This document shows positions 1 through 64,000 of a stretch of 64,000 nt of DNA, piece by piece. This DNA is from a virus (Duplodnaviria > Heunggongvirae > Uroviricota > Caudoviricetes). Location: the IMG/VR virus record IMGVR_UViG_3300032167_002916. One strand, 5' to 3'. Under the pieces are notes generated by a model. It was not told where the DNA came from and ran no database searches. It saw nothing but the letters and a program-made list of their open reading frames with translations. How positions within the stretch are numbered: position 1 is the first letter of the stretch; every line of letters starts with the position of its first letter. Position numbers and translations under genes: made by a program.

Positions 1-3000
1 CATATGCAATACCCTTGCTGTAGAATGTAACCTCGTCATCGTCAGGAACGGGGTCGTGCATCAGATGGTAGCTACTGGTGTTTTCATCGCACTCGATCAA
101 ACACTCAGTTTCTAGATACTCAGGGGTAACACCTTCGCCCATGGCCTCGATGTTCTTCTTAGAGTTACCAAGGTTACCAACGGCATACAGAGCAGTTGAT
201 CCGGCTGCGTACTGAGTACTACCAGCCCACACGGCTTCGGAGTTTGTGTTGTGGAAACACATAACTGCCATGCGGAACTCCATGGTGTCACGAACGTTGG
301 GGTTAGCTACACGTGCAGGGCGCAGATAAGGATTGAACTCCTGGAAGTCGGACGCATACAGCATGTTCTTATAGTTTTCGCTGGATGCGATATTAACCTT
401 ATAGTTCAGATATGTAACAGGGATGGAATTTTCAGTTAGCGCAAGACCTTCTGTGGTTGTGCCGTCATCCCATGTAATTTCACTCTGCAGATTGATATCG
501 ACGTTCAAACCGCCATCAATATAACCCATAGAGGAAGTGCCCTGTCCTCTGAACTTACACTTTGCTGTACCATGTTTGCCGTCGATATAGAAATCAACAG
601 TGCCGGTAACATAGTTTGCACTATCCTTACCAATAGTCCACTGGTCAGCATTGATAACGACCTTAACCAAAGACTCAGGCAGTTTATCAAAATCCAGAGA
701 ACCATCCTGTGCGTAGATGTCATTCCGCTTATAACGGTTAACCATCTCTTCGCCACTGGGGGCATTCATGATCCAGTCGTCAGTGATTTCTTCGTCTTCC
801 CAGCTGTTGTCTGCAATCTTTACCAGATACAGGTGGACTTCGCATTCGTCGGAACCGAATACAAGGGAAGAAGCTTCATTCTGAGCAAAGCCATCATCTG
901 CTGTGTACTGGATAACCTGTGCGGGGCAACCACTCATCCAGAACTGAATGAGTCGTTCCTGAGAACTCTTCTGAATATTGATATCCATCTCAACTTCTGG
1001 CAGATCGAAGTACAAGTTCTTGTCGTACATATAACGAGAGGACAGGCTTGCATTCTGTTCGGTGGTAATGGTTGCCATGGTAGGAGTCATAACCAGACCA
1101 ACACCGTTTGCGTTGCTGGCTGCGTCAACGCAGGACAGCCAAGGAGTAGATCTGTTAGCAACTTCGGTAGTATTGAAGCATACCTTAATATGACGGCCAG
1201 TAGGCTTACAGTCGGAAGCAAAAGGAGCATAATCGATAGTCAGTCTGTCGCCAGACATAATGCAGAAGTATGCGTTGCCAAGAGCGTCATACTGAATACC
1301 GCCGTTTGTCCAGTCGAATCCATCGTTGACAGAGCAGGCAATTTCATTGCCGTTGCTGTCGACACAAATGCCAGCCAGAGGATTGGCATCAGAGTTCTGA
1401 TGACCTGACGGGCTAAATTTCATGCTATAAATAGCAACTTCCTGCAGGGAATCAGGAATATCAACTGCTGTAACCTGAACAACAAAGTTACGAGTGGTCT
1501 GATTATCGCCTTCACCGGCGCGAATACCGATGGTGTGCTGACCGCCCTCAGTGGGCTTCCACATCCAGCTCTGCATAACACGCTCGACTTCAGCGTCTTC
1601 TGCGTATACTTCGCCATCAACTAAGCGGGTAACATCGGTCTCTGCGACTAAAGGATCGTAGACGAAATAGTTAACTGTCTGTGCGGTATATTGCTGCAGA
1701 GGTTCCTCGGTAGAGAAGTCAGATGCAATAATTACTTTTGTATTATCAGCGTCTGCAAACAGGACGTCAAATCCTGTAATAGAGCTTGTGATGGTAGAAC
1801 CATCGTCCATGGTCAGAGTTGTCCACAGTCTCAAGCGGTACGTGCCGTGTTCCTTATGAGGAATGGTGAGCGTCTGCCAACGACCAACTGTGGGGTTCTC
1901 AACTGTTGCGAGAGGGGCATTTGCCAGAGTCGCATTCATGGTAACTCCGGTACTGCCACCAACACGCCAACGAACAGTTGCGTCGCCAGTGTTTACAGTA
2001 GTCCAATCGTAGTCGACTTCCAGAGTCAGGACCTGTGCAGTGACAGTCTTTCTACGAGTGGTTGAGTTGCCTTCGCTGTCTGTAATCTGAACGATCAGAG
2101 TGTTATTACCGGAACGTAGCCACTGACCGAAATCAAACTCAATAGGGTCTCCATCTGTAGGAGCCTGAGCAAGAGTCTTAGTAGCACAGCGGGTCGTGGT
2201 AGTACCGCTCTTCACAGAGAACACGATAGTACCATTGCCGGTGCTGCCGCCGTCTGCATATGTGGAAGTCCACCAGAAAGCAAAGGGACAGGGTTTGCCA
2301 AGCTCAACACTGGATGGAGTAGAGTCTGCAATGGTCACGCTAATTGAACTGGTGGCTGTGCTATCGCTTCCGCCGCCAGTAGAGACGATAGCGTCGCCCA
2401 GCTTCTCGCCAGTAGAGCTAACCAGATACTGACGGGTAACGCCGTCATCGTCCTGGATAGACTGAATAGACACACCAACGAGAGCGAGTTGTTCCTTCAG
2501 CTCCTCAATATCGCTTGTGTGCTGCTGAACTGTAGCAGCATCAGGAACTGTTGCCAACAGTTCATCTACTTCAGGCTTTGTATAATAATTGGACAGAGCT
2601 TCAGCTAAAGCTTCTTCGTCCAGAGTACCACTTCCGGTACCAGCACCGCCGACCTGCACAGGTTCTCCGTCCTGGTACAGATAGATCAGCAGCATTGCAC
2701 CGTCTTCAGACGGTACGAAATACAGAGTGTCTGCCTCGCCAGTTTCAGGCAAAGCATCCACCTTCAAACTCTTAAATCTCTTAGCGATTTCTTCGTTAGC
2801 AGTTCCAATTTGTGTAGTGTGGTCTGCTACGGTATTTTGAAGGCCAGTGACAGTCTGATTATTTTCTTCGATGCGCTGGATGATATCGAGATATTGAGTG
2901 CCTGCCTCAACTAAGGCAGCAGCCCACTCCGCCTCAGTGCCGGTAAAACCAGCATCTACAGCCATCGCATAAGAAGTTACAGAACCAAGATCAATCTTAC

Positions 3001-3007
3001 TCGGCAT
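1..3007 (-). CDS. Large tail or host-recognition structural protein (over 1000 aa; C-terminus runs past the left window edge), Thr/Gly-rich beta-rich repeats
   Basis: Manual translation of the minus strand shows a frame with no stop from the ATG at 3007 (MPSKIDLGSVTSYAMAVDAGF...) down to position 1. The ATG overlaps the TAA stop of the upstream gene by 4 codons. The gene is absent from the ORF track only because there is no stop codon in the window. Confidence 0.6.
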   Translation of the reverse strand, partial: MPSKIDLGSVTSYAMAVDAGFTGTEAEWAAALVEAGTQYLDIIQRIEENNQTVTGLQNTVADHTTQIGTANEEIAKRFKSLKVDALPETGEADTLYFVPSEDGAMLLIYLYQDGEPVQVGGAGTGSGTLDEEALAEALSNYYTKPEVDELLATVPDAATVQQHTSDIEELKEQLALVGVSIQSIQDDDGVTRQYLVSSTGEKLGDAIVSTGGGSDSTATSSISVTIADSTPSSVELGKPCPFAFWWTSTYADGGSTGNGTIVFSVKSGTTTTRCATKTLAQAPTDGDPIEFDFGQWLRSGNNTLIVQITDSEGNSTTRRKTVTAQVLTLEVDYDWTTVNTGDATVRWRVGGSTGVTMNATLANAPLATVENPTVGRWQTLTIPHKEHGTYRLRLWTTLTMDDGSTITSSITGFDVLFADADNTKVIIASDFSTEEPLQQYTAQTVNYFVYDPLVAETDVTRLVDGEVYAEDAEVERVMQSWMWKPTEGGQHTIGIRAGEGDNQTTRNFVVQVTAVDIPDSLQEVAIYSMKFSPSGHQNSDANPLAGICVDSNGNEIACSVNDGFDWTNGGIQYDALGNAYFCIMSGDRLTIDYAPFASDCKPTGRHIKVCFNTTEVANRSTPWLSCVDAASNANGVGLVMTPTMATITTEQNASLSSRYMYDKNLYFDLPEVEMDINIQKSSQERLIQFWMSGCPAQVIQYTADDGFAQNEASSLVFGSDECEVHLYLVKIADNSWEDEEITDDWIMNAPSGEEMVNRYKRNDIYAQDGSLDFDKLPESLVKVVINADQWTIGKDSANYVTGTVDFYIDGKHGTAKCKFRGQGTSSMGYIDGGLNVDINLQSEITWDDGTTTEGLALTENSIPVTYLNYKVNIASSENYKNMLYASDFQEFNPYLRPARVANPNVRDTMEFRMAVMCFHNTNSEAVWAGSTQYAAGSTALYAVGNLGNSKKNIEAMGEGVTPEYLETECLIECDENTSSYHLMHDPVPDDDEVTFYSKGIAY

Positions 3008-4346
3008 ATTCTAGAATCAACCTTCCTTCCTCAGATATCGTAAAGTTCAAATCTTCCGATACATTATCTGTTCTTGTTTCGATAAGCCTGCCATCAATGA
3101 TCTCAAAGTAAAAATATCCATTTTTCTCTGCGATCTGTTGAGCTGCTTCGGCATACATGGCGGCACTATCTTCGCTTTCTGCTGCGGCTTCCGCACTTGC
3201 AGCGGCTTCATCAGCAGATGTTTTTGAATTAGCAGCATGCGTTTCGGCATCAGCTGCGGCTTGGATGACGGTATCGCACTCCGTCTGAATAGTTTCAATT
3301 GCAGTATCCCTGGCCTCATTAACCTTGTTAACAGCCTCATCAACATTGGTGACGCTTTGTGCGGCGGCTTCTTCTGCTCTCTCAGCGGCTTCTTCTGCGG
3401 CAGTATGTGCTTCTGTTGCACTTTCGGAGGCGTCTTTTGCGTCCTGGACGTGACCAGCAATTTGCAGCGCAATTTCCTCAGCTTCCTGAGCGGCTTGCTC
3501 TGCGGCGGCTTCCGATGCGGCAGCTCTTGCGGCAACATCGTCCATACCTTCTGCAGCTTCCTTGGCTTCCTCAGACCATGCCTCAGCAGCCTTTGCGTAA
3601 AGCCGTGCTCGCTCAGCATTATTAGCAAGGTCTTCGATATCGCCAAGCTTAGATAATATGTCTGCGGCTTCTGCAAGCTCTCTCACTTCGTCAGCTGCGG
3701 CAATCGCATCTTGAACATATTGCTGAGTGTCGTTAGCCGCATCTCTTGCCTCAGTCGCACTAGCTGCTGCGTTGGATGCATTATTAGCAGACTGGTTCGC
3801 ACTGGCTTCTGCATCTGCCTTATGTTGAGCGGCTTCATCTCTTGCCGCATTAGTCTCTTCGAGAACGGCCTCGGCTTCCGCTACGATTTCTTTAGCCTTC
3901 TCAAGGTCAACTTCGATTAACGCATTTAGACCGGGGACATAAAGCGGATCGAGAACATCGTTGCCCTGGATGTCCAGCAAATGCAGATATCCTTCGTCGT
4001 CATAAGTCCAATCAACAAAACCAAGTCCACCGCCTTCTCCGCCGAGCGGGCCGTACGGTCCTTTAACCACCTCTCCGTTACATAACAGATACAGGTAGCC
4101 AAACTTGTCCAACTCAACATCATCAATTTTGGTGTCGAGAATGTCCTGCAGATCCGTAATAGCACCAATGGGGTGCTGATCGGGGATATCTCTGTTAGTT
4201 AGGAGGTTGTGGTATCCATCTTTAGTTGCCGCCGCCGGAGCGCCATATCCGTTCAATACGGAAGGGGAGGAGACAGCGCCAGTAACGGTAGGTCCCGATT
4301 TAACCACTGCGGTCAAAACTGGAATGTTTGGATTAGTAGTTGCCAT
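2997..4346 (-). CDS. Tail-associated structural protein with a Gly-rich segment and an Ala/Glu-rich coiled coil
   Basis: 449-aa ORF with an AGAGGTGG Shine-Dalgarno sequence upstream of the ATG at 4346; sits in the tail fibre gene block. Confidence 0.55.
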   Translation of the reverse strand: MATTNPNIPVLTAVVKSGPTVTGAVSSPSVLNGYGAPAAATKDGYHNLLTNRDIPDQHPIGAITDLQDILDTKIDDVELDKFGYLYLLCNGEVVKGPYGPLGGEGGGLGFVDWTYDDEGYLHLLDIQGNDVLDPLYVPGLNALIEVDLEKAKEIVAEAEAVLEETNAARDEAAQHKADAEASANQSANNASNAAASATEARDAANDTQQYVQDAIAAADEVRELAEAADILSKLGDIEDLANNAERARLYAKAAEAWSEEAKEAAEGMDDVAARAAASEAAAEQAAQEAEEIALQIAGHVQDAKDASESATEAHTAAEEAAERAEEAAAQSVTNVDEAVNKVNEARDTAIETIQTECDTVIQAAADAETHAANSKTSADEAAASAEAAAESEDSAAMYAEAAQQIAEKNGYFYFEIIDGRLIETRTDNVSEDLNFTISEEGRLILEYAE

Positions 4347-4702
4347 TAAGTAACCACCTCTGAGAGCGTGATGTTGTACTCAATATTGAATTTGCTGCAC
4401 TCAATCACGTTGTAATAATTGCTTCCGCTCTGAAGTCCGATATCGTAGTAATAGGTGCCAAAATCCAAAGGCTCTGTGTCAGATGGGACGAGCGTTAAGA
4501 TATATGCACCGCTCTCGCTTAGATTTGCGGATGTCATTTCTTTTTCGATAAGATACGCACCACTAGGGTTATCGAACTTCTTCTTGACACCGAAACGCAG
4601 AATTTCACCATCTGCAAGCACATAGTTGGAACCATCGGTTGCTTTGACTACAATGCTGATGGGCTGTGTAGTGCCACGAATCATAGAAATTGGTTGCTTC
4701 AT
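4346..4702 (-). CDS. Hypothetical tail-module protein (118 aa)
   Basis: ORF 4346..4777 trimmed to the internal start MKQPISMIRG, which is preceded by AAAGGAGG. Confidence 0.45.
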   Translation of the reverse strand: MKQPISMIRGTTQPISIVVKATDGSNYVLADGEILRFGVKKKFDNPSGAYLIEKEMTSANLSESGAYILTLVPSDTEPLDFGTYYYDIGLQSGSNYYNVIECSKFNIEYNITLSEVVT

Positions 4703-4823
4703 ATAAACCTCCTTTGCATATCTTCTTGGTGCAAAATAAAAAGGCGTAGACCGTGCGTCTACACCATTGCAACACATATAAAAAATCCGTGTTCAGACAG
4801 TCCAAACACGAAGTACGAAACAC

Positions 4824-5072
4824 TTATTTTACAGGCACATTCTTGCCTGCTGCCTTTTCAAGAGCTTCCTGATAACTCTTCATATCGTTCTCAAGCTGTC
4901 TCTTTGAAATCAGGCTGATTTGGTTGTATGTGTCTTTCAACACTTCCTCAATAACGAATGGAGGGAGCATACATTTGTTAATGAGGTCCGTCAAATCGTT
5001 AATGAAATCATTTCTAGCCACAGACATGGGCTTCAAAATAGGTTCTTTTTTCACTGGTATAATTCCTTTCAT
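4824..5072 (-). CDS. Hypothetical small protein (83 aa)
   Basis: ORF trimmed to MKGIIPVKK; abuts the stop of the upstream gene; weak RBS. Confidence 0.35.
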   Translation of the reverse strand: MKGIIPVKKEPILKPMSVARNDFINDLTDLINKCMLPPFVIEEVLKDTYNQISLISKRQLENDMKSYQEALEKAAGKNVPVK

Positions 5073-5073
5073 T

Positions 5074-5943
5074 CTAACTACACATACTCCACGATGACCC
5101 GTTATAGACATATGGGCAATACATATCCCAACTGGAACCGTTGTAAATAAACACCTGATAGGCATCAAATGAGGTGCCGTTATATATGTACACAAATCCA
5201 AGCGCCTTCCAAACAGCATACAGGGTCAAACTTGATGAAGGGGTGTATTCTCCAGTAGTTCCTGAACTTGCCGTTGCACTTGTTGCCCACCCTAAAAACT
5301 CATATCCACTTCGAGTTGGCGTTGGCAATGTCACCGAAGCCGTAGATGTTGACGATGTGTAGATCGCATACAAATAAAGATCAGCATTGGTTGAATAAGT
5401 TTGACCGGAACTATATGACGTTCCGTTTCCGTTGGAACGTGTATTCCACTTACTAAAAGTATACTTAGTTGTACGTGTTGCAGATAATGAGCTTTCACTG
5501 CAACTGCCTCCATTAGCATTCAAAGTTACAGTATAAGATCCAGCAGACGCATTTCCTTTGGTTGGTTTTGTAGTACTTAACTTGATTGAAACACCGTGTG
5601 TTTTGTACTGGGTGCTAGGAGCACCACTGCCGCCATTGGCATTATACGAAATTGTGTACGTTGGTGGATCTGGTGCTGTAACAGTAAACGGACCCCAGTC
5701 AGAATGCCAAGATCCAGCTCTAAAACACTGCAAATAGTATTGAACACCAACCGTCAAATACTCGCCGGAATTTATCTTGTTACTACTATTGCCCTTTTCA
5801 ACAACAGCAAATGTTCTGCCGTATATGTTTCTATTTTCTTCCCACCACATATATGCGGTAGTGTCTCCGTATTCACATTCCCAATATACGGTTACTTCCC
5901 ATCCGTTGCCAGAATCGCTATAAGTTACTTCAAATTGTGCCAT
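5074..5943 (-). CDS. Tail fibre or cell-surface binding protein with Listeria-Bacteroides-type (NANGG) repeats
   Basis: Repeated YNANGGSGAPS / TVTLNANGGSCSES units typical of the Flg_new / InlB B-repeat family; Ser/Thr-rich; located in the fibre block. Confidence 0.55.
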   Translation of the reverse strand: MAQFEVTYSDSGNGWEVTVYWECEYGDTTAYMWWEENRNIYGRTFAVVEKGNSSNKINSGEYLTVGVQYYLQCFRAGSWHSDWGPFTVTAPDPPTYTISYNANGGSGAPSTQYKTHGVSIKLSTTKPTKGNASAGSYTVTLNANGGSCSESSLSATRTTKYTFSKWNTRSNGNGTSYSSGQTYSTNADLYLYAIYTSSTSTASVTLPTPTRSGYEFLGWATSATASSGTTGEYTPSSSLTLYAVWKALGFVYIYNGTSFDAYQVFIYNGSSWDMYCPYVYNGSSWSMCS

Positions 5944-5944
5944 A

Positions 5945-7543
5945 TTACGTTACCCGCTTAAAGTATACTTGGCCTATCTCTGGATTTGGGATAGCTGATT
6001 CTGCGTCTATATCGCCAAACATATCTGCGCTTAGAATCTTCATCAATGAACAGATATAGTCAGCTAACGTTTGACTTCGATTTTTAATATAAACTTCATT
6101 GAAGAAGACTGTTTCCATGGAAACTTCCATACCCTCAGATTCACAGATTTTGCCCACACCAAGTCCGTCACCACCAGACTTAAAATCGAGCAACACTGTA
6201 ACCGTAGATGAGAAAGCGTCCTTTTCAGAACTATTTCCAAGCGCATCAGTCACGACAACTTTGAAGTTGTAAGATGACTCTTCGTTTGGAGTAAGACTGG
6301 TTAATGTGAAGGCTGTTCCGTTAGTTAACGTTCCGGAGTGTACTGTCCAATCTTCTGCTGTGGTGACTTTATAATAAACTTTTGCGGTGACTGAATTTCT
6401 TCCACCAACAGTGTCATAGGTCCATGTTGCAGTGGCGACCATTTTGCCACTGTCATTTTTTGACATAGACAGCTTCTTTGCTCTTGGGGCAGTGTACGCA
6501 GTAAACGCAATAATGTCGGACGTATACACTTTTGAAGTCCTGCCACGACTGTCTGTGCATGTTAACATGAATTGTTTATTACCAGACGAAGAAATAATGC
6601 TTCCGGTGTAGTCCAAAGAGCTGCCTGTCAAGGACGCACGATAGCTGCCGGTGATAGAGAAACTACTAACAGTTGAACCATACGCACCAGATGCATCAGC
6701 AGCAATGTTTATCCTGGAATAGCCAGCCAACGCAATTCCCCACGATTTAACAGTGTCGTTTGAGCTGTTATCGATAGAGACCGTACAGCTATCAATAGTT
6801 GGAACAACGTCATCTGCTAAAGTGACTGTAAACGAAGACGTTGATGTTGATCCGATTTGCGTAGTGCACGAACTGCTGTTGTACGTATATAGAGAAACCG
6901 ACATTGAGCCAGACACCGTGTTTGGGATCTGCTCCGCAAATGATAATGGTATTGTATATCCAGTATAGGCATATGAACTTGTGGTTCCGGGCTTAATTGC
7001 GGAAGTTGTATAGCTCTTAGATCCAAGACTGAATTTTAACTTATAGTAAAAAGATGATGATAGGGGAGTCCATGTAATTTGACATGGATTTCCAAAGTAA
7101 ACATCTTTCACAGCTGAAATCGAAGACGCTCTTGGAATTGTTGGAAGTGAAATTGTTCCATCATATGTCAAACTTTCACCATCCCATGACAGTCCAGAAG
7201 GTGGGTAGGCAGATATTTTGACATTGCATGTTACAGATCCGTTGCTGTTGTGTGGCACCGTGAACGATGCAACACTGTTTCCCGTATCCGAACCATAACA
7301 ATAATAACTTGTGTACGGCAATGCATAGCCGCCTTTAGATCCAAGCGTTATTGTCTCGCCTGCGACAGTGATTGAAACATCCCATGTGCCACTATTTGTA
7401 CCAGACTTAAAACCGTCTTCCTTAATAGCGTATACCTGAATATCAACATAAGAGCAATTATTCGAAACGCTCTGCGTATAGTCATATGTAAAATATCCAG
7501 ACCATGCTGTCGATTTACTTGATTTTAGATTAACAGTTGCCAT
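5945..7543 (-). CDS. Tail fibre or receptor-binding protein (532 aa)
   Basis: Ser/Thr/Gly-rich beta-rich composition; directly downstream of the Tal-like gene. Confidence 0.55.
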   Translation of the reverse strand: MATVNLKSSKSTAWSGYFTYDYTQSVSNNCSYVDIQVYAIKEDGFKSGTNSGTWDVSITVAGETITLGSKGGYALPYTSYYCYGSDTGNSVASFTVPHNSNGSVTCNVKISAYPPSGLSWDGESLTYDGTISLPTIPRASSISAVKDVYFGNPCQITWTPLSSSFYYKLKFSLGSKSYTTSAIKPGTTSSYAYTGYTIPLSFAEQIPNTVSGSMSVSLYTYNSSSCTTQIGSTSTSSFTVTLADDVVPTIDSCTVSIDNSSNDTVKSWGIALAGYSRINIAADASGAYGSTVSSFSITGSYRASLTGSSLDYTGSIISSSGNKQFMLTCTDSRGRTSKVYTSDIIAFTAYTAPRAKKLSMSKNDSGKMVATATWTYDTVGGRNSVTAKVYYKVTTAEDWTVHSGTLTNGTAFTLTSLTPNEESSYNFKVVVTDALGNSSEKDAFSSTVTVLLDFKSGGDGLGVGKICESEGMEVSMETVFFNEVYIKNRSQTLADYICSLMKILSADMFGDIDAESAIPNPEIGQVYFKRVT

Positions 7544-7563
7544 TTATCTTCTCCTTTCCTTCA

Positions 7564-10500
7564 TTATTCTTGCCATGTCAGTGAAACGCCACCATCTTCG
7601 CGTGGGGAGAAGAAGAAGTTGCCTAGAATAAGGGTGTTCTCAATCACGGCATTGGGAATATGTAATTGATTGTTGTCCACATAAGAAACGATTATGTCTT
7701 CCTGTTTGAAATACAAGCCTGTATTATCAATAACAGTTTTGAATTTGCTGGAAGTAGCGCCGAGGGTTAATCCATCATCATTGAATGTCATATATTGACC
7801 GACCTCAGCTTTATGTGCAGCAAGCTGGTCATTGACATCGGATATTATTGCAGCATACTTTTTGTCAATTTCACTGGAAGCTGAGTTAATCTGATCTGTA
7901 ACCGAGGAGTTGATACCTGCGATTTTATCGTCAATCGTTGTGTTGATTTTTTCAGACTCAGACTGGATAGCATCATACAAATTGTTTGTGTTGTTTGTTA
8001 TAGACGCATTTAAGTCGTCAGTAGTTGTCTTGAACTGCTCTCTCAAAGCAGCGATATCATCAGCTACATCGTCAGTAAATACCGTCCATTCATAATCGTC
8101 AAAGACTTCCGAATCTTCTGTGTTAGTGTCGATATACGTACCAATGTATAGACCAATTTCAGCTCCGGTCTCGACGTTTGCATCTCTCATGTCTGGAATT
8201 ACTTCTTCGTTTTCAAAATAGGAAACGAAAGAATCGTATGTGTCCGTTCCGCCAGTTCCCTGAAGCATCACTCTAAAGTAATAGATACCATCCGGCACTT
8301 CGATTGTCAGATTGGAGGACAATTCAGAACTTCTGACATAGTTACCATCAACGTCATATTGTTTTATGTAAACCTTGATGCTATCATTGTTGGAAGTAGC
8401 CACATATTGAGTGCCAGGTACAACTGGGATAGCATCCACATAAGTAATGTAGTGCGTGTATCCGTCAACAACAACGCCTGTGTCAATCGTATCTCTTGAA
8501 GGGGCAACACCGCTAACCCATTTATCGATATTCGTCGATAATGCGTTTCCAGTAAATGTCAGGCAATCGTCAGAGTACTTGATGTGCAGATACTGCGGTC
8601 CGACACCGCCGCCAGACGCCAGATCTTCTAGGTTCGTAGAATCACCGGAACTGGTATAAATACTGATAGTACCGTTAAGTACGAGGTTGCCGTTGTCGTC
8701 AATATACAACTGCTTGGAGTAATACTCATTACCAGAATCATCTAACAGCTTCTTCTGAATTGTGAATACCATCCGGCTCGGGTCGTTGGACGTGTAATCG
8801 GAAGTCAGCGTAAAACCATTATTGTCCAGCGTAATACTGTTGTTCGTGTTATAGATACCAACTTCTTCAGACAAGACCATACTGCCAATAAGGGTATCGG
8901 CAATCACACCATAGCGCTCTTCGACCTCACCTGTGAATGGGTTGTTAAACAGGAAGCTGCCAATGGCAGTGCTTGCGGTCTCCCAGCCATCGTCAGTGAA
9001 AACAATGGTCTGGTTGGTGATCTTGATTTGCTTCGGGCCGTACTCTCCGTTTTCCAGTAAAGTGCGTCCCAGAATGCCAGTATCGTCGATGATGATCTCC
9101 TGATTTGCGGAAGCAAGTGCAGCATTTTTGGTCAGAATACCAGAAGACTCAATTGCTTCCTTCATCATGTCAAATTCGCCATCCTTGACAGGGTAGAGAA
9201 TCTCCTTGATGTAGTTGATGGAGTTCGTGGATTTCTTGATATCGCCAAGTACGCCATTAAAAATGGCCTTCGGGTCGAATCGGCTAAAGCGATTTCCGAA
9301 GGTCATCTGCAAAGACTTGTCCGCATAGTTAACGGTTATATTCGATAAGAAGAGCAAGGCCACATCGTCGACTTCAAGCTCCACGTTGATTAAACAGCCA
9401 GTCTCAAGCTGTTCGCTCCATTCTTCGAACTCCTTCGCAAACAGGAAGTTCTCAACATCCATTGAGAACTCTTGCGTAGGTTCGGAGACACGACTCAGTC
9501 TTGTAACAGCCCGGTCATATAGAGTCTTCATCTGCTGGAACTTTTCTGAGTAGGTCATTATACTGGTAACAGAAATGTACTCGTCAGTATAACTTCCCTC
9601 ATAAATGTAATTGCTTAATTCATTGTACTCAGCTTCTGTGAAGTAGGAGGTAATAGCAACACTTTCATGAATTGCCACAATTGAATCAAGTAGTCCAGAG
9701 ACTTCTGCAGCAGCATCGTCGAGGTCTGCTTTCGCCTGTGCCAGGTCATTCTTAGCATTTGCGATCAAAGTATCAATCTCTGCAAGAGTGTCTGCCAGTT
9801 CGTTCTGAACGCCAACAGGAACACCACCATTTTCTTCGATCACTTTGTTATAACTTGGCACAGTAGCTGTCGAACCATTGGCGACAATGTTATCCCGGCA
9901 ACGCTGGTACATTTCAATCTGAATGTTTATTCTGTCAATTTCAGAATTCAAATCAGACTGTGAGGTCAGATTCTCGTAATAAGCAAGATTGAGGTCATAA
10001 TACTCAGATTCTTTGGAAGCAACCAGCTCCTGCCATGCGACCACTTTCTCACGAAGGGAGTCTGTCATCCAGTCCAGATAGTAGTCAAAGTTGTAGATCA
10101 CATTTGTGCCGATTGGGTTGACAGGGGAGATGTTCAGATTTTCATCGCCCTGAACGTTAAGCGCAGTATACAAATCCTCAGACCCCTCGGAGATCGTGAG
10201 TGTGTTAATCACGTCAGCCTTGGTGATATGGATTTGTGTCTCTGCAAAATAGTTGTTCTGATCGTAGACATCGATCCTACGATTGATCGTGTCAAAGTGG
10301 AAGATACACTCATAAGCATCCTGCATGTTCTCTTGTAGAAATGCCAGGGCGTTCAGTTCGGTGCTTACGCCTTCAAAGGTTCTATACTTCTTTGCGACAT
10401 CGCCATTGACCTCACCAATAGTCCACATCGGCAAAACTGCGACAATCTTTTCTAGCAGATCTGTAAACAGGTACGTTCCGTCTTCAATGTAAGGAACAAG

Positions 10501-10872
10501 CTTGTTTTGAATCTCAACCTCACAGGATTCTGCCTTAATGTCCTTGTAATGGACACCATTGACATAATCGTCGGAAACACTTGAGATTGAGAAGTAGCCT
10601 ACGTCTTCCACGAATATGAGGCGTCGGTTCTGCAATGCACGATAAAGCATTAGAGTGTATGCGTTTTCGTCTGGATCTTCTCTCTTAATACGGTTGATCC
10701 GAAAATTCAATTCTGACATGGCACCAAAATTTAGCACCAATTCCTCGTCACTTGTGTCAGATAAGCAGCCAAGAACATTGGTCAATAGTCCAGACTTATA
10801 TTGACTGCCTGGGCTGCACACAAAGAACTTCGGCACCTCAAAGCGATTGAGTGAATCGAACTTTACCTTCAT
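7564..10872 (-). CDS. Tail-associated protein (Tal-like baseplate or host-specificity protein, 1102 aa)
   Basis: Size and position immediately after the Dit-like gene and the tape measure gene. Confidence 0.6.
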   Translation of the reverse strand: MKVKFDSLNRFEVPKFFVCSPGSQYKSGLLTNVLGCLSDTSDEELVLNFGAMSELNFRINRIKREDPDENAYTLMLYRALQNRRLIFVEDVGYFSISSVSDDYVNGVHYKDIKAESCEVEIQNKLVPYIEDGTYLFTDLLEKIVAVLPMWTIGEVNGDVAKKYRTFEGVSTELNALAFLQENMQDAYECIFHFDTINRRIDVYDQNNYFAETQIHITKADVINTLTISEGSEDLYTALNVQGDENLNISPVNPIGTNVIYNFDYYLDWMTDSLREKVVAWQELVASKESEYYDLNLAYYENLTSQSDLNSEIDRINIQIEMYQRCRDNIVANGSTATVPSYNKVIEENGGVPVGVQNELADTLAEIDTLIANAKNDLAQAKADLDDAAAEVSGLLDSIVAIHESVAITSYFTEAEYNELSNYIYEGSYTDEYISVTSIMTYSEKFQQMKTLYDRAVTRLSRVSEPTQEFSMDVENFLFAKEFEEWSEQLETGCLINVELEVDDVALLFLSNITVNYADKSLQMTFGNRFSRFDPKAIFNGVLGDIKKSTNSINYIKEILYPVKDGEFDMMKEAIESSGILTKNAALASANQEIIIDDTGILGRTLLENGEYGPKQIKITNQTIVFTDDGWETASTAIGSFLFNNPFTGEVEERYGVIADTLIGSMVLSEEVGIYNTNNSITLDNNGFTLTSDYTSNDPSRMVFTIQKKLLDDSGNEYYSKQLYIDDNGNLVLNGTISIYTSSGDSTNLEDLASGGGVGPQYLHIKYSDDCLTFTGNALSTNIDKWVSGVAPSRDTIDTGVVVDGYTHYITYVDAIPVVPGTQYVATSNNDSIKVYIKQYDVDGNYVRSSELSSNLTIEVPDGIYYFRVMLQGTGGTDTYDSFVSYFENEEVIPDMRDANVETGAEIGLYIGTYIDTNTEDSEVFDDYEWTVFTDDVADDIAALREQFKTTTDDLNASITNNTNNLYDAIQSESEKINTTIDDKIAGINSSVTDQINSASSEIDKKYAAIISDVNDQLAAHKAEVGQYMTFNDDGLTLGATSSKFKTVIDNTGLYFKQEDIIVSYVDNNQLHIPNAVIENTLILGNFFFSPREDGGVSLTWQE

Positions 10873-10884
10873 ATCACACCTCGC

Positions 10885-11718
10885 TTATAGGTAGCGACGA
10901 TTCTGGAATTCGAATTCAATTCCGATTATATCGCCATAAATTGATATCTTATTCTCACCATCAAGCAGGCGAATGAAGTTCCGGTTCGAAAACTTTAAGT
11001 AATTATCCCCGGAAACATAGTTGATTCCTTCGCCTTTCATTGTTAGTGTTATATTCGGTGTTAATCCATCAAAAGATGTTGTCCGCGTTGAGTCATCCGT
11101 TAGATTGGAAATGATGATATCGCCACCAGTACTGCCGATAGAGATAACGACTTTCGGATACACATAATCTTTGCTATCTGTATCCACATTAACAGAGATG
11201 ACTGTATTGAACGTGTCACCAGCACTATCAAAGGTGTAAGAGTAACCCACAGGGTCTTGCCATGCCATTCTGCTATCACACTCAATAGTAAATTTGTAAC
11301 CGATGATACCGTTTGCGGATTCTATTTTTTCTGCATTTGTGAATCTGCAGCTTAGATACAGCTGCTTATACTCGCCGTTGATTACTTCGTAAGTATCCGA
11401 AGATACGTCACAGCACTCATCCACGTACAGCTTTCTGTAATCATGCTGGTGGAACAACCATTTTTCAATCTCTCTACGAGTCCATCTGTCCAGGCTGTGC
11501 TCATCTTCAGTAATTACCTCGGCGTCAAAAATAAGAGGTGAACTCTCAAAATCTTCACCGATAAAGTAATTCTTCTTTCCGCTTTTGTTATACACAGTCA
11601 CAGAAGAAGATTCACCGGCAAGGGAAGATAATCTGCTTGTATCTACGTTTGCAAAAATTAAACCGTATTGCTCAGATGCAACACCATTATAAATAAAATG
11701 ACTGCCCGAAAGTTCCAT
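10885..11718 (-). CDS. Distal tail protein (Dit-like, 277 aa)
   Basis: Conserved siphovirus gene order: tape measure - Dit - Tal. Confidence 0.5.
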   Translation of the reverse strand: MELSGSHFIYNGVASEQYGLIFANVDTSRLSSLAGESSSVTVYNKSGKKNYFIGEDFESSPLIFDAEVITEDEHSLDRWTRREIEKWLFHQHDYRKLYVDECCDVSSDTYEVINGEYKQLYLSCRFTNAEKIESANGIIGYKFTIECDSRMAWQDPVGYSYTFDSAGDTFNTVISVNVDTDSKDYVYPKVVISIGSTGGDIIISNLTDDSTRTTSFDGLTPNITLTMKGEGINYVSGDNYLKFSNRNFIRLLDGENKISIYGDIIGIEFEFQNRRYL

Positions 11719-11770
11719 TCGATCACCTCCTATATAGTTATGGCTCCCCTGTAATATGGGGAGCCATTGT

Positions 11771-14700
11771 TTATTTGTTCAAGCGTGTAAACTGCTTGAG
11801 GATATAGTCGATACCTTCACGTTGTGCTCTGCGGATCTCAGACACGGTCTGCTGATCGGCATTGCCCTGAATGATGATATCTCCAGTCGATAGCTGAATC
11901 GGCTGGGATTGTCTGCCAATGCTGGTCAGGTTCACTGCATTCAGCAAACTAGCAAACATATTAGACAGTGCGTTTCCTCTGTCCATAGCAAAGTCGTACA
12001 GGAATTTAGTAGCTTCTGTATTCAGAACCATTTCGCCACCAGAGAAGACACGGTACTTCGTGCCATCGCCAGAAGTGAACAGCCATTCTGCGCCCTTCTC
12101 ATCGACCTTCTTGACACCCGGCGCAGCACTACGAGTACCGGTCGCGTATCCCTCGGAAGAAGATGAACCAGGGGAGGCCACAAGGATGATGTCCTTATAT
12201 GCTCTTCCGAAAGTATCCAGGAAGTCATCCAGAGATGCCTTTGCTTCATCCCACATGGTCTTGACTGTCTCTGCGTTTCCGTCTCCGTACTTAGCGTTAT
12301 ACTCGACCATTTCAAGATACAATGCTTGAGTGTTGTTCTGAATATCCCGCAAAGCTTGGTTATACAGAGCCTCTGGATCGTTCAGCTGTGCTTCAATTGC
12401 TTCAATCTCTGCATCGATCTGAGCGGCCTGCTTCTCATAGATAGCATCCAACAGGTTCTGAGTGTTGTCCAGAGCCTGTTCCTTTTCAAAGTCGTCAAGA
12501 TCCTTTTGTGCAACAGAAAGTTCTTCCTGCAGTTCCAGCTTGCGCTTTTGCGCCCAAGCGGAATCATCAAACTTCAACTGGTCAAGCTCAGCTTCAATGT
12601 CAGTCTTAGCCTTACGCTTTTCATTTCTCTCTTCGAGAGTCTTTTCATCATCGTAAGCCCGCTGCAGTAAATCCTTCTGCTCGTCGTAGAAGTCCTTCAG
12701 TGCATCCTTTTTATCTTCCAGAGCATCCCGTTCATTCTCAAGATCCTGCTTTAGCATCTTGATACGATATTCAATCAGGTCTTCAACTGCGCCCTTCGCA
12801 TCATCGGTTGCGTCCTCACGGATGTCCGCAATCTCGTCTTCGTAGTCACGCTGTTGCTCTAAAAGCTCCTGAATATACTCATCGTTTTCGTCGAGACCTC
12901 TGGCTCTTGCTAGAGCAATTTCTGTCTTGATATCCTTTATCATGCCAAGGTACAGATTGATAATCTGACCCTCGGTTCCATCAAGACGCTCCAAACCAGC
13001 AATCTTAAACTCAAGATCGTTCAGATAATCTTGGAATAACTCTTTGCGGCCTTCATATACTTCTTCTTCGTACTTGTAATAGTCTTCGAGTTCGATTTCA
13101 CCATTACGGTACGCATCTTGGTATGCCTCTTCTAGCCAACGAAGATAATGCTCAAGATCCTCCTGCTCCATTGCAAGCAGGTGCTGATGATATTTGTATG
13201 CCTCTTCAAACGCATTCTTAGCATCTTCGGCAATATCGGATTCAGAATTGTTATTCTGATTATTGTGGTAGTTACCAGAACCTCCGTAGTTGCCGCCAGA
13301 ACTGCCATTTCCGTTGCCCCACATTCCAGTAATCGGAACAGAGCCAGAGACCATTGCAGTACCGGATACCATGGCATCTCCACGTCCAGCAACATAGCCG
13401 TATTTCAGCAGAGATTCACTCTGCTTGTGGTTAAAGATAATCGCATTCTTAGGGATGTCTACAAATTCAGCGCCCGTATCACCGACGGTATACCATCTAC
13501 CAGTATGCGGATCAACTACAATTTCTGTTCCTAGTTCACCAACTAGAGTTTCACCGCCAGGGGCGGTTCCCCAGTCACCACTTGCTCGCGCAGTACCAGT
13601 TAGATGCGCAGTGCCATTTACACCTTGGCTGCCTCCGTTACTCCAGTTCACAGTACCAGATGCAGTGAAATGAGTTCTTACGTTTGAAGTGTTATTTCCC
13701 CAATTGACTACACCTTGGGCGTACTTTGTAGCCGTTGAATAAGCATCAACTTCACTAGTATCATTTCCCCAAGTAACAGTACCTTCAGCGTCATGCTCGG
13801 CCTGTTGGAAGCCTATAACAGCACTTTCATCTACACCGGCCTTAACAATTACCTCTGCATCTAATGCGGCGATAGATTCCGAAATAGTTTGAATAGAAGT
13901 GGTATCAATCTGCAAAGCCATTGCAACATTCGGGTCTAACTCTTGAATTGCACTGGCTACAGATGCTAACTCCGCTTCTGCTGATGAGGTATCAATATCC
14001 AGAGCCTTGCTCATTTCAATCTGGCCTTGCAGAGAAATGAACTCCTGCATCAATGTAATAGCATTTCCTAGAGCACCCTCGACAACAGATGTATCAACCT
14101 TCATTACATCAGGAGCAGTCAATAGTTGCTTTTGAGCTAAACAATACTCGATAATCTGGTTAGCATATTCAATCTCAGACGAATCAACACCAGGCTTTAC
14201 CTTCAGATTCTGCATTTCTTCGATTGTTGCCTTAAGAGCATCAATCTTTTCGTCTTTATTCTCGATATCGCTAACATCAATGTTAAGCTTTAGAGTCTCA
14301 TTTCCTTCTATACCACGAAGTGCCTCAGCCGCTTCTGTAGCGGTAACAGCCAGATCGCCAATAGTCTTATTTGCTTCGTCAGCCCAGTCAAACTCTGCAC
14401 CGAACTCTTGCAACTCACCAAACATCGCTTGGACAAGCGGTAAGGATAGTTCAAGACCGTTGGCAAAATCTTCCATGGTTTTGCCGCCAGCAATTTCATA
14501 AGCAGTTCCGGCCTCATTAAGAACCATTAAGCCGGCATCAACAGCTTGCTGACAGAAATTCGCAATGTTCAATCCGGTACGATTTCCGTCGGAATCGTAG
14601 GTGAACATATCGCTTATACTTTCAAGATACGAATTAACAGCGGCAGTGTCTTCTGCGTCTACAGTATCTGGAATGATAAAGTCGATTGCTGCCTGGTAGT

Positions 14701-16639
14701 CAGATCTGCCGATTCTACCATACATATCAGACTCTGTATTATTCAGCGTATCATTGATATGCTGAATAGCGCTCAGTGCGCTATCGAACATATCTCCCGT
14801 CTGAGACGCACCTTGTGCATTCAACCAATGTTGATATGCGCTGGTCGCCTCTCTAAGAGATGCGCTCATCACATCGTACTGTGAACAGATCGTCTTGAGG
14901 GAATTATTTTCTGCTAATAGGGAATCTATATTAGCGTTTATTTCTGCCCGAAGGCCCTCTTCGTCGTCACCAAGCCCGGCAAGCTGTTCACGAAGACGTT
15001 TGATTTCTGCGGCATTTTCTAGATATTCAGACTGAGCGATTGCCTTAGCGGTATCGTTATGGGCAATCTGCTCTTCTGCTTTAGCCTTAATAAGCTCGTT
15101 TACCTTTTCTGCATTTAACTGTAAGGTTCCGTTATTGTACTCCAAAGCATCAGAGTAACCATTTAGAGCTGCTGCGTTAAAATCGTCAACAGAAATAGAC
15201 ATACCGGTTCCCTGAGAATCGAGCATTCCCTGAACATCGGTTATACTAGAAAGTAAATTCTTATTCGTCTCAGCGGCTTCCGCTGCAGAGGTTTTAATTT
15301 CCTCAAAAGTATGAGCGGCCTCTCTACGATACTTAATAACAGCCGCTGTAATCTCATCCCATGATGTAACACCTTGGTTGATGACTAGATCGTATACGTG
15401 CTCAAGTTCATCAGCAGACAAACTATTCAGAAGATTCTTGTATTCTTCTACCTTGTTTGTATACGCCTCAAGTGTGCGGAAGTGAGCCATTGTTCCTTCG
15501 TCATACTGTTCGTAGTCTTTTGGAACTAGAGGGATCAAAACATCTTGAATTTCTTTTGTTATTTCTTCCGCAGTTTTACCTGCAGTAGATTTTGCATTAT
15601 CAAAAGTAGCTTCATCAACCTCAATACCAAGCAGTACTTGAACTCTGCCAGCAGTATTCTCAAACCCAGATTTTACTGTTCCATCTGGATTCAGCAAATC
15701 TTTGTATAACTCTAGTATTTGAGTTTCTAGATCAGTTACTGTTTGCCCGAGGCTATCTCTGCGTTGCTCTAGTTGACTGATGTGTTTTTCATAAGCTTCA
15801 TATGCAGCTGTTCCAGGTTCAAACTCGGCAAGTTTATCATATGCACTAGATAGTGACTCTTCCACACCATGTAGCTCATCTTGATATGCCGCCGCCTCTT
15901 CGATAATATCTCTCCAACCGAATTCTGGGAGGAATAAACCAGTATCCGTATTAGTCGTACCACCGGTCGAGTATAGGGATTTTGCGGTCAACGCATCATT
16001 AGCTGCATTAGCTACAGCTCTGTCTTCATAAGTTGCTCGCTGCCGGAGAAGTTCAAGTTCTTTCTCCAACAAAGGTATCGAAGTTTCAAGCTTCTGAATT
16101 TCGGCTTCTTCAACATATGTTGGTGCCTCAATTGCACTAAGTTCCTCAAGTCGCTCTTTGCTAGTCGCTAACTCGCCTTCAAGAGACTGAATTTCTGACG
16201 TTGTTTGCTCAAATACAGATGAAAGTTCCTGATGCTTCTCAATGGCTCTCTCGTCTGCAGATGCGAGATACTCAAATGCTTTTGCGACTGCAAAAATACC
16301 AGCAACTGCGATGGTAGCCATACCAAATGGCGTCATAGCCCACGCTTTTGCCTGAGCAATTAAAGATGCAGTGATACTCTTAAGAGACACTGTCAATCCA
16401 CCATTTGCGGCAATTTGAGCGCTGGTCGACTTTAGCAGACCGGCTTCAGCAAGAATACGCTTTCTTTCTTCTCTTGTAACACCAGCCATCTGCAATGCAG
16501 TTGAAGCTTGTGCAACGTTCAATTTATTTGATGTAATAAATGCAACTTGCTGACTGGATGAAAGCTTTGCCATCGCTGATGCCAAACCGTTAATCACATA
16601 TTCAGACTTACTATCAGTAAATACAGATTTGAATGCCAA
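11771..16639 (-). CDS. Tape measure protein, C-terminal segment (1622 aa; apparent TTG start, no Shine-Dalgarno)
   Basis: Contains the hydrophobic MTPFGMATIAVAGIFAVAKAF segment, long coiled coils and Gly-rich tracts typical of tape measure proteins. There is an in-frame TAA only 4 codons upstream of the first TTG and no RBS, so independent translation is doubtful. Confidence 0.7.
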   Translation of the reverse strand: MAFKSVFTDSKSEYVINGLASAMAKLSSSQQVAFITSNKLNVAQASTALQMAGVTREERKRILAEAGLLKSTSAQIAANGGLTVSLKSITASLIAQAKAWAMTPFGMATIAVAGIFAVAKAFEYLASADERAIEKHQELSSVFEQTTSEIQSLEGELATSKERLEELSAIEAPTYVEEAEIQKLETSIPLLEKELELLRQRATYEDRAVANAANDALTAKSLYSTGGTTNTDTGLFLPEFGWRDIIEEAAAYQDELHGVEESLSSAYDKLAEFEPGTAAYEAYEKHISQLEQRRDSLGQTVTDLETQILELYKDLLNPDGTVKSGFENTAGRVQVLLGIEVDEATFDNAKSTAGKTAEEITKEIQDVLIPLVPKDYEQYDEGTMAHFRTLEAYTNKVEEYKNLLNSLSADELEHVYDLVINQGVTSWDEITAAVIKYRREAAHTFEEIKTSAAEAAETNKNLLSSITDVQGMLDSQGTGMSISVDDFNAAALNGYSDALEYNNGTLQLNAEKVNELIKAKAEEQIAHNDTAKAIAQSEYLENAAEIKRLREQLAGLGDDEEGLRAEINANIDSLLAENNSLKTICSQYDVMSASLREATSAYQHWLNAQGASQTGDMFDSALSAIQHINDTLNNTESDMYGRIGRSDYQAAIDFIIPDTVDAEDTAAVNSYLESISDMFTYDSDGNRTGLNIANFCQQAVDAGLMVLNEAGTAYEIAGGKTMEDFANGLELSLPLVQAMFGELQEFGAEFDWADEANKTIGDLAVTATEAAEALRGIEGNETLKLNIDVSDIENKDEKIDALKATIEEMQNLKVKPGVDSSEIEYANQIIEYCLAQKQLLTAPDVMKVDTSVVEGALGNAITLMQEFISLQGQIEMSKALDIDTSSAEAELASVASAIQELDPNVAMALQIDTTSIQTISESIAALDAEVIVKAGVDESAVIGFQQAEHDAEGTVTWGNDTSEVDAYSTATKYAQGVVNWGNNTSNVRTHFTASGTVNWSNGGSQGVNGTAHLTGTARASGDWGTAPGGETLVGELGTEIVVDPHTGRWYTVGDTGAEFVDIPKNAIIFNHKQSESLLKYGYVAGRGDAMVSGTAMVSGSVPITGMWGNGNGSSGGNYGGSGNYHNNQNNNSESDIAEDAKNAFEEAYKYHQHLLAMEQEDLEHYLRWLEEAYQDAYRNGEIELEDYYKYEEEVYEGRKELFQDYLNDLEFKIAGLERLDGTEGQIINLYLGMIKDIKTEIALARARGLDENDEYIQELLEQQRDYEDEIADIREDATDDAKGAVEDLIEYRIKMLKQDLENERDALEDKKDALKDFYDEQKDLLQRAYDDEKTLEERNEKRKAKTDIEAELDQLKFDDSAWAQKRKLELQEELSVAQKDLDDFEKEQALDNTQNLLDAIYEKQAAQIDAEIEAIEAQLNDPEALYNQALRDIQNNTQALYLEMVEYNAKYGDGNAETVKTMWDEAKASLDDFLDTFGRAYKDIILVASPGSSSSEGYATGTRSAAPGVKKVDEKGAEWLFTSGDGTKYRVFSGGEMVLNTEATKFLYDFAMDRGNALSNMFASLLNAVNLTSIGRQSQPIQLSTGDIIIQGNADQQTVSEIRRAQREGIDYILKQFTRLNK

Positions 16640-16664
16640 TCTAATATATTACTTACGGTGTATA

Positions 16665-16693
16665 TTGACCCAAGGGTTTACGTTTGATATACT
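16665..16693 (+). promoter_or_regulatory. Sigma70-type promoter TTGACC-17-TGaTATACT for the Zn-ribbon gene
   Basis: -35 at 16665-16670, 17-nt spacer, extended -10 at 16685-16693; 18 bp upstream of the GAGGTGA Shine-Dalgarno and GTG start. Confidence 0.55.
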
Positions 16694-16710
16694 AATAGTG
16701 AGGTGATATT

Positions 16711-17289
16711 GTGAGTAACACAAAAAAGTGCCATAAATGCAACAGCGAGTATTCAAAGAAGCTTTTATTCTGCACAAATTGTGGCACGATAGACAGAGAT
16801 AGAGCTTTACAGATTTTGAGTTTAGAAAATAAAGCAAGAGGTCACAAGGAGATCGGAGTTAGATGCATTAAATGTGGATCGATATTCCCAAACAACCAAG
16901 GGAAATGCCCATACTGCGGTATTGCTGCCAATCATGAGTCGACAAAATCAATCGCCTCTCTTACAAATGAGGCCATTGAAAAGATGAACACTCCGATCAA
17001 GAGCCACTTTTCCGGGAATAAGCTTAATGCCAAAAGCGCAAAAACTCCGACCACACAGTATCAAATGATTCCTTGTAAAGTATGTGGCAAAAAACTATCA
17101 GCAAAAGCAGAAACATGTCCAGGTTGCGGAAATCCTACAGGCGTTCATGTTTGTCCTAAGTGTGGAAGTGCAAACACTAAAGCAATTTCGGGCGCAAGTA
17201 AGGCCACGTCTGTTCTTCTGTGGGGGCCATTCGCCGCCAATAAGGTTATTTCTCAATTCCAGTGCAAGGATTGTTGGCATAAGTTTTAA
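16711..17289 (+). CDS. Protein with four CxxC...CxxC zinc-ribbon modules (192 aa), opposite strand to the surrounding tail genes
   Basis: GTG start with a GAGGTGA SD; motifs CHKCNSEY..CTNCG, CIKCGS..CPYCG, CKVCGK..CPGCGN and CPKCGS. The gene has its own promoter and downstream terminator. Confidence 0.55.
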   Translation: MSNTKKCHKCNSEYSKKLLFCTNCGTIDRDRALQILSLENKARGHKEIGVRCIKCGSIFPNNQGKCPYCGIAANHESTKSIASLTNEAIEKMNTPIKSHFSGNKLNAKSAKTPTTQYQMIPCKVCGKKLSAKAETCPGCGNPTGVHVCPKCGSANTKAISGASKATSVLLWGPFAANKVISQFQCKDCWHKF

Positions 17290-17683
17290 TCTATCTAATA
17301 ACTCTGACAACCACACAGACTGCGTTGATTGACATTTTCTCTGATTGGGATTATAATACTCATTGACCTGACGACCCAGACCGTCGTCGAGGCAAGACTT
17401 CAAAAAGGAGGCCAGTTATGTTAGGTAAACTTTTGAACTTGCCTGTCTCTGAGGTAACACCAATGCGAGGGCAAGGCGAATAATTTCGTGCCTGCGGAAC
17501 CCACCCGCTAAAGTGCGGTTGCCTTGAGTAAGAAAGGATAGACGCATCCCATCCGATGATAGTGCGGTAGCAAAGTGCGCACGTCCTGCTAAGGAATAAA
17601 AGGAGAAAGGGTCGACAGGGTAGCAACTGAAGACCGCCAAACACTATCGTTGCTGCAAGGTTCAGAGAAAACAAATATGGGCG

Positions 17684-17724
17684 AAGAACTGCTGAGAAGA
17701 TGCGCTCGGCAGTTCTTTTGTTTA
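17684..17724 (+). terminator. Intrinsic terminator (GAAGAACTGCTGAG / CTCGGCAGTTCTT stem plus T-run)
   Basis: 13-bp stem followed by TTTTGTTT. Confidence 0.55.
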
Positions 17725-18181
17725 TGTGGCTGTCAGAGTTATTAGAATGTATCCACGCATAACGGTGATAAGCCGCCGTAATTTCAGATAGGGGAGATAT
17801 GCGTTTCTTCCCAATAAGTAACCGATCTGCTCGGATTAGATTAGAGTACACCTTCACGATATCCAAATATAGAGACCGCGTGGCTATGATACTCGTTGAC
17901 CACTCCTGTCAGAGACAGGTCAGGTGCGGATTATCCCATTTTCAATCTTTTTACTATACCAACTCGCTTTCACGGTTGCCACTATAATGTCACCACCATA
18001 GTTTAGTAATTGAAAATTATGAGAAGTTCCCGTCCTTACTTATTAAAAGGAGTACGTTTCTTACACGTACCATTTACAGGGGTAGTCCCCCCCCAAGCCA
18101 TTTGCTTCATATCGCCTTACTGGATGTCCAGCTCGTTCAATGTTACCATCACGATATGGCGGGCGTATTCAAATAGGAGCG

Positions 18182-20077
18182 TCATTTTGCCCCACCCGCG
18201 AAATTATTTATTGTAGTATATAGTGCTTCGAACTTTAGTTTAATTGGCTCAATTTGTAATGCTGCGATGAACGCCGGTATCGTACCCAACGCAAGACCCA
18301 AAGAACCAACAGAGTCGATTACCCAATTTATCGCCTCAATGAAGCCACGACCGAAGTCAACAATTCCCTTTACAACATTACCGTTAACGATAGTTGCAGA
18401 CAGTGCTTGCCAAGATGCCTGGAACTGAGAAATCTTTCCTTCGATAGAGTCAAGATACTTTTCGTTTTCTGCAAGAGCAGAACCTGCAGCACTTGCGGAG
18501 GTTTTCTGTGCATCTTCTGCTATAGAGAAGTTCTCCATCAGTGCAGAGACAACGTTACTGTTACGTTTGCCGCCAATCAGCTCAAGAATGTTTGCCTGAG
18601 AAACGTCGGTCAAAGTATCCCAAACCTGTGACAACTCTTTCAAAATCTGATAGGTAGATTTGAAAGTGTCTTCATCAATTTGGATATCAACTTTTTGTCC
18701 AGTAAGATCCAGTATTTCTTGACGTAGTTCTGAAACACTGTTTGCCATTCCCTCTGTACTTTCGCCCGCTTCCTCGGCTTCCGTTTTAGCGGCACGTAAG
18801 AACATTGACACAGTTTTCAATGTAGTACCAACAGAATCGGGATTTTGCACGATCGTGTTGGCCGCAGTAATCAGAGCAATCGTTTCATCAAGAGTATTGC
18901 CAGCTGCATTCATCGCAGCTGCAGACTTCTGCAATGCTTCACCAATACCAGTGGAAGAAATTGCGAAATTATTACCTACAGCATTGAACTTATCTACGAT
19001 AGACATAACGTTGGATGTTTCGATACCAAACGCCTGCATAGTAGAAATAATACTCTCGGATGCCTGTGTTACACTCTCAATACCGTCGCCGACATTTTTG
19101 TATATCAGTGCGGCATCAGCAATGTTGGATGCTTCACTAACGTTATATCCAAGTCGAGCGAAATCGGCGGTCGCTGTCACGACATCACTTAGAGTAGCAC
19201 CAACATTTTTAGCTCGCACAACGGCATTGTCTAGGAATTTACTGTAAGTTGCCTCAGTTTCATTGGTGACCTTTCTCAACTCTGTCATAGCTGTATCTAG
19301 ATCAATAACGCCCTTGATCATTTGTTTTACCGACTCAACGGCAAACATAATCATCTGAGAAACACCAAACCATTGGGTAAACTTAGATGCAAGCTTTCCA
19401 AAATGAGCACCTAGTGTTTGCGTGTTTTCTCCGGCACCTTTAATATTACTAGATAGAACATCGAACTCGCCAGACAAATTAGTTACGCTGTTTCTGAATC
19501 CATCAACGTTAATTTTGCCATTGTTAAAATCATCGATTAGATTCTGCATAACAAGAATATTATCTTTTATCTTGTTATAGGATGCCTGAGAGCTTCCAGT
19601 GGCAGCCTTTGTCCAATTGGCTTCGGCATTTTGCATTTTTGCAAGCAATGAGTTTGCCTGCTTCAGAACAGTAACCTTTTCTCTCGCCGCTTTTATTGCT
19701 TTTTTAGCAGCAGCCTCCTGCTTTTTCTCAGCAGTTTCTGCGCTGTTGCCCATCTGCTTTGCAGCAGCAGATGCTTCTTTGGCGGCATCAGATATCTTCT
19801 TAATTGATTTCGCTGCATTTTCAGCCTGAGTGTTAATTTCACCCACACCATCAATTTTTAGTGATAGCTGTGAACCATTTGATAGTGAAAGTCCATTAAC
19901 TATTTTGGAGAGCTGTGAGCGAAAGTTGCTCAGCGCTTTGGCGCTGACCTCAACGCCAACTTCTACTTTCGGGGGATCTCTATTTATTTGAGTTACCAGG
20001 CTGTTTATGCCTTCTCTAAATTTTGATACATCTGCAGTGCCGGTTTGTACACCCACCGACAGCAAAATATCAGCCAT
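18182..20077 (-). CDS. Tape measure protein, N-terminal segment with a TP901-type core region (631 aa)
   Basis: VGATLSDVVTATADFARLGYNVSEASNIADAALIYKNVGDG matches the tape measure core region; AAGGTGGTGAAG SD precedes the ATG. Confidence 0.7.
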   Translation of the reverse strand: MADILLSVGVQTGTADVSKFREGINSLVTQINRDPPKVEVGVEVSAKALSNFRSQLSKIVNGLSLSNGSQLSLKIDGVGEINTQAENAAKSIKKISDAAKEASAAAKQMGNSAETAEKKQEAAAKKAIKAAREKVTVLKQANSLLAKMQNAEANWTKAATGSSQASYNKIKDNILVMQNLIDDFNNGKINVDGFRNSVTNLSGEFDVLSSNIKGAGENTQTLGAHFGKLASKFTQWFGVSQMIMFAVESVKQMIKGVIDLDTAMTELRKVTNETEATYSKFLDNAVVRAKNVGATLSDVVTATADFARLGYNVSEASNIADAALIYKNVGDGIESVTQASESIISTMQAFGIETSNVMSIVDKFNAVGNNFAISSTGIGEALQKSAAAMNAAGNTLDETIALITAANTIVQNPDSVGTTLKTVSMFLRAAKTEAEEAGESTEGMANSVSELRQEILDLTGQKVDIQIDEDTFKSTYQILKELSQVWDTLTDVSQANILELIGGKRNSNVVSALMENFSIAEDAQKTSASAAGSALAENEKYLDSIEGKISQFQASWQALSATIVNGNVVKGIVDFGRGFIEAINWVIDSVGSLGLALGTIPAFIAALQIEPIKLKFEALYTTINNFAGGAK

Positions 20078-20100
20078 ATCTTCACCACCTTATTAAAGAA

Positions 20101-20125
20101 AGGGCTTGGCGCAAAGCCAAGCCCT
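20101..20125. terminator. Perfect 9-bp hairpin (GGGCTTGGC gcaaa GCCAAGCCC) flanked by T-rich runs on both strands
   Basis: Lies between the chaperone-region gene and the tape measure N-segment start. Confidence 0.4.
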
Positions 20126-20133
20126 AAAACTTT

Positions 20134-20706
20134 TTATTCTTCATATACAGGATCAAGCGTTACATAAACGTCGTAAACAGCACCATATGTGCTATTAAAT
20201 TCGTTTACAGCTGCCTGCATGAAGTGTAATCCTTCTCGTGAACCACGAGCATGGACATATTCACCGTGCCAAAAACCAGACACTTGAGATATCGCCTCAG
20301 AACGACCTGCGCTCTGTGGATAACCATTATTAAAAATGGCTATAATGTTTTTTGCTCCACCATAGTCATATGGTTGCAGTGACGCCCTGGTTAAGTCATC
20401 CGCAAATGAAATCTCAATTTGATAAGAACCATCGGCCAATTTTTTTGGCGGTGTACTTTTCAAAGAACTAAAATGATCCGCTACCGAAGACGGCAGTCCA
20501 GCGGCAGACTTAGCTAAGATACGAATCAAAATGTCCGCCATTTCTTTCATCCTGCCTAGCGTGAGGACGCTATCACCAGCTTGCGTTGTCTTAACGCCAG
20601 TCTGAATGTATTTGTCAATTGTTGCTTTCATTCTTTTCTGTCCGGCATCGGAGTTCTCCCACGCCTTGACTTTGTTAAGAATAGAGCCCATATTAACCGT
20701 TGCCAT
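20134..20706 (-). CDS. Hypothetical tail-assembly-region protein (190 aa)
   Basis: ORF trimmed to MATVNMGS, which has an AGAAGG SD; overlaps the upstream stop by 4 codons. Confidence 0.45.
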   Translation of the reverse strand: MATVNMGSILNKVKAWENSDAGQKRMKATIDKYIQTGVKTTQAGDSVLTLGRMKEMADILIRILAKSAAGLPSSVADHFSSLKSTPPKKLADGSYQIEISFADDLTRASLQPYDYGGAKNIIAIFNNGYPQSAGRSEAISQVSGFWHGEYVHARGSREGLHFMQAAVNEFNSTYGAVYDVYVTLDPVYEE

Positions 20707-21292
20707 TTTCAGCCTTCTTGTGTGCCATATATGCTTTGACGAGACCTTCATCGGTGAAATTGTTATTCGCCATTGCATTGGTTAGATTCTTAATATCATC
20801 TGCAGTAACATTTTCGAACAAAGAACCCACCTTGTTCTGTAAATTCTCAAAAGCAGAAACAACCTCATCGAATTTCATAGTCATTACCTGGATATTTGCA
20901 CTAGCTTGATTATCAATTTTCGCATTGATTGCATTCATTAGTTCATGATACTGAGCCATATTGATATGATCCAAAATCATTTCAAATGCACCGGAACACA
21001 TAGCCAAGATATACTTGTGCTCGTTATTCTCTGGGAGGGAAAAATTTGCGTATGTATCCATAACATTGCAACGGATTGCAAAATTTTTAGCCTCCGGTAG
21101 ATAAGCACCAGTTACGATATCGAAGCAACTTTTGGTAACACTGTCCGCAAAGCGTAGCATTTCTTCAAGTGACAGCGTCGGTTTGATAGCAACCTCGATG
21201 CCGTTCCATTCTACCACCTTAATAGGCCGATAATTCTGCTTAACAATGTCATCCAATGCAGAAATAGAGACTCTCTTAATCTTCTTAGCCAT
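20693..21292 (-). CDS. Hypothetical protein, candidate tail assembly chaperone (199 aa)
   Basis: Position between the tail tube and tape measure genes. Confidence 0.4.
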   Translation of the reverse strand: MAKKIKRVSISALDDIVKQNYRPIKVVEWNGIEVAIKPTLSLEEMLRFADSVTKSCFDIVTGAYLPEAKNFAIRCNVMDTYANFSLPENNEHKYILAMCSGAFEMILDHINMAQYHELMNAINAKIDNQASANIQVMTMKFDEVVSAFENLQNKVGSLFENVTADDIKNLTNAMANNNFTDEGLVKAYMAHKKAENGNG

Positions 21293-21295
21293 AAA

Positions 21296-21781
21296 TCATT
21301 TCTCCTTTAATTCCTCTGTTGTATCATCAGTGAGTATTCTGCTCACATAAATTTCGATTTCAGTGCGTGGGTTATCTTTATCAACGAAGCATTGCAGTAT
21401 CAAAGTCCTAATATGCCTACTATCATCATCGACGATAAAACCACTCTCACAAAGACCATCAATAATAAATTTGGGACAGGAGTTGTCCACATCATGCCTG
21501 CGATTTGTTTCGTAATATACAGTAAACCGAACAGCGCACTCATCAATCCTCATTCCAGATAATCCTTGCTTATCAATAAACCAGACGATAAAATCTAACC
21601 ATCGTTGTTTTAGCGCATTCATCATCATCCGTTTCATAATCATCCACTTATTCATGGATTCGTGATATGGATGTGTAATAGGTTTTTTCTTTGCTTTCGG
21701 ATGAAGTGCAAAGTAATGCGCTTCGTACTCTTGTAAAATGGTGTTGTCAATCACCAGTTTGATGACCTCGATATTAAACAC
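21296..21781 (-). CDS. Hypothetical tail-module protein (161 aa)
   Basis: Tight packing within the operon. Confidence 0.4.
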   Translation of the reverse strand: MFNIEVIKLVIDNTILQEYEAHYFALHPKAKKKPITHPYHESMNKWMIMKRMMMNALKQRWLDFIVWFIDKQGLSGMRIDECAVRFTVYYETNRRHDVDNSCPKFIIDGLCESGFIVDDDSRHIRTLILQCFVDKDNPRTEIEIYVSRILTDDTTEELKEK

Positions 21782-21827
21782 CCCGTTTATTAAAATAGGG
21801 GAGGTATATACTACCTCCCCACAAAAA

Positions 21828-22085
21828 TTACTTGTCTTTTGCTACAGACTTTTTTCTTGTACGCTTGGGCTTAGGAGCCTCAATTGCATCTTCAGCAATA
21901 GAAGCTACAACGGTCTCATTAGCCGCAGGCTTACGAGATTCTAAGATCCGAGCAAGGTAAACTTGTCCACATTCAGGGGAGCAAGCGACGTCTTTCCAAC
22001 GGTATACTCCCTCTACTCGCTTTGCATTGCGGCAAGCTTCATACTCCTTGCCGCATACACGACACTTTTTGATTGCGCCTGCCAT
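21828..22085 (-). CDS. Small zinc-ribbon protein (85 aa)
   Basis: CRVCGKEYEACRN...CSPEC motif. Confidence 0.4.
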   Translation of the reverse strand: MAGAIKKCRVCGKEYEACRNAKRVEGVYRWKDVACSPECGQVYLARILESRKPAANETVVASIAEDAIEAPKPKRTRKKSVAKDK

Positions 22086-22099
22086 ACTGAAACCTCAGA

Positions 22100-22891
22100 T
22101 TAAGCGGTAACGTCAGCGGCATTAGCACCGAAGATGGTGTAAGTCCACAGAGCAGCGGAACCACCGCAGCCACCGGCCAGAGCTTCAGCTTCGAAAGAGT
22201 GAACAGTCTGGTTGTCGCCCATTTCCAGAGAGAACTCACCAGAGAAGTCAGCCTTGGGGATATAAATCTGAATACGGTAGACATTGGCACACTTATCTTC
22301 GCCCAGAGCGTCGATGTACAGGGAGCACTTGCCAGAGTACTGGTCGGACAGGTTCTCCAGGGTGTTGGCCTGAATCTTACGCATGTAATAAACCACAACT
22401 TCAGTGCCATCTTCCAGACCGGAGAAGGTCAGCGCCTTGGTAGTGGGGGTATAAGTGAACTTGCCTTCAGCGGCAGCATCGGACTGTTCCAGCTGAGAAC
22501 CCAGAGTGCCGTCAGAATTCTTCACATAGATGCCGTTAATTTCAGCACCAGCAGTACCAACAGCGATATAGTTGGTGGCGGCAGCATTCTTGGAAACAGT
22601 CAGGTAGTCAGTCCACATGACTTCGGTAGCAGCATCCACGAACTTATTGCCAACCTGCAGCTCGAACAGGCCACCAGACAGCAAACCATTAGTGCCGGAA
22701 ACAGTGACAGCCTTATTCCGCTTCAGGGAGGTCAGCTTACGACCCTGCTTACCGGTAATATCCTGCTTTTCTTCGGAGTTAGCGATGCTTGCATTCTGCA
22801 GCTCGTCCAGAGTAAACAGGTAATTGCCGGTCAGAATATCAAAGCCAGTAATGGTTTCCAGGCTGGTGATTGCGATATCGTTAATATTCAT
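22100..22891 (-). CDS. Major tail (tube) protein candidate (263 aa)
   Basis: Size and position upstream of the chaperones and tape measure. Confidence 0.5.
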   Translation of the reverse strand: MNINDIAITSLETITGFDILTGNYLFTLDELQNASIANSEEKQDITGKQGRKLTSLKRNKAVTVSGTNGLLSGGLFELQVGNKFVDAATEVMWTDYLTVSKNAAATNYIAVGTAGAEINGIYVKNSDGTLGSQLEQSDAAAEGKFTYTPTTKALTFSGLEDGTEVVVYYMRKIQANTLENLSDQYSGKCSLYIDALGEDKCANVYRIQIYIPKADFSGEFSLEMGDNQTVHSFEAEALAGGCGGSAALWTYTIFGANAADVTA

Positions 22892-22907
22892 AAGACAATC
22901 CTTCCTC

Positions 22908-23624
22908 CTATTTATGTATTAGCCAATTTAAGTCATCAGGGCTTAAATCCTTGGCGTTTATAGTACCGGCATAAATGCCGTACATTTTGTTGTCGTAATC
23001 GACTTTCTTGATTATTTGGCGAACACTCTCATTGAACTGGTAGATTGAAAGTTCTCGTGTCCTTTCAAAATCGTACTTGTATTGCTCGGTGTTCACCATT
23101 GCAACGATCAATGATTCAAGCTGAGAGTCTTTTGTGCGATCTCTATGACAACGCATTTTCTGACGTGCTCGCTCAATCATATATTTTTTGGCGTCCTCAT
23201 TCGCAGGTTTACGCCTATTCTTTTCAAGGTGGTGTATCTTTCGCAATGCACCTGCAATCATTGCGTGAACATTCCTGTCAATCTTGATATCGTTCTCAAC
23301 ATCAATGAGCAAAGGCTGATTATTTGCTTGATTGATACCAAACTTGAATTTCGTCAAATCTAAATCACCGAATATTAGCCGTGTATCTCGCTCCTTCAAA
23401 CCCTCGAACATGAGCAAGAATAGCTCGTATTCATTGATAGAAGTGAAATCAATTCCAACATCATCCAACTGAACCATTAGATCGATCGGCATTGCTGTGA
23501 GCATACCGACAAGGTCATAGTACCCATCCTCATCTTCGAGAATTTGACCAACCTGAGGTATAATCACGCTAATATGCTCATTGACAGGATAGTTTGGTGC
23601 ATAAAGAATATTTCGCGTAGCCAT
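22908..23624 (-). CDS. Head-tail connector or tail completion protein (238 aa)
   Basis: Operon position. Confidence 0.4.
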   Translation of the reverse strand: MATRNILYAPNYPVNEHISVIIPQVGQILEDEDGYYDLVGMLTAMPIDLMVQLDDVGIDFTSINEYELFLLMFEGLKERDTRLIFGDLDLTKFKFGINQANNQPLLIDVENDIKIDRNVHAMIAGALRKIHHLEKNRRKPANEDAKKYMIERARQKMRCHRDRTKDSQLESLIVAMVNTEQYKYDFERTRELSIYQFNESVRQIIKKVDYDNKMYGIYAGTINAKDLSPDDLNWLIHK

Positions 23625-24130
23625 TAGCCACGTTTTCTATTCGATGGGATTGGCATCTTTGATGGAGCCGGTCTATTCCAGTCTTTTGCATGGAAAGTCA
23701 TTACTTTTCCCTGATAATCAGTAACTGGAGCAAACCTTTTTACAGAATATAGATCCAACTCACCAATGCCATAAAGTCTGCTTCCGTTAATTGCTTTGGC
23801 AATCTCTGAAACAAGCTTGTCTGTCCGTACACCACCTTCGGGCAAACGCAGCTTTGACTTATGAGAAAATACCCATACATAAAGGACAGGGTATAAGAAT
23901 GTTTTGTCTGGAACCTTTTGAACATCTACATCACAGCAAATAAACGTATGTGCATGCTCAATAGTATCCGGGATGTATTCATATGGGAAAACCTGTTCAT
24001 AAACCAGCGAAGGTGCACTTTCAGTTGTGGCGTCTTCGTCAATCAGCTTTACTATGGTGTCGACTGTAAGCAAATCTTCCATAAGCTGATTCTTGTAATC
24101 AAACAGCTCTTCTAACTGCATTAAATCCAC
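23624..24130 (-). CDS. Head-tail connector protein (168 aa)
   Basis: Operon position. Confidence 0.4.
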   Translation of the reverse strand: MDLMQLEELFDYKNQLMEDLLTVDTIVKLIDEDATTESAPSLVYEQVFPYEYIPDTIEHAHTFICCDVDVQKVPDKTFLYPVLYVWVFSHKSKLRLPEGGVRTDKLVSEIAKAINGSRLYGIGELDLYSVKRFAPVTDYQGKVMTFHAKDWNRPAPSKMPIPSNRKRG

Positions 24131-24927
24131 ACCTTTCTATCGTCTGAATTGACCTTGTCCTGCTTGCCATTACCAGAATCTGCCGCGTCCTCACGAGGGA
24201 AATAGTTGTAATAGTCAGCAACACGAAGTTCTTGATTATCTTCATCTGTTGTATTTACTTCTTGTAAAACAAACTTAAATACACCATCTCCGTTGTACAC
24301 GCCACCCAGCTTAAACGGTTTTGTCAACTGATACGCCAGCATATGGGCTGAATCCGGATCATCAATTAAGAAACGCCTGTCTCTATCAAACTTGGCAGTT
24401 TCTGCATTTCGTGCAATTGTAAGTCCCAGGCGAGAGTCACCACGGGTGACAATGTAATCACGATCTTCATATTCACCGGTTAGATACTTAGTTCCATCCT
24501 CAACGATGCACCATTGTTCATGAATGCTGTGATCCAGTCCGACCCAACGCAATAGATAATTGCATTGAATCATCTTGGCTCGTGTATACAATTCATTCGC
24601 AGCGTCCTTCTCAGTAATAAGCCAGAAATTATTCATCCAGGAAACAAGGCCGCCGTGCCTTATATCTTCGCCTGGCATGGAGTAGATAAACTTCTCATTG
24701 AGGTTGTCTGTGTTAATGATGAAGGTTTCTTGTAATACTCCATCAATTTCGACTTCGAACCGGGATAGATTTTCGTCTGCTTTGGTGCTCAAAAATCTGG
24801 ATTCACGAACGAGCTTGGCGTTTCGTTTTGTTCCGCCCTTTGCTTCTATCCGAGACTGATAAACATCCCAAATATTCATTTGACCACCGCCGATTCTTCC
24901 GCGTATTTCGCTTTCAGCTTGTTGCAA
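24121..24927 (-). CDS. Head-tail connector or head closure protein (268 aa)
   Basis: Operon position. Confidence 0.4.
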   Translation of the reverse strand: MQQAESEIRGRIGGGQMNIWDVYQSRIEAKGGTKRNAKLVRESRFLSTKADENLSRFEVEIDGVLQETFIINTDNLNEKFIYSMPGEDIRHGGLVSWMNNFWLITEKDAANELYTRAKMIQCNYLLRWVGLDHSIHEQWCIVEDGTKYLTGEYEDRDYIVTRGDSRLGLTIARNAETAKFDRDRRFLIDDPDSAHMLAYQLTKPFKLGGVYNGDGVFKFVLQEVNTTDEDNQELRVADYYNYFPREDAADSGNGKQDKVNSDDRKVWI

Positions 24928-25235
24928 ATAGAAATAGCCCGAAACACCTCACGTCTTACAGTCATCAGTGAGCATTCCGGGTTGTCAATCAAATATTGCA
25001 AAATATTAAGTAGGGAAATTAAAAGAGGATCTTCGTGAATAGTAAGGATAAACTCGTTACATCCGAGTAGTTCGGCTTGTAAACTTCTCATATATGTCTC
25101 AAGTGATTCCTCACTGTACTCATCTCCGTTTTCTTTAATAGGGAGTATCTTGAAGAAACGGTTAATTAAAGAACGCACATAATTATTAAACAACCGTGTA
25201 TCCATCGGTACACCGGCGCTAGTTTCGATAATCAT
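24876..25235 (-). CDS. Hypothetical (119 aa)
   Basis: Operon position. Confidence 0.35.
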   Translation of the reverse strand: MIIETSAGVPMDTRLFNNYVRSLINRFFKILPIKENGDEYSEESLETYMRSLQAELLGCNEFILTIHEDPLLISLLNILQYLIDNPECSLMTVRREVFRAISICNKLKAKYAEESAVVK

Positions 25236-25678
25236 AAATGCAGATCCGTCAGATCGCCGTGATTATACGAATACTCCCTAATCATCTGCGTATAATCTCT
25301 TTGAACTTTTGTGTAAGCACCACTAATTCTTAACAGCAATTCTGCCGGAGAATAAGTAGTAAAGTCACGAGTATTTAACACGGCCTCTAAGTTTTCCTGG
25401 CGATAAACATATGGTTTCATCCATTGGACAAGCATTCCCTCGGAAACGATATCAACGATTTCATCGATTTCGTCTTCAGGAATGTCTACAACAAATTCAC
25501 GAATAGCATCGTTACCAGAAGATAAATCATATTTGCAAACTTTATTAAAATTTGCACATGCAGCTTTCATGTATTGGTCAATCATCTGGTTGCGACTGTG
25601 TCCTTCCATCTGTACAAAATCGAACTCAGTAATTTTGCTTAAGAAAGCACCTGCGAATAAATCATAGGAGATACTCAT
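25232..25678 (-). CDS. Hypothetical head-tail adaptor (148 aa)
   Basis: Operon position. Confidence 0.4.
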   Translation of the reverse strand: MSISYDLFAGAFLSKITEFDFVQMEGHSRNQMIDQYMKAACANFNKVCKYDLSSGNDAIREFVVDIPEDEIDEIVDIVSEGMLVQWMKPYVYRQENLEAVLNTRDFTTYSPAELLLRISGAYTKVQRDYTQMIREYSYNHGDLTDLHL

Positions 25679-25690
25679 GTGTGTCCCTCC

Positions 25691-26320
25691 TTATTTCTCG
25701 GGCTTTTCAACAAGTTCAATTCCAAGAGATCTTTCTAATGCTGCGATGGCTTTGAAGGAATCTATTTCGCCAACAGCAATAAGTTGTTTTGCCCGGTAGC
25801 TAACAGACCGCTTTTGCCCGGCAGACAGGTTTGACACAGCCTTCTCGATTTCGTTGGGTGACATCTTAAACAAACTATCAAACTCATCAATTCTAAGAGC
25901 ATACTTGTAGTACTGTCCCATACCAAGGTAATCCACAACCCACGCATACTCTTCGTCGAACATAAACCAATTGTTTATAAAGTACTTCTTCCAAGTATTC
26001 TTAGCGTTTCTGAGTTCTCTTAGTTCAACCATCTGTTCGGAACCGAATTCAGGCCAAACAAATTTCTCGTTTGTTCTTGCGCTCTTATACACCAAGAGAC
26101 CCTGGTAACCATTCAGGACAGGGATTAGTTGATTCAGGTCAACTTCCTTGGGAATAAGCGGTTTTGCCTTCTCAACGCGAGGCTCATTGTCAACAGTTGC
26201 ATCCTTCGCAAGCTTATCAACGCTGACATTGTCAACGGTTGCGGGTTCAGCTTTCTTGGCTCGTGATTTTGTTGAAGTTTTTGCTGTAGTTTCATTTGCC
26301 ATAAATACATTTCCTTTCAT
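25691..26320 (-). CDS. Hypothetical structural protein (209 aa)
   Basis: Directly downstream of the major capsid gene. Confidence 0.4.
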   Translation of the reverse strand: MKGNVFMANETTAKTSTKSRAKKAEPATVDNVSVDKLAKDATVDNEPRVEKAKPLIPKEVDLNQLIPVLNGYQGLLVYKSARTNEKFVWPEFGSEQMVELRELRNAKNTWKKYFINNWFMFDEEYAWVVDYLGMGQYYKYALRIDEFDSLFKMSPNEIEKAVSNLSAGQKRSVSYRAKQLIAVGEIDSFKAIAALERSLGIELVEKPEK

Positions 26321-26369
26321 TCCATATGCGGGGTTCGTAATGAACCCCGCAAATATGTTTATTTAATGA

Positions 26370-27383
26370 TTAAGCCATCTCGTAACGGCCAATACCGGCA
26401 TTGCCGCCAGCCAGGACGATACCCAGACCGTACTTTTCGCCGTACAGGTATTCGTGGGTGAAGTCAGCATTCTGCATGGGATCGCCCATCAGAACAATGG
26501 GATTGCCCTCATAGACACACTTGATGGGCTTGTCATCACCAGCGATAATGGTCAGCACGTCGTCATTCATAACGAACTCGGTAGAACCAACCTTGTGACG
26601 CTGAGGAGTGACAACAACAGGAGTGCCGTAGAACTTGCCAGCATAACCCATGTTATACAGGTCGTTCTTGTAGCCATCGCTCTCGATAGAGGGCTTCAGG
26701 TTACGAATAGCCTTCTTGGTACCAACAATGGTAGCGGGCTTGCCACCGGCAGCTGCTTCGACATGAGAGATCAGCTCCATCAGCTCATCCTCATCGTAAG
26801 CACCGGCTGCGGGGAAGTAAGTAACGCCACCCATCTGCTCGGCGGTAACACCGGACCACAGAGCATAAATCTCGTTCAGCAGATGCTGACGGAAAGACTC
26901 TGCAACCTTATTGATGAAGTGGTTGAAGTCGACACGACCAGACAGAACACGATTCAGCTCCTCGTAAATCTTGACCACCTTCAGAGAAGTGGGGATGCTG
27001 GTCTCGGAGCTGCCGCCCAGTCTCTGACGACGGATACCCTGAGTACCATCAGCAGCTTCTGCCACCACAAACAGGTTGTCGTCTTCGATAACGAACAGAT
27101 TCTTGTCGCCCTCTGCAACATTGCGGAAGTCGACCATAGAGTTGAAGAACTCATCGCCCTGCAGACCCTCCACGACAGTACGGGACAGGATAGTTTCAAT
27201 CAGGGTAAACAGACCCTTGCACTCACCGTCGCGGATCTTTCTGTAGTCCAGAACGGTGCTGCCACCATTAGCTTCGACCAGTGCCTGACGCAGAGTGTCC
27301 ATGGACTGGCTAACGGTATACTTCTCGCAATTGCCACGGTAGGCATCAACAGCGAGTTTAACAATATCATTCATTTCAGCCAT
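26370..27383 (-). CDS. Major capsid protein (337 aa)
   Basis: Size, composition and position after the scaffold and protease-region genes; strong SD. Confidence 0.6.
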   Translation of the reverse strand: MAEMNDIVKLAVDAYRGNCEKYTVSQSMDTLRQALVEANGGSTVLDYRKIRDGECKGLFTLIETILSRTVVEGLQGDEFFNSMVDFRNVAEGDKNLFVIEDDNLFVVAEAADGTQGIRRQRLGGSSETSIPTSLKVVKIYEELNRVLSGRVDFNHFINKVAESFRQHLLNEIYALWSGVTAEQMGGVTYFPAAGAYDEDELMELISHVEAAAGGKPATIVGTKKAIRNLKPSIESDGYKNDLYNMGYAGKFYGTPVVVTPQRHKVGSTEFVMNDDVLTIIAGDDKPIKCVYEGNPIVLMGDPMQNADFTHEYLYGEKYGLGIVLAGGNAGIGRYEMA

Positions 27384-27410
27384 TGCTATTTCCTCCTTTG
27401 TAATCTACCA

Positions 27411-27902
27411 TTAAGCCTTAACGATCTTAATGGTGTAGTAGACGTAGCGGCCAACAGTCTCAATGTGGACGCACTCACCAAAACCGGTAGCAGCTGCATC
27501 CAGCTTGCCGTTTGCACCGATGCCAACCTTGCCGCCCACTGTGGGAACAGCCTTGTTCACGAAGCCATCTTCGGTAACAGCAAACAGATTGCGATTACGA
27601 GGGATATAGCCACGAACGGCCTTGCCAGCCTCGTTAATGAACTGATCCAGATTCTTCAGGCGCTCGTCATACATAACTTCGGGAGCAGCGATGATAGCGC
27701 AATTATCAATATCAGAATCAGCAGTAGCGGCGACAGCCTTCATAACTTCGCGCTGGCCGTCTTCATAACCCTGCAGCTCAGCAATGACGCCATTCTCAAC
27801 TTCAGCGACCTTGCCTTCTGCATTGTAGAAACGCAGAGAAACCAGATCAGCGGGCTGCTTAGTGCCGCTCATCAGATCAGTGCGGATAACACAATATGCC
27901 AT
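27411..27902 (-). CDS. Head protein (scaffold or decoration candidate, 163 aa)
   Basis: Position between the morphogenesis gene and the major capsid gene. Confidence 0.4.
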   Translation of the reverse strand: MAYCVIRTDLMSGTKQPADLVSLRFYNAEGKVAEVENGVIAELQGYEDGQREVMKAVAATADSDIDNCAIIAAPEVMYDERLKNLDQFINEAGKAVRGYIPRNRNLFAVTEDGFVNKAVPTVGGKVGIGANGKLDAAATGFGECVHIETVGRYVYYTIKIVKA

Positions 27903-27994
27903 GTGAATTTCCTCCTTAAAAAATGTAAATAAAAATGCCCACAGGCACTTTGCTGTGGACGATCATGTAGCACTATGGAATTTGTAATATTGGA

Positions 27995-29572
27995 TTACAT
28001 CTTGGGTGGGTACTTAACAAACAGGCCACCGTAGGGTTCGTTAGTAGGTGCGGTCTTATCAACAACAATTCTAGGGTTCTTTGTGTTCATGCTGTATTTA
28101 ACAACGGTGTTATGTCTGCCACGAATAGCAAAACACTTTTCCTCCAGAGTGGCTGGTTCATAATTAGCACAATCTTCTTTCAAAGCATCAAATTCCTCGA
28201 CACCAACTAGGTCTTCGAACTGAGCGAAGACTTCTTCCAGCGCTGCATCATTAGCAGCTTTTTCGGTGTCAGTCTTAAACTGGCGCAGAGTGCCAAGCTC
28301 ATCTTCCATAGACGCAATCGTGTCGGAGGCAGCCTGATACTTTTCAGACCACTGGGTATCGTTTGCAGTGTACTGGGTTGAGATCTGCTCAAAAATGCTG
28401 TCAAAGGGCATAGCTTGTTCACCCTCATCAAAGTCCACAATTGCAAACTTCATTCGCTTCTTGCTCTCAAAATCAACGACGACGTTATCTCCATTCATAG
28501 AGAAAGTAAAGCCATACAGTCTCCAATGGTCGTCTGCATCGAAGCAATATACCATCTTTGCGTCAGCGTCGAAATCAACGACAGAGTAGCGGGGCATCTT
28601 ACCCCAAGAGCGTTCAACCATTTCAGCTTCAACGGCACATCGAATCTCTTCGCACATCTGACTGTTCAGTTCAAACTCTTGTACCACAGCAGGTTCTTCT
28701 GCAGGTTCCACTGGGTCTACAGCAGATTCCATATTCTTTTCTGCTTCGAATTTTTCCTTCAGCTCTTCCAGGGAGAAGTCCTCGATAGAAAATTCCAGAT
28801 CGTTAACGTCCAGTCCATATTCTGCAACTAATGCAAGCTTCTCTTCCAATACCTTTTCTCCTCCTTCCATCGAAATAATGTGTGGGTGTGTATTGTCATC
28901 CCCATCAGGGGGTGTGACTGATGTAAATGATTCTTTTAACTCAGACATCATCTGAGCCATTTGCTGCTTAAGTTCATCATAAGCAAACAGGCTAAGTGCA
29001 GAGCTTTCAAAACAAGGCTCGTGGTCTTCGCCGAGTAAACAGAAAGCAGTAAATTCAAAGTCTTTGATGACGAACACGCCATTTTCCATCTCGCCGTCCT
29101 TGACTGTCAGCTCCATGGAATGGCTAGTTATACCATCCTCCTTGATCTTCTTATATGCCTCCTGCCGTTTCCAAACGAGAATATCTGCGCACAGATACTC
29201 ATTAGTCGTACCATCTTCTTCTTCGACAACACTCCAAAAATGTCTGCTACTTTCTGGAATCACGCCGACCGGAACTGTGACATTTACAATCTTCAGGTCG
29301 CCACTTTCGTTGGCAACAAGTTCCATATCATGTCCGCCGATTGAGTCAGTTTCACGATCGTAGTTGCATACAATTGGACAGTTATACATTGTGTCAATGC
29401 ATCTCTCAAACGTTTCCTTGGAGATATAACTTCCGTTTCGATTCTTTCCGTGGTAAGCAATACGCAGAACACCGGTGTCGAAAGATGAGTTTTTCTCACA
29501 GAGAGAGGATAGGGAAGAGGAGTACGACATGTGAACGACTTTGTTCACTGTAATCACCTCCGAGAAATACAA
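27995..29572 (-). CDS. Head morphogenesis or scaffolding protein (525 aa, acidic coiled-coil C-terminus)
   Basis: Position directly after the portal gene. Confidence 0.45.
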   Translation of the reverse strand: MYFSEVITVNKVVHMSYSSSLSSLCEKNSSFDTGVLRIAYHGKNRNGSYISKETFERCIDTMYNCPIVCNYDRETDSIGGHDMELVANESGDLKIVNVTVPVGVIPESSRHFWSVVEEEDGTTNEYLCADILVWKRQEAYKKIKEDGITSHSMELTVKDGEMENGVFVIKDFEFTAFCLLGEDHEPCFESSALSLFAYDELKQQMAQMMSELKESFTSVTPPDGDDNTHPHIISMEGGEKVLEEKLALVAEYGLDVNDLEFSIEDFSLEELKEKFEAEKNMESAVDPVEPAEEPAVVQEFELNSQMCEEIRCAVEAEMVERSWGKMPRYSVVDFDADAKMVYCFDADDHWRLYGFTFSMNGDNVVVDFESKKRMKFAIVDFDEGEQAMPFDSIFEQISTQYTANDTQWSEKYQAASDTIASMEDELGTLRQFKTDTEKAANDAALEEVFAQFEDLVGVEEFDALKEDCANYEPATLEEKCFAIRGRHNTVVKYSMNTKNPRIVVDKTAPTNEPYGGLFVKYPPKM

Positions 29573-29774
29573 AACCCCAACACTATTTGTGTTGGGTTAA
29601 AATATAAGAGTGTCAGAGTAAGCAAAGCGAATTGTCGAAAAATCAAATGTCAAATCAGCTTTGTTTGCGAAAACATAGATATTACTGCGTTCGTTGCTAG
29701 TTAATAGAGTGTAATTAGCTTTGAGTAAAGTATCTCGATTTTCTTTTCCAAAAACATAGAGGAATCTTTTCATA

Positions 29775-31286
29775 TCAGGCATCCTCTCGATTCTGTACGC
29801 CGCTTTCAGTTAACTCTTCATCGTCTTTCGTAGGTGCTCCACCCTCATCAGTTGCGGCCTGTGAGTCAATATCGGAAGAACTTTGTGTTGAAGAACTCTT
29901 TAATGGAACAAACAACTTCTTTATTTCTAGAACATCATTTTCAAGGAAATTCATAGAATCCAGTTCTGCTTGACCTAAACCCTGAGATGCGCAATACATA
30001 CTTACGGTTGGCAAGCCATACTGCGCAGCCTTTAAGTACATATCTCCCATCTCTTTTCGATTGAATGGGGAAACATCTAAGAAGTTTACCTTAAAATTCT
30101 TTCCGTAACTCTGCGCTTGAATAAAGCGGTTGACCATGTCCTCAATACTTTTTACAATTCCGTAAGTAATAGCTTGGTCAGCTTTGATGGACAAGCTTAA
30201 AGCATTTGCGGATGCTTTCTCATTATTAAATAACAATGATGAAACGCCTGCAGCAGAGAATAGATTCTGCTCTGCCTCGGCCACTGTGTTTGTACTTGCA
30301 GTATTTGCCTTTTCAAAACTAATCTTCTCTACGGGCATAGGTGTCAATACAGATCCGATCTCTTCTGGGAGAACGGCATCTAAGTTCCTCCAGAAATCTC
30401 TTGCCTTGTCCAGATCCATTTGCCAATTGCCATCTTTGTCCATACCTAGGGTCATAACGACCATTGCATAATTCTCAAGAGACGTCTTTGACAACTTCAA
30501 CTGTTTATAGTCTTCGATGTCATAGATCTCTCTCAAAATGCCAGCAAACGGCGGAATGGCATAGTCTAAAATGTCACGATTGCATTTAATAGCAAAAGAG
30601 GTTGGGGAATCCAATTCAATCCATCTGGTCTGACGATTGGATCTGTATACTTCATATTTTGACTGGAACTCTTTTGGGAAATATTCCAAAAGAGCCTGCC
30701 TGGAATCAAAATATGAAAAATCAAAAGTAACATTCGGGACGTTACCCTCAACAGTAGATATTGAGCAATAGTCGCTCGGCAACTGTTGGATAGTGATATT
30801 ATCGTTCGTTACCCACAAGGTTCCATAAAACACGTCGTCTCTCAAACATACAGTAAGTATCTGTGGGAACTGTGTTTTAATGCTCATTGCTGATAACGTA
30901 TTTAATACCTTTCTGTAGTTCCTATTAACAGATTGTTTATTCGCCTTTTTAGGATCTACTTTATAAGGTTCAACGACATAGCATAGGTCGTTAAGACCGA
31001 CAAAGTACTGAATCAGTCTGCGGAAATGTGAGCTCGCTCCATAGATGTACTTCACCGCATTACGAAGCTGTTGTTCATATCTATACGGATCAGAAAGGTA
31101 GGTATTGATATTGTCCTTTGAATAGAGGGAGAAGGTCGGTGTATTTGTATTGTTGTTCAAATCCCGAGTAATTAGTTTATTTAGGATTGCAAACTTACTT
31201 GAAATGCCAATTAGTCCATCAAAACCTTGACGCTTCTTCTCTTGAACAACGGTATCAGTACCAGCTTGGTTTCGTGCTCTTGCCAT
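29775..31286 (-). CDS. Portal protein (503 aa)
   Basis: Immediately downstream of, and overlapping, the terminase large subunit gene. Confidence 0.6.
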   Translation of the reverse strand: MARARNQAGTDTVVQEKKRQGFDGLIGISSKFAILNKLITRDLNNNTNTPTFSLYSKDNINTYLSDPYRYEQQLRNAVKYIYGASSHFRRLIQYFVGLNDLCYVVEPYKVDPKKANKQSVNRNYRKVLNTLSAMSIKTQFPQILTVCLRDDVFYGTLWVTNDNITIQQLPSDYCSISTVEGNVPNVTFDFSYFDSRQALLEYFPKEFQSKYEVYRSNRQTRWIELDSPTSFAIKCNRDILDYAIPPFAGILREIYDIEDYKQLKLSKTSLENYAMVVMTLGMDKDGNWQMDLDKARDFWRNLDAVLPEEIGSVLTPMPVEKISFEKANTASTNTVAEAEQNLFSAAGVSSLLFNNEKASANALSLSIKADQAITYGIVKSIEDMVNRFIQAQSYGKNFKVNFLDVSPFNRKEMGDMYLKAAQYGLPTVSMYCASQGLGQAELDSMNFLENDVLEIKKLFVPLKSSSTQSSSDIDSQAATDEGGAPTKDDEELTESGVQNREDA

Positions 31287-33069
31287 ACGGGCTACTCACC
31301 GTCCTTCTTCTGTAATTTGGTGCTTTAATCGTAAAGATATTGTCGGTATTTCGGTTGTAGTTCTGACGTCCAAGCTTATTCTCCAATTGTGTTGCAACAT
31401 AGTAGTTGTAGCTCAAGCTAGAGTATCTATCTTTGCGCATTCCAGAACGTTCGAAAATCCTCACTTTGCCGGCGGACTCTTCATACTGTAACTTAGTCAA
31501 TTCATTGATTAAAAGCGTAGTATGTGTATAAGGCAATAGCACTTTTTCTTTCTCGCCGTCGGACAACGAATTAAAGCCTTTAATATCTCCAAATAATTTT
31601 TTGGCATCATATTCCGTGATAAGCAGTCTAATTCTGCCACTACGGAAAGCCTCGCGAAGCAAAAATGCACAGTCGGAGTTGAACTGAGCACTTGCCTTTA
31701 TTGCCCAAATAACTTTGTCAGCACTCGGCACCGTACAACGAGCAGCCATTTCTGGATTGTTGTAACAAGACAAAGCGGGGTATATCTCTCCGGTATCAGG
31801 ATCGACCATATCTCTTGCGAGGCAGTCATATACGCCTAATCCCAAACCGTTAGCGTCAAGCACTAAGTAATCACATGAAAACTCATCATATAGCTTACGT
31901 ATGACAAGCGCTTGATCGTCAGTACGGAGACCTTCGCATACATCGCAATAAACAATATTGCTGACATACCGACCAGCCTTCGTAGGAACCATCTGGTTAA
32001 TGAAAATAGCAGTTGCGTCATTGTTATGGCGCTTGCTGGACATCAATGCAATATCGGCAGATAGTATTCGTTTCTCACCGTTTTGCTTTTTGGGAATCGT
32101 TATTTTCTGGTTGTATCCAAGGGCGGCTGCACGGTGATCTGGCATCATCGGATATTTGATATGCCTATTTTTCGAGATCGAATTATAGTCAAAGAAAGCC
32201 CCTTCTTCATCACCGAACCATAATGCTTCCATTTCCATTGACCACTTGATTTCATTGAAATCACTTTCAAGCATGTCACCTTCAACGTCTTCTGCAAATA
32301 ACAGACCCTCTTGGATGGACAGCTCATATGGGAAACCACACATGAAATCAGTGCCATTGCCCTTTAACATAGCGTCCCATGTATCCATCATCTTGTTGAA
32401 TGACCAATGATCCTTGAAATACGCAGATGAGAGGAAGCAAGACTTATTTGGCTCTTTGGCATATTCAGCCTTACGCTCTTCTTCTGTAAGTTCTAAATAG
32501 GGAGGCATACGTCTGCTTGTAAGGAACTTCTTTAGAACGGTATCAATGGTGTCTTTGTTAACCATGCGGAACTCATCCACAATCAAAATGTTCGCACGAT
32601 TACTTCTCGCATTATCCGATGCGGTAACAACCTTTATGTAGCTTGAATTCTTGAACATAACTTTTGCATCTTGTCCAGAGAACTTGCTCTTTGTCATATC
32701 AATTTCATTACGTAAATTTGCAGACCTTGGCATAAGGTCGGTCTGAATCTTCTCCAAGACGTTTATACTCTGTCCTCGTGTGCCGGATGTAATAACGACC
32801 TTTGTTCCTGGATACAGAATGCATCTGCAGACTGCAAATATTGCGATAAGAAATGATTTGCCCATACCACGTGCTGCAATCCATAGGAACACTCTGCATC
32901 GATTCATCATGACAAGAAGAATTGTCTGGAACCACTTCAAGAAAGAAAAGTCAAGATATTCAACAACAAAGACATCAATATTCTCTCTATAATAGCTACC
33001 CCAGATTGCCATTCCTTCGATCACGCGGTCACGACGACTTTTAGTCAATGTGTTACTCATCGTCATCAC
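31255..33069 (-). CDS. terL: Terminase large subunit
   Basis: Walker A motif WIAARGMGKSF and Walker B motif ILIVDEF; about 600 aa; positioned before the portal gene. Confidence 0.85.
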   Translation of the reverse strand: MMTMSNTLTKSRRDRVIEGMAIWGSYYRENIDVFVVEYLDFSFLKWFQTILLVMMNRCRVFLWIAARGMGKSFLIAIFAVCRCILYPGTKVVITSGTRGQSINVLEKIQTDLMPRSANLRNEIDMTKSKFSGQDAKVMFKNSSYIKVVTASDNARSNRANILIVDEFRMVNKDTIDTVLKKFLTSRRMPPYLELTEEERKAEYAKEPNKSCFLSSAYFKDHWSFNKMMDTWDAMLKGNGTDFMCGFPYELSIQEGLLFAEDVEGDMLESDFNEIKWSMEMEALWFGDEEGAFFDYNSISKNRHIKYPMMPDHRAAALGYNQKITIPKKQNGEKRILSADIALMSSKRHNNDATAIFINQMVPTKAGRYVSNIVYCDVCEGLRTDDQALVIRKLYDEFSCDYLVLDANGLGLGVYDCLARDMVDPDTGEIYPALSCYNNPEMAARCTVPSADKVIWAIKASAQFNSDCAFLLREAFRSGRIRLLITEYDAKKLFGDIKGFNSLSDGEKEKVLLPYTHTTLLINELTKLQYEESAGKVRIFERSGMRKDRYSSLSYNYYVATQLENKLGRQNYNRNTDNIFTIKAPNYRRRTVSSPYGKSTKPSWY

Positions 33070-34054
33070 CCAACATGACTTCTAGTACTGTCTCATCGTC
33101 CTCATCGTCCAGATCTGGGCGCTCGACACGATAGCGTGCCATGGCATCTTCGTACATCTTGGAATAACGATTCTTAATGCCTGCCATTCTGCAGGCGTGA
33201 CCAAGATACCATGTAGTGATGTTCCTAATTACGCCATTAACATCCTTTTTCTCTTTGGGTGTTGCAGGAAGGGGGCGATAGTTCTCCCACTTTTGAATTC
33301 CGACGCCGAGCGGCATTTTTTCTAGTTCGGTATCTGCTTCTTCCTTTTTCTGTGTGGGTCTTAAGTTAGCACTACCAAGGACTGTATTAAGAGAATTGAC
33401 ATATTTGTCAATTGGCTTACCCTCCATACGGGCTTTGTTTATATCGATTTCAAGGCTACAAATCTGGCGAATTAAAGCTTCAGTACCAATGTCCAACTCT
33501 GTACCATCAGGGTACCGAGACATCCAATACGCTCTTCTCTTCTCCAATTCCATATACATCGACGGGGTGTATCCGGGACCCCAGAAGATGGTCACCTCGT
33601 CTGGAACTTCGACAACCTCTTCGATAGGAGCCTGTTCATCCTGTGCATTTTGTTCGACAGGAGCGTTATACAAAGAAGGTATAACCCACAGAACACCCTC
33701 TTCTCGTAGGGTATCGTCATATGATTTGCCCGCCTGCTTAATTGCGTTAATTTTCGCAATGTATCCGGTCATAATTGATCTGGTCGCACTTTTTTTATCA
33801 ACAGATTCAAATATCTTTTCGTTCCAATACAGGTCTAACTTTCTGCACATTTGGCGTACTGCTACTTTAGAATCTTTGCATTCTGCCAAATAAGTCGCAT
33901 ACATTTCATCTACACATTCTCTGCAATACGCTAGATATCCCGTTCCCTTGTATAAGAAACTGTAACTAACAGGGAAGTACCCTTTCAATCGGCCATATGC
34001 ACGTCCACACTTTCTGCAAACAGAACTGGATGCATTTACTTCCAATGAAGCCAT
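33053..34054 (-). CDS. Terminase small subunit candidate with an N-terminal zinc finger (333 aa)
   Basis: Overlaps the terL start; N-terminal CRKCG...CREC motif. Confidence 0.45.
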   Translation of the reverse strand: MASLEVNASSSVCRKCGRAYGRLKGYFPVSYSFLYKGTGYLAYCRECVDEMYATYLAECKDSKVAVRQMCRKLDLYWNEKIFESVDKKSATRSIMTGYIAKINAIKQAGKSYDDTLREEGVLWVIPSLYNAPVEQNAQDEQAPIEEVVEVPDEVTIFWGPGYTPSMYMELEKRRAYWMSRYPDGTELDIGTEALIRQICSLEIDINKARMEGKPIDKYVNSLNTVLGSANLRPTQKKEEADTELEKMPLGVGIQKWENYRPLPATPKEKKDVNGVIRNITTWYLGHACRMAGIKNRYSKMYEDAMARYRVERPDLDDEDDETVLEVMLGDDDE

Positions 34055-34515
34055 CAGACATCACCGCTTTCTGAATCATCCATCGGTGGCGGGAGGATGT
34101 CTTGTTCTGCTTCTTTTAGAGATAGCTCATACAGGCGTGCTGCCATGCGCAGAGTTTTGCCATAAGAAAACTTTGGAATATATCTAGCCTCTACTTCACA
34201 TGGCTCTCCGTAATACGGATCTATAGTAGTTCTAGCTGCTCGATAATGCAGACCAAGACAACCGTAGCCATGGATATTGATCTCTTCACCATTTTTGAGT
34301 GCATCCTCAATTACAGCTAGACAGGCATCAATAATGTTCGTAGTATCTTCAATCGTATAAATAACAGATTTGTTTTTCTGCTTGACAATAAAGTCAGCAT
34401 TATTGCCGTCATTATCAGAGATATGAAATACATGCTTATTTGCAGAAATGGGCTTTCGGGTATCATTTTCTCTGAGAACTTCGGTAACTCTAGTTGCGAA
34501 TTCCTTTTTATTCAT
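34054..34515 (-). CDS. HU/IHF-like (DNABII) DNA-binding protein with an insertion
   Basis: MNKKEFATRVTEVL N-terminus and a C-terminal IHGYGCLGLHYRAARTTIDPYYGEPCEVEARYIPKFSYGKTL beta-arm pattern. Confidence 0.55.
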   Translation of the reverse strand: MNKKEFATRVTEVLRENDTRKPISANKHVFHISDNDGNNADFIVKQKNKSVIYTIEDTTNIIDACLAVIEDALKNGEEINIHGYGCLGLHYRAARTTIDPYYGEPCEVEARYIPKFSYGKTLRMAARLYELSLKEAEQDILPPPMDDSESGDV

Positions 34516-34542
34516 ATATTCTCCTCTCATTCAATGCAGACA

Positions 34543-35571
34543 TTACATATCTGCAAGTCCTTTCTTTTCAGGTACGGCGATGTCTCCATTCGCAAAATAC
34601 ATACCAATCTGTTCGTCGGTATCAATATCCGTATAGAGCCGCACCATATCACTGGACTCCCAGGCAACGATACTTTGGATAACACCGTCTGGTATACCTG
34701 CTCTCGCGAGACTTGTAGTAAAGTAATGTCGCAAACTGTGAGTATAGAAATCTTTTCCGGTCAATCTAGAAAAAGTCTTTGCCCAACTATTAACCGTAGG
34801 AATTCCGATATGCTCTTCTGGGTCTGAATTAGAGGGAAATAACCATTCACTCGTAATGCCTAGTTCTTCTCGCTGCTTACACCACAAATCAAAATACGGT
34901 CTAAACTTTTTAGCTAATGTGTAGCACGGTATATACTTTCCGCCGCCCCGACCCTTTGTCTTGATTGGAGAACTCTTATATAGAGCTCCATCGCAAACGA
35001 GCTTATCCTCAGAAAAATCAGAGACCTTAAATCTGCATAGCTCAGACTTACGGCGTCCACTATACATTGCGAGAGCAAGGAAGCACGCTTTTTCGTAATG
35101 CTTCATGTCCACTAATATGGCGAGTAAATCTTCAAGTTCTTCGTCTTCCCACACCGTTTTCTCGCGGACAACTTGTAGTGTGGGGTTCTCTATTTTTCTT
35201 ACGATAGAACGGAATCCTTTGAACTCAGGTTCTTCGTCTAAAATAGCTTCAACAAAATTACTTAGCGAGGAAATAGCAGACTTAAGTCTACGCACACGTG
35301 AAGAGCTATTTTGGTTCTCGTTTAGAAGCCAATTCTGATATGCAACCAAATCTCTTTTGGTAATTTCCACGAATGGCTTATTGCGAGCATTATGCAATAC
35401 CCACACAAAGAAGATATCAAGATCATTGCTATATCCAGAAATTGTTCCTGGACTTCTCTGGATCGATTTCAAATAATCCAGAAAATCGTTTTTTAACCTG
35501 ATATTTTCTGGGTTTATCTGTGCAACAAGCTCGGGGCTTGTAATCGAATTCATTTTTGTTTTTCGTGACAT
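34543..35571 (-). CDS. int: Tyrosine integrase
   Basis: Arg box GRRKSELCRFKVSDF, HSLRHYFTT (HxxR) and a C-terminal LY motif. Start trimmed to MSRKTK so that it does not overlap tRNA-Asn. Confidence 0.75.
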   Translation of the reverse strand: MSRKTKMNSITSPELVAQINPENIRLKNDFLDYLKSIQRSPGTISGYSNDLDIFFVWVLHNARNKPFVEITKRDLVAYQNWLLNENQNSSSRVRRLKSAISSLSNFVEAILDEEPEFKGFRSIVRKIENPTLQVVREKTVWEDEELEDLLAILVDMKHYEKACFLALAMYSGRRKSELCRFKVSDFSEDKLVCDGALYKSSPIKTKGRGGGKYIPCYTLAKKFRPYFDLWCKQREELGITSEWLFPSNSDPEEHIGIPTVNSWAKTFSRLTGKDFYTHSLRHYFTTSLARAGIPDGVIQSIVAWESSDMVRLYTDIDTDEQIGMYFANGDIAVPEKKGLADM

Positions 35572-35598
35572 ACAAGCCACCTCCTTCGTTATTTTTTT

Positions 35599-35675
35599 TG
35601 GCGATTCCTCCTGGGTTCGAACCAAGGACACATGGGTTAACAGCCCATTGCTCTTCCTGCTGAGCTAAGGAACCG
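35599..35675 (-). tRNA. tRNA-Asn(GTT)
   Basis: Hand-folded cloverleaf: T-loop GGTTCGAACC, anticodon loop CTGTTAA, encoded CCA. Confidence 0.85.
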
Positions 35676-35679
35676 TATC

Positions 35680-35760
35680 AGGAATAGGTAATACTTCTAA
35701 TCAGTTTGTTTGGACACTGCCCCTTCGGGAACTGTAAGTTCTCTAACCAAACCTATTCCT
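35680..35760. other. 81-nt element with a perfect 10-bp outer stem (AGGAATAGGT/ACCTATTCCT), an inner GTTTGG/CCAAAC stem and a CUUCGG tetraloop; located between two tRNAs
   Basis: Inverted repeats read directly from the sequence; no tRNA T-loop consensus. Confidence 0.4.
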
Positions 35761-35761
35761 T

Positions 35762-35838
35762 TGGCGACTCCGAACGGACTCGAACCGTCGACCTCCAGCG
35801 TGACAGGCTGGCGTTCTGCGCTACTGAACTACGGAGCC
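35762..35838 (-). tRNA. tRNA-Asp(GTC)
   Basis: Cloverleaf with anticodon loop CTGTCAC, T-loop GGTTCGAGTCC, encoded CCA. Confidence 0.85.
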
Positions 35839-35885
35839 AAATAATAAAGCCGGGGTGCCGTAGCACACCCGACTATGATCTGATA

Positions 35886-36080
35886 TTATTCTTCTTCACC
35901 TTCAGGCAATACCAATGCAGCGATCAAGTAGGCAAACCCGCCGACGCCAAAACACAGAATGCTGATAGCTAGAATCAGTCTGATGACAGTTGGATCGCAA
36001 TTTAGATACTCTGCAAGTCCACCACAAACACCGAAAATCTTCTTGTCCTTACAACTTTTAGTTAAACGTTTCTTTTCCAT
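35886..36080 (-). CDS. PspC-domain small membrane protein (64 aa)
   Basis: FGVCGGLAEYLNCDPTVIRLILAI signature followed by a transmembrane helix. Confidence 0.5.
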   Translation of the reverse strand: MEKKRLTKSCKDKKIFGVCGGLAEYLNCDPTVIRLILAISILCFGVGGFAYLIAALVLPEGEEE

Positions 36081-36103
36081 ATTGCGTCCTCCTTATGAAA
36101 ATT

Positions 36104-36183
36104 ATGGTAGCGAGATGTGGGAGTCGAACCCACTCCTCAGGGCTTATGAGGCCCGCGACTTAACCGCTTGTCCTATCCGCCAT
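36104..36183 (-). tRNA. tRNA-Met/Ile2-like (CAT anticodon) with imperfect acceptor pairing
   Basis: T-arm GTGGG-TTCGACT-CCCAC and anticodon loop CTCATAA are clear; the acceptor and D stems pair poorly by hand-folding. Confidence 0.5.
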
Positions 36184-36185
36184 AT

Positions 36186-36260
36186 TGGTGGGAAGGGTTG
36201 GTATCGATCCAACCTTTCTGGATTTTCAGTCCAGCACACATCCATCTATGTCACCTTCCC
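36186..36260 (-). tRNA. tRNA-Phe(GAA)
   Basis: Acceptor GGGAAGG/CCTTCCC, anticodon loop CTGAAAA, encoded CCA. Confidence 0.85.
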
Positions 36261-36265
36261 AAATG

Positions 36266-36341
36266 TGGTGATGCCGACAGGATTCGAACCTGCGCATATA
36301 AGGATGAAAACCTTATGTCTTAACCACTTGACGACGGCACC
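36266..36341 (-). tRNA. tRNA-Glu(TTC)
   Basis: Anticodon stem TAAGG/CCTTA with loop TTTTCAT; T-loop GGTTCGAATCC; encoded CCA. Confidence 0.8.
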
Positions 36342-36343
36342 GT

Positions 36344-36428
36344 TGGTGGGTCAGGTTGGACTCGAACCAACGTAGGTAAAACCGGTGGATTTACAGTCCA
36401 CTGCCATTGCCACTAGGCGACTGACCCA
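36344..36428 (-). tRNA. tRNA-Tyr(GTA), type II with a long variable arm
   Basis: Anticodon loop CTGTAAA; long variable arm; T-loop GGTTCGAGTCC; encoded CCA. Confidence 0.85.
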
Positions 36429-36491
36429 TATAGGTGCACCGCCCATATCTCAGGGCAGTGCAAATTGTTTAATTAGCAAGACGATAAAAAA

Positions 36492-37721
36492 TTAAAATGT
36501 ATCACATTTCAGGCGATACTCAGCATCAACACCATACTTCGGATCAACAATAAGTAATAGCTGTTCGGGGTGAGAGTATAGACGTTTATCATTTGCGTAA
36601 TCATCAGCCCCACATAAAGAACCACATATTGTCGCAGTCACACCGAGTTCGTTGAAGCTTTCACGATGATGCTTGTCACCGAGTAAAATGTACTCAATGT
36701 TCTTCCCGTATTTCTTCTGGAAGACTGTAGTTAATAGTCTCGGAGAAGTCTTTACGGTATCAAGATCGCCATGGCTTGCACAAATATCATGTCCACAAGC
36801 ATCGATGAACAAGAACTCATTTTCGCTCTCAGGCATGACAGTAATGTTATCATACATCTGGAATCTCTGCTCAAGCCACCATGGAACGATTCTCTCCATA
36901 TTATCTCTATGTAAGCTGTCGTTCTTATTCTGGACAGTCCTGGAATGGTTGCCGTAAGTCACGTAGACCTTAGTCTCAGAAACATATTGTCCTAACTTAA
37001 GAATTGCTTGCGCCAGTATTTCGGAGACTTGCATCAGCTGATCGCATACTAATTCATCGGATGCTACTCTGGCACCAACGTGAATTGCCCCATGGCAAAC
37101 ATCACCAAGCACAACGACATGCAGCTTATTACATCTATGTAATCTTATTCTTTCGATCGCCGCATCTACAACCGTAGCGACTCTCTTTTTACAGATGTCG
37201 GTATTATACTCATTGAATACATTATTTGTCTTCATTCCATAATGCCAGTCGCTGAACACAAGTACCGCCTCGTTATCATTGGAGTATGCCAAATCGAAAT
37301 AATTGTCGCTGAACATAACCCCAACTGTCTCCACGAGATTGCCGGCTGCCTCTGCGAGCATATCATAAACATGCTCTCTTCGACCATCTGAGTATACCAA
37401 CTTATGATACTCTCTGCGCTGATCCCAAAACTTCTGCTGCTCTCTTTTTAGTACAGCGGTCTTTTCTTCTATCTCACGAATTACAGCATTGTCACTAATG
37501 CCTCGAATCTGCTCCTGGTCAAGTAACTCAAGTGTACGTCTACTGCCGTACATCATTCTTCTAGCAACATCGCTTGAATATGACTGACCGTATACAAGTT
37601 CGGCCAACTCGGAGTAGTCGCAATCTGCAAGAGTTTTGTCAGTGAGCTTGCCATGAATCAAACGCTTGTGATAGTCAAACGCTGATTCGTTCTCTGCTCT
37701 CTGCAGATCCATCTGACTCAT
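36492..37721 (-). CDS. Calcineurin-like metallophosphoesterase (409 aa)
   Basis: Motifs LGDVCHG (GDxHG), GNHS (GNH) and GHDICASHGD / GDKHH. Confidence 0.65.
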   Translation of the reverse strand: MSQMDLQRAENESAFDYHKRLIHGKLTDKTLADCDYSELAELVYGQSYSSDVARRMMYGSRRTLELLDQEQIRGISDNAVIREIEEKTAVLKREQQKFWDQRREYHKLVYSDGRREHVYDMLAEAAGNLVETVGVMFSDNYFDLAYSNDNEAVLVFSDWHYGMKTNNVFNEYNTDICKKRVATVVDAAIERIRLHRCNKLHVVVLGDVCHGAIHVGARVASDELVCDQLMQVSEILAQAILKLGQYVSETKVYVTYGNHSRTVQNKNDSLHRDNMERIVPWWLEQRFQMYDNITVMPESENEFLFIDACGHDICASHGDLDTVKTSPRLLTTVFQKKYGKNIEYILLGDKHHRESFNELGVTATICGSLCGADDYANDKRLYSHPEQLLLIVDPKYGVDAEYRLKCDTF

Positions 37722-37927
37722 TTTCTAACCTCAATGACGCCTGCATTTCGCATGGTGTTCAGCAGCTTCATTACTTTTGGGCTCTCAGTGCAGAAATAAT
37801 GCTTTCGCTTAGAGTCCTGCCGCATAGTGCGAACAATATGGGTATTGGGGTACTTAGCTAAAATAGCGTCCTTCTCGGATCTGGAAATTGCAATCATATG
37901 TATATCATCCTTTACTTCAAATTTCAA
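37718..37927 (-). CDS. Hypothetical small protein (69 aa)
   Basis: Start overlaps the downstream gene by 4 nt, indicating operon coupling. Confidence 0.35.
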   Translation of the reverse strand: MKFEVKDDIHMIAISRSEKDAILAKYPNTHIVRTMRQDSKRKHYFCTESPKVMKLLNTMRNAGVIEVRK

Positions 37928-38044
37928 AATTGCAAAAAGTGATTATCTCTTTCATAATAAGGGCTGGTGCACGCCCCCGGGGAGCCATTGCGGTGCAACG
38001 TCTCTTGGGGTGTCATTTTTGCACCATTTTTTTAATTTTATGCA

Positions 38045-38815
38045 TTATATTGCAGCCGAAATATCGCGATTCATAACTGAATTCACCTTATTCTTGACAC
38101 GTATTTCTGTTGCACAACAGTTGCAGTATTTTTGCTTTCTGCCAACGCCAGGGTTATTTCTCTTTGTAGTGATGCCACAATGAGAGCAAACAAAATAAGG
38201 TTCTCCGTATTGCTTCATATATTGATATCCAATATTGCGGAAGTCGATGATATTCATCACCGGTTCATCGGTATCAGCAAATAACACACGAACACTCAGG
38301 TTATCAATTTGTTTGGAAAACTGGATAAGGCCATTATCTCTCAACTGTCTGAAAAGCGCACACTGCCGATGCACAGAGGCACTTATATTAGCCATACGAA
38401 GAATTTCGTTATCCGGTGTGTTTACCCAGTAATTGGTATTTGGGTCAACTGCATAATTGTATTTTGCTATGCATAGCAGGGTGAAGGCAAGCCTCCGTGC
38501 CTGCTTACCTTCTATCTTTTCAATTCTGCGCAACTCATTTCCGGTAATGGAAATGCTGTCAATAATAACGAGCGGACGCTTAAACGCTACTTTAATAATA
38601 CCGTCCAACGGCTCTGACCATTTATGTATTGGAAATGACGGATCGCAGCTTAAAATAAATGCCTCCACATTATTCCTGACTTCTTTCTTTGAGAGTCCTT
38701 TATGAGCGTAATACTTTGAAACCATCATAATAGTTTCATATGGCTTCTTGCCAAGCATCTTTTCACGGATTGCATTCTCTGCCCACACGAGCTCATTCAA
38801 AACAATACTCATCAT
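38045..38815 (-). CDS. Hypothetical replication-module protein with a C-terminal Cys4 zinc finger (256 aa)
   Basis: CSHCG...CNCC motif; overlaps the stop of the 888-aa gene. Confidence 0.4.
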   Translation of the reverse strand: MMSIVLNELVWAENAIREKMLGKKPYETIMMVSKYYAHKGLSKKEVRNNVEAFILSCDPSFPIHKWSEPLDGIIKVAFKRPLVIIDSISITGNELRRIEKIEGKQARRLAFTLLCIAKYNYAVDPNTNYWVNTPDNEILRMANISASVHRQCALFRQLRDNGLIQFSKQIDNLSVRVLFADTDEPVMNIIDFRNIGYQYMKQYGEPYFVCSHCGITTKRNNPGVGRKQKYCNCCATEIRVKNKVNSVMNRDISAAI

Positions 38816-41459
38816 TATCCTCCATGTTAACTTTTATTTCTTTGAATCTCCTTCCCTGGTAGAGTATGTCTCCATCATCGGCACACACCGGAACAGAAAC
38901 TGTGCCCCCATTCTTTGATAGCAGATTATTTACGATGTCTGCACCACAAATGTCCCACGCAAACTTCTTCGACGCACTTCGTTTGTAACATAGATCCAGC
39001 ACGATATTACATAGGGTCGACCTGTTCTGGCAAACTGCTTCACACTCTCTAACAAATTCATCACGCATACAAGAGATCGTTGTTTTGGACTCAGCAACAT
39101 CCACTCGTTCATAGTATGTGTAAACAAGATAGCGTTGGAGTTTGTGGTTATATTCCTCATATAGCTTACGGATAGAGGACATCTGTGAATATGTATATTC
39201 TGCGTCAGATTTCATTATTGAATAATCAAAATCTGTGACCTTATTAAATTTACCGATGTAGCCATCGAACTCTTCTTCAAATCTCCAACAGATCTTATTC
39301 ATTACGCATGGATTGGTTCCGGCAGGAAGTCGGGATTTATAATAACGCAGGAAGTCGAGCTGGCGCTCAGTAAGTTCACAGTGTGGCATTGCATCAAGTT
39401 CATCAACGGTAAGGCCAAACTCTCTGATGGCGTTCCTATCTGTGTTCTTCTTATAAGTGCTATACTGTTTCATCAACGCCGGATATATATAACACATGAA
39501 ATACGGCTTGCGGTCAGCGACGATACTCCTGTAGTAACGCTTCATATCTGTATTCTCTATCAGATTGACGGAGTGCCGGTCGTGCCATTCTCTCGGCATG
39601 GGCTTTGCGATAATGCCTTTAGCCTTGTCGATTGCGTTCTGCTGGAATAGCTGACCACACTTAATACGATAGGCAAGATCCGAATATTCTTGGGAACTCT
39701 TAGGAAATTTAGATTGAACTTCGAACATAGAGGTAATCCAATTAGTAGTTTTTCCGATATCATTGCCGAAGCTCTCAATATTAGATTTGATGAAATCCTC
39801 TTCGCATACAACCTTTTTTGTAGCTCTACGCTGAGCGCACATTAGTGCAGGCAGTTCGACTAATTTGTCGACAAGAACTTCATTGTCGGTTAACATAACT
39901 AAATCTCCATCAAAGTCCATACCGTTCAGCGCAGAAGCTGCAGTGTCCCAACCGTTAAAGATTGTACATGTTGTCATATACTGAAACCAATACTTTGCCT
40001 CGTCAGAAGTACATGGATGAACCGCTCTTATATTCGCATGGCATGTCATAGGCGCTCTGAAACAGGCAAGCTTCTCAGCTCCGTAATCTCCCCAATACCT
40101 ATTGTAGATTTCACCGGCTTTAAGCAATCCAGTCTTCTCCTGTCCAAACACGCTTTGACATAGGAGGTAGGGATCGCCAGATACTATGGAATAATTGCCG
40201 TGGACTTTTAGTACGCCAACCTTTGCTTCGTTGATTCTGTTTCTAATCAACTGATATATGCTACTCCGCACATATGGATCGTCTACCATCTTTGGGTTAA
40301 CCAGTATAGCCTTGAGATAACTGTCTTCCAGTCGTTCAATATTATCTGCACGAAGACTATCGCCCTTTAGAAACAAAACTGTCTTATGCCAATCGCCGCC
40401 TAGTACCTCTTTAATCTCATTCATCGTGGGTGTAATTAGGCGTTCAATGTCGTCGTCGTCCAAATCATAGCTCTGGATGAACTGGTAGTTGAGGCAGCGT
40501 TCTCGTTCCAACTCCTTTGGGCACGTCTTTGCTACACTGAAGGTATAACCATTATCCATACAGCACTGGATGTAGTGGTCGCAACTTTCGTAGCTGTCCC
40601 AAAGCTTGACCATAGATGTGGTCAGCATCAGATCAACATCTCGGATGTCAACCTCATTTCCCCAGGCGTCTTTGATTATATAAGTTCCGGCGACTTTCTC
40701 GGCATAATCGTGGAAATCAAATGTGAAAACCATTCCTTTTTCAAAGGAAAAGCGAGTGTTCACACCACTTACCAAGTAGTCCAATCCAAGATCTTTACTC
40801 CATTGCTCAGCCAAAGAGGGGAGCATCAGCCCATATCCGTCAGATGCATTCATCCGGATCGGCACCTGTTTCCGTTCCTCCATTACAGGTTCACCATCAG
40901 CTTCATCTGTTAAGTAGACAATATCAGACAAGAACTCTGTTTCGCAATCATCAACAACGACAATGCCCTTCGGGAACGATACTGGAGTTGATGCGCTGCA
41001 TGTCAGAGCTTTGTATGCTTCAAGCTTTGCCGGAACCAATTTCTTTTCCAGGTCACGTCCATTATCAATTCGACGACGAAGTTCATCAGCGTGACGTTCA
41101 CTCACAAAAACAATCGTGCTATTCTTAATTCCGCCATTTGTACCGAGCAGCCGCTTATAGTTGATACCATTGATGCTGAATCCTTTACAGGCTCTGTAGT
41201 AATCTTTCTCTTTATCAATAATCAAACACATATAGTCTGGCTTAAATTGGATGCTGTCCAGCTGAGCATAGAGCTGCTTTACGGCACGTCTGTTCTGAAC
41301 GGTGTTTGCTTCTTTGCGAAGCCGTTTAATCTCCTGCTTAATTTCTTTTGCCTTACTCTCAGCGTCCGTAATGCCGTTCAATTCATCAAGCCATCTTAAG
41401 ACTTGGCTATCGGCGAGGGAAATCACTTCATCGTTTCGCCTGGCCTCGGCGATGCCCAA
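38793..41459 (-). CDS. 888-aa protein carrying a DFDGD motif; candidate YonO-like single-subunit (two-barrel) RNA polymerase
   Basis: NGMDFDGDLVML is near-identical to the Mg-binding loop NADFDGDQMAVH of the multisubunit RNA polymerase beta-prime subunit; size is similar to YonO-type enzymes. No search was run. Confidence 0.5.
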   Translation of the reverse strand: MGIAEARRNDEVISLADSQVLRWLDELNGITDAESKAKEIKQEIKRLRKEANTVQNRRAVKQLYAQLDSIQFKPDYMCLIIDKEKDYYRACKGFSINGINYKRLLGTNGGIKNSTIVFVSERHADELRRRIDNGRDLEKKLVPAKLEAYKALTCSASTPVSFPKGIVVVDDCETEFLSDIVYLTDEADGEPVMEERKQVPIRMNASDGYGLMLPSLAEQWSKDLGLDYLVSGVNTRFSFEKGMVFTFDFHDYAEKVAGTYIIKDAWGNEVDIRDVDLMLTTSMVKLWDSYESCDHYIQCCMDNGYTFSVAKTCPKELERERCLNYQFIQSYDLDDDDIERLITPTMNEIKEVLGGDWHKTVLFLKGDSLRADNIERLEDSYLKAILVNPKMVDDPYVRSSIYQLIRNRINEAKVGVLKVHGNYSIVSGDPYLLCQSVFGQEKTGLLKAGEIYNRYWGDYGAEKLACFRAPMTCHANIRAVHPCTSDEAKYWFQYMTTCTIFNGWDTAASALNGMDFDGDLVMLTDNEVLVDKLVELPALMCAQRRATKKVVCEEDFIKSNIESFGNDIGKTTNWITSMFEVQSKFPKSSQEYSDLAYRIKCGQLFQQNAIDKAKGIIAKPMPREWHDRHSVNLIENTDMKRYYRSIVADRKPYFMCYIYPALMKQYSTYKKNTDRNAIREFGLTVDELDAMPHCELTERQLDFLRYYKSRLPAGTNPCVMNKICWRFEEEFDGYIGKFNKVTDFDYSIMKSDAEYTYSQMSSIRKLYEEYNHKLQRYLVYTYYERVDVAESKTTISCMRDEFVRECEAVCQNRSTLCNIVLDLCYKRSASKKFAWDICGADIVNNLLSKNGGTVSVPVCADDGDILYQGRRFKEIKVNMEDNDEYCFE

Positions 41460-41595
41460 TGTCAGTTTCCACTTGTTCTCCCTCAGTCTTCTGCTGTGTA
41501 GTTTGTATATGTATTTCTGGCAGGTCTGTTGCTTAGCTATATCGTTCCATCTCCTTGCAAATTATTTAATCAACATGACGTGGTTTAATTTTTAG

Positions 41596-41775
41596 TTCCA
41601 CTGAGTAATGTAGCTCCACCACTCATCGTAGAACGCATCTCTTCCTTCTTCAATGTATGTATCAATATACTCGTCTTCTGCGGAGTCGTCCGCAGGGGAG
41701 TAATGTGGGCAGCCATATGCAGGGTCACAAATATCTCGGAACAGGCAAGCTCCGCACTTAAGTTTATTCATCTAT
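41596..41775 (-). CDS. Small Cys-rich protein (59 aa, below the ORF-track cutoff)
   Basis: Manual translation gives MNKLKCGACLFRDICDPAYGCPHY...; overlaps the P-loop gene stop. Confidence 0.35.
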
Positions 41776-42981
41776 GTTATCTCCTTTGCTCATATCTTCA
41801 ATCCAATTTTGTAATAATTCACGCATCCGGCGACTTGGTATGTATACCCTGATCGGCTTATCGTCGCGGATGGCACTTCTCCAGATCCACTGCAGCATCT
41901 CTGCCAAAGCGAAGTGATCTGCGTTAATTGTAATACCTCTACTCGAAAAAAACTTCATCAGATTAGGATCGACAAACCGATTAACCATGTATGCGATATC
42001 AGTCTTGCTTCTATATTCGTTGGTCGCTCTGGCGCTAACCTGTAGGAAGTTATTACGGAAACGTCCAGTGCGGACATCGACCAGCTTGCTCTGATCATCC
42101 TTAAAAGAAGTCCAGAGTCGAGTGTCGGCCTTGCTGTCTGGTGCCGTTCTAAAGAACTGTCTTAATCCGTTTCTCAAAGCACGAATATCATCATTGTCAT
42201 ATCCACGTTTCATAAACCAGTTCTTAGATAGTGCATATCTGCTGTGTCCTGGCTTGTTCAATTTTGGATCATCAACGATCTGAATTAGATTGTGGTAGTC
42301 CAGTGGGGGAGGGGCGTCCGGTTTATCTGAGAAGTAGAATCCATGTTCATCCCGAAGAACACCGATAATGCGGTATTCGAACCCGAAAAATTCAAGGTAA
42401 GCTTTCTGATACTGACCATCAAATAGATAGGTCAACATGAACACTTCATCGAAAGCTCGCAACATCTCTGGGTTCATTATGCTTAGTAATGCACTATCCA
42501 AACGAAATAGTGTGCCGGTGTCTGCCATCTCTTTGTAGTCGGCAAATCTGCCTACATACTCTTTATCTATCCAACGCAGATATCCACCTTCGTCTTCCTC
42601 GACCAGGCGGCCAACAATTAAATCAAAGTCCTTGCTGGAAATATTAAGTCGTTCGATGACCTGGATGCTTTCGTCGACGATAAGGGAATAGTTCATCTCT
42701 TTAACAAGTTCAAGCGCTTCTTCATCCATAAGATGGAATAGAGAATGGGTGGCAGCAATGTTCTTGCCCTTTCTCATGTGGAGCTTTAACTCCAGAGATT
42801 TGCTCATATAGTCACTCTCAGATTGGTCGAAGTCGCATTGCTCGCAAATTCGGTCGACCTCGTTCAAATATGGAGTGATGTACAAGAATCGCTTGGTACC
42901 TTTGTGTTCATTCATATATCGTATTGCGGCGGAAGACTTACCTCTGCCCATCCGGGCATCCACCACTGTAATTTCATTCAA
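41764..42981 (-). CDS. P-loop NTPase (405 aa), probably replication- or packaging-associated
   Basis: N-terminal Walker A motif ARMGRGKSSAAI. Confidence 0.55.
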   Translation of the reverse strand: MNEITVVDARMGRGKSSAAIRYMNEHKGTKRFLYITPYLNEVDRICEQCDFDQSESDYMSKSLELKLHMRKGKNIAATHSLFHLMDEEALELVKEMNYSLIVDESIQVIERLNISSKDFDLIVGRLVEEDEGGYLRWIDKEYVGRFADYKEMADTGTLFRLDSALLSIMNPEMLRAFDEVFMLTYLFDGQYQKAYLEFFGFEYRIIGVLRDEHGFYFSDKPDAPPPLDYHNLIQIVDDPKLNKPGHSRYALSKNWFMKRGYDNDDIRALRNGLRQFFRTAPDSKADTRLWTSFKDDQSKLVDVRTGRFRNNFLQVSARATNEYRSKTDIAYMVNRFVDPNLMKFFSSRGITINADHFALAEMLQWIWRSAIRDDKPIRVYIPSRRMRELLQNWIEDMSKGDNIDE

Positions 42982-43209
42982 AATTTATCACCTGCTTTGT
43001 ATTTATAAAATTCCAGGACACGAAAATTTTTGTCGGACGAGCTATACTGCTGATTTCGGGAATCATAACTACTTGGTATACACAAAAATAGTTATATACA
43101 TAATTGGTTCTTCTTTTATTTATAGGAATACCTACTTCACCCATTGCAACGCAACGTCTCCTGGAAATGCCAGGACACACGGCGTGTCCCAGACGTGTTT
43201 TGAGATACT

Positions 43210-44034
43210 TTATCCGGCAGAAATATCCATCTCAATGACATTACCATCAATCAAATAATTGCAAGTAGTACTACCCAGATTAAGACTCCGATAAGCTTCT
43301 TCAATCTCTTCGCCGGTAATACCAATATAATCCAAAGTCTGAGCTGCACTGGAATGACCCATCATCTTTTGCAGCAGAAGAAGCTTTCGTGGGTCGTTAT
43401 GGCTCATAAGCATCTGATGGTAAGCGAAGGTCTTTCTCAGAGTATGAGTAGACATATGAATGTTCATATCCATGTCGGCAGCAATACCCTTCAGGATCAT
43501 ATCAATTGCTTTACGAGAAATAGGAGTGTTATTTGCCTTGCTATTGTTGGATGCACTTCTAAACATGTAGTCGCTCAGAGATACATTAGGAGTATTCTCC
43601 AAATAGAGAATAACAGCATCTTGGACCGCAGTATTGATTGTGATGTAGCGATTACGCTTATGCTTACGGGTGTTACGAGTCTTCTGCTCGAAAATAGGGA
43701 AGCTGTCTCTGAACATCTGGACACCGTTATTGCTAACAATCAGATTGGAGAACCGGAGCATCCGGAGATCGCTAACTCTGAGTCCAAAGTTAATGCCTAC
43801 GATAAAGAGCATGTTGTCTCTGAACCTCTTATTCGCAATAAGGTATTTAGAAACTCTAATGATATCGTCCATGCTCTTAATTGGTTCAGAGGTATGTTCC
43901 GGTGCAAGAACGCTTGACGTATCCTCAGTAGCAGGAGCAATCAAGCCGGCCTGCAGCCTACGTGTATTCTGTTGGATGGATGCTACGTTGATAGCGTTAT
44001 TTCTCTTCTCAAGATCAAGAACGATAATACTCAT
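43210..44034 (-). CDS. Second, small tyrosine recombinase (XerD-like, about 274 aa)
   Basis: GLRVSDLRML, HTLRKTFAYH and MMGHSS...LDYIG motifs. Confidence 0.7.
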   Translation of the reverse strand: MSIIVLDLEKRNNAINVASIQQNTRRLQAGLIAPATEDTSSVLAPEHTSEPIKSMDDIIRVSKYLIANKRFRDNMLFIVGINFGLRVSDLRMLRFSNLIVSNNGVQMFRDSFPIFEQKTRNTRKHKRNRYITINTAVQDAVILYLENTPNVSLSDYMFRSASNNSKANNTPISRKAIDMILKGIAADMDMNIHMSTHTLRKTFAYHQMLMSHNDPRKLLLLQKMMGHSSAAQTLDYIGITGEEIEEAYRSLNLGSTTCNYLIDGNVIEMDISAG

Positions 44035-44472
44035 ATACAAACTTCCTTTCGTGCAAACTATTTAATTAGCATTACATGAGCTTAAAATACAGGATCTTTC
44101 GATCCGGCTGTAAATTATTTAATTAACTTATATTCTCTTATATTATATCATACGAAAGGGCTTATGTCAAGCGATTTTGACCCGTTTTGAAAAATAAATT
44201 TATAAATATTTTTGAAAGAAATTGTTAGGCATTATTAAGCTAATTTCGGAAATACCAGGATATTCAATAGTTCAAAGTTTTGGAAAAGGATCTGCTTAGT
44301 GGTGACGATTTGAGGGGCAAAAAGTTAGGAAAATGGTGACAGTTAGATGAACCGACTGATACCATTTACGATTCACATAGGGGGTCAAAAAACCATAACT
44401 ATCCCCCTGTTGTACTTCCTCTTGTGTGAAATTGTGAAGTAGAAAAAAGTTGACCGAAATGAAAAAATCAGC

Positions 44473-44501
44473 TTGACAAATGGAATAGCCTATGATATAA
44501 T
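44473..44501 (+). promoter_or_regulatory. Consensus sigma70 promoter TTGACA-17-TATAAT
   Basis: Exact hexamers at 44473-44478 and 44496-44501. Confidence 0.6.
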
Positions 44502-44594
44502 CCCAGTACAGTCAAGCGACGGACAACAGATCCCACCTGGTCAACACAAACCAGACGGACACAAACCGAAGCAAGACTAAACCACAATAGCACA

Positions 44595-44646
44595 AACGGA
44601 CACTAAAAAATTAGTGCTTGACAAAATCAAAATTGTATGGTACAAT
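44595..44646 (+). promoter_or_regulatory. AAACGGACACTAAAAAA box plus TTGACA-17-TGgTACAAT promoter
   Basis: -35 at 44618-44623; extended -10 at 44638-44646. Confidence 0.6.
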
Positions 44647-44687
44647 GTTTACACGGTCAAGCAAGGCAAGTAGCCAAGCACGGACGG

Positions 44688-44853
44688 ACGGCACACGGCG
44701 GAGAGCGACAGTAGACCGGACGGACAAAAGCAAAAGCTAAAGCCAAACGGACCAAAAGCACATACCACACAAAAGCGAATAGCCAAGCAACCAAACCAAA
44801 GACAGATAGACCAAACACGGCACACGGCGGAGAGCGACAGTAGACCTTGCAAG
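44688..44853 (+). repeat. 30-bp direct repeat ACGGCACACGGCGGAGAGCGACAGTAGACC (two copies) embedded in T-depleted A/C-rich sequence
   Basis: Copies at 44688-44717 and 44824-44853. Confidence 0.7.
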
Positions 44854-44871
44854 GTCAAACATCTGGACTAG

Positions 44872-44925
44872 GAAACGGACACTAAAAAATTAGTGCTTGA
44901 CAAGTACAGAAAGTTGTGGTATAAT
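44872..44925 (+). promoter_or_regulatory. AAACGGACACTAAAAAA box plus TTGACA-17-TGgTATAAT promoter
   Basis: -35 at 44897-44902; extended -10 at 44917-44925. Confidence 0.6.
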
Positions 44926-45816
44926 CAAGGCACGGTGGAAACACCGGAACACCGGACGGAATACATACGCAAGCCGGACGGAATCAGAACTAAAAAGCAT
45001 AAACCCTAAAATCCCCATTCGTATGGTTGGATATAATAGGTATAGTAGGTACTGCCCTGTATACGTTGTTCTTGTATCCTTTGGATTAAGGGTTAAAATG
45101 CGGGATGGAAAACGGACACTAAAAAACGTTTGACGTCCATGTACCTTGAAAAGTGAAGAACCGCAGAACCTGAAATGAGCTATGGACTATGGGGAAAGTA
45201 TACCCAAAAGCTAGGAGGTCGAAAGACAACTAGGCTAGTGTATATATGCCACGCCTTGAAATGTTAGTAGCTGCCACTTGACAGGAAAAGTGTACCTTGT
45301 CAAGTTCAGAATGTGTATGGTACACCATGCACAGGCTATGGGAATGATACGAAAGTATTAAATGCTGTCGGTCGGCTGAAATGTACCCAAAAAGGGGAGT
45401 AGCCAGCGTGTGACACCACGCCGTGAAGCTATAACCAAAACGGTACAGAGTTGTCTAAGCCGTGAATAAGACAATGTTGTTAAGACTATTCAAGAGCCAG
45501 GTAGCGCCAGGATCACTATGGGACAAGTATACCCAAAAGGGCGAATGGCGGTGGGTAGATACCATGATACAATGGTGAAAACGTCCAAACGGACGGATGG
45601 AAAGTCCCACATAACTCCACCCCGGACTGTAACCAGGTGAGCGCATGAACGTATCATCAAGCGCATTACAGCTGACCTATACATATCATCATGACCTATC
45701 TGGCTCTTTTTCAAGCTCAGAAAACGGACGCTAAAAAACTCTAGCTTGAGCGCATAAATATGTGCGTTGAATCAAGAGTTTTAACCGCTAACTATAATTT
45801 TTTGGAGGGTATTGCT

Positions 45817-46782
45817 ATGAAGTACGAACGTGTAAAATTGAATGAGGAGATTGCAAAGATTCGCAATCAGTATGAACTGGCGGACACTATGCCCGCTCTG
45901 GATGTTTTCAACCATAACATCCACATGAAATTCCAGGCTTTTGTCCGGTTTTGTGATAAACCCCGGACTGAGGAAGAAAAGAAAGCCATGCTCGCCCCTG
46001 TCAACGTGGCAATCGCCATGTATAACGATGAAATGCGCAATCAGCGGCTTGAAACCCTGCTGGATATGAAGTTTAAGGATGCTTTTGCAGATTACCTGCG
46101 CACTCAGAAAGTCCCCGGCTGTAAGCTCGTCAACACCAAAGACACCGGATATTGCCTCACGGCGGACGAGAATGTATACCTTGACCCCTATGATGTGATT
46201 TCCGCACTCTGCGCCACTGAGCTGGACTATATTCTGGATATGGTTTGCATCTGGGCGGATAATGTTGCTCGGTTCGATGCCCGCAGCGATTCTGCACACA
46301 TGACCGTAGCGTCCATGCACTCCTCCTACGTTGATTTCAGAAAGCGGCTGGGCTGGGATGTTCCTGCTGAGGAGCTGAGCTTTAATAAGCTGTTGAAGCA
46401 GCTCAATGAGCTTGCTGCGAAAATTACCTGCGGAACTGCGCCGACGTTGAATGTTTCCGACCTGGTTTACATTCATGATGGTATCAAGATTTCTAAGGAT
46501 CAGGCGGACCAGAATGGCTCTGCCCAGGTTCGCAACGAAAAAACGATTATCAAGTATATTTTCCGGGCGATTTTTACCCGTGTGAATAACGGTGCATATA
46601 ACACCGGATTCGATACCCATGCAGGCAAGCAGGGTTCTGTGCCTCGTACATATAAGGCAAATAAGACCGCAGGCGAAAGCCCTAAACTGCCTGAGTTTTC
46701 TCCTGCACCTGTTGTGAAAGCCGGTCCTGTGACCGCTGGAAAAGCACCTGCAAAGAAGCCTGCAAAGAAAGCGGCAAAGTAA
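45817..46782 (+). CDS. Hypothetical protein with a Lys/Ala/Pro-rich basic tail (AGKAPAKKPAKKAAK), 321 aa
   Basis: GGAGGG SD precedes MKYERVKL; first gene after the promoter array; the H1/HU-tail-like C-terminus suggests nucleic-acid binding. Confidence 0.55.
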   Translation: MKYERVKLNEEIAKIRNQYELADTMPALDVFNHNIHMKFQAFVRFCDKPRTEEEKKAMLAPVNVAIAMYNDEMRNQRLETLLDMKFKDAFADYLRTQKVPGCKLVNTKDTGYCLTADENVYLDPYDVISALCATELDYILDMVCIWADNVARFDARSDSAHMTVASMHSSYVDFRKRLGWDVPAEELSFNKLLKQLNELAAKITCGTAPTLNVSDLVYIHDGIKISKDQADQNGSAQVRNEKTIIKYIFRAIFTRVNNGAYNTGFDTHAGKQGSVPRTYKANKTAGESPKLPEFSPAPVVKAGPVTAGKAPAKKPAKKAAK

Positions 46783-46797
46783 CGTAACATTCCAAAT

Positions 46798-46859
46798 TGG
46801 GGGCGGGAAACCGCCCCTGTTTACCTTTGAGAAAACCGCCGAAGTCCGACGGTTTTTTT
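46798..46859 (+). terminator. Two hairpins (GGGGCGG-gaaa-CCGCCCC, then CCGCCGaagtcCGACGG) followed by T8
   Basis: Read directly from the sequence. Confidence 0.55.
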
Positions 46860-46888
46860 TGAGCGGTAAACGAAACGGAGGGATTTCC

Positions 46889-47128
46889 ATGTGGAAATGT
46901 TTTGCAATCCGTAGAAAGTCCGGGCGGTTTTGGCTGGATTTTACGGTTAAATCCAAGATCACGGGGGAAGTGTTTCTCCTGCGGTTTAGTAAGCTGCGGA
47001 AATGGAAGCGGTCTATCGCTGAGTTGAAGCGGTTAAAGCGGCACATCCAGGAGGTTCGTATGCTGCAAAAGAATGGGTTTGTCAAGTTTAACGGCAGGGA
47101 AGTCGTGCTGCTTGACGGCTACATTTAA
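46889..47128 (+). CDS. Hypothetical basic protein (79 aa)
   Basis: Start MWKCF is preceded by the GAAACGGAGGGATTTCC context. Confidence 0.45.
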   Translation: MWKCFAIRRKSGRFWLDFTVKSKITGEVFLLRFSKLRKWKRSIAELKRLKRHIQEVRMLQKNGFVKFNGREVVLLDGYI

Positions 47129-47143
47129 GAAAGAGGGTTTATT

Positions 47144-47332
47144 ATGCAGGTGCTACGGCGGAGATATGAGTATATCAGAATTAGGCTTATTGATAAAGCA
47201 TTGCACTATATCTTCGAGAATCTGGTTTATTGTGATGAAAAGACGGTGCAGACCGTTCTGGCTCTATATGAGCATTTCCAGTTTCTTGAGTTCCGCAGAA
47301 TGGCACGACATAAGGGGGCATTGCATTGGTAA
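47144..47332 (+). CDS. Hypothetical (62 aa)
   Basis: AAGAAAGAGGG SD, then 7 nt, then ATG. Confidence 0.4.
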   Translation: MQVLRRRYEYIRIRLIDKALHYIFENLVYCDEKTVQTVLALYEHFQFLEFRRMARHKGALHW

Positions 47333-47715
47333 TTCATTTCGTAGGTGCTTTGCTGGGTAATTCGGCAGAGTACAAACCGCTTGAAGCGTTTCAAAAATCG
47401 CTACCCTGCGATTTTGAAGGGGAAGCTCTGGAATTGTTTATCGAAAATACTCTGGATGATTTTTCCTCTGAACACAATGAGCGCAATTCCCATTTCATCT
47501 GGGGATATACTCACGAAAACTCTATGGAAGAACTGATGCTTGGTTTTACGCAGTATTATAATATGCGGGAAACTCAGCGGGTAAATGATTATGCAGAAGG
47601 TGTTTCTGACAGTTTTCTGAGTGCGTATAGTGGTAAACCCTGGCAACCTTATTCTGAGCCGAAGCTTCCGAAACGGAGGGATTTCCATGCCCAAAAGCAA
47701 GAAGCGGTATGTTAA
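47326..47715 (+). CDS. Hypothetical acidic protein (129 aa, TTG start)
   Basis: AAGGGGG SD 8 nt upstream of TTG; translation is non-repetitive. Confidence 0.4.
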   Translation: MVIHFVGALLGNSAEYKPLEAFQKSLPCDFEGEALELFIENTLDDFSSEHNERNSHFIWGYTHENSMEELMLGFTQYYNMRETQRVNDYAEGVSDSFLSAYSGKPWQPYSEPKLPKRRDFHAQKQEAVC

Positions 47716-47845
47716 AAGGGTTTTAGCCCAGCGCCGCAGAGAAAGAAGAGCCAGAGTTATTGAAAGGATTTGCTATGCTTTCCAATGTTTCATTGCAATG
47801 GTTTTGTTTGAAGCATTGATGATTGCGTTTGTGATTGCTGCTTGA
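47687..47845 (+). CDS. Small basic protein with a C-terminal transmembrane helix (52 aa)
   Basis: MPKSKKRYVKR... start preceded by ACGGAGGGATTTCC. Confidence 0.4.
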   Translation: MPKSKKRYVKRVLAQRRRERRARVIERICYAFQCFIAMVLFEALMIAFVIAA

Positions 47846-47920
47846 TGCTGATAAAAGCCGCCGTGTTTTACGGCGGTTTTAGTGAGTTTCAAACTCAGCG
47901 AGGAAACGGAGGGAATAAAC

Positions 47921-48412
47921 ATGGATGTGACAGTTTTAGTCGCGCCTGCTGGATGCGGTTCTAAACCGGTGAAATTTCTGCCTAAGACACATGTTGTTTG
48001 CGTACCTGAAGGTGTAGATGCAGAGGATTTCATGGAAAGATACACGGAAAGACTGGTTAGCCAGTACCATTCCAAGGTATATACATGGGAATCTGTTAAT
48101 CCTTCGGCTGATTTAATGGCAAAGTTTGAGCGGTATGTTGCATCATGTGAAATCGAAAGGCTTTCCCGTCGGAAGAACACTGCAATCAATAATGCGTATA
48201 GCGCATTGTCCAGGATTTATAACAACGTTTATCGAATCAATGTGGTATTCGATGAATTTGTTGGAGCTCTCCGCCCGGTAATTCCCGGTATGAACGGAAG
48301 TGTCGGCAAGTGGGTTCTTGAGAACTCATATAAAGACGGCGTAGTTTGTACTATGCCGGACTTTATCAAGATTGTTGACCGCGCTGTAATTATCGGCCAG
48401 AAATGTGCATAA
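47921..48412 (+). CDS. Hypothetical (163 aa)
   Basis: ACGGAGGGAATAAAC precedes ATG (MDVTVLV). Confidence 0.5.
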   Translation: MDVTVLVAPAGCGSKPVKFLPKTHVVCVPEGVDAEDFMERYTERLVSQYHSKVYTWESVNPSADLMAKFERYVASCEIERLSRRKNTAINNAYSALSRIYNNVYRINVVFDEFVGALRPVIPGMNGSVGKWVLENSYKDGVVCTMPDFIKIVDRAVIIGQKCA

Positions 48413-48422
48413 GAGGGATTCT

Positions 48423-48635
48423 ATGGAGGAATTACGGCTGATAGATATATTGGCACAGTTCTTTGTTGCTGATCCTAAAAGTGTCAAGTGGGATGATTCT
48501 GGGTCATGTGATACGATAACGTTCACAACTTCCGGGAAGAATAAGCAAAAGTTTTTCTTGAAAATGGCGAAGGACAACGTCCAAAGTTCAAAAGGAAATT
48601 GCGTAGATTTTAGAGTTCGGGTAATTTCCATGTAA
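48423..48635 (+). CDS. Hypothetical (70 aa)
   Basis: AGAGGGATTC precedes ATG. Confidence 0.45.
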   Translation: MEELRLIDILAQFFVADPKSVKWDDSGSCDTITFTTSGKNKQKFFLKMAKDNVQSSKGNCVDFRVRVISM

Positions 48636-48732
48636 GCTAACCATCGCCCGGCCTTTCATACATATTGTTTTGAAAGGGTGATGGGTTTGACTTTAACTTG
48701 GGTTTATGCTATCATTATTCAGGGTGATAGCT

Positions 48733-49638
48733 ATGTATAATCCTGAGATAAAAGAGCGGTTTTTGAATGAAAATGCTAATGCAAAATTTATCTTGTCTAT
48801 GTGCGCAAGGTACGAAGAATCGATAGGCAAGGATATTTCTCAGATGAATAAGCATGAGGCAAACTTGGTTTTGCAGTCGGCTGATTTGTGTGAGCTAAGT
48901 ACAATAGAAGGAATGTTGTCGGTTGGTAGCACTTATACAAAATGGTGTAAGGACAATAATTTGCTACCTGATATCAGTGATGGGTTTACGTCTATTGATG
49001 TCAAGGACATCGATCCTTCTGCGGTAATGGCAAAAATGTTTTTCCGTGATGAAGAAGACTTTATTCGCTCAATGCGCAAAGTTCGTGAATTTGATGAAGG
49101 CTATCCGGAGATAATTGGATTAGTTTTTGTATGGCTTGGATTGGGTTATAATGAAGCAACTACGTTAAAAGATACTTGTGTGGATCTTAAAGCGAGAGTT
49201 ATTTATGATAATGATGGTAATGTTTTGATCCATAGTTTCTCAGATGGAATCCATAGTATCTTTGAGCAATTTGTAAGATGTACGAACGGGAATCGTGGCG
49301 CATACAATGTTGTAAAAGATAGATCCTTGGATTTATTCTTGAAACGTATGTGTTCGCCGTCTTCGCCAAAAATGGGAACACCTATTTTGCCAAGGCAACT
49401 TACAAATGCAGTCAATAGGATGAACTTCCAGTACGAGGAGCTGGGGTATCCGCCTAGGTTCTCTATGTTGAACGTAAAAAGATCTGGTTCTTTATATCGG
49501 TTATGGTTAGCCGAACAAAATGGACTTGATGTAAGTGACAAAAATAATCGTGAGGAAGTGGAACGGGTTTATTGCGGTAAGAAATACCGCAATATTATCT
49601 GGCAATATAAGTATTACAAAAAGGCTTTCAATCTGTAA
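48733..49638 (+). CDS. Hypothetical (301 aa)
   Basis: Long clean ORF starting MYNPEIKERF. Confidence 0.5.
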   Translation: MYNPEIKERFLNENANAKFILSMCARYEESIGKDISQMNKHEANLVLQSADLCELSTIEGMLSVGSTYTKWCKDNNLLPDISDGFTSIDVKDIDPSAVMAKMFFRDEEDFIRSMRKVREFDEGYPEIIGLVFVWLGLGYNEATTLKDTCVDLKARVIYDNDGNVLIHSFSDGIHSIFEQFVRCTNGNRGAYNVVKDRSLDLFLKRMCSPSSPKMGTPILPRQLTNAVNRMNFQYEELGYPPRFSMLNVKRSGSLYRLWLAEQNGLDVSDKNNREEVERVYCGKKYRNIIWQYKYYKKAFNL

Positions 49639-49889
49639 ACATCGGATTGGTTTTCAATCTGGAAAACATAGTATTCCTCAAACTCGTCCCGGAAATCCTC
49701 CGGGACGTTTCTTTTTACTACAAGAGACCACTCGTCATCATCTTCAATCAGGTAAGCGGAGGTAATAGGGAAGTAGGTTTTGCGTTCAAGTTCAGCGAAA
49801 TTGGTGCTGCTAAATACTTCGATGTCTGCTTCAGCAGGTTTTGCGTTTGAAATTTCGACAGCTCCTAGTTGTGTGATATGTAAAATCAT
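49614..49889 (-). CDS. Hypothetical acidic protein (91 aa), convergent to the neighbouring gene
   Basis: GGAGGTG SD precedes ATG (MILHITQ). Confidence 0.5.
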   Translation of the reverse strand: MILHITQLGAVEISNAKPAEADIEVFSSTNFAELERKTYFPITSAYLIEDDDEWSLVVKRNVPEDFRDEFEEYYVFQIENQSDVYRLKAFL

Positions 49890-50125
49890 GTTGCACCTCC
49901 GACTTTTTCTAATATAAACGAACACCTGTTCGACAACAAAAACAATTATTGCACATTTCTCTTGGGATGTCTAGGGGAAATTTGTCGAAATTCATGTTGT
50001 GTCCAATAAAGGGGACATTATAAGGGACATTTCATGTCACATTAGCATGGCAATTCGCCGCCCGGTTACTTACCGAGCGGCTTTTTGTATATAAACAACT
50101 GAATAGTTTTGGGAGGAAATCAAAA

Positions 50126-50491
50126 ATGAGAACGGTAAAAGCAACTCTTGCAATCATTGACAAGAGTTCCAAAGGGTTTCCGCTGTATGTGGCGGAGCTT
50201 CCTGTCGGTTCTGATGTACTGTGGAACTACTACCACAAGCACGACGATACTCTGATCCGATTCGCAAGAGCAGCGTTGGGCATCCCTGATAAATCCAAGG
50301 TTTCTCATGCGGTATATGCTGAGTATCTGATTGACCCCAAAACTGGCAAGGTTCATTTCGGCAAGGATGCAGGTATCGGGGAGTTCCTGTGCGCCGTTGC
50401 TAATAAGCGGCAAGAGCTGCTGAAAACACAAAAAACACCCTATAAACCCCGGTTTTTGAAGGAAAACAAGGGTTTAAGGGTGGTTTCATAA
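50126..50491 (+). CDS. Hypothetical (121 aa)
   Basis: GGGAGG SD. Confidence 0.5.
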   Translation: MRTVKATLAIIDKSSKGFPLYVAELPVGSDVLWNYYHKHDDTLIRFARAALGIPDKSKVSHAVYAEYLIDPKTGKVHFGKDAGIGEFLCAVANKRQELLKTQKTPYKPRFLKENKGLRVVS

Positions 50492-50739
50492 GCCAATCAC
50501 CTGATCTTTCAGGTTGATAATACACCTCCTTTCATCTTGGGACGAGGGTTTTCTCCTTCTTTCTTTTACCTCGTCCCGCTTAACACGGCTCTGTATATCA
50601 GAACGGTCACAAGCCCGTATAAACTGTGGAGTGAGCAAACAGCAAGGTTGTGTTCTGACAAAAGAACAACCGCCGGAAGTGTTGCGAGCACTTCCGGCGG
50701 TCTACCATTCATAAAAACAGGTTATGAAAGGATGTCTAA

Positions 50740-51807
50740 ATGTTATCACAAGCAGTTACAAAAGTCAACTGTGATAACGAACAAAAGTTCACAGAAGATT
50801 CTGTAAATAATGTTCGAGTTTCACAGAGTAAGCCCCAAGTATCTGGTGCAATCCAGAAGCTGAGGGAGCGGGGTAGGGAAAGAGATATTATTTCTGCCCT
50901 TGTTTTAGAGGGAACAAACGAGCGAGCCATGGATATCCTAAGAGCTTGTAACTGCGATGCGTTTGTCCCTGGTACGATGTTTGTTCCTATGAGCCGATTC
51001 GCTGAGTTCTACGGTGTGACCGAGAGTTATATCACTGGTATTTTGAACCGCTATGGAATCACACATAACAAAATGCCGAATGATGTAAAGCGGTGTAGTG
51101 TTCGCCATTTCCTGCAGGAACATGGTGTGGCGGATAGATTTTCATGTAGCTATCAGTACCACAGCACAGTAGTTCTTTGTGAAAAGGAGTTTCATAAACA
51201 GTATAGCTTTAAGCAGATTAAATCTGCTAATTATTATTCTGCCAGAATTGTTCTGGCTTTTGCATCCATGATGTACTTTGCCAGAGTTAACAGGGAGAAG
51301 GGCAATGCAGTATCGATTTTTAATACACTGATGAAGAGTGCGTATCGTGATGCAGCCATCGAAGAAATGAGGCACAGAGAAGAACTGTGCGCAGAACAGG
51401 AGGTCGAAGTTATGCAGAGTGCAGATAATCAGCAGCCGGATTCCAACAGCGCAATTTTGACACAACAGGGCAATCTCGTTTTGACGAGTGAATTCTTTGC
51501 AACTCTTATCAAGACTGCGGTAAGAGAAGCAGTTGCCGAATGTGCCAAGGAGTTTGTTCCCAGATCTCAGTGCGCCATGAATGAGGTGCAGACTGAGCCT
51601 AAGTCTGATAATGAGAATGCCGTGTTTAGACCTGTGGCGACCGGCAATACCAGGGGCTATCGTAAAATAACGAAGCCCAAGAATTGGGATCGGGTTGTCA
51701 AGAAGCAGAAGGACGGTCTGATCTCCAAGGTCGATGCTGCGAAGCTCACAGATATGAGCGTTCCCAGCTACATTAAGTACTCGACAGGAGCAAAGAGCTT
51801 CTCCTGA
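50740..51807 (+). CDS. Hypothetical, possibly a DNA-binding or antirepressor-like regulator (355 aa)
   Basis: Clean ORF; weak resemblance to phage regulatory N-terminal domains only. Confidence 0.45.
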   Translation: MLSQAVTKVNCDNEQKFTEDSVNNVRVSQSKPQVSGAIQKLRERGRERDIISALVLEGTNERAMDILRACNCDAFVPGTMFVPMSRFAEFYGVTESYITGILNRYGITHNKMPNDVKRCSVRHFLQEHGVADRFSCSYQYHSTVVLCEKEFHKQYSFKQIKSANYYSARIVLAFASMMYFARVNREKGNAVSIFNTLMKSAYRDAAIEEMRHREELCAEQEVEVMQSADNQQPDSNSAILTQQGNLVLTSEFFATLIKTAVREAVAECAKEFVPRSQCAMNEVQTEPKSDNENAVFRPVATGNTRGYRKITKPKNWDRVVKKQKDGLISKVDAAKLTDMSVPSYIKYSTGAKSFS

Positions 51808-51954
51808 TTTTTTGAGTATAAAACTTAGCTTTTGTGTCAAATGCAAAGGCAAAAATCTTTGAAAAAAAGGAGTGTTTTGCATGAAAATTGCAAGATCACC
51901 CCCTAAAAAGTAGGGCTTTCAAACCTGCAAAATACATAAAGAGGAGATTAACAA

Positions 51955-52122
51955 ATGAACCCATTTTTCTGGTTACTTGTAATCGCCGCTCTCGTACTTA
52001 TCTGGTTCCTCCTGAGTTTCGCATATGAAGGAATCGGAAAATTCGCATCGAAATTGTTCAACGATGCAATGGATGAAATCAACAAAGACGAAACAAAGGA
52101 GAATGAAAACAATGAAAGCTAA
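51955..52122 (+). CDS. Small single-pass membrane protein (55 aa, below the ORF-track cutoff)
   Basis: AAAGAGGAG SD; MNPFFWLLVIAALVLIWFLL transmembrane segment; its stop overlaps the start of the SPFH gene. Confidence 0.4.
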   Translation: MNPFFWLLVIAALVLIWFLLSFAYEGIGKFASKLFNDAMDEINKDETKENENNES

Positions 52123-53035
52123 GCTCGGTGCAATTCTGCTGGCGCTGATTCTGATCGTCGGCCTGATCGGTTGTATTTCCTGCCTGGAACAGATTCCCGC
52201 AGGCTATGTCGGTGTCGTTTACAACATGAACGGCGGTGTCGATGGTGAAGTCCTTACTCAGGGCTGGCACCTGGTTGCTCCCACCAAGAAGGTGACTGAA
52301 TATTCTGTGAGTCTGGAACAGTCTTACCTGACCTCTGAAGATAAGGGCGACTCCCCGAAGGATGAGAGCTTCAACATTCCCACTTCCGACGGCAAGACTG
52401 TTCGAGTAAATCTGGAGTTCAGCTATCGATTTGACATTGATCGAGTCGCTGATACTTTCGTCATGTTTAAGGGCAAGAATGGTGACGAAATCAAGAACAC
52501 CTTTATCAAGCCCAAGGTAATGGCATGGACGCAGGAAGTTTCCGCACAGTATCCCGTCACTGATATCTTCGGCGACAAGCGTACCGAAATCAATGAGCAT
52601 CTGGATGTGCATCTGCGTGAGAAGTTTGCAGATTATGGTATCATCATTGACACTGTGAACTTCACTGATATTTCCGTGGACAACGAAACCGCTGCAGCTA
52701 TCCAGAAGAAGGTTACTGCACAGCAGGAGCTGGAACTGGCGAACATTGAGGCTCAGACCGCAAAGATTCAGGCAGAAAAGGACCGTGAGGTCGCACGAAT
52801 TGCCGCAGAGAAGGATAAGGAAGTTGCCCAGATCAAGGCAGAACAGGCTATCATTAAGGCCGAAGGCGAAGCTGAGGCTCTGCGTATTGCAGCTGAAGCT
52901 GAAGCAGCAGCCAATGAAATGATTGCTGCATCTCTGACTTCCAATCTGATCGAGAAGATTAAGTACGAGCAGTGGGATGGCAAGATGCCCACAGTTAACG
53001 GCAGCGGCGCAACGATCGTCGATGTCAATCCCTAA
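52112..53035 (+). CDS. SPFH / band-7 (stomatin-prohibitin-HflKC family) membrane protein
   Basis: N-terminal transmembrane helix, then GYVGVVYNMNGGV...VLTQGWHLVAP...EYSV (SPFH core), then an Ala/Glu-rich coiled coil. Confidence 0.7.
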   Translation: MKAKLGAILLALILIVGLIGCISCLEQIPAGYVGVVYNMNGGVDGEVLTQGWHLVAPTKKVTEYSVSLEQSYLTSEDKGDSPKDESFNIPTSDGKTVRVNLEFSYRFDIDRVADTFVMFKGKNGDEIKNTFIKPKVMAWTQEVSAQYPVTDIFGDKRTEINEHLDVHLREKFADYGIIIDTVNFTDISVDNETAAAIQKKVTAQQELELANIEAQTAKIQAEKDREVARIAAEKDKEVAQIKAEQAIIKAEGEAEALRIAAEAEAAANEMIAASLTSNLIEKIKYEQWDGKMPTVNGSGATIVDVNP

Positions 53036-53043
53036 GTAAAGTG

Positions 53044-53075
53044 CCTGCCGCCCAATTTAAGGGCGGCAGTTGCCT
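53044..53075 (+). terminator. 9-bp perfect hairpin CTGCCGCCC-aatttaa-GGGCGGCAG with a weak T tail
   Basis: Read directly from the sequence. Confidence 0.45.
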
Positions 53076-53550
53076 TAATGCGGCTACGCTAACCGGTCCA
53101 TGGCGTAATGGTCACCAGCCCATGTAAACGCAGAGTGGGGCAACAAATACGACGGTATGTGTTGATCCCGATTAAAACCATTTAAGACCACACTTGGTGA
53201 ACCTTGCGGGAGCATTGAAACTGAATTCTATTACTGAGCGGTTATGACGAGCCGCTATTCGTCACGGTATTTAGATGTGAAGCCCGGAGAGTGCGTGCAA
53301 AGGCTGTTGTGGTGAACTCTAACCAAACCTAAGCCTGTTAACCCTTTGACGGTTATATAGGCGAGATATTTTTTACTAATGATTATCTCGGCGGCATCGG
53401 ACCTGCGAGGTCGCCGGAGGCGAAAGGGTTGTTCGGTATATGCTGAATGACGTTCGCCTTAACACAGCTTATCCAACCGGATAAACAGTCGCAAGCCTGT
53501 GGAAATGTGGAGCGAGGCGAAAAGAATGAATTATTTAGGAGGAAATCATT

Positions 53551-53766
53551 ATGAAGAAGACTGCTAACAGAACTTTTAGTTCTTTCGATGAGCTGGGTGC
53601 GGCCATGGGTATCGAAAAGTCCGAAAAGACCTTCAGCAAGAAGTGCCCTAAGTGCGGCACTCGAATGAATCAGATCCCCGGAACCAACGTGTTCTTTTGC
53701 CCGGGAGAGACTGAGGACGGTCCCTGCGGTAAGCGGGTAATCAGTAACCTGCGGCCTGCATACTAA
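53551..53766 (+). CDS. Zinc-ribbon protein (71 aa)
   Basis: AGGAGG SD; CPKCG...CPGETEDGPCG motif. Confidence 0.5.
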   Translation: MKKTANRTFSSFDELGAAMGIEKSEKTFSKKCPKCGTRMNQIPGTNVFFCPGETEDGPCGKRVISNLRPAY

Positions 53767-53798
53767 TCTTGTCAATTCTGCTAAGGAGGATGATTCAA

Positions 53799-53942
53799 AT
53801 GATGAATGTCGTGTACATGGTTAAGAAATCCGGTGTCAAGCTGACTAAGTCATTTGATTCTGAGTTTCTTTGCAGAAAACTTGTGAACAAGCTCAAACAT
53901 TCTAAGACGTGCGAGCTGATATCGTATCCGCTATTCAGTTAG
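53799..53942 (+). CDS. Hypothetical basic small protein (47 aa)
   Basis: AAGGAGGATGA SD. Confidence 0.35.
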   Translation: MMNVVYMVKKSGVKLTKSFDSEFLCRKLVNKLKHSKTCELISYPLFS

Positions 53943-53958
53943 CGAAGGAGGCAAAACA

Positions 53959-54129
53959 TTGGGCATTTTCCAATATGCAATCATGGCATGGTTCATGGTA
54001 ATCCTGTTGATTGCATCCAATCAGCATGGCAAACAGCTGCACGGCAGAGTGAATTTTTGGGTTACTCTTGCAATTGTTGCAGTGAATGTCGCAGCACTGG
54101 CATTTGGTGGTTTCTTCGCCAATGCATAA
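53959..54129 (+). CDS. Small two-transmembrane-helix protein (56 aa, TTG start)
   Basis: GAAGGAGG SD 7 nt before TTG; hydrophobic translation. Confidence 0.35.
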   Translation: MGIFQYAIMAWFMVILLIASNQHGKQLHGRVNFWVTLAIVAVNVAALAFGGFFANA

Positions 54130-54199
54130 TACATAGATACCCAGCAATGGTTATCTGAGGCCGGGGTTTTCTCACCCCCTTTCACTCCGGTCTCAATAT

Positions 54200-54244
54200 G
54201 GGTAGGCTTGGCAAGCGGTTACGGTTCGAGTCCGTCCCTACCCA
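54200..54244 (+). other. tRNA-like minihelix: acceptor GGGTAGG/CCTACCC plus a T-arm ACGG-TTCGAGT-CCGT, with no D or anticodon arms
   Basis: Hand fold; the 15-nt T-arm is identical to that of the phage tRNA-Asp. Confidence 0.35.
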
Positions 54245-54463
54245 CACACGGAATTCTGAAAGGCCATACTTCGCTCTTCGAGGAAGTCGTCTAGTAGGCG
54301 CTGGCTATGCGTGAATAGCAAGTCTGGGAATGCGTACCAGGCGCGGGGTAATGTCGCTGAAGTGATACATATTATCCGATTGGCGGCAATAAGTGCATCC
54401 TGGCAGAGGAGGTTAGGTTAACTGCCAACCCCGTAAAATTGAACGGTCGGTAAAGGAGGACGT

Positions 54464-55636
54464 ATGATTCATAGTTATCAAAAGCCGCTGGAAGGTAACA
54501 GAGTTGGTATCGTTTTCGGTTCCTTTGCCCCTCTTCATCAGGGACATCTTGACCTGATTATGAGAGCGAAGAAAGAAAATGATGGTGGCTGTATCGTTAT
54601 CTCCTGTGGATTGGACGGTGATAAGGGCGAGCCCTTGATGCCTCACAAAAAGCGATACAGATATGTTCGTGAGTTTTTTGCTGACGATGATCTTGTCGCA
54701 GTATATTCCATCAATGATTCTGAGTTAGGAATCGAGGCTTATCCCCAGGGTTGGTCTGGTTGGATGGAAGAATTCGAGAAAATCTGGGCAAAGGCGGTTA
54801 AAAATGCCGCTGTGTTATATTCCGATGATGGCGATAAGTGCATGGTCGGTCCAGATCGTGTGTGGTATGTCGGCGATGAGAACTACTACAATGACCTGAC
54901 GGAGCGGGGAGAGATGTGCGTGTTGGTAGACCGTACTGCTACGAACCCGATTTGTGCTACAATGATTCGCCAGAACCCTATCAAACATTGGGACAAGATT
55001 ACTACGCCTTTCCGCCGACTGTTTAGTCATAATATTCTGATCTGCGGCACTGCTTCCGAGGGCAAGACGGTTATGACTCGTGACCTCGGAAAGTATTTCA
55101 ATGCCCCCTATAGTTATGAGTACGCTCGTGAATATATGAAGGAAAGCTGTGTCGCCGACTGGGAACTGGACGGTGCGGATTACACAGCATTCCTGCAGGG
55201 TCAGTACAATCTGAACCGCAGTTTGATTAACTCTCCCGGAAACCACGGCCTGTTCTTCGCCGATTCTGATTCTATGGTTACTCGGATGTATGCTGAGTAT
55301 TATGCCAAGGATGAAACTTGCGCACTGACACAGGAGGAGTTCCAGGAAGTAGCAGTTCTGGCTGACAGTCTGACCCGCAAGTGCAGATGGGACAAGATTT
55401 TCCTGATTGCACCTCATGGTGTATATGTCGATGACCACGAACGATTCATGGCACACTCCGGCATGAAGGAACGGCGTGAACTGTTCGCAATCCTGTGTGA
55501 GAATCTGAAACATTCCGGTAACTGGGAAAAGGTTACCGTACTGACCGGAAACTACTATGAGAATTTCATGGCAGTCGTAGACTATGTAAAGGATGTGATT
55601 GCCAATGGCAAAACTGATTCTGGTATCGGGATGTAG
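54464..55636 (+). CDS. nadR: Bifunctional NMN adenylyltransferase / ribosylnicotinamide kinase (NadR-like, lacking the HTH domain)
   Basis: FGSFAPLHQGHLDLI (HxGH nucleotidyltransferase motif), ICATMIRQ (ISSTxIR-like) and the C-terminal Walker A motif ILICGTASEGKT. Confidence 0.8.
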   Translation: MIHSYQKPLEGNRVGIVFGSFAPLHQGHLDLIMRAKKENDGGCIVISCGLDGDKGEPLMPHKKRYRYVREFFADDDLVAVYSINDSELGIEAYPQGWSGWMEEFEKIWAKAVKNAAVLYSDDGDKCMVGPDRVWYVGDENYYNDLTERGEMCVLVDRTATNPICATMIRQNPIKHWDKITTPFRRLFSHNILICGTASEGKTVMTRDLGKYFNAPYSYEYAREYMKESCVADWELDGADYTAFLQGQYNLNRSLINSPGNHGLFFADSDSMVTRMYAEYYAKDETCALTQEEFQEVAVLADSLTRKCRWDKIFLIAPHGVYVDDHERFMAHSGMKERRELFAILCENLKHSGNWEKVTVLTGNYYENFMAVVDYVKDVIANGKTDSGIGM

Positions 55637-56108
55637 TGCTGTAGGGAAAACAAGGTTTGCCAGACAGTTTGCGATTCGTAATGAGTTCCTGTATCTGAGC
55701 CCGGACAACATCTATGCTCTGCTGAATGGAGACGAGAGAATCCACAAAAACAAGTTTGAAGTATGGATGACTTTGTTCAGAGCAATTCATATCGCAGAGC
55801 AGAGTGGTACTGACTGTGTGGTTGACACAAATGCCCTGTCGCACCTTGACAGAGATCAGTTTTTAGGATGGTTTCCGTCCTTTGAGCATCATCTGGTGTT
55901 TATCTCCGCATCTCCTGAGCAGAGAAAACTGAATAATTCCAGGAGAGAGCGCCAGATTCCGAACTCTGTAATGGACGCAATGACTCGGTCTGTTGAAGAA
56001 CCTAAGTGGGAATCCCTCGATAGACGGTGGAAGTCATTCGTAAGAATCAACAATGTAAACAACAATTTCATCATTGCCGAAAAAGAAGGAGACGTTTTCT
56101 ATGAGTAA
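55599..56108 (+). CDS. P-loop kinase resembling the T4 polynucleotide kinase N-terminal kinase domain (169 aa)
   Basis: ILVSGCSAVGKT Walker A motif and VVDTNAL Walker B motif. Overlaps the nadR stop, and its own stop overlaps the pnuC start (ATGAGTAA). Confidence 0.55.
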   Translation: MPMAKLILVSGCSAVGKTRFARQFAIRNEFLYLSPDNIYALLNGDERIHKNKFEVWMTLFRAIHIAEQSGTDCVVDTNALSHLDRDQFLGWFPSFEHHLVFISASPEQRKLNNSRRERQIPNSVMDAMTRSVEEPKWESLDRRWKSFVRINNVNNNFIIAEKEGDVFYE

Positions 56109-56808
56109 GGTAAAGAATTGGTTCCTCCAGAATTTCTGGACTGGTTACAGTATGGGGGAGAAGCTGTTCATGGCATTTGCCATTGCAACGCAGATCGTAG
56201 TTTTCTGCATCACTCCTGACACTCCGCTGAATATCATTGCCGGCATCGCCGGCTGTATCTCTGTCATCCTGACTGCCAAGGGACGATGGATGATGTATCC
56301 CATTGGTTTCATCCAGAACATCACCTATACGATTCTCGCATTCCAGAACTTCTTCTATGGTGAGGTAATTGAGCAGGTGTTCTACGTTGTCACCATGATT
56401 TGGGGTATGTTTGCATGGGCAAAGAACATGAACACCAACGAAGACGGTACCCAGGATGTCAAGACCCGTAAGTTTGGTATTGCTGAATGGATATGTTCTG
56501 TTATTGCAACGGTCATCGCAACATACCTGTTCGGACGAGTTCTGGTATATCTGGGTGCAGCACAGCCCTATACAGATGCAGCTACCAATGTTATGGCAGT
56601 CTTTGCTCAGATTATGATGGTCAAGCGTTATCGTGAGCAGTGGGTCTGGTGGCTTCTGATCGACCTGTTCTGCATCAAGATGTGGTGGGTCGCCGGTAAC
56701 TGGTCTATGGTTGCAATGTATGTGGTGTGGACTGCAAATTGCATCTACGGCTGGTGGAACTGGTCTAAGCTGAATAAGATTCAGAGTGAGGTTCCCGCAA
56801 ATGCATAA
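56101..56808 (+). CDS. pnuC: PnuC-family nicotinamide riboside transporter
   Basis: About 235 aa; 7-8 transmembrane segments; Trp-rich C-terminal half ending WWNWSKL is typical of PnuC; AAGAAGGAGA SD. Confidence 0.75.
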   Translation: MSKVKNWFLQNFWTGYSMGEKLFMAFAIATQIVVFCITPDTPLNIIAGIAGCISVILTAKGRWMMYPIGFIQNITYTILAFQNFFYGEVIEQVFYVVTMIWGMFAWAKNMNTNEDGTQDVKTRKFGIAEWICSVIATVIATYLFGRVLVYLGAAQPYTDAATNVMAVFAQIMMVKRYREQWVWWLLIDLFCIKMWWVAGNWSMVAMYVVWTANCIYGWWNWSKLNKIQSEVPANA

Positions 56809-56834
56809 AGTAAATGTTTTCCTGCCGAATTTCC

Positions 56835-56845
56835 GGGGGGGGGGG
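56835..56845 (+). repeat. G11 homopolymer tract 5 nt upstream of the next gene's ATG, acting as its RBS
   Basis: ccgGGGGGGGGGGcataaATG, read directly. Confidence 0.9.
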
Positions 56846-56850
56846 CATAA

Positions 56851-57225
56851 ATGGAGAGTCAAGAAAGAGAATTTCCAAAGCTTGACCTGAGCATCCTCCT
56901 CGGAGAAAGCATGTATGCAGTACATTGTGAAAACGAAGACGATGCATCGGCTCTTATTCATGCGTTAATCCAAGAGTACCCAGAAAAGTGTAAGGGTTGG
57001 GACGTCGATCACCCTAGATGGGATCTTGATTTTGTCGAGATTGAAGGTGGCATGGCTTATTACCCTGATATTAACGATATTGAGCATGAAGATTTACTCC
57101 ATGGTTCGGTAGAGTGGGCACTTGAGCACGGCTACACAGTTGTCGAGTTCGAGGATCTTCTTGGTTTTGACGAAATGATGGAAGTCGGAGATATGTCCAT
57201 CGAAGACTTGCTTGGAATAATGTGA
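56851..57225 (+). CDS. Highly acidic protein A (124 aa)
   Basis: Paralogous to the next gene (AVHCxxE...YPE...EHGYTVVEFEDLL...DLLGI). Confidence 0.5.
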   Translation: MESQEREFPKLDLSILLGESMYAVHCENEDDASALIHALIQEYPEKCKGWDVDHPRWDLDFVEIEGGMAYYPDINDIEHEDLLHGSVEWALEHGYTVVEFEDLLGFDEMMEVGDMSIEDLLGIM

Positions 57226-57235
57226 GGTGAGAATT

Positions 57236-57580
57236 GTGTTGAATATTTCAATCATGGTTGATAGACCATGTGCGGTACATTGCGATTCTGAAGAACAGGG
57301 CAAAGCGATTGTCGATGCAATTCGAGAATTCTACCCCGAGATGGCTAAGCTTTGGAACTCAGATAACAACGATCATTGGTCATACTACGGGGATAGAACA
57401 TGTTATACTCTATATGACGAATGCTACGAAGGAGGGCTTGAGCTCGATAGATTGTACTATTGCAATAGAACATTCTATGAAGATCATGGATACGAAATCC
57501 TTGAGTTCGAAGATCTCCTCACTACAGATGTTGAAATCGTCGAAAGCGATATGCTGTTGGAGGAGTTCTTAGGTATTTAA
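57236..57580 (+). CDS. Highly acidic protein B, paralog of A (GTG start)
   Basis: GAGGTGA SD 5 nt before GTG; conserved blocks AVHCDSE, FYPE, DHGYEILEFEDLL, EFLGI. Confidence 0.5.
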   Translation: MLNISIMVDRPCAVHCDSEEQGKAIVDAIREFYPEMAKLWNSDNNDHWSYYGDRTCYTLYDECYEGGLELDRLYYCNRTFYEDHGYEILEFEDLLTTDVEIVESDMLLEEFLGI

Positions 57581-57644
57581 TCCTGTTGTCTTCTGTCGAA
57601 ATCTATGATAGAATATCGTGGATTATTCGAGAGGAGAACATGCA

Positions 57645-57878
57645 ATGATGCTTGTCCAATTTGATGACCTATCAGTTACGATTGATATAAAGAGGTGTGA
57701 GCTGCCGAAAGAGACCACTTTACGAAATGCTCTTGGCAGCCTCACTTCTAATTGGTCTGCTGATACAATTACGTTATCGGGCAAACCTATAACCGAGGTT
57801 ATGCTTGATTATGAATTGTGTGAGTTGTCAAAGAAAACGCACCAAGGAAAACCCTTTGTCTTAATCGAAAAACACTAA
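57645..57878 (+). CDS. Hypothetical (77 aa)
   Basis: GAGAGGAGAA SD; a TTGTCT-17-TAGAAT promoter lies at 57586-57614. Confidence 0.45.
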   Translation: MMLVQFDDLSVTIDIKRCELPKETTLRNALGSLTSNWSADTITLSGKPITEVMLDYELCELSKKTHQGKPFVLIEKH

Positions 57879-57882
57879 GTTA

Positions 57883-57917
57883 AACCGGGCTGTAAAAACG
57901 CAGCCCGGTTTTTTCTT
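57883..57917 (+). terminator. Intrinsic terminator AACCGGGCTG-taaaaacg-CAGCCCGGTT plus T7
   Basis: Perfect 10-bp stem followed by a T-run. Confidence 0.7.
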
Positions 57918-57929
57918 TCGGAGGTAACA

Positions 57930-58190
57930 ATGAAAAGAATTGCGATTGTTATTGCATTGTTCTTGGGGTTTATTGTGGGAGCCATGATCCCTACGACTGC
58001 AGATGCAGAGCAGAATTATCCACTCAAAATCTGGGCTCAGAATCAGAACGGAAAGTTTGAGACGTTAAATGTAGTAGATAGCGACACTGGTGTGAACTAC
58101 ATAGTTGTGTCAGAAGAGTATGGTAGTAACGTCGGCATCGCAATATGTCCGAGATATAACGCTGATGGTTCCCTTTATACAAGTAAATAA
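57930..58190 (+). CDS. Small secreted protein with a signal peptide (86 aa)
   Basis: MKRIAIVIALFLGFIVGAMIPTTADA signal-like N-terminus; GGAGG SD. Confidence 0.5.
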   Translation: MKRIAIVIALFLGFIVGAMIPTTADAEQNYPLKIWAQNQNGKFETLNVVDSDTGVNYIVVSEEYGSNVGIAICPRYNADGSLYTSK

Positions 58191-58206
58191 AATGAGACTT
58201 TGATAT

Positions 58207-58283
58207 GTGCCAGTAGCTCAGTGGAAAGCAGCAACTGCCTTCTAAGCAGTAGGTCACAGGTTCGAGTCCTGTCTGGCATACCA
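58207..58283 (+). tRNA. tRNA-Arg(TCT)
   Basis: Acceptor GTGCCAG/CTGGCAT, anticodon stem ACTGC/GCAGT with loop CTTCTAA, T-arm ACAGG-TTCGAGT-CCTGT, encoded CCA. Confidence 0.75.
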
Positions 58284-58298
58284 AAATGAGGTAACACA

Positions 58299-58559
58299 AT
58301 GTGTGAGTATTGCAAGAATTTCAGTAAACGAGGAAGTGAACTGGAATTAAATGACATCTTTCTCGTAGAACCTGCCAAATATACGTTTATTGGAGATGGT
58401 GCATCATATAGGGTGCCGATGAATTTCTGCTCTAACTGTGGTAGGGAATTGAGAAAACCCTGTATGCACAGGAAAGAAAATGGGATTTGCGGCAAAGGTG
58501 CAAGTTCATCCGGAGAGTGCCGCTATCCTTGCAGCCATTACGAAACCGTAAAAGAATGA
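58299..58559 (+). CDS. Cys-rich zinc-binding small protein (86 aa)
   Basis: CEYC...CSNCG...C...C...C pattern. Confidence 0.45.
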   Translation: MCEYCKNFSKRGSELELNDIFLVEPAKYTFIGDGASYRVPMNFCSNCGRELRKPCMHRKENGICGKGASSSGECRYPCSHYETVKE

Positions 58560-58576
58560 GTTTATAGAGGTGTAAC

Positions 58577-58846
58577 ATGAAAGTCATATACTTTATCTCA
58601 TTACTTCTCAGTATTATCACCTATGTTCTTGGCGTACAGAAAGTCAAGTGTATGTTTAGAAGGGAGTTTCCGGATGCTGTTCTTGAGAAGCATCCGTGGC
58701 ATGACGCCGTACTAATCTACATGAGACTCGGTGTTTTCATGGTATGCCCTATTCTCAACACGATATTTGCGATACAGTTGCTCTTTGACATGGATGCAAC
58801 ATGCGAAAGAACTATGGATTCTCTGAGAAAGAAGTATTCCAAATGA
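58577..58846 (+). CDS. Small membrane protein (89 aa)
   Basis: Two hydrophobic segments. Confidence 0.4.
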   Translation: MKVIYFISLLLSIITYVLGVQKVKCMFRREFPDAVLEKHPWHDAVLIYMRLGVFMVCPILNTIFAIQLLFDMDATCERTMDSLRKKYSK

Positions 58847-59058
58847 CCAATGAAGAATTCCTCCAACTAAAGAAGGGCGACCGAGTTCTGCTTTCAATCG
58901 GAGGCAGAGAGATCAAGGCAAGAATTCTCAGCATTCGTACCGATTCCCACGATGGAATCAGCCAAGATCCAAGAGCAAAAGTATCATACGGTCATAGCGG
59001 ATATGGTGCTGTTCTTAATTATGTGAGGCCAGCTGACGTTATCTGCAAGATTCAATGA
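58843..59058 (+). CDS. Hypothetical (71 aa)
   Basis: Trimmed to MTNEEFLQ. Confidence 0.35.
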   Translation: MTNEEFLQLKKGDRVLLSIGGREIKARILSIRTDSHDGISQDPRAKVSYGHSGYGAVLNYVRPADVICKIQ

Positions 59059-59066
59059 GGTGAACG

Positions 59067-59261
59067 ATGAATAACAATATAGTTGCATATTTATCTAACG
59101 GTACATATGCGTTTAATGCAACGTTACCGATTTCTCCTAGAGTTGGTGAGTTTTTTGAGAGCGGCGGCATGCTATTCGAAATAAAGCGAGTCACATACTG
59201 TGCAAATCCTGGATACGGTACTTGCTTGACAATCAAGCTTATTGTAGATCATATCAGATAA
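59067..59261 (+). CDS. Hypothetical (64 aa)
   Basis: GGTGAACG precedes ATG. Confidence 0.35.
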   Translation: MNNNIVAYLSNGTYAFNATLPISPRVGEFFESGGMLFEIKRVTYCANPGYGTCLTIKLIVDHIR

Positions 59262-59285
59262 AAGGTGGATTTCATGAGGTGAGGT

Positions 59286-59525
59286 ATGAAGGTTAAACGA
59301 TTCACATATAACGGATTCTGCGGCAAACTCAATAAGGGTTATGCAAAGTATACTGCAGAATTTAAGAAGTGGACCGAAGATCCAGGTGTTGCAGTCTGCA
59401 TCTGCAGCGACGGCAAGGAGCGTCTAATCCCGTCATTTGCACTGGAAGACTTCGATGTTAGTCTGTATCCAGAGCAGAATACAGAGAATAAGTTCATGTA
59501 TATGGGTGTTCCTTGTAAGAGTTGA
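59286..59525 (+). CDS. Hypothetical (79 aa)
   Basis: GAGGTGAGG SD. Confidence 0.4.
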   Translation: MKVKRFTYNGFCGKLNKGYAKYTAEFKKWTEDPGVAVCICSDGKERLIPSFALEDFDVSLYPEQNTENKFMYMGVPCKS

Positions 59526-59554
59526 GAGTATAAAAGTGTGTTTTGGTGGTGAAT

Positions 59555-59905
59555 ATGAAGTACTTAAAAGCGTACAGCCCACGTTGCGTAGGGTTTGATC
59601 CATCTTCGCTATATTACGCATTCTTCGACGAGGTGTTACATCCAGAAACCAAGCGTCGTGTAGATTCAATCCCGAAAGATGAACCTATGTTCACCCTTGA
59701 AGAAGATGGTTCTCAAAATTGGATTGCAGTATATGATGACTGGTCGTTTGCGATTGATCTCGATACGGGAAATGAATACTCTTATCCGACAATAACGCAA
59801 ATCCGTAAGGACATTGCTATACGAGGATGTCTTGCAGTTTGCTATAACCATCCTTTAATCGAGGTTACTTTTGACGATTTTGGTAAGAAAATCTATATGA
59901 AATGA
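59555..59905 (+). CDS. Hypothetical (116 aa)
   Basis: Trimmed to MKYLKAY. Confidence 0.4.
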   Translation: MKYLKAYSPRCVGFDPSSLYYAFFDEVLHPETKRRVDSIPKDEPMFTLEEDGSQNWIAVYDDWSFAIDLDTGNEYSYPTITQIRKDIAIRGCLAVCYNHPLIEVTFDDFGKKIYMK

Positions 59906-59924
59906 AAGCGTGTTTGATAAATAT

Positions 59925-60030
59925 GAAGCGGTACGTAAGCGGCTAAACGGCGGGCTGTAAACCCGTGTGTTGTACAGTATCCTAGGTAGTTAAACACCCC
60001 GATAGGTTCGACTCCTATCCCGCTTCACCA
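59925..60030 (+). tRNA. Atypical type-II tRNA-Tyr-like (GTA anticodon) with a 35-nt variable arm, 106 nt
   Basis: Acceptor GAAGCGG/CCGCTTC; D-stem CGT/ACG with a Tyr-like D-loop AAGCGGCTAA; anticodon stem GCGGG/CCCGT with loop CTGTAAA; T-arm ATAGG-TTCGACT-CCTAT; A-CCA end. There is one extra C before the 3' acceptor strand. Confidence 0.45.
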
Positions 60031-60305
60031 CGGGCGCTGCCTTTGAGACTCCAGCCTGAAAAGTCCCACGGTAGTAAGTGGCAGCACAATACCGGGGCAG
60101 TTATAGGCACCGTCATGAGAGATCATGCGCGGCGGATTACGCAACGCGTAAGCGAGACCGATTCTAAATCGGTACAACTGCTTGTATAGCATAACTAATG
60201 CGACTGCTAATACCAGGATTATGGTGGGTAAAATCCCCCTGCAAGCGCCAATGCAGCCGGACGACGGCAGGTTTCCCCGGGGTTGATCGCCCGGGGATTT
60301 CTTTA
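60031..60305 (+). ncRNA. About 270-nt structured non-coding stretch ending in a GC-rich hairpin terminator (60275-60305)
   Basis: No ORF; many local stems; CCCCGGG(G)/CCCGGGG hairpin followed by a T-rich run. Confidence 0.35.
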
Positions 60306-60337
60306 TAAAAGTTCGATTTGGTAAGGTGATTTTTCAT

Positions 60338-60772
60338 ATGACAGAACAAGAATTCAAAGCAAAATATGACGAGTTCATTTCTACCTTTACGAGCCCTGGG
60401 TCTAACCTCGCTGAAGCAATGTTTTTTGATGTTTCAAAGATGTGGAATGAGTGCAGGAATGATGAATACGAAGAACCTGTCGAGGAAGTGTTCGAGAGAT
60501 ATCTCTGTATTCTTGTTACCGCTAGAAGGCCATGGTTATTTACAGGTTTTGTAAACCATGAAAAGCTTACACGAAAAGACTTCACAAGCCTTGATGCATG
60601 GGCTAGATATAAAACCGAATGGGAGAGCAAAGACGAAAAATGTGCTGCGCTTATGAGAAAATTGCAAAAAGCGCACGATGATTACAGCAATAGCCATAGA
60701 TTTTGGTCCTGTATGTTCATCCTGCTGTGGGGCTTCACTCTGCTCGCGATTCATTCGATTATCAAAGTTTAA
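60338..60772 (+). CDS. Hypothetical with a C-terminal transmembrane helix (144 aa)
   Basis: Trimmed to MTEQEF; GGTAAGGTGA SD. Confidence 0.45.
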   Translation: MTEQEFKAKYDEFISTFTSPGSNLAEAMFFDVSKMWNECRNDEYEEPVEEVFERYLCILVTARRPWLFTGFVNHEKLTRKDFTSLDAWARYKTEWESKDEKCAALMRKLQKAHDDYSNSHRFWSCMFILLWGFTLLAIHSIIKV

Positions 60773-60775
60773 TTT

Positions 60776-60854
60776 GGGAGGATGGCGGAATGGTAGACGC
60801 TAAGGGACGCCGAGGATAACTTCCGTGTAGGTTCAAATCCTACTTCTCCCACCA
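60776..60854 (+). other. tRNA-like element with a Leu/Ser-type D-arm, canonical T-arm and A-CCA end but no foldable anticodon arm
   Basis: Acceptor GGGAGGA/TTCTCCC; D-arm TGGCGGAATGGTAGACGC; T-arm GTAGG-TTCAAAT-CCTAC. No placement of a 5-bp stem with a 7-nt loop pairs in the intervening 25 nt. Confidence 0.45.
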
Positions 60855-60879
60855 AATATAAATCAATGGAGGAAATAAC

Positions 60880-61128
60880 ATGAAAAAGATCTTTTGTTTC
60901 GCACTGTGTATCGTGATGATGCTGTCTCTGGTTGCGTGTGGCAACTCTCAGCTCATCGACACTACTTACACCTTTAAGTATGCTCAGGTGGCAATGCCCG
61001 ATGGCAGCTTCGTAGAGGGCAGAGTGGAGTCTTGGAAGGACTACGAGGCCAGCGACATGATGCAGGTCAAGATCGGTGGCAAGACTTATCTGACTCATTC
61101 CACCAATGTGGTTCTGGTAAGTGAGTGA
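60880..61128 (+). CDS. Small lipoprotein (82 aa)
   Basis: Signal peptide ending in the lipobox LVAC-G. Confidence 0.5.
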   Translation: MKKIFCFALCIVMMLSLVACGNSQLIDTTYTFKYAQVAMPDGSFVEGRVESWKDYEASDMMQVKIGGKTYLTHSTNVVLVSE

Positions 61129-61172
61129 ACAAAGCGAATCAAGTAAAATAAAACTGAAAAGGACGGTTTGAA

Positions 61173-63221
61173 ATGGATTTTGTTCAGTTCAAAGGCATCA
61201 TGCAAAGGAATTTTGCAGAGATGGTTGCAAATGCCGACACTCTGTTTGAGGTAGAGGTCGACAAGGATGAGTTCTGGAATCTTTATCTCGACAGCTTCCC
61301 TGCAGGAACCAATGAGGTTTTCCGGGAGCGTAGAGAATTTGATTGCAGTTGCTGCAGACACTTTGTCAAGAGCTTCGGCAATGTCGTTGTCATTAAGGAC
61401 AACAAGGTTCGTACCATGTGGGAATTCACCACTGGCGACAAGGTTTACCAGCCTGTAATCAATGCTCTGGATGCATATCTGAAGGCAAGAGCGGTAAACA
61501 ATATGCATGTCGCCAAGGAAAATTTTGCTGGCACGGATGCCAACTATGAGTTGGCTGATGGCGGAAAGTCTATCAGATGGGATCATTTCTATCTGAGTAT
61601 CCCCAGCAAGTTCGTTGATCGATCCAGAAGATCCATCGGTGAAATTCAGGGCGAGTTCAGAGATGTACGAAACGTATTCTATCGCTCCCTGTCTGAAATC
61701 ACTGAAGAAGCGGTTGAAACAGTTCTGGAGCTGATTACATCCAACACCCTGTATCGCGGCGCAGAATGGAACGCAGTTCTTACCAAGTTCCTGCAGTACA
61801 AGCGCACCTTTGATGGCCTGACTCCCGAGGAAAAGAATAATTTTGCCTGGGAAAATGCAAAGGCAGCCGGTGTGGCAATCGGTAAGATTCGCAATCACAG
61901 TATCGGCACACTGTTGGTGGACATCAGCAATGATGTGGATCTGGATACTGCGGTGCGTAAGTATGAAGCCATGGTTGCACCTGCAAACTACAAGCGCCCC
62001 AAGGCAATCTTTACTAAGAAGATGCTGGAAGATGCACAGAAGACTATTACTGAGCTGGGCTACATGGAATCTCTACCCCGTCGCTTTGCAACTTTGGATG
62101 ATATCACTGTAAACAATATTCTGTTCTCCAACAGAGATGCAGCAAAGCGAATTGTAGATGCGGCGGATGTGTTTGGTGCAATGATGGTAGAAGCAACAGA
62201 CTCCCCCAAGAAGTTCTCTAGAGTTCAAGAAATTTCCATTGAAAAGTTTATCTCTGATGTGCTTCCCACTGCAAAGTCCATCGAAGCATATCTGGAAAAC
62301 AGACATGCACCTAACATGGTTTCTCTGATTGCACCCAAGAATGCAGATGCACAGACCATGTTTAAGTGGAATAACGGAATTTCCTGGGCGTACAGCGGTA
62401 ACATTACCGACAGCGATGTGAAGCAAAACGTCAAGAGTGCAGGCGGCAAGGTTGATGGTGACCTGAGATTCTCCATTCAGTGGAACGAAGATGGTCGGGA
62501 TAATTGCGACCTCGATGCTCACTGTAAGGAGGCTGGCGGCTATGAAATCTACTTCAGCAGAGGTAAAAAGCCCGCCTTCTCTCCGACTGGAGGTCAGCTC
62601 GATGTAGATATTATCAGCCCTTGCGGAAGAGTTGCGGTTGAGAATATCACATGGGCAAACAGAAAGACCATGAAGCCCGGAACATATCGGTTCTTTGTAC
62701 ATCAGTATTCCGGCAGTGCAAAGAATGGTTTCAGAGCCGAGATCGAATTTGATGGAACTATCCACTCTTTCGACTACAGCAAGACCATGCACAGCGGCAA
62801 TATGGTGGATGTTGCAGAAGTTACTCTGGATGCAAATGGCAACTTCACCATTAAGGAGCTGCTCCCCTCCAATATTTCCTCCAGAGATGTTTGGAACCTG
62901 AAGACCAACCAGTTTATTTCCGTCACCGTAATGATGTACTCTCCCAATTATTGGGATGAACAGCAGGGTATCGGTCATAAGCACTACATGTTCATGCTGA
63001 AGGATTGTGTGAATCCTGAGACACCTAACGGATTCTACAACGAGTTCCTGAAGAATGAGTTGGCGCAGCACAAGAGAGTTTTTGAAGCACTCGGTGGTAA
63101 GATGGCTGTTGAGTCTGTCGACGATCAGCTGTCCGGCCTGGGCTTTAGCTCCACCAAGAGAAATGATCTGATCGTTAAGATCAAGGGTCAGACCGAAAGA
63201 ATTATGAGAATCAAGTTCTAA
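61173..63221 (+). CDS. Large hypothetical protein (682 aa)
   Basis: Clean ORF; GGACGG SD; contains a KVDGDLR (KxDGxR-like) motif of unknown significance. Confidence 0.55.
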   Translation: MDFVQFKGIMQRNFAEMVANADTLFEVEVDKDEFWNLYLDSFPAGTNEVFRERREFDCSCCRHFVKSFGNVVVIKDNKVRTMWEFTTGDKVYQPVINALDAYLKARAVNNMHVAKENFAGTDANYELADGGKSIRWDHFYLSIPSKFVDRSRRSIGEIQGEFRDVRNVFYRSLSEITEEAVETVLELITSNTLYRGAEWNAVLTKFLQYKRTFDGLTPEEKNNFAWENAKAAGVAIGKIRNHSIGTLLVDISNDVDLDTAVRKYEAMVAPANYKRPKAIFTKKMLEDAQKTITELGYMESLPRRFATLDDITVNNILFSNRDAAKRIVDAADVFGAMMVEATDSPKKFSRVQEISIEKFISDVLPTAKSIEAYLENRHAPNMVSLIAPKNADAQTMFKWNNGISWAYSGNITDSDVKQNVKSAGGKVDGDLRFSIQWNEDGRDNCDLDAHCKEAGGYEIYFSRGKKPAFSPTGGQLDVDIISPCGRVAVENITWANRKTMKPGTYRFFVHQYSGSAKNGFRAEIEFDGTIHSFDYSKTMHSGNMVDVAEVTLDANGNFTIKELLPSNISSRDVWNLKTNQFISVTVMMYSPNYWDEQQGIGHKHYMFMLKDCVNPETPNGFYNEFLKNELAQHKRVFEALGGKMAVESVDDQLSGLGFSSTKRNDLIVKIKGQTERIMRIKF

Positions 63222-63234
63222 GGAGGACAAAGAC

Positions 63235-63621
63235 ATGGATATGAACGCACTGTTTGTGATGGCAACCCGTGGTAAGTACAGATTCCCCTTCAAGGGTCAG
63301 ATTTCTGTGGAAGACCTGTGGGATCTGTCTGTCAAGAATCTGGATTCCATCTTCAAGACCCTGAATGCTGAGGCTAAGCAGGCCAAGGAAGAGAGCCTGC
63401 TGGAAGTGAAGTCTCCCGCAGACGCTGAACTGGAAGCCAAGATCGAAATCGTCAAGTACATCGTCAGGGTCAAGCAGGACGAGGCTGTTCAGAGGGTAAA
63501 TGCGATTGCATTGAACGAGCAGAAGCAGAAGATTGCTGCAGTAATTGCAGCTAAGGAAGACCAGGCTCTCCATGATATGAGCGTTGACGAACTCAGAGCT
63601 ATGCTTCAGAATATGGGCTAA
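63235..63621 (+). CDS. Hypothetical coiled-coil protein (128 aa)
   Basis: AAGGAGGACA SD. Confidence 0.5.
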   Translation: MDMNALFVMATRGKYRFPFKGQISVEDLWDLSVKNLDSIFKTLNAEAKQAKEESLLEVKSPADAELEAKIEIVKYIVRVKQDEAVQRVNAIALNEQKQKIAAVIAAKEDQALHDMSVDELRAMLQNMG

Positions 63622-63684
63622 TAGACAAGGCGGCGGTATTTATCCGCCGCCTTTCAAAAATCTATCGCAACAAGAGGTGAGACT

Positions 63685-63903
63685 ATGTTTTGGTTCTTAG
63701 CAATTCTGTATATTGCGATTGGTTCTGCGACTACATTCTTCTACAAATATGAATGTATGAAAGATTATGATAGCCGTTGGAATGATTGCGAAGGTGATAC
63801 TACCGCAGCTGTTTTTTCTGGAATATTTTGGCCGGTTGTTGCACCGATTACATTCGCACTTCTGTTTGCGAAAAAATATGCAAATCAGAATAAAAGGCGG
63901 TAA
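63685..63903 (+). CDS. Small membrane protein (72 aa)
   Basis: Two transmembrane helices; AGAGGTGAGA SD. Confidence 0.45.
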   Translation: MFWFLAILYIAIGSATTFFYKYECMKDYDSRWNDCEGDTTAAVFSGIFWPVVAPITFALLFAKKYANQNKRR

Positions 63904-64000
63904 TCAAAGATGGCAGATATCAACCTCGATTTCAGTGTTGTGGGGGACAGTTCCAAATATGCAATAGTCTGCAGGAATAAATTTGAGGTCCTTCATTGTA

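Follow-up and report, generated by a model that had tools for sequence, protein, structure and literature searches.

A putative YonO-lineage single-polypeptide RNA polymerase of a tailed phage, its linked winged-helix partner and a candidate late promoter

We analysed a stretch of 64,000 nucleotides of viral DNA (Caudoviricetes, IMG/VR record IMGVR_UViG_3300032167_002916), called the window here, and found on its minus strand a gene whose product is probably a single-polypeptide RNA polymerase (RNAP) with two double-psi beta-barrels (DPBB), belonging to the YonO lineage and acting as a late transcriptase. The polymerase itself is not unexpected and belongs to a known family. Its gene is overlapped by that of a small protein, the partner, and we tentatively propose that the RNAP of the window clade, a large one of Clostridia/Bacillus phage polymerases, may provide the catalytic half of a minimal transcription system of two proteins and not be a stand-alone "single-peptide" enzyme. 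The partner would then be its dedicated factor for recognising promoters or initiating transcription (sigma-like, TFB-like or TFE-like in function), with a conserved block, TAtAATG(A/G)A(A/G)GG, behind a terminator hairpin as its promoter. If true, this would answer a question raised for YonO in 2017, how this ancient polymerase type finds its promoters. The features are listed in Table 1.

Table 1. Coordinates of the polymerase gene, its motif codons and the surrounding features in the window
Feature	Position	Strand	Remarks
RNAP gene, YonO-type single-chain two-barrel (probable extent)	38793..41540	-	called as 38793..41459, 888 aa, TTG
Catalytic Asp triad D515-F-D517-G-D519, beta-prime-like barrel	39903..39917	-	aligned with YonO DNDGD
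R468-A-P470, R-x-P motif, beta-prime-like barrel	40050..40058	-	Qde1 R962/P964 equivalent
D207 to K241, beta-like barrel (D207, G208, R236, K241)	40737..40841	-	conserved acidic/basic residues
Partner gene, 256 aa: helical N-domain, winged-helix domain, Cys4 zinc ribbon	38045..38815	-	overlaps RNAP stop by 23 nt
Candidate late (phage-RNAP) promoter region	37940..38013	-	hairpin 38013..37971, then block core TATTATGAAAGAGA at 37959..37946
Small gene, first after candidate promoter, ~59 aa from ATG 37897	37718..37897	-	SPbeta yonK position
YonJ-like metallophosphoesterase/exonuclease, second gene of presumed late operon	36492..37721	-	BLASTP to SPbeta YonJ E 3e-21, full length; phrog_284 exonuclease, Pfam Metallophos
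YonV-like P-loop NTPase, upstream of RNAP	41764..42981	-	tblastn to SPbeta yonV 36%, E 9e-82; phrog_2467
Perfect sigma70-type promoter, TTGACA-17-TATAAT with TG	44142..44170	-	12/12; points into RNAP + partner operon

Identification of the polymerase

The open reading frame as called runs for 888 aa from a TTG and includes ...ASALNGMDFDGDLVMLTDNE. A sequence-only reading had noticed its DFDGD loop and named the protein a candidate YonO-like single-subunit two-barrel RNAP, and both observations were borne out. BLASTP against YonO gave an E value of 1e-28 with 130/511 identities (25%), the RxP and DxDGD motifs of the two proteins lining up, and tblastn with the window RNAP matched 24 Bacillus SPbeta-like phages at E about 1e-22. 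The loop is not a chance match: the triad is invariant, the protein scored 48 bits on the Pfam family PF05183 (RdRP), above the gathering cutoff of 23.8 (E 1e-12), with residues 90-576 aligned to positions 62-502 of the 582-position profile, and the fold is that of a two-barrel enzyme. The AF2 model (pLDDT 92.6) was searched with Foldseek and matched RDR2 (5e-18), QDE-1 (about 1e-16) and P32 gp64 (6e-6), the top matches all being two-barrel RNAPs. Two DPBB domains form the active-site cleft. A PDB sequence search with the RNAP returned no match, and an NCBIfam search found no family for the RNAP, the partner or the YonV-like and YonJ-like proteins.

Conservation was counted over 80 RNAP homologs with 27-55% identity. 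D515, D517 and D519 were each kept in 80/80, as were R468, P470, D207 and K241, and R236 was kept in 78/80; the second barrel that the sequence-only reading had proposed to look for is present, with its basic residues conserved. Eight residues are reported to be invariant across the two-barrel superfamily, including Qde1 D709, R738, K743, R962 and P964 (PMC2919709). All eight were found in the window RNAP, invariant or nearly so and with Qde1-like spacing. The D-29-R-5-K spacings are identical to those of Qde1 D709/R738/K743 and the distance from R468 to the triad is 47 residues as compared to 45 in Qde1 (PMC2919709), a correspondence drawn from spacing and conservation and not from residue-level structural superposition. 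The residues around the triad had also been described as conserved, but N512 was kept in 32/80 homologs, F516 in 38/80 and M522 in 13/80, and the window Asn lies one position farther from the triad than in the NADFDGD motif that it had been said to match. The conserved part of the loop among the 80 homologs is DxDxD only, mostly DxDGD.

Other classes of polymerase fit less well. The multisubunit beta-prime arrangement (NADFDGD with bridge helix, trigger loop and clamp) was not found in the window RNAP, and the neighbour genes examined showed no homologs of the beta, alpha or omega subunits; the RNAP is one chain of about 915 aa, to which the coupled 256-aa partner may add a second subunit or factor. 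The crAss-like type that had also been suggested is a very large (>2000 aa) virion protein encoded among structural genes, which does not describe this protein, and membership of the crAss-type RNAP group was rejected on the structure search.

The family is very large in gut Clostridia phages. Over 4,400 of the 8,000 candidates scored in a 90%-identity cluster search matched the RNAP, and the family takes in 1,818 cluster representatives at 50% identity. Among the known relatives of the cellular multisubunit RNAPs the YonO-type enzymes are the smallest, and they are believed to be similar to the single-chain ancestor of those RNAPs. The identification also corrects the database annotations "hypothetical protein" and "RNA-dependent RNA polymerase".

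The polymerase start codon

The called TTG start is probably wrong, because a homolog-matching N-terminus and a Shine-Dalgarno (SD)/ATA arrangement both lie upstream of it. The in-frame sequence 5' of the TTG (…DIAKQQTCQKYIYKLHSRRLRENKWKLT) agrees with the conserved N-terminus of the RNAP homologs, and this stretch holds no ATG, GTG or TTG in frame. A strong SD, AAGGAGAT, is positioned 7-10 nt (depending on where the SD end is set) 5' of an in-frame ATA at 41540..41538, and the same arrangement was found in six relatives, with ATT instead in one locus. The true start is probably this ATA, giving a protein of about 915 aa. A programmed frameshift or sequencing indel, considered on account of an out-of-frame ATG/GTG just after AGGAG, was rejected since this "ATG/GTG" belongs to the conserved SD and an in-frame ATA/ATT follows 6-10 nt downstream in 7/7 aligned starts (the window and six relatives, from several lineages).

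A winged-helix partner linked to the polymerase

In 80/80 related viral loci the start of the partner gene runs over the stop codon of the RNAP gene, the two genes are also linked in independent genome loci, and the Spbetavirus BUCT082 carries a partner homolog (hhalign 99.5%). The partner structure, predicted from database proteins, has a winged-helix fold together with an invariant Cys4, and the folds nearest to it are winged helices of the ORC2/Cdc6/Rep type and PriX. We propose that it serves as a promoter-recognition or initiation factor of the RNAP. No description of an RNAP-linked DNA-binding partner gene was found in the literature searched. The YonV-like P-loop protein was also considered as an obligate RNAP partner and was rejected; its gene lies beside the RNAP in 34/80 loci only, is missing from more than half of them, and the gene upstream of the BUCT082 RNAP is a different one.

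The fold matches of the partner would also suit a replication-initiation module, in which the partner binds an origin formed by the hairpin and block and the RNAP makes primer RNA. A conserved structured DNA element adjoins the two genes, no canonical primase or replication gene was identified within the 64-kb window, and the sequence-only reading had placed the gene in a "replication and recombination module". The neighbours named in that reading are real, a P-loop NTPase (YonV-like) and a recombinase (tyrosine-recombinase-like), but the module itself was not supported, with no identifiable replication gene among them. We consider a role in replication initiation unlikely.

A role in late transcription agrees with the position of the gene. 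Like yonO in SPbeta, it heads the late structural operon, with terminase, portal, tape measure and tail genes downstream on the same strand, and the same order is found in BUCT082 and TR-TP1. The gene order YonV-like, RNAP, YonJ-like, terminase, portal, tail is shared with SPbeta. The first small gene after the candidate promoter has homologs in 31 loci and an N-terminus of the same type occurs in a divergent clade; its product (orf69) has no sequence similarity to SPbeta YonK.

A candidate late promoter element

A conserved two-block motif was found ~70-110 nt past the partner stop across non-redundant loci, with the conserved block sitting inside otherwise diverged spacers. The consensus of the block after the hairpin is the one given above, and it is the best PWM match in the whole window (16.8 as compared to a shuffle maximum of 13.9) and the only significant site. 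We regard it as a candidate promoter of the phage RNAP. The hairpin had a z below -2 in 25/32 loci. In the window it is weak (z -1.9) and without a T-run, and host read-through into the late genes is therefore possible.

A similar core, TCATTTATGA(A/G)GGT, occurs in two copies in the late spacer of SPbeta and BUCT082. One SPbeta copy reads TCATTTATGAGGGT (9037-9050 of locus L001), and copy 2 falls within the P_YonO primer-extension amplicon. The published P_YonO start site is 2225998 in NC_000964 (PMC5467207); the primer from that paper had no match in the genome contigs searched. Scores of the full 40-nt window-clade PWM on the SPbeta sites were not above those of shuffles, so the resemblance is claimed for the 10-14-nt core only. 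Downstream of the BUCT082 RNAP is an HU-YonK spacer with 95% identity to the SPbeta one, which contains the mapped P_YonO region.

The block could instead be an extended -10 promoter of host sigma-A lying past an early terminator, with host RNAP transcribing the late genes and the phage RNAP left with a minor role. TGnTATAAT stands at the block in many relatives (e.g. L008, L015), and a terminator-like hairpin precedes it. However, the best-conserved positions are ATGnAnGG, downstream of the hexamer, and not T-A---T, and there is no -35 element at 16-18 nt. Many loci are without the TG, the window among them (CCTTATTAT), and the window block has no sigma70-type match. In the divergent clade TTATGGTAGGG is retained and a -10-like hexamer is missing. 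Together these data make a host promoter at the block improbable, and we return to a promoter of the phage RNAP.

Sigma70-type promoters are found elsewhere. Those that the sequence-only reading had seen near 44.4-45.0 kb are real consensus matches, at 44.1-44.9 kb: in addition to the perfect minus-strand promoter of Table 1, three further sites (11-12/12) lie on the plus strand at 44473, 44618 and 44897. All four belong to the divergent early region. Throughout the 35-kb late region the coding strand had no sigma70 sites of at least 11/12 and counts there were at shuffle level, a dearth of strong sites that is consistent with a separate late programme.

A model of early and late transcription

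In the model that we propose, host RNAP would transcribe the RNAP gene early from the sigma70 promoter at 44170-44142, along with the YonV-like and partner genes. The RNAP would be translated from its weak ATA and the partner would be translationally coupled to it. The phage enzyme would then act as the DNA-dependent transcriptase of the late operon, read on the same strand as one long unit of small ORF, YonJ-like exonuclease, tRNAs, terminase, portal, head, tape measure and tail genes. Late transcription would start at the conserved element with core TATTATGAAAGAG (37959-37946), ~90 nt past the partner gene, and there the winged-helix/zinc-ribbon partner may serve in promoter recognition or initiation. 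The preceding hairpin, terminator-like in most relatives, would insulate the late genes from early read-through. Catalysis would be carried out by the D515/D517/D519 triad together with D207, R236, K241 and R468. The obligately linked DNA-binding partner and the single conserved candidate promoter at the early/late boundary are testable handles, and cultured phages with the same RNAP-partner module are at hand (BUCT082, PMBT24, the CB457P/CB473P series and c-st).

Template of the polymerase

The observations cover homology, fold and catalytic residues, synteny and partner linkage, the conservation of the motif and the distribution of promoters; DNA template specificity and the late-gene role are what we infer for the window RNAP. 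YonO is a strict DNA-dependent RNAP needed for the SPbeta late genes, which form one operon starting upstream of yonK, and its catalysis depends on the Asp triad (PMC5467207). SPbeta YonO is the one family member that has been studied, with its promoter and possible cofactors left open in 2017 (Forrest et al. 2017, PMC5467207). By profile the window RNAP is nearer to the cellular RNA-dependent RNA polymerases (RdRPs) than YonO is: PF05183 was reached by the RNAPs of the window, TR-TP1 and the divergent clade, and not by YonO or the BUCT082 RNAP. QDE-1 has both RdRP and DNA-dependent activity (PMC9508822), and with RdRPs as the best structural matches, template specificity cannot be read from sequence or fold. 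It is very unlikely that the window RNAP makes dsRNA or antisense RNA from transcripts of phage or host, as a means of regulation or counter-defence, even with the Pfam and structural matches to RdRPs and GenBank annotation of relatives as such (Enterocloster phage PMBT24, Thomasclavelia phage TR-TP1), as the Pfam family name reflects eukaryotic members only, YonO, the sole characterised phage relative, strongly prefers DNA templates (PMC5467207), a Spbetavirus has a window-type gene in place of yonO at that locus, and the head position in a late operon without sigma70 promoters calls for a DNA-dependent transcriptase.

Comparison with known systems

TFE/TFIIE-alpha initiation factors, with their extended winged helix and zinc ribbon, offer an analogy for the partner only, and no homology is claimed. 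There is no sequence similarity, the partner has an extra N-terminal helical domain, and ORC/Cdc6/Rep winged helices score equal or better.

The Thermus phage RNAPs, non-virion and virion (P74 gp62 8F5M, P32 gp64 8F72, P23-45 gp96 8H2M), and the crAss-like phi14:2 gp66 (6VR4) are 9-13% identical to the window RNAP, with no sequence-level match. P23-45 gp96 is fused to the tape-measure protein and phi14:2 gp66 is a virion-packaged protein of 2166 residues, whereas the window gene is a free-standing early gene. The cellular RdRPs of PF05183 (QDE-1 2J7N, 7Y7P; RDR2 7W82, 7W84) are 13-16% identical. Unlike them, the window RNAP is a phage enzyme that heads a late operon outside any RNAi context. 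By analogy with YonO it is expected to read DNA, and dimerisation or head domains cannot be asserted for it.

YonO of SPbeta differs from the window RNAP in its sequence (25% identity, BLAST-alignable only over residues 92-579, with the C-terminal ~300 residues lacking detectable similarity) and in falling short of the PF05183 threshold. The coupled winged-helix/zinc-ribbon partner is always present in the window clade and none is detectable for YonO in SPbeta, thus the partner is not a general requirement of the YonO family. BUCT082 carries a window-type RNAP and partner in the yonO position, and its RNAP is 31% identical to the window protein and 25% to YonO. YonO and the window RNAP are alike in their homologous two-barrel core, in size class (839 and about 915 aa) and in gene position, each following a YonV-like gene and preceding a YonJ-like exonuclease and the structural genes.

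Conservation and predicted structure of the polymerase

The ORF described in the sequence-only reading, starting at a TTG and encoding 888 aa with ASALNGMDFDGDLVMLTDNE, was present in the window, and its proposed identity as a YonO-like single-chain two-barrel RNA polymerase (RNAP) was supported by BLASTP to YonO, by invariant residues and by the fold. Pairwise BLASTP to YonO gave an E-value of 1e-28, with the R-x-P motif (CFRAPM in the window protein, ILRSPH in YonO) and the catalytic motif (MDFDGD and FDNDGD) in register. The protein matched Pfam PF05183, the cellular two-barrel 'RdRP' family (E 1e-12, 48 bits vs a cutoff of 23.8), and in PHROGs fell only in families of unknown function. Among annotated phages, tblastn detected full-length relatives at ~40% identity in Clostridium phage c-st and six Enterocloster phages, one relative at 31% in Bacillus phage BUCT082, relatives at 23% in Thomasclavelia phages, and SPbeta YonO and all its relatives at 25% over window residues 92-579. 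The YonO-type family has very many members: in a 90%-identity cluster database, over 4,400 of 8,000 scored candidates had E < 1e-5, and there were 1,818 representatives of 50%-identity clusters, 559 of them at E < 1e-30. Knowledge of YonO-like proteins in firmicute phages dates from 2003-2017, and GenBank already contains cultured relatives, annotated as 'hypothetical' or 'RdRP'.

Conservation was counted in an 80-sequence alignment (27-55% identity). Invariant columns included D207, G208, K241, R468, P470, D515, D517 and D519. The conserved Lys/Arg of the second barrel, proposed earlier as a check, was recovered as K241 (80/80) and R236 (78/80). All two-barrel RNAPs are reported to share eight invariant residues (Qde1 D709, R738, K743, R962, P964, D1007, D1009 and D1011; PMC2919709), and in the alignment D207, R236, K241, R468, P470, D515, D517 and D519 appear to correspond to them. 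The D-29-R-5-K spacing is the same as in Qde1, whereas the R-to-triad spacing is 47 vs 45 in Qde1. A further invariant motif, QQxxIDKxKG (I610, D611, K614), lies past the triad. The Asn, Phe and Met that had been taken as additional likeness to NADFDGDQM were not conserved (32/80, 38/80 and 13/80).

An AlphaFold2 model built on the 80-sequence alignment was confident (pLDDT 92.6, pTM 0.89). Foldseek against the PDB matched it near full length to RDR2 (E 5e-18) and QDE-1 (~1e-16), followed by the Thermus-phage RNAPs P32 gp64 and P74 gp62 (~1e-5), and beta-prime subunits reached only E 0.05 or worse. Lower structure-search matches were Rpa1, Rpb1 and beta-prime cores (~8) and isolated DPBB domains (~7); none of the matches was a solved structure of YonO. 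The modeled protein therefore has a two-barrel RNAP fold. Membership in the crAss-type polymerases, a comparison made in the sequence-only reading, was rejected because of the size of the protein, its context and the level of similarity.

Breaks are frequent in RNAP gene homologs and fall at two conserved sites. At the DxDGD triad (~residues 515-522), 13 cluster representatives end and another 3 begin; at the IDKxKG motif (~607-615), 10 end. In two related loci, L041 (5499-5827, at ~residue 605) and L093 (3667-3998), the gene is split by a group I intron (RF00028, 85-88 bits). The intervening ORF of Enterocloster phage CB457P2 (L002 2236-2988) gave weak matches to AP2 and HNH, like a homing endonuclease.

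Start codon of the polymerase gene

The called TTG start is probably too far downstream, as the in-frame sequence upstream of it (…DIAKQQTCQKYIYKLHSRRLRENKWKLT) matches conserved homolog N-termini such as MINIAKQQVLQRYILK… and MNLAKQLVCQKYIFK…. No in-frame ATG, GTG or TTG was found in this stretch. Alignment of the window with six relatives showed a strong Shine-Dalgarno sequence (AAGGAGAT or GAGGTGA) kept upstream of the gene, with an in-frame ATA, or in one locus ATT, 6-10 nt further on; the apparent ATG/GTG nearby is part of the Shine-Dalgarno and out of frame in several lineages. In the window, the ATA was confirmed at 41540..41538, 7-10 nt past AAGGAGAT (region 41538-41565, minus strand). 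The gene is likely to span 38793..41540 and encode ~915 aa, a size matched by more distant homologs that start at an ordinary ATG (905-927 aa). ATA is a rare, weak start codon and may keep polymerase levels low or regulated.

Gene order and promoters

The RNAP gene had been placed in a replication module, which the gene order of the window did not support.

Features of the window, with position in the gene order where applicable
Order	Feature	Coordinates	Strand	Remarks
1	Tyrosine-recombinase-like gene	43210-44040	minus	276 aa; first gene of early leftward operon
2	P-loop NTPase, YonV homolog	41764-42981	minus	36% identity, E 9e-82
3	Cys-rich ORF (MNKLKCGACLFRDICDPAYGCPHY…)	41592-41771	minus	59 aa; between YonV-like and RNAP genes; no family match
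4	RNAP gene as called	38793-41459	minus	
5	Partner ORF	38045-38815	minus	256 aa; over RNAP stop
6	Small ORF		minus	after partner
7	YonJ homolog		minus	E 3e-21
8	tRNA genes	35599-36427	minus	five by ARAGORN (Asn, Asp, Phe, Glu, Tyr), six by Rfam
9	Second tyrosine recombinase	34543-35631	minus	362 aa
10	Terminase, portal, head genes, tape measure, tail		minus	late genes
	Conserved block core (TATTATGAAAGAGA)	37959-37946	minus	
	Sigma70-type promoter	44170-44142	minus	directed into RNAP operon
	Sigma70 promoters	44473, 44618, 44897	plus	no obvious gene immediately downstream
	Divergent early stretch, 1.7 kb	44041-45759		only short ORFs, <=78 aa
	tRNA-Arg(tct)	58207-58283	plus	other arm
	Weaker Rfam tRNA match	36109-36180	minus	absent from ARAGORN output
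	Weaker Rfam tRNA match	60776-60851	plus	absent from ARAGORN output
	FuFi-1 sRNA match (RF02986)	17474-17718	plus	59.6 bits, exactly the gathering score
	FuFi-1 promoter, perfect sigma70-type	17329-17357	plus	
	FuFi-1 terminator	17683-17718	plus	

The Cys-rich ORF overlaps the end of the YonV-like gene and was detectable in 16/80 related loci. In SPbeta the order is yonV…yonO-yonN-yonK-yonJ, then structural genes. YonO transcribes the SPbeta late cluster as one operon that starts upstream of yonK (PMC5467207).

The sigma70 promoters noted from the sequence were confirmed as four 11-12/12 matches with an extended -10 TG in the divergent region (44.1-44.9 kb). The coding strand of the 35-kb late region had no sigma70-type match of at least 11/12, and total match counts in this region equaled shuffle expectation. 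Such a layout would be expected if the host transcribed the polymerase gene early and the late operon depended on the phage polymerase.

The divergent region also had the strongest AT skew of the window (+0.22 for 44-46 kb), and a non-coding RNA or regulatory region is possible there, given that no obvious gene immediately follows its plus-strand promoters. The tRNA cluster is part of the presumed late operon and separates the YonJ-like gene from a recombinase gene. The second recombinase gene belongs to the late block, immediately ahead of the terminase region, a position it keeps in 37/80 related loci. The FuFi-1 match is near the tape-measure region, on the strand that does not encode the late structural genes.

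A coupled partner gene

The partner, a winged-helix and Cys4 zinc-ribbon protein, was the sole universal window neighbor. By tblastn it lay directly downstream of the RNAP gene in 80/80 related IMG/VR loci, including a clade at 48% RNAP identity where YonV, YonJ and the recombinases were no longer detected. In nearly every related locus its overlap with the RNAP stop was 4 nt or 10-107 nt, and the same arrangement was present in independent bacterial-genome loci, c-st and the Enterocloster phages. A 278-aa ORF of BUCT082 is homologous to the partner over its full length (hhalign 99.5%, E 6e-23), and the 209-aa ORF after the TR-TP1 RNAP matched weakly over the central domain only. No partner copy was detectable in SPbeta. 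Some partner homologs (P0291, P0279, P0288, P0370 and P0378; L020 7149-8276) are ~375-383 aa vs the usual ~255, and P0291 bears a GIY-YIG domain (PF01541), which suggests that a homing endonuclease has been fused to the 3' end of the partner gene.

Related loci came from Clostridia MAGs and genomes (Eubacteriales, Tyzzerella, Acutalibacteraceae, Ruminococcus, Anaerocolumna xylanovorans and Hominimerdicola aceti); assignments to an Alistipes MAG and an 'archaeon' MAG are implausible and probably binning artefacts. Related viral contigs were mostly ~100-140 kb, which makes the window about half of a phage genome the size of SPbeta.

A candidate late promoter

About 70-110 nt past the partner stop, the otherwise diverged spacers of related loci had a fixed architecture in common, a stable hairpin followed by tTGATG-N6-7-TAtAATG(A/G)A(A/G)GG-aATATa. 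The block after the hairpin is a candidate for the shared non-sigma70 promoter motif that was to be looked for upstream of the late genes. Its most informative positions were ATGnAnGG and not those typical of a sigma70 -10 hexamer, the TG was often missing, no -35 element was found at 16-18 nt, and the divergent clade retained TTATGGTAGGG. The hairpin had z < -2 against shuffles in 25/32 non-redundant loci (median z -4.4), and it looks like a terminator of early transcription because its stem sequences vary between loci and a T-run often follows. The window hairpin (38013-37971) was weaker (z -1.9) and had no T-run.

A PWM was trained with the window sequence left out and a 92%-identical relative (L003) included. 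The window block was the best site on both strands of the 64-kb window (16.8 vs a shuffle maximum of 13.9), and no second convincing site was found on either strand, in keeping with one late promoter. In the SPbeta and BUCT082 loci the core TCATTTATGA(A/G)GGT occurred exactly twice each, 157 nt apart on the late strand of the late spacer upstream of yonK (SPbeta, L001 8880-8893 and 9037-9050; BUCT082, L097 7492-7505 and 7649-7662), and these were the only matches with <=2 mismatches in either locus. The second SPbeta copy is within the 245-bp fragment (8908-9152) set by the published P_YonO primer-extension primers. The full PWM gave these sites no significant score, so the link to the window block is suggestive only.

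No description of the coupled partner and conserved element was found in the literature searched. That the partner is a factor and the motif a promoter are tentative hypotheses, at best an even bet; the pair makes promoter recognition by YonO-type enzymes directly testable.

Comparison with SPbeta and BUCT082

BUCT082, classified as Spbetavirus, carries a window-type polymerase of 924 aa at the yonO position, sharing 31% identity with the window protein and 25% with YonO, and below the PF05183 threshold. It is followed by the 278-aa ORF, an HU protein, YonK and a YonJ-type esterase, and between HU and YonK its spacer matches the SPbeta one at 95% identity. In these sister phages, two very different family members therefore occupy one and the same locus, ahead of a shared late-promoter region. 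Of the indirect evidence available, this speaks most strongly for the window-type enzyme doing the job of YonO. We infer that the window RNAP is quite probably a DNA-dependent late transcriptase.

Follow-up and report, generated by a model that had tools for sequence, protein, structure and literature searches.

The segment described here lies in a 64,000-nucleotide stretch of phage DNA (the window), between two divergent arms of genes. To its left, the leftward arm carries a recombinase, a YonV-like protein, a YonO-like RNA polymerase, and late genes; to its right, the rightward early arm carries early genes without an assigned function, an MrpR-like repressor, and NAD-salvage genes. The YonO-like RNA polymerase belongs to PF05183 and has relatives in SPbeta, Clostridium phage c-st, and Enterocloster phages; the YonV-like protein is of the YonV_C type. 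The host is known only as Clostridia/Oscillospiraceae-type MAGs. The initial annotation had placed the segment next to a replication and recombination module, a description that this set of neighbours does not fit: the ORFs scanned included no replication gene, and no initiator, helicase, primase, or polymerase adjoins the region. Its statement that the space between the recombinase gene and the first plus-strand gene holds no credible ORF was upheld for 44041-45816, where many indels interrupt the alignment with the closest relative. The features of the segment are as follows; boxes are copies of a 17-nt repeat, and L132 is a related phage.

44142 to 44170, minus strand: perfect TTGACA-17-TATAAT promoter (12/12, with TG), directed toward the divergent tyrosine-recombinase gene (43210-44040); kept in L132
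44473 to 44501, plus strand: promoter P1, sigma-A-type consensus, with an A6 run 5 nt 5' of the -35 element and no preceding box
44502 to 44593, plus strand: leader 1, 9.5% T, with a conserved hairpin CCTGGT-N8-ACCAG at 44536-44554
44507 to 44517, plus strand: transcript start of P1, TACAGTCAAGC, conserved
44594 to 44610, plus strand: box 1, AAACGGACACTAAAAAA, with its A-run at about -48 to -43 of P2 (the UP-element position)
44618 to 44646, plus strand: promoter P2, TTGACA-17-TACAAT (11/12, with TG, in a consensus scan); kept in L132
44647 to 44872, plus strand: leader 2, T-poor and CGGAC-rich, with two copies of the 17-mer ACGGCGGAGAGCGACAG at 44695-44711 and 44824-44840
44873 to 44889, plus strand: box 2, AAACGGACACTAAAAAA, 5' of P3
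44897 to 44925, plus strand: promoter P3, TTGACA-17-TATAAT (12/12, with a TG extension, in a consensus scan)
44926 to 45000, plus strand: leader 3, 8% T, with two CCGGACGGAA copies
45001 to 45097, plus strand: long, imperfect hairpin with normal T content; the hairpin at the equivalent position of L132 is a different one
45110 to 45126, plus strand: box 3, followed by TTGACG without a usable -10 element
45129 to 45713, plus strand: structured RNA region with GAAA-loop hairpins and three CTATGGG...CCCAAAAG units (fold z = -2.6)
45722 to 45738, plus strand: box 4, AAACGGACGCTAAAAAA, followed by TTGAGC
45735 to 45782, plus strand: hairpin before gene 1 that overlaps box 4 at its A-run, has UUUU at its end, and stands just 5' of a GGAGGG ribosome-binding site (45804-45809)
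45817 to 46782, plus strand: gene 1 (321 aa), the first early gene, part of the same variable cassette as the array
48733 to 49638, plus strand: MrpR/SroF-type recombinase-fold repressor gene, a candidate trans factor for the boxes, 3 kb downstream

The initial annotation listed three consensus or near-consensus promoters in tandem on the plus strand, and a consensus scan recovered all of them at 12/12, 11/12, and 12/12; P1 reads TTGACA-17-TATAAT with a TG extension. The two weaker copies with only a -35 element are also present, as TTGACG at 45129 and TTGAGC at 45746. Each of P1-P3 has an A-run at the UP-element position. The perfect minus-strand promoter at 44170 to 44142 was absent from the earlier list. 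In the whole 64 kb, the sole further site that fits the strict promoter pattern lies at 17329 on the plus strand, just 5' of a FuFi-1 RNA. A homologue of P1 was found in all nine related phages compared, and L132 is identical to the window over the first ~30 nt of the P3 transcript; an IMG/VR search with this conserved P3 segment matched the L132 contig alone. At the P1 transcript start, the sequence (T/C)ACAGTCAA is found at a constant distance from the -10 element in the window, L132, L286, L288, L292, L293, L294/5, L200, and L285; the 5-nt discriminator, in contrast, is variable. When these phages are assembled from metagenomes, the assemblies are interrupted in the control region, where contigs stop at repeats.

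The box, AAACGGAC(A/G)CTAAAAAA, is asymmetric, 17 nt long, and separable both from the promoters and from the ACGGAC motif. Its four copies, all on the plus strand, start at 44594, 44873, 45110, and 45722; the initial annotation had the number right, although three of its start coordinates were off by one. Chance would give 0.01 copies at two or fewer mismatches and 0.26 at three or fewer, and even with three mismatches allowed only the four clustered copies were found in 64 kb. Start-to-start spacing is 279, 237, and 612 nt. The boxes stand ahead of P2, P3, the structured domain, and the hairpin before gene 1, so that two are immediately 5' of consensus promoters and two are 5' of -35-like hexamers. 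An example of a 26-bp box-containing stretch is GGAAACGGACACTAAAAAATTAGTGC, and a relative with an 80%-identical gene 1 has AAACGGACGGTTAGAAAC at the position of box 4. Exact matches to the box in IMG/VR (51 in total) are attributed to chance, because each is a single copy inside an unrelated coding sequence. A role of the box as part of an RNA hairpin was also considered and rejected: boxes 1 and 2 can pair with a downstream TTAGTG, but such pairing is not consistent among boxes 3 and 4 and those of L132.

The depletion of T on the plus strand was confirmed. T amounts to 6.5% in 44655-44870, compared with a window-wide mean of 28.6% per 100 nt (sd 5.5%), and values of 8% or less per 100 nt occur in the entire 64 kb only at 44501-44610 and 44646-44880, with minima of 3-8%. 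The reported abundance of ACGGAC/CCGGAC motifs was confirmed as well: CGGAC occurs 15 times in 44041-45830 and its complement GTCCG not at all. A count against shuffles, a check proposed together with the initial annotation, puts the motif density above expectation. In 44502-45000 there are 11 CGGAC copies versus 0.77 expected from dinucleotide shuffles, none of 2,000 of which reached 11; A.GGA occurs 10 times versus 4.35 expected (p=0.0075, same shuffles) and GGA 19 times versus 10.4 expected (p=0.0005). CGGAC spacing is irregular (4 to 128 nt). The 30-nt direct repeat is exact, with copies at 44688-44717 and 44817-44846; the second copy had been placed at 44824-44853. Both ACGGCGGAGAGCGACAG copies sit inside this repeat. 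The 17-mer was also found in L132, L286, L287, and L288, and L285 has a less exact copy; the T-poor part is conserved in composition and holds a conserved 17-mer. Microsatellite-like tracts are present too (CAAAAG x3.8 and AACACCGG x2.1). The hairpin of leader 1 is invariant in comparison with L132 (fold z = -2.9), and the CGGAC copies of leader 3 are retained in the close variant L283 despite changed neighbouring bases. Minimum-free-energy folds place the GGA motifs in A/C-rich stretches or irregular stems, not in hairpin loops; for most of them the probability of being unpaired is 0.4-0.7. Searches of the region yielded no Rfam match at E values up to 10 and no blastn match among isolated phages and plasmids. 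The promoters, the boxes, the T depletion, and the CGGAC enrichment are real and far beyond chance.

Downstream, the structured region is closed by a helix (45492-45504 with 45696-45708) that runs into T5 at 45707-45711. The closing helix and T-run are also found, with different helix sequences, in L132, L286, and L287, whereas L288 has a local hairpin and T6 instead. There is no terminator before 45707. The helix and U-run near 45711 would form a terminator-like end of a long non-coding RNA, and this end recurs with covarying helix sequence. The hairpin before gene 1 shows a compensatory G-C to A-T change in L280/L281, and the same TTGAGC...TTGAA hairpin is found in L286, L287, L288, and L293. 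A possible likeness to the boxA of Firmicutes rRNA leaders is seen in the CCTTGAAAAGTG motif at 45143 and in comparable motifs of L078. Gene 1 itself has 69 homologues but no Pfam, PHROG, or PDB sequence match, and its confident structure model has no informative fold match.

The product of the gene at 48733-49638 contains the PF22822 domain (MrpR_N_CB; E=4.1e-11, 43.8 bits versus a cut-off of 27), which is carried by all 42 of its 42 homologues. The best PDB fold matches of its structure model (pLDDT 93.7) are MrpR (8a0a, E=2.6e-10), YopR (8bpz/8bj6), and the Phi3T SroF-DNA complex (9rd5, TM 0.67), which rank above Tn1549 Int, XerA, and Cre. Neither tblastn against isolated phages nor phmmer against the PDB returned a match; it is identified as MrpR-like only by the Pfam domain and the fold comparison, and sequence identity to MrpR and SroF is only 15-17%. 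Its core-binding (CB) domain is hypervariable, and the remainder of the protein is conserved.

The same layout was found across the nine phages of the comparison set (the window and eight further related loci, which represent seven distinct phages): each has 2-5 boxes, on the plus strand only, confined to the control region (checked over 10-15 kb of each relative), and homogeneous within the genome. Each phage has its own box sequence, uniform across copies: AAACGGACACTAAAAAA in the window, AAAGCGACACACGAAAAA in the L132 type, and elsewhere AAAGCAACAGCAGTAAAA, AAAGCAACAGGCGAAAAA, AAAGCGACAGCTAGAAAAAA, AAAGCAAGCGAACGAAAAAA, AAAGCAAATACCCCAAATT, and AAATGGAAATGATAAAATTT. L286, L288, and L292 share gene 1 at ~90% identity and the catalytic-fold domain of the repressor at 87-93%, but the CB domain at only ~50%, and each has a different box. 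When the window is compared with P0072, identity is ~30% in the CB domain and ~93% in the remainder of the protein, and box 4 differs only in its 3' half. However, a global comparison over 36 phage pairs did not single out the CB domain: box similarity correlates with CB-domain identity at a nonsignificant Spearman coefficient of 0.19-0.25 and with gene 1 identity at 0.57. The better correlation with gene 1 may reflect physical linkage. A variable cassette extends over 44948-46726: this stretch can hardly be aligned with L132, whereas identity in the flanks is 81-91%.

T poverty, too, is a conserved trait of the clade. T is 1-13% per 100 nt in this tract in all nine phages and 3-9% per 150 nt in most of ~50 recombinase-linked loci. 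CGGAC enrichment is significant in five phages with different boxes (the window, L132, L286, L287, and L288) and weak in four of the nine (L292-L295, with 1-4 copies). The tract corresponds, in most relatives, to the 5' UTR and the beginning of the coding sequence of a protein gene. Some relatives carry an HTH gene at this position; a search of the window by tblastn with three such proteins found nothing, and the idea that the array is a decayed copy of this gene was dropped. The tract is specific to the recombinase-linked clade, because the equivalent divergent region of the isolated, YonO-encoding Enterocloster phage PMBT24 is AT-rich and has no T-poor tract.

Taken together, these observations lead us to propose, with a probability of roughly 55%, that the segment is the rightward early-control (lysis-lysogeny) region of a temperate SPbeta-like Clostridia phage, in which the boxes are repressor operators and from which a long non-coding RNA is made. 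The boxes are probably operators of the candidate MrpR/SroF-type repressor, because they are phage-specific, evolve in concert, and are separable from promoters and ACGGAC motifs, and because a repressor gene of this type lies 3 kb downstream. The predicted transcripts of P1-P3 comprise ~1.2 kb of untranslated RNA, in which T-poor spacers are followed by the structured ~0.6-kb domain with its closing helix and U-run, and then by the first early gene. Repressor bound to the boxes in a lysogen would silence P2 and P3 and stop polymerases arriving from P1, which has no box. Upon infection or induction, all three promoters would yield much non-coding RNA, and the early genes would be transcribed by read-through or from a weak fourth promoter. 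The T-poor tracts would serve as leader and spacer of this transcription unit; the lack of T precludes -35 and -10 hexamers, U-tract terminators, and T-rich pause signals in them. Structure prediction leaves them mostly unpaired, and they could display the CGGAC repeats and the 17-mer ACGGCGGANAGCGACAG on the RNA or the non-template strand for some factor. On the other hand, the boxes lie at about -59 to -43, outside the core promoter, only two of the four accompany a usable promoter, and P1 lacks one. The operator model also leaves the T depletion, the CGGAC enrichment, and the conserved 17-mer unexplained.

If the operator reading is true, the recently solved repressor mechanism of SPbeta, in which a recombinase-fold monomer clamps an asymmetric box, extends from Bacillus phages to a large uncultured clade of Clostridia phages (100-175 kb, from gut and rumen), and the hypervariable CB domain with its matching box variants constitutes a natural specificity-swap set. 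The T-poor, motif-studded leader is a conserved feature that current models do not explain. It lies under the strongest promoters of the phage, is likely abundant, and may reveal a new use of early non-coding RNA by phages.

The initial annotation had argued from strand asymmetry that the RNA is the functional entity. It is reasonable to suppose that the T-poor leader acts as RNA or through the non-template strand, because the asymmetry and the motif enrichment recur in diverged relatives and the unit has its own strong promoters and a terminator-like end. A purely RNA-level reading is, however, not secure, because in L140 copies of CGGACAG also lie 5' of its only visible promoter. In one version of this idea, which we regard as unlikely, the T-poor part is an abundant, U-poor RNA of weak structure whose CGGAC motifs (of the A-N-GGA type) titrate an RNA-binding protein of host or phage, such as CsrA or another single-strand binder, in lytic growth. 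The excess of CGGAC (11 versus 0.8 expected, and 0 on the other strand), its significance in five phages with different boxes, and the retention of motif copies amid changing neighbour bases and indels all favour such a sponge, as do the mostly 0.4-0.7 unpaired probability predicted for the GGA cores and the combination of three consensus promoters with a terminator-like end. However, no Rfam family matched, CsrB/Rsm-type RNAs included; predicted hairpin loops do not contain the GGA motifs; L292-L295 show only weak CGGAC enrichment; the tract is a 5' UTR and coding start in most relatives; and the L140 copies precede a promoter. Nor were CsrA, Hfq, KH, or S1 proteins found among the window ORFs, and a search of 62 further ORFs for CsrA, Hfq, NusG-like, sigma, and antiterminator proteins was likewise negative. 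It is quite unlikely that the promoters mainly flood the cell with the ~1.2-kb RNA, so that its U-poor CGGAC/ACGGCGGANAGCGACAG 5' half would capture a host RNA-binding or transcription factor, its structured 3' half would be a new large phage RNA, and the MrpR/SroF-type repressor would be the switch. If true, this would be a phage-encoded protein-sponge or factor-loading RNA in Firmicutes, of a kind so far undescribed.

The T-poor arrays might instead be functionless in themselves, a by-product of repeated duplication of box, promoter, and leader, together with replication slippage, in a low-complexity A/C/G leader of an ancestral early gene. Array identity is as low as 66%, with numerous indels, in phages that share their flanks at 81-91%; the microsatellite-like CAAAAG (x3.8) and AACACCGG (x2.1) tracts, the 2 to 4 promoter modules among the nine phages, and the breaking of assemblies at array repeats are also in line with such a history. 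Neutral drift, however, should erase T poverty, and therefore the low T content kept across the clade (1-13% per 100 nt in the nine phages and 3-9% per 150 nt in most of the ~50 loci) counts against it. So do the 17-mer conserved in five to six phages and the strictly conserved transcript starts, and we consider this explanation rather improbable.

A replication origin, with iterons for an initiator or with RNA-DNA hybrids on the U-poor stretch priming DNA synthesis, is very improbable: the cumulative GC skew has its minimum and sign change at ~43-45 kb, an AT-rich stretch (27-30% GC) lies at 44040-44300, all repeats share one orientation, and U-poor RNA would form comparatively stable RNA-DNA hybrids, but gene orientation flips exactly at the skew change and alone produces such a change, gene 1 has no recognisable fold relative, and the equivalent tract in relatives is a protein-coding leader. 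Two defining features of the iteron-type origin offered in the initial annotation are missing, as the boxes are 237-612 nt apart and not a phased array, and no initiator gene is nearby.

Like the iteron origins of P1, F, R6K, and lambda ori, the segment has direct repeats of one orientation 5' of a gene, and these vary between relatives, in some cases together with a linked protein. Spacing is ~22 bp there and hundreds of nucleotides here, where the repeats stand at the promoters of a non-coding transcription unit and no initiator gene is recognisable. With CsrB and RsmZ the segment shares a non-coding RNA from a strong promoter and a GGA-motif count well above chance. Those RNAs present GGA in hairpin loops, whereas CGGAC here lies in an unpaired A/C-rich context, in a phage-encoded RNA of ~1.2 kb without an Rfam match; sponge RNAs are not known to be U-poor.

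The segment also resembles the A1-A2-A3 cluster of T7. Both systems have three strong host-polymerase promoters in tandem within ~450 bp, reading through an untranslated leader into the first early gene; across the nine phages, two to four such promoters are conserved. T7 leaders are T-poor too (13-17% T per 100 nt, 14% in the A1 leader), but the depletion here is far stronger (3-8%). The leader here also exceeds that of T7 threefold in length and contains a structured RNA domain, phage-specific boxes accompany the promoters, and the phage is of the temperate type and not related to T7.

The phage resembles SPbeta and phi3T in encoding the hallmark YonO-type RNA polymerase, YonV, and an MrpR-fold protein. 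In SPbeta and phi3T, a monomeric repressor of this kind clamps asymmetric promoter boxes of 15-26 bp (PMC10516654; bioRxiv 10.1101/2025.11.27.690993): a 15-bp element repeated at ~10 promoters is reported for SPbeta (PMC10516654), and in Phi3T an SroF monomer binds an asymmetric 26-bp box, whose central 6 bp are read by the CB domain (bioRxiv 10.1101/2025.11.27.690993). Our segment differs by its consensus promoters in tandem, its T-poor spacers, and its large structured RNA, which do not appear in the sections consulted of PMC10516654 and bioRxiv 10.1101/2025.11.27.690993. The boxes themselves, being asymmetric, at least 17 nt long, multi-copy, promoter-adjacent, and provided with an A-run, resemble the 15-bp SPBRE and the 26-bp Phi3T box (Phi3TRE) CAGTAATTTTATTTTTATTCTTAATG (PMC10516654; bioRxiv 10.1101/2025.11.27.690993). 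They differ in arrangement: the SPbeta boxes are scattered over the genome, whereas those described here all fall within a single 1.2-kb region of the 64 kb covered.

The control region between the leftward recombinase gene and gene 1, the first early gene (45817..46782, plus strand), is 1,776 nt long when counted to the gene 1 ATG at 45817, and an ORF check found no credible ORF in it, which bears out the initial annotation. The promoter scan of this segment identified three tandem sigma-A-type promoters (P1, P2, and P3) and one promoter of opposite orientation:

43210-44040, minus strand: tyrosine-recombinase gene, alignable with XerD at its catalytic motifs (R, H-x-x-R, H, and Y)
44170..44142, minus strand: fourth perfect promoter, directed at the recombinase gene
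44473, plus strand: P1, TTGACA-17-TATAAT, with TG extension
44618, plus strand: P2, TTGACA-17-TACAAT, with TG extension
44897, plus strand: P3, TTGACA-17-TATAAT, with TG extension

A minus-strand promoter-like site (TTGACC-17-TACAAT, 10/12; 44632-44660) overlaps P2, because an inverted repeat, GCTTGAC...GTCAAGC, spans the -10 region; many relatives have GTCAAGC again near the start of their leaders. To the left, the promoters adjoin a clade-wide element (~44330-44440) composed of AGATGAACCGACT, GGGGG-tcAAAAAACCATAAC-ta-CCCCC, and a hairpin whose loop is of the TGTGAAA type. This element is kept in nearly all recombinase-linked loci, irrespective of the cassette type downstream. Elsewhere in the 64 kb, the strict promoter pattern occurs at a single site, 17329 (plus strand). 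This promoter (17329-17357, TTGACA-17-TATAAT) lies just upstream of a FuFi-1 RNA (RF02986; 59.6 bits, exactly the gathering score) at 17474-17718 on the plus strand, antisense to tail/late genes; therefore, the phage sets consensus promoters before non-coding RNAs.

A 17-nt box, AAACGGAC(A/G)CTAAAAAA, is found at 44594, 44873, 45110, and 45722, always on the plus strand, against a chance expectation of ~0.01 copies, and the 64-kb window holds no additional copy with up to three mismatches allowed. The initial annotation had these four copies right, with three start coordinates off by 1 nt. When the whole window was scanned (mean T 28.6%, sd 5.5%), T contents of ≤8% per 100 nt were confined to 44501-44610 and 44646-44880; AT skew in the segment reaches 0.85. 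The suspected excess of motifs withstood dinucleotide-preserving shuffles of 44502-45000: CGGAC occurs 11 times versus 0.77 expected and A.GGA 10 times versus 4.35, and GTCCG, the reverse complement of CGGAC, has 0 copies in the segment. A 30-nt exact repeat is likewise present, but its copies lie at 44688-44717 and 44817-44846, the second 7 nt from where it had been placed. Promoters, box, T depletion, motifs, and repeat were thus all recovered and are real, conserved, and non-random.

On the left, the minus-strand arm carries the recombinase, a YonV_C protein, a YonO-like single-subunit RNA polymerase (888 aa, PF05183; relatives in Clostridium phage c-st, Enterocloster phages, and Bacillus SPbeta), an exonuclease, a tRNA cluster, and late genes (terminase, portal, tape measure, and tail). 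The plus-strand arm on the right carries small uncharacterised genes, the gene for an MrpR-like protein (48733..49638), an SPFH protein, and NAD-salvage genes for an NadR-like NMN adenylyltransferase/kinase (54464-55636) and a PnuC-like transporter (56074-56808). Because of these flanking gene sets, the segment is a divergent control region between an RNA-polymerase/late arm and an early arm. Two tRNA-like Rfam matches that reach the gathering score, 36109-36180 (minus strand; 38.9 bits) and 60776-60851 (plus strand; 41 bits), have no ARAGORN call and are additional to six tRNAs found by both tools. Related contigs have MAG labels that suggest Clostridia/Oscillospiraceae as hosts. We read the segment, with a probability of roughly 55%, as the region that controls lysis-lysogeny and early transcription in an SPbeta-like phage: an MrpR/SroF-type repressor would use the boxes as operators, and transcription from the tandem promoters would give a long non-coding RNA.

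Contigs with MrpR-like homologues yielded seven further loci that cover the whole control region and represent six distinct phages (L294 and L295 are near-identical); together with the window and L132, its nearest relative, they make a nine-locus comparison. The shared layout begins with the leftward recombinase gene (none was called separately in L286), the conserved upstream element, a box-less P1 with a conserved transcript start, (T/C)ACAGTCAA, and a T-poor leader. Then follow one to three box-promoter units, one more box, and a structured RNA, which in most phages closes with a helix or hairpin and T5-T7; the last box with a TTGAGC...TTGAA hairpin (in most phages); and the ribosome-binding site, the gene 1 homologue, and the MrpR-like gene. 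Minimum T per 100 nt is 1-13% in each locus. Each phage has 2-5 boxes on one strand, restricted to the control region, homogeneous within the phage and distinct from phage to phage.

Boxes by phage, with closing helices of the structured RNA in three relatives
Window: box AAACGGACACTAAAAAA
L132: box AAAGCGACACACGAAAAA; helix GAGCCAGAC / GTCTGGCTC
L286: box AAAGCAACAGCAGTAAAA; helix CGGGCTGAGTA / TACTCAGCCCG
L287: box AAATGGAAATGATAAAATTT; helix GGGGCTGAG / CTCAGCCCC
L288: box AAAGCAACAGGCGAAAAA
L292: box AAAGCGACAGCTAGAAAAAA
L293: box AAAGCAAGCGAACGAAAAAA
L294/5: box AAAGCAAATACCCCAAATT

Identity between the window and L132 is 81% in the left flank and 91% in the right flank, 66% with many indels in the T-poor part, and 44948-46726 is almost unalignable. 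L132 has four boxes at homologous positions, reading A(A/G)AAGCGACACAC(G/T)AAA; the boxes have changed in concert.

The candidate repressor for these boxes is the MrpR-like protein (301-310 aa), which has the MrpR N-terminal core-binding (CB) domain (PF22822, E=4e-11). According to PMC10516654, SPbeta MrpR (YopR, SroF) is a master repressor with a tyrosine-recombinase fold and no recombinase activity, and its target is a repeated element of 15 bp that is found at about ten promoters. A study of the phi3T homologue (bioRxiv 10.1101/2025.11.27.690993) describes a monomer that clamps DNA on an asymmetric 26-bp box, the catalytic-fold domain reading most of it and the CB domain the central 6 bp. 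A model of the window protein built from 32 homologues (pLDDT 93.7) has as its best PDB matches MrpR 8a0a (E=2.6e-10), YopR 8bpz and 8bj6, and Phi3T SroF-DNA 9rd5 (TM 0.67), with the true recombinases Tn1549 Int, XerA, and Cre ranking below. Because domain and predicted fold agree, membership in the MrpR/SroF family is supported.

The CB domain is hypervariable (25-52% identity between phages). In L286, L288, and L292, the catalytic-fold domain is 87-93% and gene 1 ~90% identical, and each phage has a separate box variant; at the third box, L286 and L288 have nearly identical flanks and differ only in the 4-6-nt box core. P0072, a homologue recovered from the two samples that gave L280/L281, is ~30% identical to the window protein in the CB domain and ~93% in the remainder; in its associated box 4, AAACGGAC is retained and the 3' half differs. 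These cases fit a match between CB domain and box core. Across all 36 pairs, however, the correlation of box similarity with CB identity is not significant (rho 0.19-0.25); box similarity does correlate with gene 1 identity (rho 0.57), which may reflect physical linkage inside a shared cassette. We rate covariation of CB domain and box as suggestive. Gene 1 has no recognisable relative by sequence or by fold. A small acidic ORF (~91 aa, ending ...YRLKAFL; ~49614-49890, minus strand) converges on the MrpR-like gene, the 3' end of which it overlaps. All related loci examined have a 91-92-aa ORF call at this place, and the window product can be aligned with those of L286 and L293; from position and charge, it could be a Sar-type antirepressor.

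Downstream of the leaders, 45129-45713 folds better than 100/100 shuffles (z = -2.6), with GAAA-loop hairpins, three CTATGGG...CCCAAAAG units, and a closing helix (45492-45504 / 45696-45708) running into TTTTT at 45707-45711. A long-range helix of different sequence followed by T5-T7, 10-20 nt before the last box, is also present in L132, L286, and L287; L288 has a local hairpin and T6 instead. This recurrence suggests that transcription from P1-P3 gives a separate non-coding RNA, roughly 0.8-1.2 kb long; expression of the early genes would then depend on read-through or on a weak promoter at box 4 plus TTGAGC. In L280/L281, a G-C pair of the hairpin at 45735-45782, ahead of the ribosome-binding site, is replaced by A-T, a compensatory change. 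Sequences of the structured RNA, which lies between the third box and the last, fall into at least two or three types (L132/L286/L288/L292; window 45129-45713), and the RNA is a candidate for a new large phage RNA. The type shared by L132, L286, and L288 is ~700 nt long and well conserved among them; for L132, no Rfam match reached the gathering threshold.

Despite sequence divergence, the window and L132 share T-poverty in the leaders, as well as all three promoters, 15-30 nt at the start of every transcript, the leader 1 hairpin, and the direct-repeat core. Significant, strand-specific enrichment of CGGAC is seen in the window, L132, L286, L287, and L288, which have different boxes; it is weak in L292-L295. 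The 17-mer ACGGCGGANAGCGACAG occurs twice in the window (44695 and 44824), twice in L132, three times in L286, once each in L287 and L288, and in a looser form in L285; in L283, a close variant, leader 3 keeps its CGGAC copies with adjacent bases altered. So composition and a few short motifs appear to be constrained, on one strand. Without T, neither -35/-10 hexamers nor U-tract terminators are possible on the sense strand. In Bacillus, NusG uses T-rich non-template pause signals, which T-less sequence lacks. A T-poor leader would thus be free of pauses, promoters, and terminators and might also present motifs to a hypothetical factor. As a caution for this leader reading, T-poor CGGACAG-bearing sequence in L140 and L151 also reaches upstream of the sole visible promoter.

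The T-poor, CGGAC-studded half may itself be a protein-binding or factor-loading RNA, a considerably less likely reading. In predicted folds, over half of the leader sequence is unpaired and the GGA cores are mostly accessible, and folding energies are just mildly below shuffles; the CsrA-sponge likeness drawn in the initial annotation extends to the motif count but not to the structural feature. Less likely again, the arrays are a neutral by-product of duplication and slippage. A replication origin is unlikely: cumulative GC skew changes sign at the segment, but gene orientation flips at the same place, the phased repeats and adjacent initiator of the proposed iteron origin are both missing, and the neighbours are the polymerase/late and early arms rather than a replication module.

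Among ~130 related loci collected via recombinase and polymerase, most have a T-poor tract (3-9% T per 150 nt) 500-600 nt upstream of the recombinase start (up to ~1,660 nt in a few), downstream of a strong promoter whose TTGACA is preceded, at 4-7 nt, by an A5-7 run. For most relatives, the tract corresponds to the 5' UTR and beginning of a gene whose ~330-aa product has a weak C-terminal HTH match of the LuxR/sigma-region-4 type; tandem repeats and RAGATH-16, RAGATH-4, and RAGATH-36 RNAs follow. The coding sequence of this gene is T-poor throughout and at all three codon positions (14-18% T versus mostly 20-29% in other credible ORFs of the same loci). This gene is absent from the window, whose cassette (promoter and T-poor non-coding units, structured RNA, and gene 1) is also found in L132 (= L055 = L199), L200, L133, L283, and loci with MrpR-like homologues. 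L137, L140, L151, L153, L201, and others carry this alternative cassette of T-poor ~330-aa gene, repeats, and RAGATH RNAs upstream of the recombinase; its tandem repeats are ~48 nt long and contain a CACCC-TTGCGGT-GGGTG hairpin, and L137 also has a tmRNA. Metagenome and virome contigs very often stop inside the region (L133, L134, L135, L200, L280-L283, and many others), at box-promoter modules or alternative-cassette repeats, so that public assemblies seldom contain a complete control region. A gene 1 homologue is also present in a more distant relative, L078 (reverse complement of 6400-8300), where three strong promoters again stand in tandem but the leaders are less T-poor (17-27% T). Its first promoter is preceded by four direct repeats of GTTAACAGAYG at a spacing of 19-25 nt. 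CA(C/T)TTGAAAAGT motifs, which we take to resemble the Firmicutes rRNA-leader boxA, lie 35-50 nt after its first two promoters and again farther into the third transcript.

An Rfam search placed the segment in no family. In architecture, it is like the T7 A1-A2-A3 promoter cluster, the leaders of which are also, mildly, T-poor (13-17% T per 100 nt). Closest in kind is the repressor-box system of SPbeta and phi3T, although the repressors share only 15-17% identity with the MrpR-like protein and the boxes, dispersed in those phages, are clustered here and joined by tandem promoters, T-poor leaders, and a structured RNA.

Follow-up and report, generated by a model that had tools for sequence, protein, structure and literature searches.

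Depletion of NAD+ is a major bacterial strategy against phages, and the reconstitution of NAD+ by phages is an active field. A locus in a metagenomic phage, in which genes for a NadR-like enzyme, a kinase and a PnuC-type transporter overlap one another, raises two questions: whether it encodes a route from external nicotinamide riboside (NR) to NAD+, and what a separate kinase does between the enzyme and the transporter. The window, that is, the whole 64,000-nucleotide stretch of DNA analysed, is part of a large tailed phage known from metagenomes of the gut or rumen, and the cassette shares it with portal, large terminase, tape-measure and tail genes and eight tRNAs. The host is probably a Firmicute of the class Clostridia. 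In the INPHARED collection, a 54-nt match to Lak phages was the only trace of a close phage relative, and metagenome and genome scans yielded just seven further loci.

A translationally coupled three-gene cassette

The cassette contains three genes:

54464-55636, + strand: NadR-like NMNAT/RNK protein, 390 aa, supported by ORF, domain and motif matches
55605-56108, + strand: AAA_33 P-loop kinase, here called Kin, 167 aa, with a PNK/PSTK-like fold
56101-56808, + strand: PnuC-family nicotinamide riboside facilitator, 235 aa, supported by profile and PDB matches

All three lie on the same strand, with Kin between the other two, as had been proposed in a sequence-only reading of this DNA; HMM searches recovered NMNAT/RNK, PnuC and AAA_33 homology. 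The start of PnuC, a position backed by homologues, overlaps the Kin stop by 8 nt (56101-56108; ATGAGTAA at 56101), exactly as that reading had it. The kinase itself had been drawn at 55599-56108, overlapping both neighbours. Both overlaps stand, but the start was probably misplaced: because all 42 Kin homologues (42/42) are ∼167 aa long and begin with MA(K/R), the true start is most likely ATG 55605 and not TTG 55599, and the overlap between NadR and Kin is therefore 32 nt. NadR, Kin and PnuC form one translationally coupled unit with overlaps of 32 and 8 nt, and this overlapping architecture is preserved in two related loci (L003 and L004) at 60–78% amino-acid identity.

The cassette is part of a long rightward gene block that is probably early. 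Compared with a sister phage, it carries 113 nucleotide differences, mostly at third codon positions, and within Kin all seven differences (7/7) are synonymous; the cassette is under purifying selection. A hypervariable patch in NadR was considered as a DGR target and rejected: its differences are mostly synonymous and at third positions, and it is therefore interpreted as a recombination patch.

A predicted route from nicotinamide riboside to NAD+

The NadR-like protein matched Pfam CTP_transf_like (E = 9.5e-8) and AAA_28 (8e-16), phrog_3462 (5e-60) and TIGR01526 (1.8e-59, with a score of 201.6 that is under the 341 cut-off). Among structures, it matched L. lactis NadR (6gye, 8e-56) and Bas30_86 (9X6F, 2e-22). 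It is composed of two domains:

NadR residues ∼13-175: N-terminal NMN adenylyltransferase (NMNAT) domain, with HQGH as the HxGH motif and CATMIR as the second motif
NadR residues ∼185-365: C-terminal ribosylnicotinamide kinase (RNK) domain, with Walker A GTASEGKT, Walker B FFADSD and lid DDHER

The sequences FGSFAPLHQGHLDLI and ILICGTASEGKT, to which the earlier reading had drawn attention in this protein, are both present exactly as described. Set against L. lactis NadR (PMC7221760) and a panel of 21 phage NadRs, the window protein has its HxGH, Walker A, Walker B and lid motifs all intact. Pfam gave no match to an HTH domain in the protein, which begins 12 residues ahead of the NMNAT domain. 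Its alignment to NF005988 starts at profile position 60, with positions 1-59 unmatched, and we therefore regard it as devoid of an HTH. PnuC matched Pfam NMN_transporter (PF04973) at 9e-44 and PDB 4qtn at 2e-32 (residues 7-227), and scored 135 bits against the TIGR01528 equivalog (cut-off 42.45).

Taken together, the sequence evidence makes it very likely that the cassette is an NAD+ reconstitution module of the NARP3 type. External NR would diffuse through PnuC into the cell during infection. There, the phage NadR would use its RNK domain to phosphorylate NR to NMN, trapping it intracellularly, and its NMNAT domain to adenylylate NMN to NAD+. The same route had been proposed from the letters alone, and it is well supported by the intact domains and catalytic motifs and by the NARP3 precedent. 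For the window, the NR import, NMN and NAD+ steps are predicted from homology and intact motifs; experimentally, they have been shown only for the distant Bas30_86/87 pair.

NARP3 consists of the NadR-like enzyme Bas30_86 and the PnuC protein Bas30_87 of Escherichia phage TrudiRoth (Yan et al., Sci Adv 2026, PMC13464706), a two-gene system that rebuilds NAD+ and defeats Sir2-HerA and DSR1 in experiments (PMC13464706). The combination of PnuC and NadR had been presented in the sequence-only reading as “a distinct solution”, a description overtaken by the literature: it was flagged in 2024 as a likely phage pathway (bioRxiv 10.1101/2024.02.11.579819), was seen in gut jumbo phages (PMC11662467), and was validated and named NARP3 in August 2026 (PMC13464706).

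Like NARP3, the window cassette is phage-borne and combines an NR transporter of the PnuC type with a bifunctional NMNAT/RNK enzyme that has no HTH, and the predicted chemistry (NR to NMN to NAD+) is the same. In contrast to NARP3, NadR and PnuC are co-oriented but split by the overlapping, coupled AAA_33 kinase, and this third overlapping gene between them therefore makes the module a three-gene rather than a two-gene one. The window proteins are no more than distant relatives of the NARP3 prototype. The window enzymes are Firmicute-type, with L. lactis NadR matching far better (8e-56) than Bas30_86, and the cassette comes from gut/rumen metagenomic phages, not from Enterobacteriaceae phages.

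Bacterial NadR/PnuC salvage (H. influenzae, Salmonella, and L. lactis; 1LW7, 6GYE, 8X7F, and 4QTN) has in common with the predicted phage route the facilitated diffusion through PnuC, the trapping by RNK, and the adenylylation by NMNAT, and the Walker A, Walker B, lid and HxGH motifs of bacterial NadR are conserved in the window enzyme. The window differs from these systems in having no N-terminal HTH repressor domain, in being phage-encoded, and in its extra stand-alone kinase. NARP1 (Adps+Namat) and NARP2 (NadV/NAMPT+NMNAT) (Osterman et al. 2024) are likewise phage-encoded systems that rebuild NAD+ during infection, but their substrates are ADPR and nicotinamide or nicotinamide and PRPP, their enzymes are unrelated, and they include no transporter.

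We only infer an anti-defense role for the window cassette. No defense system or anti-defense gene was identified adjoining it, which would also suit a general metabolic booster that supplies NAD+ for replication (redox reactions, NAD-dependent ligase) instead of countering defense. Gut jumbo phages with many NAD synthesis and NAD-using genes have been reported (PMC11662467), and in one related locus (L013) an NAD-dependent DNA ligase lies directly upstream of Kin-NMNAT-PnuC. Against this, ligase genes situated 0.3–4 kb upstream of the cassette occur in L003, L004, and L006 as well as in L013, but those of the first three are ATP-dependent, and no homologue of these was found in the window; moreover, the homologous two-gene system counters Sir2-HerA and DSR1 (PMC13464706). 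We therefore consider a purely metabolic purpose unlikely, although supplying NAD+ for replication and countering defense are not mutually exclusive.

The middle kinase and its linkage to NAD genes

Kin is the part of the locus that deserves attention, and no description of it in an NAD-salvage context was found in the literature searched. When viral contigs were searched with Kin alone, NMNAT and/or PnuC adjoined it in 12 of 13, in four gene orders (NadR-Kin-PnuC, Kin-NadR-PnuC, Kin-NMNAT-PnuC, and NMNAT-PnuC-Kin). Kin is conserved, and we read it as an accessory kinase that probably serves the NR/NAD route specifically. Homologues with 41–47% identity also occur at five loci without NAD genes nearby, in one case between NrdDG and dUTPase.

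Some of the Kin cassettes carry, instead of NadR, a stand-alone NadR-type NMNAT with no RNK domain, and in sister cassettes that have only this NMNAT (165–176 aa) and PnuC, Kin is the sole kinase. For the stand-alone NMNATs, the best match is to the TIGR01526 model of NadR, over its N-terminal half (∼1e-15), and the PnuCs that accompany them exceed the PnuC equivalog cut-off. At least 34 distinct PnuC lineages in IMG/VR carry NadR or NMNAT. Kin was present in 8/16 RNK-less and 5/18 RNK-containing cassettes and is not significantly commoner in the former (Fisher p = 0.29), which leaves a strict replacement of RNK by Kin in NMNAT-only cassettes unsupported; around eight distinct NMNAT-only+PnuC cassettes, the neighboring 5 kb contain no kinase. 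Compensation by Kin for a dead RNK domain was also rejected, the RNK Walker A, Walker B and lid motifs being of equal quality in NadRs with and without Kin.

Kin matched Pfam AAA_33 at 6.6e-16, and a check for fusion partners showed AAA_33 to be the only domain in its longer representatives; no phosphatase or HD domain was found in Kin. Relatives of ∼300 aa near some cassettes form a separate, lower-scoring AAA_33+HD group. The motifs of Kin are the P-loop GCSAVGKT, Asp34-x-x-Tyr37, D74-T-N76 and the lid arginines R114/R116, with G9..G14-K15-T16 and D34 invariant across the family; the aromatic residues W54, W89, F90 and W142 are invariant as well. Neither sequence nor close structural similarity placed Kin among the NadR-type RNKs (AAA_28) or with eukaryotic NRK1. 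The sequence-only reading had left the function of this kinase unassigned, which we judge to have been correct.

Kin is probably a nucleoside-type kinase. Of the substrates considered, we tentatively favor NR: Kin would phosphorylate the 5'-OH of this free nucleoside as a stand-alone analogue of RNK. An NR kinase of this kind would be redundant in the window because the RNK motifs of NadR are intact; speculatively, Kin would act there beside the intact RNK and might trap its substrate without regulation or with a different specificity. In a wider form, which we regard as possible with rather more doubt, Kin would be either an unrecognised third type of NR kinase or an NAD-directed kinase, forming with a stand-alone NMNAT and PnuC a “split NARP3” of wide distribution among gut/rumen Firmicute phages and accompanied in the window by an intact RNK.

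Kin could instead be a genuine 5'-OH polynucleotide kinase that heals DNA or RNA ends with the phage DNA ligase found nearby in relatives and came to lie in the cassette by genomic accident. Kin does match phrog_505 “polynucleotide kinase” (3e-9), and alignment with T4 Pnk (1LTQ) and C. thermocellum Pnkp (4GP6) brings together the P-loops, the catalytic Asp (D34 with T4 Pnk D35), D-T-N and the lid arginines; both this Asp and the lid arginines are conserved, and the upstream ligase genes of L003, L004, L006, and L013 would be in keeping with such a role. In T4 and C. thermocellum Pnk, however, the Asp-x-x-Arg motif is essential; its Arg (T4 R38, Cth R41) anchors the first phosphodiester, and Thr86/Thr80, a Thr that likewise binds the first phosphodiester, also belong to the motif definition (PMC3902929). 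In Kin, the Arg position is occupied by Tyr37, which is invariant in 41 family members; across 50 sequences of greater distance its conservation is still at least 90%. In addition, the position of Thr80/86 is not conserved (T/A/S, as DTN or DAN). The term “PNK-like”, used for this kinase in the earlier reading, is thus apt for the fold but not for the acceptor site, where the motif is Asp-x-x-Tyr. Kin also has no 3'-phosphatase or HD module, L011 encodes a separate AAA_33+HD enzyme besides Kin, the window keeps Kin without a homologue of the ligase, and the linkage to NMNAT/PnuC persists through four gene-order rearrangements, a context of NAD salvage and not of RNA repair. A polynucleotide kinase is on this evidence improbable.

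We consider it similarly improbable that Kin works downstream of NAD+ synthesis with the dinucleotide as its substrate, yielding NADP+ or another phosphorylated NAD derivative. Such a step, supplied by neither NadR nor a stand-alone NMNAT, would fit the similar frequency of Kin in RNK-containing and RNK-less cassettes and the intact RNK, but no sequence-level similarity of Kin to AvrRxo1 or canonical NAD kinases was detected, AvrRxo1 ranked well below the PNKs, such a step would have no evident benefit over the host NAD kinase, and this reading is reached purely by inference.

The upstream gap and implications for phage NAD+ metabolism

The region before the cassette contains the following features:

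54130-54463, + strand: non-coding intergenic gap of 334 nt, lineage-specific
54156-54195, + strand: stable hairpin with a 12-bp stem and a 16-nt loop, without a U-tract (shuffle test)
54199-54246, + strand: tRNA-like mini-element with an 8-bp acceptor-like stem and a GGTTCGAGTCC T-loop, without an anticodon arm (by sequence reading)

This gap had been read as a 300-nt structured leader, perhaps a riboswitch of the pnuC-motif or NAD+ type, and both suggestions failed. Its folding is no better than that of shuffled sequences (MFE z = -0.51), with a single stable hairpin. No Rfam family matched inside the gap even at E ≤ 10; the NAD+ riboswitch classes gave no match in 53900-54520 at that threshold, and none in the window at the gathering score. 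The gap is 99% identical in IMG/VR to the same phage only; blastn against the phage collection gave no match, and homologues are confined to the same phage lineage. In related cassettes (L003, L004, and L006) only 3–9 nt separate the upstream gene and the cassette, with no leader, and Rfam detected no NAD+ riboswitch in 10 related loci. Control of the cassette by an NAD+- or NR-sensing riboswitch, in favor of which stand the 334 non-coding nucleotides immediately 5' of the first gene and the one significantly stable hairpin, is extremely unlikely and already effectively refuted.

The hairpin folds at -19 kcal/mol, compared with -10.0 ± 2.1 for shuffled sequences (z = -4.27; 0/200 shuffles as good). 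It lies 27 nt past the stop of an upstream small ORF, is not called by intrinsic-terminator prediction, and may be an RNA-end or processing hairpin. The mini-element was called by neither ARAGORN nor the Rfam tRNA model, its fold is not significant (z = -1.1), it shares the T-loop alone with true tRNAs, and the exact pattern was found only in the same phage. A tRNA in the gap was accordingly rejected in favor of a T-loop-like remnant, and a decayed tRNA gene is the probable origin of the element. In relatives, the cassette is flanked by tRNA arrays.

The core cassette leading from NR to NAD+ is already in the literature, and the novelty of this locus is the insertion of Kin. NARP3-like modules are common beyond Enterobacteriaceae phages, occur in fused (NadR) and split (NMNAT-only) forms, and recruit the Kin family in ∼40% of cases. 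If Kin phosphorylates NR, it would represent a new family of NMN-producing enzymes, of biotechnological interest, and would account for NR trapping by cassettes without RNK. Should its substrate instead be NAD itself, phage NAD metabolism would gain a new step.

Cassette genes and their published counterparts

Three ORFs lie on the plus strand of the window at 54464-56808, as the sequence-only reading had it. The window derives from a tailed phage, with structural genes (portal, large terminase, tape-measure, and tail proteins) on the minus strand at 3-44 kb and eight tRNA genes.

54464-55636, plus strand: NadR-like enzyme (ORF 1), 390 aa
55605 (probable ATG start) to 56108 (stop), plus strand: AAA_33 P-loop kinase, Kin (ORF 2), Pfam AAA_33 6.6e-16
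56101-56808, plus strand: PnuC (ORF 3), 235 aa

Kin had been placed at 55599-56108; the gene stands, but its start is probably not TTG 55599 but ATG 55605, which follows an AAAGGA sequence, because its database homologues (n = 42) are nearly all 167 aa long and begin MA(K/R). With this start, Kin overlaps NadR by 32 nt, and its overlap with PnuC is 8 nt (ATGAGTAA, correctly described before).

ORF 1 carries both motifs previously quoted for it, FGSFAPLHQGHLDLI and ILICGTASEGKT, and HMM searches recovered the expected NMN adenylyltransferase (NMNAT) and ribosylnicotinamide kinase (RNK) homology, namely Pfam CTP_transf_like (residues 17-170), AAA_28 (residues 191-363), and the NadR NMNAT/RNK model TIGR01526 (1.8e-59; 201.6 bits, under the 341-bit trusted cut-off), together with PHROG 3462 "nicotinamide-nucleotide adenylyltransferase" (5e-60). 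The enzyme lacks the HTH repressor domain of bacterial NadR, because its alignment to the full NadR model NF005988 starts only at profile position 60. The nearest solved structure is Lactococcus lactis NadR (6gye, 8e-56), followed by E. coli NadR, the phage enzyme 9x6f, and H. influenzae NadR (about 1e-21 to 1e-23). Judged against the L. lactis enzyme, whose Walker A, Walker B, and lid span 187-195, 254-260, and 304-318 (PMC7221760), the window NadR keeps the RNK motifs (Walker A GTASEGKT, Walker B FFADSD, RWD aspartate, lid DDxxR) and the NMNAT motifs (HxGH as HQGH; second motif CATMIR versus SATQIR), all uniformly conserved over the 21 distinct phage NadRs collected. Around HxGH, 54 nt (54530-54583) match Prevotella Lak megaphage genomes with 87-89% identity; blastn of the region against the phage collection gave no other hit. 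ORF 3 is assigned to PnuC, as predicted, by homology to PF04973 (9e-44), TIGR01528 (135 bits, above the cut-off of 42), PHROG 1880, and Neisseria PnuC 4qtn (2e-32).

Compared with a sister phage (IMGVR_UViG_3300045988_147703), the cassette shows 113 nucleotide differences, the majority at third codon positions, and those in Kin are all synonymous (7/7), so that all three genes are under purifying selection. About 75 of the 113 are packed into ~360 nt (54715-55072, NadR residues ~85-203), which diverge by about 21% versus about 1% in the flanks. This stretch resembles a patch introduced by recombination from a more divergent allele; DGR-type mutagenesis was rejected because the differences are mostly synonymous.

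By homology and conserved motifs, and with distant homologues as the only experimental precedent, PnuC would admit nicotinamide riboside (NR), the RNK domain would convert NR to NMN, and the NMNAT domain NMN to NAD+, with the three genes predicted to be translated as a coupled unit. Such a route had been proposed as a distinct solution; the function is likely right, but the novelty was forestalled by a 2024 prediction and a 2026 demonstration. The 2024 study defining the phage NAD+ reconstitution pathways NARP1 and NARP2 reported that phage NadR genes usually share an operon with PnuC, possibly another NAD+ pathway (bioRxiv 10.1101/2024.02.11.579819), and in a gut jumbo phage survey of the same year pnuC was present in 68 of the 174 NAD-encoding jumbo phages, at times in a cluster with nadR or nadM (PMC11662467). 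Yan et al. (August 2026) then described NARP3, the pair of PnuC and HTH-less NadR from Escherichia phage TrudiRoth, showing NR import, conversion of NR through NMN to NAD+, and restoration of NAD+ and plating against Sir2-HerA and DSR1, and solving the enzyme structure (9X6H/9X6F) (PMC13464706). Their module comprises two genes, largely from Enterobacteriaceae phages, and the paper mentions neither a third kinase nor a riboswitch (PMC13464706). The present locus departs from published systems at its third gene, Kin, and in that gene's context.

Upstream gap and flanking sequence

A 334-nt non-coding gap (54130-54463) precedes the cassette. The sequence-only reading saw here a 300-nt structured leader, perhaps an NAD+ or pnuC-motif riboswitch; the gap is real, but its folding is no more stable than that of dinucleotide-shuffled sequence (z = -0.51), and when it was folded piecewise the hairpin at 54156-54195 alone was significant (z = -4.3). 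Rfam gave no match in the gap at gathering thresholds and, at E<=10 over 53900-54520, a sole chance-level match (E = 3.1) within the upstream small ORF; NAD+ riboswitches were also absent from ten related loci. The sister genome has the gap at 99% identity, homologue searches found no other copy, and in relatives with NadR 75-78% identical the upstream gene stops 3-9 nt ahead of the cassette. A riboswitch leader was rejected on these grounds, and the gap is not a recognisable regulatory RNA.

Within it lies a 48-nt tRNA-like mini-element (54199-54246) with an acceptor-like stem and a GGTTCGAGTCC T-arm, without an anticodon arm. Neither ARAGORN nor the tRNA model called it, its fold is not significant, and it has the T-loop alone in common with true tRNAs; we read it as probably a decayed tRNA, because in related phages the cassette has tRNA arrays beside it.

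Further features accompany the locus. At 5 kb upstream of its cassette, this phage of >120 kb carries a tyrosine-recombinase/integrase-like gene (48706-49638), with matches to the MrpR core-binding domain (4e-11) and to the integrase family phrog_5830 (4.5e-12), and a FuFi-1 RNA (Rfam RF02986; 17474-17718), located between tail genes in the structural module, scores 59.6 bits, exactly the gathering score. A G11 homopolymer (56835-56845), located after the pnuC stop codon and before the following gene (ATG 56851), is G12 in sister assemblies L001, L010, L023, and L031, reflecting either a length-variable tract or homopolymer assembly noise. Directly 3' of pnuC are genes for two tandem paralogous small acidic proteins (56851-57225 and 57227-57580; 31% mutual identity, E = 2e-14), neither with a Pfam or PHROG match; cassettes in relatives are likewise flanked by arrays of unknown ORFs of similar size.

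Genomic context of the kinase

Searching IMG/VR with Kin and its alignment as queries returned 13 contigs, and NMNAT and/or PnuC genes adjoin Kin in 12 of them. Over these and the contigs encoding database homologues of Kin, four gene orders were seen.

Gene orders around Kin (L-numbers denote related loci)
NadR-Kin-PnuC: window, L003, L004, L011, L024
Kin-NadR-PnuC: L006, L019
Kin-NMNAT-PnuC: L012, L013, L015, L016, L020, L021
NMNAT-PnuC-Kin: L014

In the latter two orders, the adenylyltransferase is a stand-alone protein of 165-176 aa, best matched by NadR model TIGR01526 over positions 2-151, its N-terminal half (about 1e-15), and the enzyme's PnuC partner exceeds the PnuC equivalog cut-off. 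No RNK domain was found within 8 kb in these split cassettes, so the AAA_33 kinase is the sole one available there to trap NR. We complemented this with an unbiased, HMM-scored census starting from PnuC across 35 dereplicated lineages.

Cassettes with Kin within 5 kb
NadR-type: 5/18
NMNAT-only: 8/16
Neither NadR nor NMNAT (L067): 0/1

Kin frequency did not differ significantly between NadR-type and NMNAT-only cassettes (Fisher p = 0.29), and eight distinct NMNAT-only cassettes had no kinase found nearby. Kin thus accompanies both forms often but not obligatorily, and it does not strictly replace RNK. Five more distant homologues (41-47% identity) have no NAD genes in the surrounding DNA examined; one (L026) sits between NrdD/NrdG and dUTPase, and three are on contigs of Oscillospiraceae MAGs recovered from the gut of sheep and goats, the only hint to the host.

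A DNA ligase gene is repeatedly seen shortly before the cassette in related loci, NAD-dependent in L013 (5660-7648) and ATP-dependent in L003 (87-1361), L004 (3215-4489), and L006 (1272-2534); no homologue of the L003 ligase was found within the 64-kb window. Upstream in L004 are also a gene of the isochorismatase family, which may encode a nicotinamidase, and one for a reverse transcriptase (1-702 and 2318-2842), and the N-terminus of a downstream ORF in L074 (6871-8118) resembles, by eye, nicotinate/nicotinamide phosphoribosyltransferase. Several related phages encode AAA_33 + HD phosphohydrolase fusions of about 300 aa a few kb from the cassette (L011 337-1263; L034 6769-7641; L049 8111-9028; L066 6029-6901). 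These are likely true polynucleotide end-healing enzymes distinct from the 167-aa Kin, and L011 has both.

Fold and candidate roles of the kinase

The AF2 model of Kin is of high confidence (pLDDT 95.5), and its closest structures are 6-phosphofructo-2-kinase and gluconate kinases, all at <=22% identity. Invariant in the family are the P-loop, D34, Y37, D74/N76, R83, the WFPxF motif, NN110-111, R114, R116, and R141-W142, with D34 aligning to the general base D35 of T4 Pnk. In RNA-repair Pnks, a shared Asp-x-x-Arg motif is essential, and its Arg, with Thr80/86, anchors the polynucleotide's first phosphodiester (PMC3902929). In contrast, Kin has an invariant Tyr in place of this Arg, a variable residue at the Thr80/86 position, and no phosphatase or HD module, suggesting a PNK-fold kinase for an acceptor without a 3' phosphodiester, be it a free nucleoside or some other small molecule.

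We infer that Kin belongs to the NR/NAD pathway. The leading, still tentative, reading is that it may be an NR (pyridine nucleoside) 5'-kinase, a stand-alone RNK analogue; this best fits the split cassettes, but the redundancy it would entail in the window, where the RNK domain is intact, speaks against it. The remaining probability beyond the readings named here falls to something else, such as a deoxynucleoside kinase, as hinted by the Nrd/dUTPase context of L026. Action on NAD or a related dinucleotide, for which AvrRxo1 is a precedent (PMC5087710, PMC5491322), is unlikely, and equally so is a genuine polynucleotide kinase whose linkage arose by chance or through the nearby ligase genes.

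The cassette as a whole may serve counter-defence, which fits the NARP3 experiments, or general NAD supply, in line with the NAD-dependent ligase immediately upstream in L013; the two roles are compatible. The locus represents a NARP3-like cassette from a Firmicute phage that includes a conserved accessory kinase and has RNK-less "split" relatives; it is of interest for the kinase family and for the diversity of fused and split forms, not for the PnuC/NadR pair itself.
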